Notes under the pieces: generated by a model
The model's input: the letters and a program-made list of their open reading frames with translations, nothing else
Told to the model about the DNA's origin: nothing
Database searches by the model: none
In this document: piece by piece, positions 1-20,513 of the stretch
Layout of the letters: each line of letters begins with the position of its first letter
Position numbering within the stretch: position 1 is the stretch's first letter
NCBI GenBank assembly: GCA_031404295.1
Contig: JANNHJ010000361.1
Span: 1-20,513 of the forward strand
DNA length: 20,513 bases
Origin: Myxococcales bacterium
GTDB lineage: Bacteria > Myxococcota_A > Polyangia > Nannocystales > Nannocystaceae
Direction: 5' to 3'
Program-made: the position numbers and the translations under genes

Positions 1-1692
1 CCAACCGAAGTCGATGACTTCGGCGACATCGATTTCGACGAGGAGCCCGCCGCGGCAGCACCACCGCCGCCGCCACCACCCGCCAACAAGGCCGGCAAGA
101 CCAAGGGCGACACGATCGATCTGGGCGAGGAGACCGACGCCGCGTTCGCAGCCCTGACCTTCGATGACGACGACGAGATGCCGCTCGAGCCCGAGCCCGC
201 GACCGAGCCTGTGCCGCCGGAGGCCGAGCCTGAGCCCGAAGTGGTCCCTGAGCCTGAGCCCGAAGTGGTCCCTGAGCCTGAGCCAGAGCCTGAGCCAGAG
301 CCAGCTCCCGCGGTCAACGAGCTCGAGGTCGCGCTGACCCCCGAGACGCGCGAGGCCGAGGCGCCCGAGCCGGTCGACCACGAGAACTCGGGCGATCGCC
401 TGTCGGGCCGGCGCGAGCTGCTGCGGCTGCGCTCGGAGCTCAACAAAAAGGACCGCGAGCTGCTCTCGCTCCGCAACGAACTCGAGCAGCGCGAACGGGC
501 GATCCTCGACGCCAAGCAAAAGAACCGGCAGCTCGAGGAGACCGCCAGCGAGGCCGAATCACGCGCCCTGGCCCTCGAAGAACAGGTCATCTCGGCCCAG
601 GAAGAGGCCGATGCGGCGACCCGCAACACCGAGACCCAGCGCAAGCGCGAAGAAGGGTTCAAGACCCGTCTCGATGCCGCGCAAAAGAAGACCAAAGAGC
701 TCGAGACCCAACTCGACGCCGCCGACAAGCAGGTCGCCGAGCTGAGCGGTCAAACCAGCGCGCTGGAGGCCAAGTTCGAACTCGCTCAGCAGCAGTTGAG
801 CCAGCGCGACGAGCAGGCGGTCGAGGCCGAGCAAGAGCGCGACACCCTGGCCGGTGAGCTCAACGAGTTCAAGGCTGCTGCCGAGGCCGCGGGTGGCAAG
901 CTCGCGGCGGCCGAAGCCGCGCGCCAAGCAGTCGAAGCTCGGTTGGCGATCGTCGAGGGCCAGCAGCGCGCGCTCGAGGCTGATCAGGGTGACGTTCAGA
1001 CCAAGCTGAGCGAGACCCAGGCCACGCTGAGCGAGGCTCGGACCAAACTGGCCGAGACCGAGTCCAGGTTGAGCGAGACCGAAACCACGCTCGCCGAGAC
1101 CCAGGCCAAGCTGGCCGAGACCGAGACCACGCTCGCCGAGACCAAGACCAAACTGGCCGAGACCGAGACCAGCTCGAGCGAAGCGCAGGCCAAGTTGGCC
1201 GAGGCCGAGCTGCGTGGGCAGTCGCTGACCAGCGAGCTCGCGCTGCTGGGCACTGCCAAGCAAGCGGTTCAACAGCAGCTCGGCGAGCTCGAACAGACCA
1301 GCCAGGCCAACGCGACCCAGCACGACCTCAAGGTTGCGGAGCTCGAGGAAAAGCTGGCCAGTCAAGCCGAGGACTTGCAGTCCGAGCTCGAGTTCCTCGA
1401 GAAGCAGGCCGACCAATTGCGCGGGCAGTTGACCGAGGCGAGCCAGGCGGCCACGACCGCGGCGGAGTCTGCCGAGTCCGAGCGCAAGGTCCTGGAGGTC
1501 GAGCTGGCCAGCGCTCGCGAGGCGAGCCAAACCGCTCAGGTCGAGACCCAGGCTCTGCGCGAGCGCTTCGAACACAGCCTCACCGATCTCGAGGCCCGCC
1601 AGCAGGAGCTCGAGAGCCAGTTGGCCGCTCGCAGCGACGCCGCTCGGCGAGCCCAGCAGGCGCTGGCCGTGGCCCTGAAAGTTTTGGAGTGA
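1..1692 (+). CDS. Coiled-coil protein, 5'-partial (the frame is open to the window edge). It has an acidic Pro/Glu-rich (PEPEPEVVP) N-terminal linker, then about 400 aa of Ala/Glu/Gln/Leu-rich heptad coiled coil that includes LAETETT heptad tandem repeats.
   Basis: The frame is open from base 1 to TGA 1690-1692. GC3 is strongly high in this frame. The heptad periodicity and EPEP repeats are visible in the translation. The antisense 558-aa ORF is Arg/Gly-rich junk. No family assignment is possible without a search. Confidence 0.8.
   Translation, partial: PTEVDDFGDIDFDEEPAAAAPPPPPPPANKAGKTKGDTIDLGEETDAAFAALTFDDDDEMPLEPEPATEPVPPEAEPEPEVVPEPEPEVVPEPEPEPEPEPAPAVNELEVALTPETREAEAPEPVDHENSGDRLSGRRELLRLRSELNKKDRELLSLRNELEQRERAILDAKQKNRQLEETASEAESRALALEEQVISAQEEADAATRNTETQRKREEGFKTRLDAAQKKTKELETQLDAADKQVAELSGQTSALEAKFELAQQQLSQRDEQAVEAEQERDTLAGELNEFKAAAEAAGGKLAAAEAARQAVEARLAIVEGQQRALEADQGDVQTKLSETQATLSEARTKLAETESRLSETETTLAETQAKLAETETTLAETKTKLAETETSSSEAQAKLAEAELRGQSLTSELALLGTAKQAVQQQLGELEQTSQANATQHDLKVAELEEKLASQAEDLQSELEFLEKQADQLRGQLTEASQAATTAAESAESERKVLEVELASAREASQTAQVETQALRERFEHSLTDLEARQQELESQLAARSDAARRAQQALAVALKVLE
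226..306 (+). repeat. Perfect 24-nt tandem duplication (gagcctgagcccgaagtggtccct, copies at 226-249 and 250-273, encoding EPEPEVVP), followed by gagcc(t/a) hexamer repeats (EP)n.
   Basis: Read directly from the sequence. The two copies are identical at the nucleotide level. Confidence 0.9.
1006..1215 (+). repeat. About eight to ten tandem 21-nt (heptad) repeats encoding L-(S/A)-E-T-x-x-x units (TLSEARTK / LAETESR / LSETETT / LAETQAK / LAETETT / LAETKTK / LAETETS ...) inside the coiled-coil gene.
   Basis: The 21-nt periodicity of ctggccgagaccgagaccacg-like units is visible in the sequence. It degenerates toward 1215. Confidence 0.8.
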
Positions 1693-1707
1693 TCCCGCTC
1701 GGCGCGG

Positions 1708-1924
1708 GTGACCTCGATTCGATCTCTGATGACTGACGTCGTTCACGGCGAGACCTCCAGCCTCAAGCCCAGTCAAGCCAAAGCCCTGGCTCGGCTGGCC
1801 GAACGGGGAGTTCCGGCCGATCGATTGATCAGCCCTCCGCTCGCCCGCGACCTGCTCGAGCTCTCGCACGAGCTCAACCGCCGGATCGGCTTGTTCATCG
1901 ATCGGCGGGGGGCGGATCAGTCGG
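1708..1924 (+). CDS. Frame-1 coding segment (MTDVVHGETSSLKPSQAKALARLAERGVPADRLISPPLARDLLELSHELNRRIGLFIDRRG). It most likely is the N-terminal extension of the downstream HflX gene, and it falls out of frame at the G6 run 1909-1914. ATG 1729 is an alternative start to GTG 1708.
   Basis: GC3 is high in frame 1 up to about 1920 and then collapses. The frame-1 translation turns into Arg/Pro-rich junk after 1921 and has no stop until 2292. Frame 2 becomes protein-like and high-GC3 from about 1916. Confidence 0.4.
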
Positions 1925-3511
1925 GTGATCCTCGGCGATGCGCACAGCCTCGAGCTGCCCGAGTTCGATCGCGTGCGCGGTGTCGATGGTCGTCTGCGCG
2001 GCATCCGGCTGGTCTCGACCCACTTGGTCGCCGAGGGCCTCGACCGCGAAGAGCTGGCCGACCTCGCCAAGCTGCGCCTCGACCTGATCGCAACCGTCCA
2101 CGACAGCCCGGGCGGCGTGCAGGTCGACATGGCCACGCTGAGCCCAGGCCGGCCCGGCCGCGGAGGGGGATTCGAGCTGCGGACCTTCGCCCGTGCATCT
2201 TTGGCTCTGTTCTCGCCCGATGCTGGCGGCCGCAATCAAGCCGAACATCCCCGACCCGATCTACCCAGCGACCTGATCGCGTTCTTGCGTGATCTCGAGA
2301 GCCAGTTGGTGACCGCGACCGAGGCCGCTCGGGCCGAGGGCCAGGGCACGAGGGCGATGGTCCTGCAAGTTCACACCGATGCGATGAATCGGCAGGGCGG
2401 CGTCGAAGCTCGGCAAGCCGAGCTCGGCGAGCTGTGTCGAACCGCTGGCGTGCACATGGTCGATCTGATCGTCCAGCGCCGAAAGCTGCCCGACCCACGC
2501 ACGTTCTTGGGCTCTGGCAAGCTGCGCGAGGTGTTGGTCAAGGCGCTCGAGCAAGACGTCGAGCTGTTGATCTGCGACCCCGAGCTGAGTGCGTCGCAGG
2601 CCCGCGAGATCAGCGAGCAAACCGATCTGCGAGTCATCGATCGGACCATGTTGATCCTCGACATCTTCGCCCAGCACGCCAGCAGCAGCGACGGCAAGCT
2701 GCAGGTCGAGCTGGCTCAGCTGCGCTATCGCCTGCCGCGGATGGCCGGCAAGGGCACGATGATGTCGCGCCTCGCCGGTGGGATCGGCGGCCGCGGGCCC
2801 GGCGAGACCAAGCTCGAGGTCGATCGTCGACGGGCCAAGGAGCGGATCGGCGAGCTCGAAAACCGACTCGAACAGCTCGGCCGACAACGCGATCAACGTC
2901 GCGCTGCCCGCCGCAAGACCGAGGTCCCGGTCGTCGCGATCGTCGGCTACACCAACGCCGGCAAGAGCACGCTGCTCAACACCGTGACCAATTCCTCCGT
3001 TCGGGCCGAGGACAAGCTGTTTGCGACCCTCGACCCGACCGTTCGCCGAGTCCGGTTTCCGCACGATCGCGAGATTGTCTTGCTCGATACGGTTGGGTTC
3101 ATCCGCGACTTGCCACCCGCGCTGCGCCAGGCGTTTGCGGCCACGCTCGAAGAGATCGCCGACGCCGATCTGCTCTTGCACATCGTCGACGCGACCGACC
3201 CCGATGGCGCCCAACAGATCGCGACGGTCGAGGCCATCCTCGCCGAGCTCGGGGCCGGCGGCGTCGAGCGCTTCATGGTGTTCAACAAGTGCGATCGCTT
3301 GCCGGCCGAGCAGCAGCTCGACCCCGAGACTCTGCCGACCAACCATTTTCAGATCAGCGCGCTCGATCGGCGAAGCACTCGGCGGTTGATGGACGCGATC
3401 GAGCGTCACCTGTGGGTGCGCGGCAAGGTCGAGCGCGGCCCGGCCGGGCCGCTGAAGGTCGAGGCGGGCGAGCTCGCGTTGGCGCCCGAACCCGGATCTG
3501 CGGACGAGTAG
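1925..3511 (+). CDS. hflX: GTPase HflX. Its N-terminal and middle domains contain LQVELAQLRYRLPR and GGIGGRGPGETKLEVDRR. The G domain carries a P-loop GYTNAGKST, a switch II DTVGF and an NKCD motif. The canonical HflX core starts near 2356 (MVLQVHTD). Another roughly 210 aa of protein-like sequence lies upstream, partly in another frame (see feature 1708..1924).
   Basis: Hallmark HflX motifs are read from the ORF translation. GC3 is high. The TAG stop is at 3509-3511. The coordinate 1925 is a GTG, which is the ORF-finder start and not necessarily the true start. Confidence 0.9.
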   Translation: MILGDAHSLELPEFDRVRGVDGRLRGIRLVSTHLVAEGLDREELADLAKLRLDLIATVHDSPGGVQVDMATLSPGRPGRGGGFELRTFARASLALFSPDAGGRNQAEHPRPDLPSDLIAFLRDLESQLVTATEAARAEGQGTRAMVLQVHTDAMNRQGGVEARQAELGELCRTAGVHMVDLIVQRRKLPDPRTFLGSGKLREVLVKALEQDVELLICDPELSASQAREISEQTDLRVIDRTMLILDIFAQHASSSDGKLQVELAQLRYRLPRMAGKGTMMSRLAGGIGGRGPGETKLEVDRRRAKERIGELENRLEQLGRQRDQRRAARRKTEVPVVAIVGYTNAGKSTLLNTVTNSSVRAEDKLFATLDPTVRRVRFPHDREIVLLDTVGFIRDLPPALRQAFAATLEEIADADLLLHIVDATDPDGAQQIATVEAILAELGAGGVERFMVFNKCDRLPAEQQLDPETLPTNHFQISALDRRSTRRLMDAIERHLWVRGKVERGPAGPLKVEAGELALAPEPGSADE

Positions 3512-3882
3512 GCGAGCAAGCGGAGCGTCGCGGCAGCGAGCGCCGCGATGACTTCGTCGTCGTCACCGAGCGCGCCCGGGACCAGCGTGATCTCGACATC
3601 CACGAACCTCGCGCGGGCCGCCTCGACCGCCTCGGGGATGTCGTGTTTGACATGTCGGCCGCCGGGCGAGAGCAGGGCCGACACGACGACGATCTTGCGA
3701 TGTCCGGCCTCGTGCAGCAGGGCGACGGCGTCGGCGAGCCTGGGCTCATGCGCGAGGTAGGCGAGCGCGACCGCATCCGCGCCGCGCTCGGCCGCGAGCC
3801 GAGCCTCGAGCTGTTCGAGCGGCCGTCGCCAGTCGGGATCGGGCGAGCCGTGGGCGATCAACACCAGCGCCGAGCCAGTCAT
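3406..3882 (-). CDS. CbiX-like (SirB/CbiX small-form) sirohydrochlorin chelatase-family protein, about 158 aa. Its start ATG 3882-3880 overlaps the serA stop (ATGA). Its last roughly 35 codons form a low-complexity tail that overlaps the hflX 3' end.
   Basis: The translation MTGSALVLIAHGSPDPDW...VVVSALLSPGGRHVKHDIPEAVEAARARF matches the CbiX signature motifs (HGS-x-DP; G-x-H-V-K-x-D-IP). The region 3512-3882 codes only on this strand and has high GC3. The tail 3406-3511 shares wobble positions with hflX, so GC3 cannot tell the two apart there. Confidence 0.65.
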   Translation of the reverse strand: MTGSALVLIAHGSPDPDWRRPLEQLEARLAAERGADAVALAYLAHEPRLADAVALLHEAGHRKIVVVSALLSPGGRHVKHDIPEAVEAARARFVDVEITLVPGALGDDDEVIAALAAATLRLLAYSSADPGSGANASSPASTFSGPAGPRSTLPRTHR

Positions 3883-5084
3883 CGTGACCGCAAGTCGACG
3901 GCCAGCACGTTGGCGTCGCGGCGAATCTCGTCGAGCAGCTCGGCACTGGGCTCGTTCTCGAGCACGATCGTCGCCGACGCGGCTCCCTCGGCGCCCTTGA
4001 ACACCACGTTGCTCATCTCCTGGACGTTGATCCGAGCCCGACGCAGAGCATCGAGCACGCCCGCGAGCACGCCAACGCGATCGAGGTGGCGAACGACGAG
4101 GTTGTAGAGCCCGGTCCGATCGGTGACGAGGTTGACGACGTTGGGCACCGAGCCGCGCTCGCCGAACTCCCGAATGATGCGGGCGGTCTCGGTTGCGATC
4201 GCCTCGCTGGCCTGCTCGGTCGAGGCCCCGACGTGCGGAGTCATGTAGATGCCCTCGACCCCGCGCAGGCCCAACTCGAAGCGAGCCGTCCCGGCGTCGG
4301 GTTCGCCCTCGAACACGTCGAGCCCAGCCCGGACGTGGCCGGCCTTCACGGCCTCGGTCAGCGCCGCATCGTCGACGACCCCGCCGCGCGAGGTGTGGAT
4401 CAGCAGGGCGCCCTTCTTCATCAGGCCGAGCTCGCGCGCGCCGATCAGATGGCGGGTGCTCTCGCGGTAGGGCACGTGCACGCTGATCACGTCGCAACTC
4501 GGCAGCAGCTCATCGAGGCTGGCGGCGACCTCGAGCTTGCGGGCGGCGGCGTACTGGGCATCGATGAAGGGATCGAACACGGCCACCCGCATGCCGAAGG
4601 CGCGAGCCCGACTGGCGACCTCGCGGCCGATCGCTCCGAACCCGACCAAGCCGAGCCGCCGGCCGTAGATGCCCTCGGCCTTGCTGTACTTCTTCTTGTT
4701 CCACGAGCCCGCGGCCAGCTCGGCCGTCGCCTCGCAGATCCGCCGGTCGAGCGCGAGGATCAAGCCCATCGCCAGCTCGGCGACCGCGATCGCGTTTTTG
4801 CCCGGGCAGTTGGACACGAACACACCCCGCCGACTCGCGGCTTCGAGATCGATCGTGTTGACACCCGCGCCAGCCCGGATGACCAGCGAGAGTCGATCGG
4901 CGGCCGCAAACGCGGCCTCGCGAACCTCGGTCGAGCGGACGACCAAAACCTCGGGCCGCTCCTCGGCCAACAAGGCCGGCAGCGCGTCGGCACTGACGTC
5001 GGGGTTGTAGACGATGGGGTGGCCAAGCTGCTCGATGGCGGCCAGACCGGCGGTCGAGAACTTGTCGGCGATCAGGATTCGCAT
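3879..5084 (-). CDS. serA: D-3-phosphoglycerate dehydrogenase (2-hydroxyacid dehydrogenase fold plus a C-terminal ACT-like regulatory domain), about 401 aa. The likely start is ATG 5084 (MRILIADKF). The ORF-finder start at 5156 adds 24 implausible residues.
   Basis: The NAD-binding motif GLVGFGAIGREVA, the catalytic-region RGGVVDD and the overall SerA-like order are read from the translation. The stop TGA is at 3881-3879. Confidence 0.9.
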   Translation of the reverse strand: MRILIADKFSTAGLAAIEQLGHPIVYNPDVSADALPALLAEERPEVLVVRSTEVREAAFAAADRLSLVIRAGAGVNTIDLEAASRRGVFVSNCPGKNAIAVAELAMGLILALDRRICEATAELAAGSWNKKKYSKAEGIYGRRLGLVGFGAIGREVASRARAFGMRVAVFDPFIDAQYAAARKLEVAASLDELLPSCDVISVHVPYRESTRHLIGARELGLMKKGALLIHTSRGGVVDDAALTEAVKAGHVRAGLDVFEGEPDAGTARFELGLRGVEGIYMTPHVGASTEQASEAIATETARIIREFGERGSVPNVVNLVTDRTGLYNLVVRHLDRVGVLAGVLDALRRARINVQEMSNVVFKGAEGAASATIVLENEPSAELLDEIRRDANVLAVDLRSR

Positions 5085-5085
5085 C

Positions 5086-5107
5086 GGCTCTAGGTACCAC
5101 GAGAGCC
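5086..5107. promoter_or_regulatory. Inverted repeat GGCTCT-(aggtaccacg)-AGAGCC abutting the serA start codon in the divergent serA/lipoprotein intergenic region.
   Basis: Read directly from the sequence. It has a 6-bp stem and a 10-nt loop containing the GGTACC palindrome. Confidence 0.2.
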
Positions 5108-5159
5108 CCCGCCGAGTCTTCGCTAGCCAATCTCCGCGCAGATCGGTATCACCCAATCG

Positions 5160-7280
5160 ATGTCCGCTCTCGGCCGACCCTGGCTCGCCGTGCTGGCGCT
5201 CGCGTTCGTGCTCGCGTGCGGGGGCGGACGTGGAGCGACGGATCCGGGCTCGCCCGAGCTCGAGGCCGCGACCGAGAGTGCGAAATCGGCTGCCGAGTCG
5301 GACGACGGGTCGGACCCGCCCGCCCGCGCGAGCCTCGATGTCTTCATGGCTGGCTTCGCTCGCGAACCGGCACCGCCGAGCGAACTGCCGACCCCCGAAC
5401 AGGCCGGCAGTTGTCCAGCGACCAAGGACCGCGACCGCGACCTAGGCATCTTGATCTCGCCGCTGCATCCCGCCAAAGGCCAAGAAGTTCGAGTGATCGC
5501 AGCCACGCTGGTCGGCGAAGACGCGCTCGCTGTGCGGATCGAACGAGACGGCCAAGCGATCCCCGTCGAGGTCGTCCATCGGCTCGGCGTGCCGGCGGCG
5601 ACCATCGCCCGGTTCGAGCCGAGCGAGAGCGGCAAGTTCGAGGTCGTGGTCGGCCGGGCCGGCAAGGGCATGCGCTGCTCGAGCTTCACGGTTCGCAACG
5701 GACGGTTCCGCGACGAGAGCCTGGCCGACATGACCCGAGTCTGGCCGGTCGAGCGCAACTGGGATCGCCAAGAAGAGGCGCTCTACAGCGCCTGGCTGCG
5801 CGAGCTGTTCGCGGGGCCTGCCGACCGAGATCTCGCGTGGAAGTCGTTGACCGAGGTCACGAGCGACCGCCAGCGCAACTTGCTGCACGACCACCTTGGT
5901 CGAGCCGAGGACGACCCGACGCTCGGCATGCAGCTCGCGCCCGACTGCGCCGACACCCCCTACTTTCTGCGGGCCTACTTCGCCTTCAAGCGCGGGCTGC
6001 CGTTCGGGTTTCGTCGGTGCTCGCGCGGCAAAGGCAAGCCGCCGAGCTGCTTCGATCTGCGCACCAACGAGAGTCCGCCGGATCTCAAGCCAACTTGGAT
6101 CGATCCGGTCGCGCCGGTCCTGCCCATGCACACCGCCATGGTCGAGCACTTCTTTCGCAAGACCGTCGGCTGGGGGGTCCACACCGGCAACGGTCGAACT
6201 GGCTTTGGCGACTCGCAGAGCGACCTCTATCCGGTCGCGCTCGACCGTCGTGGCCTGCGACCGGGCATCGTCTACGCCGATCCTTATGGCCACATCTTGG
6301 TTCTGGTCGAGCTGGTCGAGGCCCGCGGCACCAAGCCAGGCATCCTGTTCGCCATTGATGGCCAACCCGACGCCTCGATCACCCGCAAGCGGTTTTGGGA
6401 GGGCAATTTTTTGTGGAACCAAGCCGACCCGACCCTCGGCGGGAGCGGGTTCAAGGCATTTCGACCGATCACGCCGATCGGCGCTGGCGAGACGCTGACG
6501 TGGGTGCAGGCCAGCGACGAGACCCTCGCCAAGCTGCGCGACTACGGCGACGTCTCGATGGAGCAGCGTGAGCTGACCCCGCTCGACTTTTACGATCGCA
6601 TGGAACGGCTGATCACCCCCGGAGTGCGGAGCCCCTTCGCCGCCCAAGAAGAAGCGGTCGACGCCCTGGCCGAGGCGGTCCGCGTGCGGGTGACCTCGAT
6701 CGGCAACGGGCTCGAGTGGCAGGCCAAACATCCCAAGGACATCGCCGAGATGCCGTGGGGGCACCAAGTGTTCGAGACCAGCGGTGCGTGGGAGGACTAT
6801 TCGACCCCGGCCCGTGACTTGCGCTTGCTGATCGCCATGGATGTGGTCCAGGGTTTCGAGGCCAAGCTCCGCCGCAACCCCGAGGCCTTCGGGGTCACGA
6901 ACGATCCGGCTGTGCTCGAGCAGACCGCGACCTACTTGGCCGAGCAGCGCGGCTTGCTGCTGGCCGATCCCGCTCGGGCGATCGAGTACAAACGCTCGGA
7001 CGGCAGCACCTGGACTCTGCACTTGGACGAGATCCTCGCTCGCGCCGAGGCCTTCGAGTCGGCCTACAACCCCAACGACTGCCCCGAGGTTCGCTGGGGA
7101 GCTCCGCAAGCCAGCGACGAGCGCTCGACATGTCGACGCCACGCGCCGGACGACCAGCAAGCCAAAATGCGCGTCTACCGAGTCTGGTTTGCCGAACGGC
7201 GACGGCCGGGGCGGGGCGACATGGGCCCAGACGTGCCGGAGCTAGCCGGGCTTGCGCGGGTCGCCGACGAGCAAGACTGA
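5160..7280 (+). CDS. Large predicted lipoprotein (706 aa) of unknown function. It has a signal peptide with a lipobox (FVLAC-GGG), an acidic linker, and then about 600 aa globular region(s).
   Basis: The N-terminal h-region plus L-A-C lipobox and high GC3 throughout support the call. A speculative Cys...His...Asp arrangement is present (DCADTPYFLRAYFAFKRGLPFGF ... YADPYGHILVLVEL ... ILFAIDGQPD). Confidence 0.8.
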   Translation: MSALGRPWLAVLALAFVLACGGGRGATDPGSPELEAATESAKSAAESDDGSDPPARASLDVFMAGFAREPAPPSELPTPEQAGSCPATKDRDRDLGILISPLHPAKGQEVRVIAATLVGEDALAVRIERDGQAIPVEVVHRLGVPAATIARFEPSESGKFEVVVGRAGKGMRCSSFTVRNGRFRDESLADMTRVWPVERNWDRQEEALYSAWLRELFAGPADRDLAWKSLTEVTSDRQRNLLHDHLGRAEDDPTLGMQLAPDCADTPYFLRAYFAFKRGLPFGFRRCSRGKGKPPSCFDLRTNESPPDLKPTWIDPVAPVLPMHTAMVEHFFRKTVGWGVHTGNGRTGFGDSQSDLYPVALDRRGLRPGIVYADPYGHILVLVELVEARGTKPGILFAIDGQPDASITRKRFWEGNFLWNQADPTLGGSGFKAFRPITPIGAGETLTWVQASDETLAKLRDYGDVSMEQRELTPLDFYDRMERLITPGVRSPFAAQEEAVDALAEAVRVRVTSIGNGLEWQAKHPKDIAEMPWGHQVFETSGAWEDYSTPARDLRLLIAMDVVQGFEAKLRRNPEAFGVTNDPAVLEQTATYLAEQRGLLLADPARAIEYKRSDGSTWTLHLDEILARAEAFESAYNPNDCPEVRWGAPQASDERSTCRRHAPDDQQAKMRVYRVWFAERRRPGRGDMGPDVPELAGLARVADEQD

Positions 7281-7392
7281 GCGAGGCTCGGTCTTGATCC
7301 GACCCTTTGGTCCGAAGACCAGCGGGACGGCCGATCGGCCGGGCACCAGAAAACGGGTTAATGAGCGCTACGAAGGGTGTAGACTCCCCCAG

Positions 7393-7740
7393 ATGTCGAC
7401 GACCGAGGGAGCGAGCGACGATCCCAGCGATCGGCGCGACAACCAGCGCTTCGACTACGAGGTCATCGTCCAGGTGACGCGTGGCGACCTCAGCTTTCAG
7501 AGCGTGAGCGAAGACGTGAGCACCGGTGGCATGCGACTGCGCCTCGAGGGCGCGCCGCCACGGGTTGGCGAGCGTCTGCGGGTCGAGTTCAAGCTGCCTT
7601 TGCTCGCCGATCCGATCCGAGCCGAGGCCGAGATTCGCTGGATCGATCGCTCGTCGGTCTCCAGTTGTGGTGTGCAGTTCATGACCGGCCTGCGTGCGCG
7701 CGAGGTCTGGGCGATCAATCGCCTGCACGCGCGGCGGTGA
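7393..7740 (+). CDS. Stand-alone PilZ-domain protein (c-di-GMP receptor), about 115 aa.
   Basis: The RxxxR motif (RRDNQR) is followed about 30 aa later by D-x-S-x-G-G (EDVSTGGMRL) in the translation. The ATG is at 7393 and the stop TGA at 7738-7740. The 162-aa ORF-finder version adds an unlikely N-terminus. Confidence 0.8.
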   Translation: MSTTEGASDDPSDRRDNQRFDYEVIVQVTRGDLSFQSVSEDVSTGGMRLRLEGAPPRVGERLRVEFKLPLLADPIRAEAEIRWIDRSSVSSCGVQFMTGLRAREVWAINRLHARR

Positions 7741-8468
7741 TGGGCATGCTCGTCGAGTCAGCCCGAGTGGCTGTGTGCATCGTGCTTGCCCTCGCCGGTC
7801 TGTCGCCGGCGTCGGCATGGGCTGGTCAGCCCGAGCCAGCCCGGCCCGCCGACCCCGACGCGATCGTCGACGTTCACGCCCACGAGCCCGAAGTTGCAGT
7901 CGACCCCCCCGAGCCTGCGACCGAGATCCCGATCCCGATCCCGACGAGTTCCCCACCTGTCGGCGGGTCGATCCGCGTGGCCGTTGGGCTCTCGCCCGAG
8001 GCGCTCGGCGACAAGCTCGAGCGAGCGTTGCTCGATCGGCTCGAGCTCTCGGTCCGGGCGTCGACCAACCCCAAGACCGAAGTCCGCCGGCTGCGAGCTG
8101 GCGCCGCCGAGGCCCGGGTGCTCTGCCGCGAAGGTCGCGACGATCTGATCATCACGATCGGCTACCTGCCCGATCGCAGCGATGCCGTGCTGTTCGGCTA
8201 CGACTGTCGGATCGACGAGCAACTCGGGATCCGCTCGTCGATCGCCGCCGACGAGCCCGACCTCGTCGGCGTGCTCTGGGCCGAGCACGCCGATCGGGTC
8301 GCGGCGGGGGCTCGAGAGCGGCGGCGCAACGTGATCTCGCCCAAGGTCAAGACCGGGCTGATCGCCGGCGCGGCCGTGCTGGTCATCGGGGCGGCGATCA
8401 CCTTGCTGATCGTCGGCGCCGCGTCGCGCGAGACCGTGGTGATCAAGGTGACGCCCGAAAATCCCTAG
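7740..8468 (+). CDS. Unknown exported or bitopic membrane protein, about 242 aa. It has an N-terminal signal peptide or anchor (MGMLVESARVAVCIVLALAGLSPASAWAG), a Pro/Glu-rich linker, a roughly 150-aa domain, and a C-terminal TM helix (LIAGAAVLVIGAAITLLIVGAA). Its start ATG 7740-7742 overlaps the pilZ stop (TGATG).
   Basis: The frame is high-GC3. The hydrophobic segments are read directly. The longer 7665 start would overlap pilZ and lacks signal-peptide logic. Confidence 0.65.
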   Translation: MGMLVESARVAVCIVLALAGLSPASAWAGQPEPARPADPDAIVDVHAHEPEVAVDPPEPATEIPIPIPTSSPPVGGSIRVAVGLSPEALGDKLERALLDRLELSVRASTNPKTEVRRLRAGAAEARVLCREGRDDLIITIGYLPDRSDAVLFGYDCRIDEQLGIRSSIAADEPDLVGVLWAEHADRVAAGARERRRNVISPKVKTGLIAGAAVLVIGAAITLLIVGAASRETVVIKVTPENP

Positions 8469-9520
8469 TCGCGGCTCTTGGGCATCTGCTTGATGTAGAC
8501 GTCGGTCTTGGCGTAGGGGATCTCGATGTTGGCCGCGTTGAGCGAGTTGTAGATCCGAGTCGCTACCTCGTCGACGACGGCGTCGCGGATCCTCGGGATC
8601 TCGAGCCATACCCAAGCCTCGAAATCCAGGCCGGACTCGCCGAGCCCACGCAAGCGAACGATCGGCGTCGGCAAGACCATGATGTGTGGGGTGTCGACGA
8701 TCCCAGCCAGCACGACCGCGCGAACCTGGGCGAGGTCACTGCCGTAGGCGACCGAGAACTTGACCCGCACGCGCTGGCGGACATGCGGGCCGCCGGTCTC
8801 GTTGAGCACCTGAGCGTTGCCGATCACCGCGTTGGGCACGGTGATCTCGACATCGTCGTTGGTCAGAACCCGGGTCGACCGAATCCCGATGTGGGTGACC
8901 TCGCCGCGCAAGTCGTTGTCGAGCACGATCCAGTCCTTCACCTTGTAGGGCCCGTCGGCGAGGATGAAGATGCCCGAGAACAGGTTGGCCAACGTGTCCT
9001 TGGCCGCGAACCCGACCGCGATGCCCAAGATCCCAGCCGAGGCCAACCAGGCGGTCAGATCGATGTCCCAGGCCAGGAACATGAAGTAGAAGCTGGCCGC
9101 GATGGCCAGGGTCTTGAGGACCATGTCGAACACCGGCAGCGTGCGCGGCTGAAGCATCGAACGGTCGCGGGCCTGGGCACTCCAACTCTGCAGCACGATC
9201 GTCCCGACCCGAATGATCGCCAGCGTCCAGATGATGATCGCCAGGGTCTCGAGCACCGAGATCACCGGTCCCGAAACGGTCTCGGGCAGCTCGAGCAGCT
9301 CGGTCGACCAGCTCAGGCCGTAGAGCAGCACGCTGAGAAAGATCGGTCGGCGGATGATCTCGACGATCACGTCGTCGAGATCGGTCTTGGTCTTCGCCGC
9401 GGCGACCGCGATCGTCTTGGCGAGGATGACCTCGACCAGCCAGGCACCAACCACCGAGAGGAGGGCAACCCCGAGCGCCTCGATGTAGGGAATGGCCAGC
9501 AGGTTGTGGAGAAACTCCAT
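8465..9520 (-). CDS. MscS-family mechanosensitive ion channel, 351 aa.
   Basis: N-terminal TM helices are followed by the conserved pore/beta-domain region ASAGILGIAVGFAAKDTLANLFSGIFILADGPYKVKDWIVL...GEVTHIGIRSTRVLTNDDVEITVPNAVIGNAQVLN. The start ATG is at 9520-9518. The stop overlaps the convergent upstream gene in a CTAG (8465-8468). Confidence 0.9.
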   Translation of the reverse strand: MEFLHNLLAIPYIEALGVALLSVVGAWLVEVILAKTIAVAAAKTKTDLDDVIVEIIRRPIFLSVLLYGLSWSTELLELPETVSGPVISVLETLAIIIWTLAIIRVGTIVLQSWSAQARDRSMLQPRTLPVFDMVLKTLAIAASFYFMFLAWDIDLTAWLASAGILGIAVGFAAKDTLANLFSGIFILADGPYKVKDWIVLDNDLRGEVTHIGIRSTRVLTNDDVEITVPNAVIGNAQVLNETGGPHVRQRVRVKFSVAYGSDLAQVRAVVLAGIVDTPHIMVLPTPIVRLRGLGESGLDFEAWVWLEIPRIRDAVVDEVATRIYNSLNAANIEIPYAKTDVYIKQMPKSRD

Positions 9521-9681
9521 GACCGGCGATTTGAGCCCCAGGCCGAGCCCGACGCAAGCCCTCCACCCCCATCCACGGCTTGCCCGGCATCTGACTGGCC
9601 CCTGGCGTGCGCTCGACGTCCCAACGAAACACGGCTTTGATACGCTCGTAGGGACTCACCGAGCTTGCGCGGCTTCGGGTC

Positions 9682-10734
9682 GTGCCCAACCTCCTCCTCA
9701 CCATGGCCTCCATCGTCCCCGCTCGGTTCGCTCGTTTGTGGCCTCGCCTGTTCGGCATGCTCGGCGCGCTCTCGCTGGCGGCCGTGCTGGTCGGGCTGCC
9801 GCAGACCGCCAAGGCCGAGGAGGGCCAGCCGATCGGCTGGGCGCTCGACGACGCCAGCGAGACGCTGATCAAGGGCCGCGCGCTGTTTCGCTACGAGCCT
9901 GGGCTCGACGACGAGACTCGCGAACTAGCAGACAACTTGCCGCAGTGGTGGTCCGAGATCGAGCGGACGCTCGGGAGCGACCTCGACGACAGCGTCGTCA
10001 TCCACGTCGTCAGCCACTCGGGCATGGTCGCGCGTGCGACCGGCATGCCGGTCTGGGTCTCGGGCGTCGCCCATCCGCCGCGCGGCGAGATCGTCGTTGC
10101 CTTGCACGACCCCGACGGCTCGCGCTCGGACCTCGAGACCCTGTTGCGCCACGAGCTGGTCCATGTCGCCTTGTTCCGGGCCAGCGGCGGAGCCAAGCTG
10201 CCCCGCTGGTTTCACGAAGGCGCCGCCGAGAGCATCGCCAACGAGATCGACCTGATGCGCGCCGAGGCGCTGGCCAGCGCCGTGTTCGGAGTCGGCGTAC
10301 CGCCGATCGGCGAGCTCGAGGCCGCGTTTCGGGGCGACGCGAACCAGGCCTCGGTCGCCTACGCGGCGGCCCGCGACTTCACGACCTGGCTGCGCTACCA
10401 CGACGCCGACGGCTCGCAGTTCCGCCAGCTGTTCAGCCAGCTCCGCATGGGTCGCGGCTTCGAGACCGCGGTCGCCGACGCCTACGGCGAGAGCCTGGCC
10501 GATCTCGACGCCCAGTGGCGCGCCGGCTTGCTTGGCCGGTTCGTATGGTTTCCGCTGCTCGGTTCGGGCGAGCTGCCCTTCTTGCTGCTGGCGCCTGCGA
10601 TCGGCTACGCGTGGGTTCGCCGACGTCGACAGCTGGCCGCGGGTTGGGCCCGGCTCGACGCCGAAGACGAGGCCGATCGCCGTCGGCTGGTCGAGTCAGC
10701 CACCCGCTCGCACGGACTTCACTTCGCGCACTGA
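9682..10734 (+). CDS. Secreted, membrane-anchored putative zinc metallopeptidase of the peptidase-MA-like type, with HExxH plus a downstream EGxAE. It has a signal peptide ending AKA-EEG and a C-terminal TM helix plus a basic cytoplasmic tail. The alternative start is ATG 9703.
   Basis: LLRHELVHVALF ... PRWFHEGAAESIANE is read from the translation (HExxH with a Glu about 24 aa downstream, gluzincin-like). The hydrophobic C-terminal segment FVWFPLLGSGELPFLLLAPAIGYAWV is followed by RRRRQ. Confidence 0.7.
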   Translation: MPNLLLTMASIVPARFARLWPRLFGMLGALSLAAVLVGLPQTAKAEEGQPIGWALDDASETLIKGRALFRYEPGLDDETRELADNLPQWWSEIERTLGSDLDDSVVIHVVSHSGMVARATGMPVWVSGVAHPPRGEIVVALHDPDGSRSDLETLLRHELVHVALFRASGGAKLPRWFHEGAAESIANEIDLMRAEALASAVFGVGVPPIGELEAAFRGDANQASVAYAAARDFTTWLRYHDADGSQFRQLFSQLRMGRGFETAVADAYGESLADLDAQWRAGLLGRFVWFPLLGSGELPFLLLAPAIGYAWVRRRRQLAAGWARLDAEDEADRRRLVESATRSHGLHFAH

Positions 10735-11825
10735 TTGAGCACCCGCTCGATGACCACCCGGGCTTCGGTCAGCACGCTGGCCTGCCATTGCGGATCGTCG
10801 GGCCCGAACGCGTCGCGCATCGCCGCGTGAATCCCTGCCGCCTGGGCGTGGCCGAGATCGGCGTGGGCCCACAGCCAGTGGTCGTTGCACAGCGTCCGCA
10901 ACACTCGCTGGAGCGGCAGCGTGCCGAACTCGTGGGCGATCGCAACCAATGATCCAACCCGCTCGCCGAGCTCCGCCCGAACTCCGATCAGCAGATCGCC
11001 ATGGGTCGCGTAGGCGATGGTGCCGGGTGCGTCGACCGGAACCACGGCCGCGCCCCACAGCCGCTCGGCCTCGGCGAACTCGCGCTGGCCTTCGTCGCGC
11101 GGGGCCGCGATCAGCTGGCCACGGCCGCGCTCGCCGAGCCCCGAGTGATAGTCGATCAGCACCACGCGCTCGCGACCGATCAGCGAGCGGACGATCGCTC
11201 GCAAGCGCCGGTTCGACCACGTCGAGGTCTCGCCGCCATAAAAAGGCGCCAGCGCGAATTTGTACTGCCCACCAGCGATCGCCCCGGGCCCGAGCTCGCC
11301 CAGCACGGCCAACAACTGGGCGTCGCCAGCCTCGCGGGTTGGGCCCTCGAGCTCGCTGGGAACCAAGAGTTCGGCCACGCGATCAAAGTCAGGGCTCTCG
11401 GGCAGCGGCTGGGTGAACTCGACGAAATTGCGGTTGAGATCGACCCCGTCCTCGTTGCACCGGCGGTCCCAGGCAAATCCCCAGGGATTGATCGCATGGA
11501 TGACCAACACGGCGAACGAGCTAGGCAACCCATCGACGAGCCCCGACTCGATCGTGTCGATGCCGATGCCCGATCCACAACGACCCTCGATCCCGTGGGT
11601 GCCGCTGAGCAGCACCAGCACCGTGCGAGCGTCGCGTGGACCAAACCACGCGACATCGACGAACAGTCGCTCGCCCGAGCGCCCGCGCAAGGGATGTTGG
11701 TGCGTCTCGTGCCAGCTCGGTCGAACGCGCTCGAACGCGGCGAGCAAACGAGCGCGGCAGCTCGGATAGTCGGAGCCAAACGGGCTGGCGAACACCCCGA
11801 GACTCTCGCACACCAGCGGCCGCAC
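10719..11825 (-). CDS. M14-like zinc carboxypeptidase-fold protein of the AstE/AspA or DUF2817 type, about 368 aa, with no signal peptide.
   Basis: It carries the motifs LLSGTHGIEGRCGSG (H-G-x-E metal-ligand motif), HAINPWGF and DLNRNF, which are typical of the succinylglutamate desuccinylase / aspartoacylase / M14 superfamily. The probable GTG start is at 11825. The 3' end overlaps the convergent peptidase gene by 16 nt. Confidence 0.65.
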   Translation of the reverse strand: MRPLVCESLGVFASPFGSDYPSCRARLLAAFERVRPSWHETHQHPLRGRSGERLFVDVAWFGPRDARTVLVLLSGTHGIEGRCGSGIGIDTIESGLVDGLPSSFAVLVIHAINPWGFAWDRRCNEDGVDLNRNFVEFTQPLPESPDFDRVAELLVPSELEGPTREAGDAQLLAVLGELGPGAIAGGQYKFALAPFYGGETSTWSNRRLRAIVRSLIGRERVVLIDYHSGLGERGRGQLIAAPRDEGQREFAEAERLWGAAVVPVDAPGTIAYATHGDLLIGVRAELGERVGSLVAIAHEFGTLPLQRVLRTLCNDHWLWAHADLGHAQAAGIHAAMRDAFGPDDPQWQASVLTEARVVIERVLNQCAK

Positions 11826-11850
11826 TCGTAGCTCTCCGCTTGGACGGTGC

Positions 11851-12666
11851 TCAGCCAGCCTTGGCTTGGTGCACGACGATCGCCGGGACCGGCAGCTCGA
11901 TGTTGGCCTTGGCGAGGTGCTCGTAGAGCGCCCGACGGACGGCCGGCTGCATCGGGATGAAGTCGCCTGGCTTGGAATTGACCATGACGTCGAAGGTCAG
12001 CTTGTCGGGCTCGCAGTTGACGAACACGGCCTCCGGGGCGGGACTCTTCAACACCATCGCGACCGTGCCGGCCGCGGCCTCGAGCACTTCGCGGACCTTG
12101 CCGATGTCGTTGCCCGACGCGACCATCACTCGGACCTGTGCGCGCGGCTGGCCGAGCGCCGTGTAGTTGGTGATCGGCCCGCCCGTGACGGCCCCGTTGG
12201 CGACGATGATCTTGGTCGAATCCGGGGTGATCAGCGTGGTCCCGAACAAGCCGATCTCGTGGACCTCACCGGTCTTGCCGGCGACCTCGACGACATCGCC
12301 GATCGAGATCGGTCGGAACAAGAGCAGCATGACGCCGCTCGCGAAGTGCGAGAGGTTGCCTTGCAGCGCCAGGCCGACGGCCAGACCGGCGGTGCCGAGC
12401 AGCGCGACCAAGCTGGTCGTCTCGACCCCAACCCGGGCCAACGCGGTGATGATCGCCGCCGCGATCACGGCCCACTGCGCGAGCGCAGCCAAGAACCGAA
12501 CTACCGCCTCGTCGACCTTGCGATTGCGCAGCAGCTTGGTGACCAAGCCATGGACCCAGCCCGCGACGATCCAGCCGAACAGGAAGATGAGGAGAGCCGT
12601 GACACTGCCGACGATCAACGGCATGTAGGGCTGAAGGGCATCGGGGATGAACGGGAGCTCGGTCAT
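11851..12666 (-). CDS. MscS-family mechanosensitive channel, the second paralog, 271 aa (YggB-like size).
   Basis: Three N-terminal TM helices are followed by ALLGTAGLAVGLALQGNLSHFASGVMLLLFRPISIGDVVEVAGKTGEVHEIGLFGTTLITPDSTKIIVANGAV. The ATG is at 12666-12664. Confidence 0.9.
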   Translation of the reverse strand: MTELPFIPDALQPYMPLIVGSVTALLIFLFGWIVAGWVHGLVTKLLRNRKVDEAVVRFLAALAQWAVIAAAIITALARVGVETTSLVALLGTAGLAVGLALQGNLSHFASGVMLLLFRPISIGDVVEVAGKTGEVHEIGLFGTTLITPDSTKIIVANGAVTGGPITNYTALGQPRAQVRVMVASGNDIGKVREVLEAAAGTVAMVLKSPAPEAVFVNCEPDKLTFDVMVNSKPGDFIPMQPAVRRALYEHLAKANIELPVPAIVVHQAKAG

Positions 12667-12723
12667 GATTGGCCGGAGGATGACAGGCGAGCCGTGCTCT
12701 GCCTACTGGCGAAATCCTGCAAT

Positions 12724-12745
12724 CTAGGGGCGACTCCGCCCCTGG
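12724..12745 (+). promoter_or_regulatory. GC-rich hairpin about 22 nt upstream of the ggt ATG. The perfect 7-bp stem AGGGGCG / CGCCCCT has a 4-nt loop ACTC, extendable to 9 bp with a G-U pair. It lies in the divergent mscS/ggt intergenic region.
   Basis: Read directly from the sequence (12726-12732 and 12737-12743). There is no following U-run, so it is not a classical terminator. It may be a regulatory or 5'-UTR structure. Confidence 0.3.
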
Positions 12746-12766
12746 TCTTGCGTACACTCCGGGCCC

Positions 12767-14224
12767 ATGCGTGGTGTCGTCGCTGCCGGAAATGCCTACT
12801 CGGCCGAGGCCGCCCTCGAGATGCTGGCCGCGGGTGGAAACGCGGTCGATGCCGCGGTCGCGGCCGCGTTGGCCTGCTTTTCCGCCGAACCCCTGCTGGC
12901 CTCGGCAGGCGGCGCGGGGATCATGGTGGTCGCGCTGCCCGATCGCCCCGCGGTCGCGGTCGACTTCTTCTCGCGGGTGCCCGGGCTCGGGCTCGAGCGC
13001 ATGCCAGAGCTCGAGTTCGAGGCGATCGAGGTCGACTTCGGCGGCGCCCGGCAAGCCTTTCATGTCGGCCGTGGGGCGGCGACCGTGCCCACGGTGCTCG
13101 ATGGCCTGGCCAGCGCCGCGCGCTGGTTTGGTCGGCTGCCGCTGCGCGAGCTGGTCGAGCCGGCGATCGCCCTGGCCCGCGACGGGGTGATCGTCGACGA
13201 GTTCATCGCCCGAACCTTTGGGTTGTTGCGGGCGATCCTCGCCCGGGATCCCAACTGCATGATCGAGCTGGCCGCCGGGCTGCCTGGCGATCGAGCGCCC
13301 CGCGTCGGCGAGCGGCTGCGCAACCCCACGCTCGCGACCACGCTCGCGGCGTTCGCCGAGCTCGGCGAGATGCCGGCCGAGCTTCGCCGCGGCCTGCTCG
13401 ACGAATTCGGGCCCACGCGCGGTGGACTGATCACCGAGCTCGACCTCGCCGCCCCCCGGGTCGAGCGAGTCGAGCCGCATCGATTCACGTTCGGCGACTG
13501 GTCGATCGCCACGTCTCCGCGAGTGGGTGGTCAACTGGTCGCCCGGATCGCCGCCCAGCTGCTCGACCCCACCACGCCCCCACCCGAGTCGGAGCCGCAA
13601 GCGGTGCTCGGCTTGGCCCGCGCCTCGCTCGCCGGCCATCAGGCTCGCTCGCAGCTCGGCAGCACCACTCACGTGTCGGTCGTCGACGAGCTCGGCGGCG
13701 CAGCCTCGGTGACGCTGACCTCCGGCGAAGGCTGTGGCCATATCGTTCGCGGCACCGGAGTGCACGTGAACAACTTCCTCGGCGAGCAAGACATCAACCC
13801 CAGCGGGTTTCATCGCCATCCGGCCGGGGCTGGGTTTCCAACCATGATCGCCCCGACCATCGCCCGGCATCGCGACGGTCGAGTGATCGCGCTGGGCAGC
13901 GGTGGATCCAACCGGATCCGCAGCGCCGTGTCCCAGGTGCTCGTCGGCCTGATCCGCGGGCTGCCGATCGAGCAAGCGGTCGCGGCCGGCCGGGTCCACG
14001 CCGAGGAAAACCACGGCACCACGGAGGTCTGGCTCGAGCTCGGGGGGTTGACCGATCCCGAGGCCGCCCAAGCCCTGCTGAGCCGCGAGTTCTCCGTCCT
14101 GCATCCCTTTCCTGCCTACGATTTCTTCTTCGGTGGGGTCCACACGGTCGAGCGCCACCCCGAGGGTCGACTGCATGGCATCGGCGATACTCGCCGCTAC
14201 GGCGTCGCACGAGTCTCCCCCTAG
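12767..14224 (+). CDS. ggt: Gamma-glutamyltranspeptidase-family protein (Ntn-hydrolase), 485 aa, with no N-terminal signal peptide.
   Basis: The N-terminal region AAGNAYSAEAALEMLAAGGNAVDAAVAAALAC and the autoprocessing/catalytic threonine context GSTTHVSVVD are read from the translation. Confidence 0.85.
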   Translation: MRGVVAAGNAYSAEAALEMLAAGGNAVDAAVAAALACFSAEPLLASAGGAGIMVVALPDRPAVAVDFFSRVPGLGLERMPELEFEAIEVDFGGARQAFHVGRGAATVPTVLDGLASAARWFGRLPLRELVEPAIALARDGVIVDEFIARTFGLLRAILARDPNCMIELAAGLPGDRAPRVGERLRNPTLATTLAAFAELGEMPAELRRGLLDEFGPTRGGLITELDLAAPRVERVEPHRFTFGDWSIATSPRVGGQLVARIAAQLLDPTTPPPESEPQAVLGLARASLAGHQARSQLGSTTHVSVVDELGGAASVTLTSGEGCGHIVRGTGVHVNNFLGEQDINPSGFHRHPAGAGFPTMIAPTIARHRDGRVIALGSGGSNRIRSAVSQVLVGLIRGLPIEQAVAAGRVHAEENHGTTEVWLELGGLTDPEAAQALLSREFSVLHPFPAYDFFFGGVHTVERHPEGRLHGIGDTRRYGVARVSP

Positions 14225-14249
14225 CTCGCAGCCCGTGTATCCTCGCGCG

Positions 14250-15536
14250 ATGCTCCGGTCCCGCGCGTTCACCCTGTCGACCTCGGTTCTCGTGCTCGCC
14301 TGTGCTTGCGCCAGCGAAGAGCCGGCTGCCGACGACGAGGTCGGCACCAGCGAGAGCGAGAGCGACAGCTCATCCGAGTCTGGCAGTGGCAGCGGCGAGG
14401 ACAGCACGGGCGACGCCGAGATCACCAGCGAGAGCGACACCAGCGGGGGCCCCGATCTGCCCGAGGACCCCCCGCCGGAGGTCTTCGACGGCCCACCCTT
14501 GCCACCCGCTTCGCCGGGCGACTGGAACTGGATCGACATTCCCGAAGCTCAATGCATCGACGGCAGCCCGGCCGGCATCGGCGTGCGCTACGGCAATTCC
14601 GACGAGCTCGTCATCTTCTTCGAGGGCGGCGGCGGCTGCTTCAACCCGGCCACCTGCGCGCTGTTCTACGCCAGCTTCGCCAACTTCAATCAGCTGACCT
14701 TCGACCTGGTCTGGCAGAACACGGTCCTGCAGAGCGGCATCTTCTCGACCCTCGTCGCCGACAACCCGGTCCGCGACTGGAACTTCATCTACATCCCCTA
14801 CTGCACCGGCGACGTCCATGCCGGCGCGGCTCCCGATACGCCGGTGCCCGGCTACGCGTTCGACCAGCCCCAGCAATTCGTCGGCTACACCAACGTCCAT
14901 CACTTCCTCGATCGCGTCGTCCCAACCTTTCCCGATACCTCGCATGTGCTGGTCACGGGCATCAGCGCGGGAGGTTTCGGCGCCGCGTTCAACTACGATC
15001 GGATCGCCAACGCATTCCCAGCCACCAAGGTCACGCTGATCGACGACTCGGGCCCGCCGCTGACCGACCCCTACCTCGCGCCGTGTTTGCAGCAGACCTG
15101 GCGGGATCTCTACAACCTCGATGCGACCCTGCCTGCTGGCTGTAGCGAGTGTTTTGGGCCCGACGGCGGTGGCATCCACAACCTCGCCAACTACATCGCC
15201 CAAACCCACGCCGAGCAGACCCTCGGACTGATCTCGGCCGAACAAGATCTCATCATTCGGACCTTCTTCGGCTACGGCGTGCAAACCGAGAACGGCCCGC
15301 AATGCCCCGACGGCATCGTCGAGCTACCGATGGACGGCGCGTACTTCCAACAGGGCGTGTATGCCCTGCGCAGCGAAGTCATGCCGCACGCCAACTGGGG
15401 CTCGTACTTGTTGGGCGGGGTCACGCACACCTACCTGAGCTTTCCCGACTACTATCTAAAGACCGTCGATGGCGTCCGTCTGGTCGACTGGGTCCGGGCC
15501 ATGCTCGACGGCCAGCCCAGCCACGTCAGTCCCTGA
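14250..15536 (+). CDS. Pectin acetylesterase/Notum-family (CE13-like) alpha/beta hydrolase, predicted lipoprotein, about 428 aa. It has a signal peptide with a lipobox (LVLAC-AC) and an acidic Ser/Glu/Asp-rich linker before the catalytic domain.
   Basis: The real start is ATG 14250 (MLRSRAFTLSTSVLVLACAC). The family motifs FFEGGGGCFN, YCTGDVHAG and LVTGISAGGFGA are read from the translation. The ORF-finder start 14133 overlaps ggt. Confidence 0.75.
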   Translation: MLRSRAFTLSTSVLVLACACASEEPAADDEVGTSESESDSSSESGSGSGEDSTGDAEITSESDTSGGPDLPEDPPPEVFDGPPLPPASPGDWNWIDIPEAQCIDGSPAGIGVRYGNSDELVIFFEGGGGCFNPATCALFYASFANFNQLTFDLVWQNTVLQSGIFSTLVADNPVRDWNFIYIPYCTGDVHAGAAPDTPVPGYAFDQPQQFVGYTNVHHFLDRVVPTFPDTSHVLVTGISAGGFGAAFNYDRIANAFPATKVTLIDDSGPPLTDPYLAPCLQQTWRDLYNLDATLPAGCSECFGPDGGGIHNLANYIAQTHAEQTLGLISAEQDLIIRTFFGYGVQTENGPQCPDGIVELPMDGAYFQQGVYALRSEVMPHANWGSYLLGGVTHTYLSFPDYYLKTVDGVRLVDWVRAMLDGQPSHVSP

Positions 15537-15557
15537 GTCGTTCGTTCGATCGCGGGT

Positions 15558-16391
15558 ATGCTCGCGGCCATGAGCGACCCCGCCTCCGATCCGCCGCCGC
15601 CCGAGGGCCGAATCCGCGTTCGTACCGAGGGCCACCTCGGCGTGATCACCATCGATCGCCCGGCCAAGTACAACGGCTTCACGCCCGAGATGCTCGACCA
15701 GCTCGCCGCGGCCTACACCCGGCTCGAGCACGACAGCGAGCTGTGGTGTGGCGTGCTCGAGGCCGAGGGTCCGCACTTCACCGCCGGGCTCGAGCTCTCG
15801 CGCTTCGACATCACCGCCCCGCTCGATGCCGCGGCCGGCGGAGCCGGAACCACCCCTGCAAGGATCGACCCGCTCGATCTTCACGCCCCTCGCCGGACCA
15901 AGCCGATCGTCGTCGCCGTCCACGGCATCTGCTTCACGATCGGCATCGAGCTCATGTTGGCCGCCGACATCGTGGTCGCCGAGCAGGGCACCCGGTTCAG
16001 CCAGCTCGAGGTTCGCCGCGGGCTGATGGCCTACGGCGGGGCATCGATCCGCATGGTCGAGCGAGCGGGCTGGGGCAACGCGATGCGCTGGCTGCTGACC
16101 GGCGACGAGTTCGATGCCGACACCGCGCTGCGCCTGGGCTTCGTCCAGGAGCTGGTCGGCGCGGGTCAAGCCCGCGAGCGGGCGCTGGCGATCGCCACCC
16201 GGATCGTCGAGCAGGCCCCGCTCGCCGTTCGCGAGTCGCGGCGCTCCGCCCAACTGGCCAGCGAGCAAGGGCTCGCCGCCGCCGTCGCAGCGTTCCCCGA
16301 CCAACTGGCCATGCTCGCCGCCAGCGACGATTTCGCCGAGGGCGTGCGCTCGTTCGTCGAGCGCCGAGCCGGCCGCTACACCGGCCGCTGA
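15558..16391 (+). CDS. Enoyl-CoA hydratase/isomerase (crotonase) superfamily protein, 277 aa. The alternative start is ATG 15570.
   Basis: The crotonase core VITIDRPAKYNGFTPEM ... ICFTIGIELMLAADIVVAEQGTRFSQLEVRRGLMAYGGASIRMVERAG ... LLTGDEFDADTALRLGFVQELV is read from the translation. Confidence 0.85.
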   Translation: MLAAMSDPASDPPPPEGRIRVRTEGHLGVITIDRPAKYNGFTPEMLDQLAAAYTRLEHDSELWCGVLEAEGPHFTAGLELSRFDITAPLDAAAGGAGTTPARIDPLDLHAPRRTKPIVVAVHGICFTIGIELMLAADIVVAEQGTRFSQLEVRRGLMAYGGASIRMVERAGWGNAMRWLLTGDEFDADTALRLGFVQELVGAGQARERALAIATRIVEQAPLAVRESRRSAQLASEQGLAAAVAAFPDQLAMLAASDDFAEGVRSFVERRAGRYTGR

Positions 16392-16398
16392 GTTCCGC

Positions 16399-20513: not shown

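Follow-up and report, generated by a model that had tools for sequence, protein, structure and literature searches.

A long-form hflX gene of a Nannocystaceae assembly with one extra G in the region encoding its N-terminal domain

HflX is a ribosome-splitting GTPase that binds the 50S subunit, and the protein from E. coli has a length of 426 amino acids. In mycobacteria, HflX carries an N-terminal extension (NTE) of 39-58 amino acids, and in M. smegmatis this NTE contacts uL16 and H38, reaches H69-H71, and promotes the disordering of H68-H71 during splitting (PMC12493154). The same review asks whether HflX homologues with N-terminal extensions generally have an activity of the NTE type (PMC12493154). 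In the literature searched, only the mycobacterial extension of 39-58 amino acids was found and nothing on a long-form HflX or on its additional domain, and searches combining JAMM, MPN, or JAB with HflX did not retrieve any paper linking HflX to those domains.

The window analysed here is a stretch of 20,513 nucleotides of DNA from a member of the Nannocystaceae. When compared with HflX as defined by TIGR03156 and with HflX from E. coli, the hflX gene of the window encodes the same complete core, adds about 208 N-terminal residues as a separate domain, and ends in a tail which is hypervariable after the HLWxRGKVE motif; as given, however, the gene is out of frame. As in the case of the mycobacterial NTE, the additional residues precede ND1 of HflX, and the module encoded in the window would lie on the same face. 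In mycobacteria the NTE is a short peptide, whereas the addition encoded in the window is predicted to be a folded domain of about 200 amino acids, and a sequence relation between the two is not detectable. Long-form HflX proteins with the same architecture as that of the window are found in Nannocystaceae (ST9, Enhygromyxa salina, Plesiocystis pacifica, Nannocystis), Myxococcaceae, Anaeromyxobacteraceae, Thermoanaerobaculia, and others, and many genomes already contain long-form hflX under the annotation GTPase HflX. The extra G, in contrast, occurs in the window only and is carried by none of 81 long-form loci.

Reading frames and relatives of hflX

A G6 run is located at positions 1907-1912 of the window, within cggcggggggcgg (1903-1915). 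The preliminary description of this DNA had recognized both the string and the run, but the coordinates it gave for them (1904-1916 and 1909-1914) are off by one to two bases. Starting from GTG 1708 or ATG 1729, frame 1 encodes a sensible protein up to MTDVVHGETSSLKPSQAKALARLAERGVPADRLISPPLARDLLELSHELNRRIGLFIDRRG (...LNRRIGLFIDRRG). Past the G6 run, frame 1 continues as a read-through of about 126 Arg/Pro-rich junk residues (1912-2292, + strand), which has a low third-position GC in this frame, is not a conserved product, and ends at the stop codon TGA at 2290-2292, so that the mechanical translation of frame 1 yields an ORF at 1708-2292 (+ strand). Frame 2 has a stop codon just upstream of the G run and from the run onward reads ...GRISRVILGDAHSLELPEF..., continuing uninterrupted into HflX with a stop at 3511. 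Third-position GC and a three-phase GC plot indicate that the coding frame changes from 1 to 2 at about 1900, and between 1912 and 2292 the third-position GC is 0.37-0.5 in frame 1 versus 0.8-0.97 in frame 2. The switch from frame 1 to frame 2 that had been noticed earlier is thus borne out by the translations and by the change in third-position GC.

Deletion of one G results in a continuous protein of 600 amino acids when counted from GTG 1708 or of 593 amino acids when counted from ATG 1729. The in-frame version has a G5 run (CGG CGG GGG CGG, encoding R R G R) whereas the window reads CGG CGG GGG G CGG. Because ATG 1729 is invariant among 8 aligned relatives and the sequence 5' of it diverges in the DNA alignment, hflX likely starts at ATG 1729 and not at GTG 1708. 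With this start, the 5' part of the gene comprises codons 1-61 (MTDVVHG...FIDRRG; 1729-1911, + strand, frame 1), which in the N-terminal domain correspond to the first two strands and the two helices between them, and the remainder comprises codons 62-593 and the stop codon (1913-3511, + strand, frame 2). Without the repair, gene calling would yield a mechanical ORF of 528 amino acids which begins at GTG 1925 (MILGDAHS...; 1925-3511, + strand) and is devoid of residues 1-65 of the N-terminal domain.

When the repaired N-terminal 228 amino acids were compared with proteins, 12 matches were obtained, the best one with an E value of 6e-100 and 78% identity, which greatly exceeds a chance similarity, and several of them are named GTPase HflX (Myxococcales/Nannocystaceae). 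These homologues run through the junction in a single frame as ...LNRRIGLFIDRRGRVxRVILGDAHSLELPEF.... A BLASTP comparison of the repaired N-terminus had been proposed in the preliminary description, and its outcome is that long-form HflX orthologues carry the extension in one frame. For comparison at the DNA level, 80 loci from a scan with one genome per species and one metagenome locus (L081) were assembled into a set of 81 loci, in which partial contigs are cut at contig ends. The closest locus is that of Nannocystaceae bacterium ST9, with 92.6% amino acid identity and 87% nucleotide identity over the whole protein, followed by loci from Enhygromyxa, Plesiocystis, Nannocystis, and Paraliomyxa, and loci with 38-50% identity include many from Acidobacteriota and Thermoanaerobaculia. 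Extension and HflX core are colinear and in one frame in all 81 loci and contiguous in one ORF in 80 of them. Using the repaired 593-amino acid protein as a tblastn query, a single one-frame HSP was obtained in 79/80 loci, extending from residue 1-7 to about residue 520-593 where the contig allows. The exception, L051, was considered as a second frameshifted example and rejected, as its split is a 10-N scaffold gap (L051:3608-3617). The metagenome locus L081, the sole find of a protein-guided metagenome scan, is in frame and identical to L002 over about 260 aligned nucleotides.

An alignment of the window DNA with seven relatives (L001-L006 and L010), and again one with the four closest sequences in which L081 was added, revealed exactly one extra base in the window. 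This base lies in the G6 homopolymer and falls inside the R-R-G-R codons, for which the relatives have CGN CGN GGN CGN and the closest ones CGT CGC GGA/GGT CGG. With respect to the closest relative L001, hflX of the window shows two further gaps, a 3-nt in-frame insertion at 2168 and a 1-nt gap at 3433, the latter an edge effect in the C-terminal tail, and in the conserved part of the gene the extra G is the sole frame-breaking indel. A second frameshift near 3433, suspected from the pairwise gaps, was rejected, as both the length and the sequence of the tail are hypervariable in all relatives. In the repaired frame, dN/dS for codons 1-61 is 0.03 versus L001 and ranges from 0.03 to 0.12 versus L001 and L002; the same two relatives give 0.09-0.10 over the remaining codons of the extension and 0.10-0.11 over the core, with dS of 0.4-0.63. 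These values show that both halves were under purifying selection as a single frame during essentially all of the divergence, and there is no sign of decay.

Residues D58, R59, R60, and G61 are invariant in close homologues, and R59 and G61 are invariant family-wide; a segment LxELSxELNRRIGLFIDRRG had already attracted attention as conserved-looking, and its D, R, R, and G among close homologues, and one R and the G family-wide, prove to be so. It is therefore the most conserved motif of the extension domain (D-R-R-G-R) that the frame break interrupts, and in a structure model this motif forms the hairpin turn joining two strands.

The canonical HflX core (2354-3409, + strand) consists of GTP-bdg_N, GTP-bdg_M, and the MMR_HSR1 G domain. 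In the numbering of the 600-amino acid version, residues 216-567 match TIGR03156 (GTPase HflX) with an E value of 4e-129 and 430.5 bits versus a cut-off of 216.75, and the Pfam matches are PF13167 (GTP-bdg_N) at 235-321 with an E value of 1.3e-27, PF16360 (GTP-bdg_M) at 323-401 with 1.3e-27, and PF01926 (MMR_HSR1) at 409-527 with 4.9e-21. Residue 216 corresponds to nucleotide 2354, in good agreement with the start of the canonical HflX N-domain near 2356 proposed earlier. The motifs G1 (GYTNAGKST), G3 (DTVGF), and G4 (NKCD) are visible in the translation. With its domains in the HflX order and a score above the equivalog cut-off, the core of the repaired gene is a complete HflX, a predicted ribosome-splitting GTPase. 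The tail that follows the conserved HLWxRGKVE (window 3430-3511; L001-L035) is hypervariable in length, having about 10 to 80 or more residues; in relatives it is often very acidic, and its dN/dS is about 0.6-0.8.

By comparison with its relatives, the stretch from nucleotide 1729 to 3511 is one gene, an orthologue of the long-form hflX of Nannocystaceae and several other phyla. This agrees with the preliminary description, which had envisaged a single long HflX of about 590 amino acids with an uncharacterised N-terminal domain; the length is 593 amino acids, and the two parts are fused in one frame in 81 loci. In an annotation, the region should appear as one hflX gene flagged for a frameshift or possible sequence error, rather than being split into a hypothetical protein and a truncated HflX.

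The N-terminal extension

The extension domain comprises about 208 amino acids from ATG 1729 (1729-2353, + strand) and is recognized by its conservation and by a predicted Jab1/MPN-like fold. When the repaired protein was searched against Pfam and NCBIfam, no match was obtained for residues 1-215, and Pfam searches at E <= 10 with 56 members of the extension family gave scattered noise only. A search with the extension profile against all PDB sequences returned one chance homeobox match with an E value of 0.02 and nothing else.

The long-form HflX family is defined here by alignments A3-A5. The family motifs RxG, GDA, P..R.R, R.RG.R, THL, and LRLD are located N-terminal to GTP-bdg_N, and all their invariant residues are present in the repaired frame, whereas in the sequence as it stands they are divided between frames 1 and 2. 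At least 593 proteins were found with the extension profile in a word-indexed database, and these are named GTPase HflX in Thermoanaerobaculia, Anaeromyxobacteraceae, Myxococcaceae, Cystobacter, Binatia, Blastocatellia, and Kofleriaceae. Among 1.84 billion cluster representatives (50% identity), the same profile detected 1322 at E <= 1e-3, and 971 at E <= 1e-10. In the complete members P0130, P0202, and P0191 (564-612 amino acids), the extension occupies residues 1 to about 200 and is followed by GTP-bdg_N, GTP-bdg_M, and MMR_HSR1. The protein P0238 (859 amino acids) has the identical core order and in addition a C-terminal DnaJ-like stretch, and in the other family members of about 546-573 amino acids among the matches listed, the domain is at the N-terminus.

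Two proteins of a different composition, P0127 (1090 amino acids) and P0128 (869 amino acids), have an LptE-like lipoprotein N-terminus (PF04390) which is followed by 4-5 diverged tandem copies of the extension domain. The domain therefore exists outside HflX too, apparently in an envelope context, and the tandem copies would count against a purely ribosomal role for it.

A confident AlphaFold2 model of the homologue P0001, which is 78% identical to the window protein, was obtained from a 122-sequence alignment with a pLDDT of 90 and a pTM of 0.84. The predicted fold of the extension is similar to solved Jab1/MPN domains, such as those of P. furiosus JAMM1 (5ld9), Prp8 Jab1/MPN, Rpn11, and RadC. 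The JAMM/MPN+ motif of metalloproteases has been described as E-x(n)-H-[ST]-H-x7-S-x-x-D (PMC300881). More than 90% of the extension members have a near-JAMM motif, H-T-H-x6-[TS]-x-x-D, with column occupancies of 114/122 for H96, 122/122 for both T97 and H98, 113/122 for [TS]105, which follows after a spacer x6, and 114/122 for D108 two residues further on; six arginines are invariant. In the model, the motif is placed at the end of a strand and the start of a helix, as in JAMM enzymes. The spacer x6 of the extension family, however, is one residue shorter than the x7 of the JAMM motif, and at the position expected for the catalytic Glu of JAMM enzymes a by-eye alignment places the invariant R51 and the nearly invariant Q52. 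In the lineage of the window the motif is degenerate, with other residues in place of the first His, the Ser/Thr, and the Asp, and reads S-T-H-x6-D-x-x-E in the window itself and S/V/L-T-H-x6-D/N/S-x-x-E in Nannocystaceae. The extension was also considered as a JAMM/MPN+ metalloprotease and this assignment was rejected, since its motif differs from that of the enzymes and there is no Pfam JAB match. With a spacer one residue short, no Glu at the expected position by that alignment, and a degenerate motif in Nannocystaceae, the extension appears to be MPN-like in its modelled fold and probably not a JAMM enzyme.

We would give even odds to the proposal that the extension represents an uncatalogued family of Jab1/MPN-like fold, devoid of a Pfam model or a solved sequence relative and fused to the N-terminus of HflX in about 1,300 protein clusters from Myxococcota, Acidobacteriota, Binatia, and others. 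Given its near-JAMM motif and its six invariant arginines, the domain could be a metal- or RNA-binding module altering the action of HflX on the 50S subunit, and in Nannocystaceae it would be present in a degenerate, MPN(-)-like version. By analogy with the mycobacterial NTE, the extension would most likely be placed on the intersubunit face of the 50S subunit and serve there as an accessory module. The presence in a sizeable set of bacteria of an uncharacterised MPN-like domain fused to the N-terminus of HflX is of more value than the frameshift, which alone is of low biological interest unless it is real, and long-form HflX offers a natural, structurally distinct test case for the generality of N-terminal-extension activity.

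Origin of the extra G

The extra G is probably a homopolymer-length miscall made in sequencing or assembly, a reading to which we assign a probability of roughly 0.6; the preliminary description, too, had regarded an error as more likely than a real frameshift. The true sequence would then be G5, and the organism would make an intact 593-amino acid protein in which a domain of about 208 residues with an MPN-like predicted fold precedes a standard HflX ribosome-splitting GTPase. The other approximately 17 genes of the 20.5-kb window are single-frame with good domain matches, none of them being broken, and seven other G/C runs of 6 or more in the window break no frame. The assembly is therefore not generally indel-prone, which is equally compatible with one residual miscall and with one real slip from G5 to G6. 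In another Nannocystaceae-like assembly, the entry P0012 (ENA, contig of 17 kb) is a multiply frameshifted translation of long-form hflX, with its first shift a few codons past DRRGRV; this indicates that public assemblies of GC-rich long-form hflX can carry frameshift artefacts and counts in favour of a miscall. On the other hand, none of the 81 public loci is frameshifted in hflX, so such artefacts are not common there, which counts against it. An exact-pattern scan of metagenome contigs allowing G5 or G6 gave 0 matches, and a neighbouring protein of 706 amino acids was not on record.

About half as probable would be a real and very recent frameshift mutation, a change from G5 to G6 by replication slippage in the strain or population. 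Homopolymer slippage is a common spontaneous mutation, and a loss of hflX could be tolerated, since E. coli does not require this gene under standard laboratory conditions; a real slip is also favoured by a window which is otherwise free of frame errors and by the intact canonical core downstream. Opposed to this are the intact gene in all 81 relatives and the surroundings of the site, as a search of 1500-3700 revealed no promoter-like site and no clear Shine-Dalgarno sequence was seen by eye before GTG 1925. Because the dN/dS values flanking the break are 0.03-0.12 and there is no second lesion, an inactivation, if real, must be extremely recent. In that case the full-length protein would be lost, the product initiated at ATG 1729 would consist of 61 native and about 126 junk residues, and at best an N-terminally truncated HflX might be formed from the candidate internal starts GTG 1925 or ATG 2357, the latter of which is located 65 nt past the frame-1 stop and about at the start of the canonical core. 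Very improbable, by comparison, is programmed recoding, in which a +1 ribosomal shift on GGG-G, with tRNA-Gly re-pairing from 1909-1911 to 1910-1912, or transcriptional slippage would restore the frame in a fraction of the products and so regulate the amount of long-form HflX. The G run does permit perfect re-pairing of tRNA-Gly in the +1 frame, and the G-rich tract is loosely Shine-Dalgarno-like, but the site is not conserved, as L001-L006, L010, and L081 are without the extra base and have at most four consecutive G; the next 0-frame codon, GCG, is no stop and is unlikely to be rare at this GC content, the downstream RNA fold does not surpass that of shuffled sequence (z = 0.02), and there is no Rfam match and, in 1500-3700, no terminator-like site. 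Six G are also short for known transcriptional slippage. Least probable of all, to the point of being negligible, is an arrangement of two genes, in which frame 1 encodes a small protein of its own and HflX is encoded independently further downstream. The mechanical ORFs for it do exist, but the frame-1 product is conserved over its first 61 residues only, in every relative those 61 residues, the remainder of the domain, and HflX are fused in one frame, and the break lies inside a beta-hairpin of a single predicted domain. The preliminary description had allowed for a small upstream gene lacking a stop, which is not supported, as frame 1 stops at 2292 after about 126 junk residues, and among the 81 related loci there are no orthologues that start at the MVLQVH position with an independent upstream gene.

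Two known kinds of frame-changing element were also compared with the site and rejected. In the case of a prfB-type programmed +1 frameshift, the site is not shared by the relatives, which are in frame and lack the run, it is followed by the codon GCG, and no stimulatory fold or Rfam element was detected. Phase-variable contingency tracts usually have 7 or more repeats and are retained at the same site in related strains, whereas the G6 run is present in the window only and the closest relatives read CGT CGC GGA/GGT CGG.

Neighbouring genes

Upstream of hflX, the window contains a gene (178-1692, + strand) for a protein of 504 amino acids with a Pro/Glu-rich repeat N-terminus (PEPEPEVVPEPEPEVV...), a long coiled coil, and a weak similarity to the crescentin rod. 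A coiled-coil gene in this position is common to the window and the closer Nannocystaceae loci, and several of these loci are also similar to the window on the cbiX/serA side. Convergent with hflX is a small CbiX-type ORF (3406-3873, - strand; PF01903, 8.6e-20), a mechanical ORF which overlaps the 3' end of hflX by 106 nt. The last approximately 40 residues of this ORF lie outside the match to the CbiX domain (8-113) and may be read-through. A PilZ-domain ORF is present at 7252-7740, and two genes for MscS-type mechanosensitive channels are found within 3.5 kb of each other at 8465-9520 and 11851-12666, both on the - strand. Towards the end of the window, an ORF of 423 amino acids with no Pfam match (16790-18061) overlaps by 25 nt an ORF of 471 amino acids (18037-19452, + strand), which has matches to Pfam MVP_shoulder (2e-28) and Vault_3 and resembles major vault protein.

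What the first reader, a model, noticed from the sequence alone, without database searches (positions are those of the whole stretch)
7393..8468. Translationally coupled PilZ receptor plus unknown bitopic membrane protein
A minimal single-domain PilZ protein with intact RxxxR and DxSxGG motifs ends in TGA. That stop overlaps the ATG of a 242-aa protein (TGATG), which has an N-terminal signal or anchor, a Pro-rich linker, an uncharacterized roughly 150-aa domain and a C-terminal TM helix.

Tight coupling suggests a two-component c-di-GMP effector module, with PilZ regulating or partnering the membrane protein. The partner protein's family is not recognizable by eye. A large unknown lipoprotein (5160-7280) lies just upstream.
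Basis: partly seen in the sequence, partly recalled or inferred. Interest (0 to 1): 0.55.

Follow-up and report, generated by a model that had tools for sequence, protein, structure and literature searches.

The report
PilZ gene in conserved envelope operon
A small c-di-GMP-sensing PilZ protein and the unknown membrane protein beside it are real, linked genes, but they belong to a conserved four-gene myxobacterial cell-envelope operon whose steadiest pairing is the membrane protein with a zinc peptidase, not with PilZ.

Summary
ORF 7393-7740 is a 115-aa single-domain PilZ with intact RxxxR and DxSxxG motifs. Its TGA overlaps the ATG of a 242-aa ORF (7740-8468).

That ORF has a signal peptide, an acidic Pro-rich linker, a compact alpha/beta domain of about 115 aa, a basic stretch, a C-terminal TM helix and a 13-aa tail. 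It matches no Pfam or NCBIfam family. Relatives were found only in Nannocystaceae and unclassified myxobacterial MAGs. Its fold resembles the TolB N-terminal domain, PelC and anticodon-binding domains.

In 33 related loci the conserved unit is lipoprotein (5160-7280), PilZ, 242-aa protein, then an MA-clan zinc peptidase (9682-10734).
- PilZ precedes the 242-aa gene in 19 of 31 informative loci. All 12 loci without it form one clade, which suggests a single loss.
- The peptidase follows the 242-aa gene in 32 of 33 loci. The stop and start codons overlap in five of the eight loci without an MscS gene whose junctions I read.
- In this window an MscS gene has been inserted between them.

Best reading: PilZ is an optional c-di-GMP input to an envelope module made of the bitopic protein and the peptidase. 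This is inferred, not shown. Membrane topology is unresolved. No paper found links PilZ to these genera. Interest is moderate.

The parts
5160..7280 (+). First gene of the conserved operon: a 706-aa predicted lipoprotein. It has a VLAC lipobox and an N-terminal Ig/filamin-like beta-sandwich. The remaining roughly 500 aa form a conserved body with no family assignment.
7393..7740 (+). Stand-alone PilZ domain protein of 115 aa, a predicted cytoplasmic c-di-GMP receptor.
   Evidence: Pfam PF07238 at E 1.8e-16. GC3 0.81. Orthologues in 13 of the first 26 loci keep both motifs and a C-terminal helix GLRAREVWAINRL.
7435..7449 (+). RxxxR motif (R15-D-N-Q-R19) of the PilZ domain.
   Evidence: Read from the sequence. 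Conserved as [RK]RxxxR in all 13 orthologues aligned.
7513..7530 (+). DxSxxG motif (D41-V-S-T-G-G46) of the PilZ domain.
   Evidence: Read from the sequence. Conserved as [DN]xSxxG in all 13 orthologues aligned.
7738..7742 (+). TGATG: the PilZ stop codon and the start codon of the 242-aa gene share one base.
   Evidence: A start codon overlaps the PilZ stop in 9 of 13 loci, and in the gene calls of L027, L032 and L033. L001, L002, L013 and L024 have gaps of 6-46 nt, and L028, L030 and L031 gaps of 8-71 nt.
7740..8468 (+). 242-aa bitopic protein of an uncharacterised family found here only in Nannocystaceae and unclassified myxobacterial MAGs. Parts: signal peptide aa 1-28 (7740-7823); acidic Pro-rich linker aa 29-76 (7824-7967); alpha/beta domain aa 77-190 (7968-8309) with invariant C129 and C156, VRRLR and CREGRDDL motifs; basic stretch aa 191-204 (8310-8351); TM helix aa 205-228 (8352-8423); conserved tail RETVVIKVTPENP (8424-8465).
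   Evidence: 78 homologues. 56 representatives among 1.84 billion. Alignment A1. AF2 pLDDT about 96 for aa 80-190. Fold hits to aaRS anticodon-binding domains, the TolB N-terminal domain and PelC. Hydropathy.
8465..9520 (-). MscS-family mechanosensitive channel gene on the opposite strand. It is a lineage-specific insertion between the 242-aa gene and the peptidase gene. Its stop and that of the 242-aa gene share the palindrome CTAG at 8465-8468.
   Evidence: Pfam MS_channel domains. Present at this position only in the window, L001, L003-L006, L012, L013 and L027, which form one clade.
9682..10734 (+). Membrane-anchored MA-clan zinc metallopeptidase of 350 aa. It has a signal peptide, HELVH plus WFHEGAAE, a C-terminal TM helix, an RRRR cluster and a conserved cytoplasmic helix GWARL[DE]AED. 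It is the most constant neighbour of the 242-aa gene.
   Evidence: Pfam Peptidase_MA_2 at E 4.5e-10. HExxH and WFHEG invariant in all 24 orthologues aligned. Follows the 242-aa gene in 32 of 33 loci.

Best explanation
The two ORFs are the second and third genes of a conserved operon of Nannocystaceae and related unclassified myxobacteria. The gene order is lipoprotein (706 aa), PilZ, 242-aa bitopic protein, membrane-anchored MA-clan zinc peptidase.

The 242-aa protein is most likely exported by a cleavable signal peptide. That would place a compact TolB-N/PelC-like alpha/beta domain, probably stapled by a C129-C156 disulfide, in the periplasm. A C-terminal TM helix would tether it to the inner membrane and leave a 13-residue tail in the cytoplasm.

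It would act as an accessory subunit (scaffold, regulator or substrate adaptor) of the co-translated peptidase, which has the same topology. The lipoprotein would be a further periplasmic component or the substrate.

PilZ is the only cytoplasmic product of the operon. It would bind c-di-GMP through its RxxxR and DxSxxG motifs and dock on the short conserved cytoplasmic tails of one or both bitopic proteins. That would pass the second-messenger level across the membrane to the periplasmic module (inside-out signalling).

This c-di-GMP input is dispensable: one clade lost PilZ and kept the rest.

Shown: the genes are real, the PilZ identity and motif conservation, the fold class, the synteny, the overlapping junctions and the single-clade absence. 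Inferred: topology, disulfide, physical contacts, peptidase activity and its target, and the direction of regulation.
For: - PilZ domain and motifs.
- Four-gene order in the window plus L001, L004-L006, L012, L013, L017, L019, L024-L028 and L030-L033.
- Overlapping stop/start between PilZ and the 242-aa gene.
- Overlapping stop/start between the 242-aa gene and the peptidase gene: L007, L015, L030, L032 and L033.
- The peptidase follows the 242-aa gene in 32 of 33 loci.
- All 12 loci without PilZ form one clade in a neighbour-joining tree of the concatenated 242-aa protein and peptidase. Lineages with PilZ lie on both sides of the midpoint root.
- Signal-peptide-like N-termini ending AxA in nearly all members.
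- Exactly two cysteines after residue 30 in 70 of 72 members, both invariant.
- High-confidence alpha/beta domain whose best Foldseek hits are the periplasmic TolB N-terminal domain and PelC.
- The peptidase keeps HExxH plus WFHEG and has a TM helix followed by RRRR and a conserved cytoplasmic helix.
Against: - No physical or co-folding evidence for PilZ contacting either membrane protein.
- The C-terminal TM helix of the 242-aa protein is preceded by a mean of 6.6 Lys/Arg in 15 residues and followed by only 1.2. The positive-inside rule would therefore put the domain in the cytoplasm, contrary to the signal-peptide model.
- The cytoplasmic tails of both bitopic proteins look equally conserved in the clade that lacks PilZ. 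No sequence feature tracks PilZ presence.
- One MAG contig (L002) lacks the peptidase downstream.
- In the window itself the peptidase is separated by an opposite-strand MscS gene and cannot be co-transcribed with the pair.
Confidence: 0.45

Rival explanations
1. Synteny without partnership. PilZ is co-transcribed with the envelope genes for historical or expression-timing reasons. Its protein target lies elsewhere, for example motility, polysaccharide export or another membrane complex. The 242-aa protein works only with the peptidase and lipoprotein and is not regulated by c-di-GMP.
For: - A whole clade keeps the 242-aa protein plus the peptidase without PilZ.
- No feature of the 242-aa protein or the peptidase tail differs between loci with and without PilZ.
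- If the signal peptide is used, only about 13 residues of the 242-aa protein are cytoplasmic.
- Characterised stand-alone PilZ adaptors often act on targets encoded elsewhere (general knowledge of MapZ and Xanthomonas PilZ).
Against: - PilZ holds exactly the same position between the same two genes in every lineage with PilZ, down to about 35% PilZ identity. The stop/start codons often overlap.
- Such retention usually reflects a functional and stoichiometric link.
- The closest PilZ relatives found by sequence, 23 of 29 hits at 111-118 aa, include those beside the 242-aa gene in Enhygromyxa and Pseudenhygromyxa.
Confidence: 0.28
2. Cytoplasmic-domain model. The conserved alpha/beta domain of the 242-aa protein faces the cytoplasm, as the positive-inside rule predicts for the C-terminal TM helix. 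It is the direct, stoichiometric binding partner of PilZ, and the protein is effectively tail-anchored.
For: - There is a strong basic cluster (mean 6.6 K/R) on the N-terminal side of the TM helix and a near-neutral C-terminal tail.
- This model would give PilZ a full domain to bind.
Against: - The N-terminus has a basic n-region, a hydrophobic core and an AxA site in nearly all members. An N-in orientation or cleavage puts the following sequence outside.
- The linker is acidic and Pro-rich.
- Exactly two invariant cysteines suggest a disulfide.
- All other non-PilZ operon products carry export signals.
- The domain is equally conserved where PilZ is absent.
Confidence: 0.12
3. PilZ and the 242-aa protein alone form a self-sufficient two-protein c-di-GMP effector, and the flanking lipoprotein and peptidase are unrelated neighbours.
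For: TGATG overlap in the window. In the window the peptidase gene is separated from the pair by an opposite-strand MscS gene.
Against: - The MscS gene is a single-clade insertion.
- Elsewhere the 242-aa gene and the peptidase gene are adjacent, with overlapping stop/start codons in five loci.
- The lipoprotein gene precedes PilZ in every PilZ-bearing locus with enough upstream sequence.
- The 242-aa protein exists without PilZ in 12 loci.
Confidence: 0.07

Closest known systems
Stand-alone single-domain PilZ adaptors (for example Pseudomonas MapZ and Xanthomonas PilZ)
   Same: Small size (115 aa) and a single PilZ barrel. RxxxR and DxSxxG motifs are present. There is an extra C-terminal helix that could serve as a partner-binding surface. 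The expected mode of action is c-di-GMP-dependent binding to another protein (general knowledge of the family).
   Different: No sequence relative closer than Alg44 PilZ among solved structures, at E 0.12. The genomic partners are a bitopic protein of unknown family, an MA-clan peptidase and a lipoprotein, not chemotaxis, pilus or flagellar proteins. Binding and target are untested.
LapD-LapG c-di-GMP inside-out control of periplasmic proteolysis (PMC3032553, PMC3032545)
   Same: Conceptual resemblance only. In both, a cytoplasmic c-di-GMP receptor is genetically tied to an inner-membrane protein with a periplasmic domain and to a periplasm-facing protease.
   Different: The parts are unrelated. 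LapD senses c-di-GMP with a degenerate EAL domain in the same polypeptide as its periplasmic domain, and LapG is a cysteine protease. Here the sensor is a separate PilZ, the membrane proteins are single-pass, and the protease is a zinc HExxH enzyme. No functional evidence exists here.
TolB N-terminal domain and PelC lipoprotein fold (anticodon-binding-domain-like alpha/beta fold)
   Different: Sequence identity is 10-14%. There is no Pfam or PDB sequence match. The 242-aa protein has no lipobox, carries a C-terminal TM anchor, and has family-specific invariant motifs (VRRLR, CREGRDDL, DC). The same fold scores higher against cytoplasmic aaRS anticodon-binding domains, so this is fold-level similarity only.
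Alg44 / BcsA-type PilZ-controlled envelope machines
   Same: A PilZ domain gating a trans-envelope process. Alg44 PilZ is the nearest solved sequence, though only weakly.
   Different: In Alg44 and BcsA the PilZ domain is fused to the membrane protein, and the output is polysaccharide synthesis. Here PilZ is a separate gene, and no glycosyltransferase or export genes are in the operon.

Membership tests
PilZ domain (Pfam PF07238) | Match to the family profile above the curated threshold | tested here: met
   60.8 bits against a gathering score of 22.5, E 1.8e-16, residues 13-104.
PilZ domain (Pfam PF07238) | N-terminal RxxxR c-di-GMP-binding motif | tested here: met
   R15-D-N-Q-R19. Conserved in all 13 orthologues aligned.
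PilZ domain (Pfam PF07238) | (D/N)xSxxG motif about 20-30 residues downstream | tested here: met
   D41-V-S-T-G-G46. Conserved as [DN]xSxxG in all 13 orthologues.
PilZ domain (Pfam PF07238) | Binds c-di-GMP | not testable with these tools
   Needs DRaCALA, ITC or MST with purified protein and an RxxxR mutant.
YcgR-type flagellar brake (the name JGI gives to close homologues) | Two-domain architecture: an N-terminal YcgR/PilZN domain plus a C-terminal PilZ | tested here: not met
   The protein is 115 aa and has only a PilZ hit. The 'YcgR' labels on P0128, P0131 and P0138 are over-annotations.
TolB N-terminal / PelC-like periplasmic domain | Sequence-profile membership | tested here: not met
   No TolB or PelC hit; none of the weak Pfam matches (E up to 5) is to a periplasmic-domain family. 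No NCBIfam hit. No PDB sequence hit with the family profile.
TolB N-terminal / PelC-like periplasmic domain | Same three-dimensional fold | tested here: inconclusive
TolB N-terminal / PelC-like periplasmic domain | PelC-type lipoprotein signal (lipobox Cys) | tested here: not met
   The N-terminus ends AWA|G with no conserved lipobox Cys across the family.
LapD/LapG inside-out proteolysis system | Receptor with degenerate GGDEF-EAL domains and a LapG-type cysteine protease | tested here: not met
   No GGDEF or EAL in any operon product, and no cysteine-protease family hit on the peptidase. It matches MA-clan Peptidase_MA_2 and has HExxH. This is an analogy only.
C-terminal sorting signals (MYXO-CTERM, PEP-CTERM, GlyGly-CTERM) | Signature motif, TM helix, then a C-terminal basic cluster, recognised by NCBIfam/TIGRFAM models | tested here: not met
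   No NCBIfam hit at E<=0.1. The basic cluster lies before the TM helix, not after it.
Peptidase_MA_2 (PF13485), for the neighbouring gene 9682-10734 | Profile match plus the HExxH...E zinc site | tested here: met
   40.1 bits against a cut-off of 32.4. HE[LM]xH and WFHEGxAE are invariant in the 24 orthologues aligned. Catalytic activity is untested.

The most novel reading that the evidence does not exclude
The operon encodes a previously undescribed c-di-GMP inside-out switch. A free-standing PilZ would clamp the short cytoplasmic tails of two single-pass proteins: a TolB-N/PelC-like subunit and an HExxH metallopeptidase. That would turn periplasmic proteolysis on or off, possibly of the co-encoded 706-aa lipoprotein. 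It would be a functional analogue of LapD-LapG built from unrelated parts, and the first PilZ shown to signal outward across the membrane through a tail of about 13 residues.
Probability: 0.18. Interest if true: 0.65.

Novelty: new variant of a known kind. Interest (0 to 1): 0.4.

Why it matters
Stand-alone PilZ proteins are common, but most have no known target. Here, conserved and often overlapping gene order over wide sequence divergence names concrete candidates. They are a family-specific bitopic protein, a membrane-anchored zinc peptidase, and a very widespread, well-conserved lipoprotein of unknown fold.

If PilZ does act on them, this would be a new route by which c-di-GMP controls the periplasm. 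It would also be a first functional handle on three uncharacterised protein families in marine and soil myxobacteria.

If it does not, the result still corrects the picture. The functional unit is the four-gene operon. Its steadiest pair is the bitopic protein and the peptidase, not PilZ and the membrane protein.

Tried and rejected
1. AF2 co-fold of the 242-aa protein fused to PilZ through a Gly-Ser linker, with 14 paired orthologues (alignment A2).
2. Foldseek against afdb50 was unavailable.
3. Pfam, NCBIfam and PDB sequence searches for the 242-aa protein and the 706-aa lipoprotein found nothing. Scanning all 25 family members against Pfam at E<=5 gave only weak DUF3040 hits in 12 members. 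I attribute these to the basic stretch and TM region, but did not check which residues matched, and I do not take them as homology.
4. TTG 7665 as the start of the membrane protein was rejected on GC3 and homologue N-termini.
5. A sortase/exosortase/MYXO-CTERM-type sorting signal was rejected.
6. MscS as the PilZ target was rejected. The MscS gene is a late insertion in a single clade, whereas PilZ is ancestral.
7. The promoter and terminator scan of 5000-10000 was uninformative: 0 promoter-like sites and 1 terminator-like site inside the MscS gene, which is below the shuffled expectation.
9. A PilZ homologue search found no Nannocystis orthologue.
10. A literature search for PilZ with Nannocystis or Enhygromyxa found nothing relevant among the 10 papers listed.

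Full report
**What is in the sequence.**
The window is a 67% GC contig. Its proteins have near-identical matches only in Nannocystaceae.

An ATG at 7393 opens a 115-aa ORF that ends with TGA at 7738-7740. The A of that stop is the first base of an ATG (7740-7742), which opens a 242-aa ORF ending at TAG 8466-8468. Third-position GC is 0.81 and 0.86, typical of real genes here.

The longer TTG-7665 version of the second ORF is not credible. Between 7665 and 7739, GC3 is 0.80 in the PilZ frame and 0.56 in the other frame. Homologues also start at the signal peptide.

**The PilZ.**
The 115-aa protein matches Pfam PilZ at E 1.8e-16 and nothing else. It carries RxxxR (R15-R19) and DxSxxG (D41-G46).

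Thirteen syntenic orthologues, at 36% to 92% identity, keep both motifs. They also keep a C-terminal helix, GLRAREVWAINRL.

It is a single-domain PilZ. The 'YcgR' label that JGI gives to close homologues is not justified. Among solved structures, the nearest by sequence is Alg44 PilZ, and only at E 0.12.

**The 242-aa protein.**
It has no Pfam, NCBIfam or PDB sequence relative. The family is small. One search found 78 clusters. An exhaustive search found 56 representatives among 1.84 billion sequences.

All named sources are Enhygromyxa, Pseudenhygromyxa, Nannocystis, Plesiocystis, Paraliomyxa or unclassified myxobacterial MAGs.

The alignment and the AF2 model give this layout:
- a signal-peptide-like N-terminus ending AxA
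- a variable acidic, Pro-rich linker
- a compact alpha/beta domain (aa 77-190, pLDDT about 96) with invariant VRRLR, CREGRDDL and DC motifs
- exactly two cysteines after residue 30 in 70 of 72 members
- a basic stretch
- a 24-residue TM helix
- a conserved tail of 11-13 residues, R-[ED]-T-V-V-[LI]-x-V-x-P

**Genomic context.**
I fetched 26 genome loci through the 242-aa protein. I fetched 7 more independent loci through the upstream lipoprotein. I mapped all window proteins onto them by tblastn.

The recurrent order is: a divergently transcribed SerA-like dehydrogenase, then the 706-aa lipoprotein, PilZ, the 242-aa protein and a Peptidase_MA_2 protein.

- **Peptidase linkage.** The peptidase follows the 242-aa gene in 32 of 33 loci. 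The exception is the MAG contig L002. Where no MscS gene intervenes, I read eight junctions. Stop and start codons overlap in five (L007, L015, L030, L032, L033). The gap is 5, 53 and 74 nt in L031, L029 and L028.
- **PilZ linkage.** PilZ lies immediately upstream of the 242-aa gene in 19 of 31 loci with enough upstream sequence. The junction is an overlap or a gap of at most about 70 nt.
- **Pattern of PilZ absence.** The 12 loci without PilZ are the cultured Nannocystis species plus several MAGs. They form one clade in neighbour-joining trees of the peptidase alone and of the concatenated 242-aa protein and peptidase. Lineages with PilZ lie on both sides of the midpoint root. The simplest history is an ancestral four-gene operon with one loss of PilZ.
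- **MscS insertion.** The opposite-strand MscS gene that separates the 242-aa gene from the peptidase in this window is a single-clade insertion.

**The neighbours.**
The peptidase keeps HExxH and WFHEGxAE in all 24 orthologues aligned. It has an N-terminal signal sequence, a C-terminal TM helix followed by RRRR, and a conserved cytoplasmic helix.

The 706-aa protein has a lipobox with an invariant Cys20 and many other invariant cysteines. Its family has more than 4500 members, none with a Pfam domain and all named ones labelled 'hypothetical'.

**Interpretation.**
PilZ is the only cytoplasmic product of an operon that otherwise encodes exported or membrane-anchored proteins. The most economical model has two parts. 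First, the 242-aa protein and the peptidase form an inner-membrane, periplasm-facing module, with the lipoprotein as a component or substrate. Second, PilZ supplies a dispensable c-di-GMP input from the cytoplasmic side, through the short tails of the bitopic proteins.

This resembles LapD-LapG inside-out control of periplasmic proteolysis in logic only, not in parts (PMC3032553, PMC3032545).

Gene identities, motif conservation, synteny and overlapping junctions are shown. Topology, contacts and activity are inferred.

**Weak points.**
- The TM helix of the 242-aa protein is preceded by about 6.6 Lys/Arg and followed by about 1.2. By the positive-inside rule this argues for a cytoplasmic domain. 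It conflicts with the N-terminal signal peptide, the acidic linker and the two-cysteine signature. Topology is therefore unresolved and needs experiment.
- The tails of both bitopic proteins look the same whether or not PilZ is present. Nothing in the sequences marks a PilZ docking site.
- I could not run a complex prediction.
- The rival in which PilZ is merely co-transcribed and acts elsewhere remains substantial.

**Verdict.**

The PilZ is an ordinary member of its family. The 242-aa protein and the lipoprotein belong to uncharacterised families. The association of a stand-alone PilZ with a bitopic protein plus metallopeptidase module matches no Pfam, NCBIfam or PADLOC-independent family I tested, and the one literature search aimed at it found nothing.

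I rate it a new variant of a known kind (a PilZ adaptor plus a membrane effector). Interest is moderate.

Noticed in passing
window 18037-19449 (+): A 471-aa ORF with Pfam MVP_shoulder (E 2e-28) and Vault_3 (E 5.7e-6). These are major-vault-protein-like domains in a myxobacterial contig.
   Followed up: no
window 5160-7280 (+): The 706-aa lipoprotein belongs to a very large, highly conserved family with no annotation: more than 4500 hits, with an invariant GQPDxSITRKRFWEGNFLWN...LGGSGFK block. The confident AF2 model (pTM 0.84) finds only Ig/filamin-type matches in PDB, which I assign to its N-terminal domain. About 500 residues therefore have an apparently unmatched fold.
   Followed up: partly
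window 8465-8468: The convergent 242-aa gene and MscS gene end on the same palindrome, CTAG. Their stop codons overlap (TAG on each strand) and leave no intergenic space for a terminator.
   Followed up: no
window 3879-5156 (-) and the equivalent position in most related loci: A SerA-like D-2-hydroxyacid dehydrogenase with an ACT domain is divergently transcribed from the lipoprotein gene in every locus where the lipoprotein gene is present. Some loci have a second paralogue and a CbiX gene beside it. I did not examine whether this is functional linkage or plain synteny.
   Followed up: no
window 10722-11825 (-) and 11854-12666 (-): A DUF2817 protein (E 3e-90) and a second MscS-family channel lie just downstream of the peptidase gene. 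The window therefore has two MscS paralogues within 4 kb.
   Followed up: no
L002 8739-15594: In this MAG contig the 242-aa gene is followed by unrelated ORFs that I did not annotate, not by MscS or the peptidase. It is the only exception among 33 loci. It could be a rearrangement or a mis-assembly.
   Followed up: partly
L010 6053-7632 and L021: In these two Nannocystis MAGs, about 1.5 kb has replaced PilZ between the lipoprotein gene and the 242-aa gene. Read in L010, it holds an opposite-strand ORF that looks like a TetR-type regulator (not checked against Pfam) and one further ORF.
   Followed up: no
window 178-1689 (+): A 504-aa ORF with only weak coiled-coil-type hits (crescentin rod, MscS_porin), both below their thresholds.
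   Followed up: no
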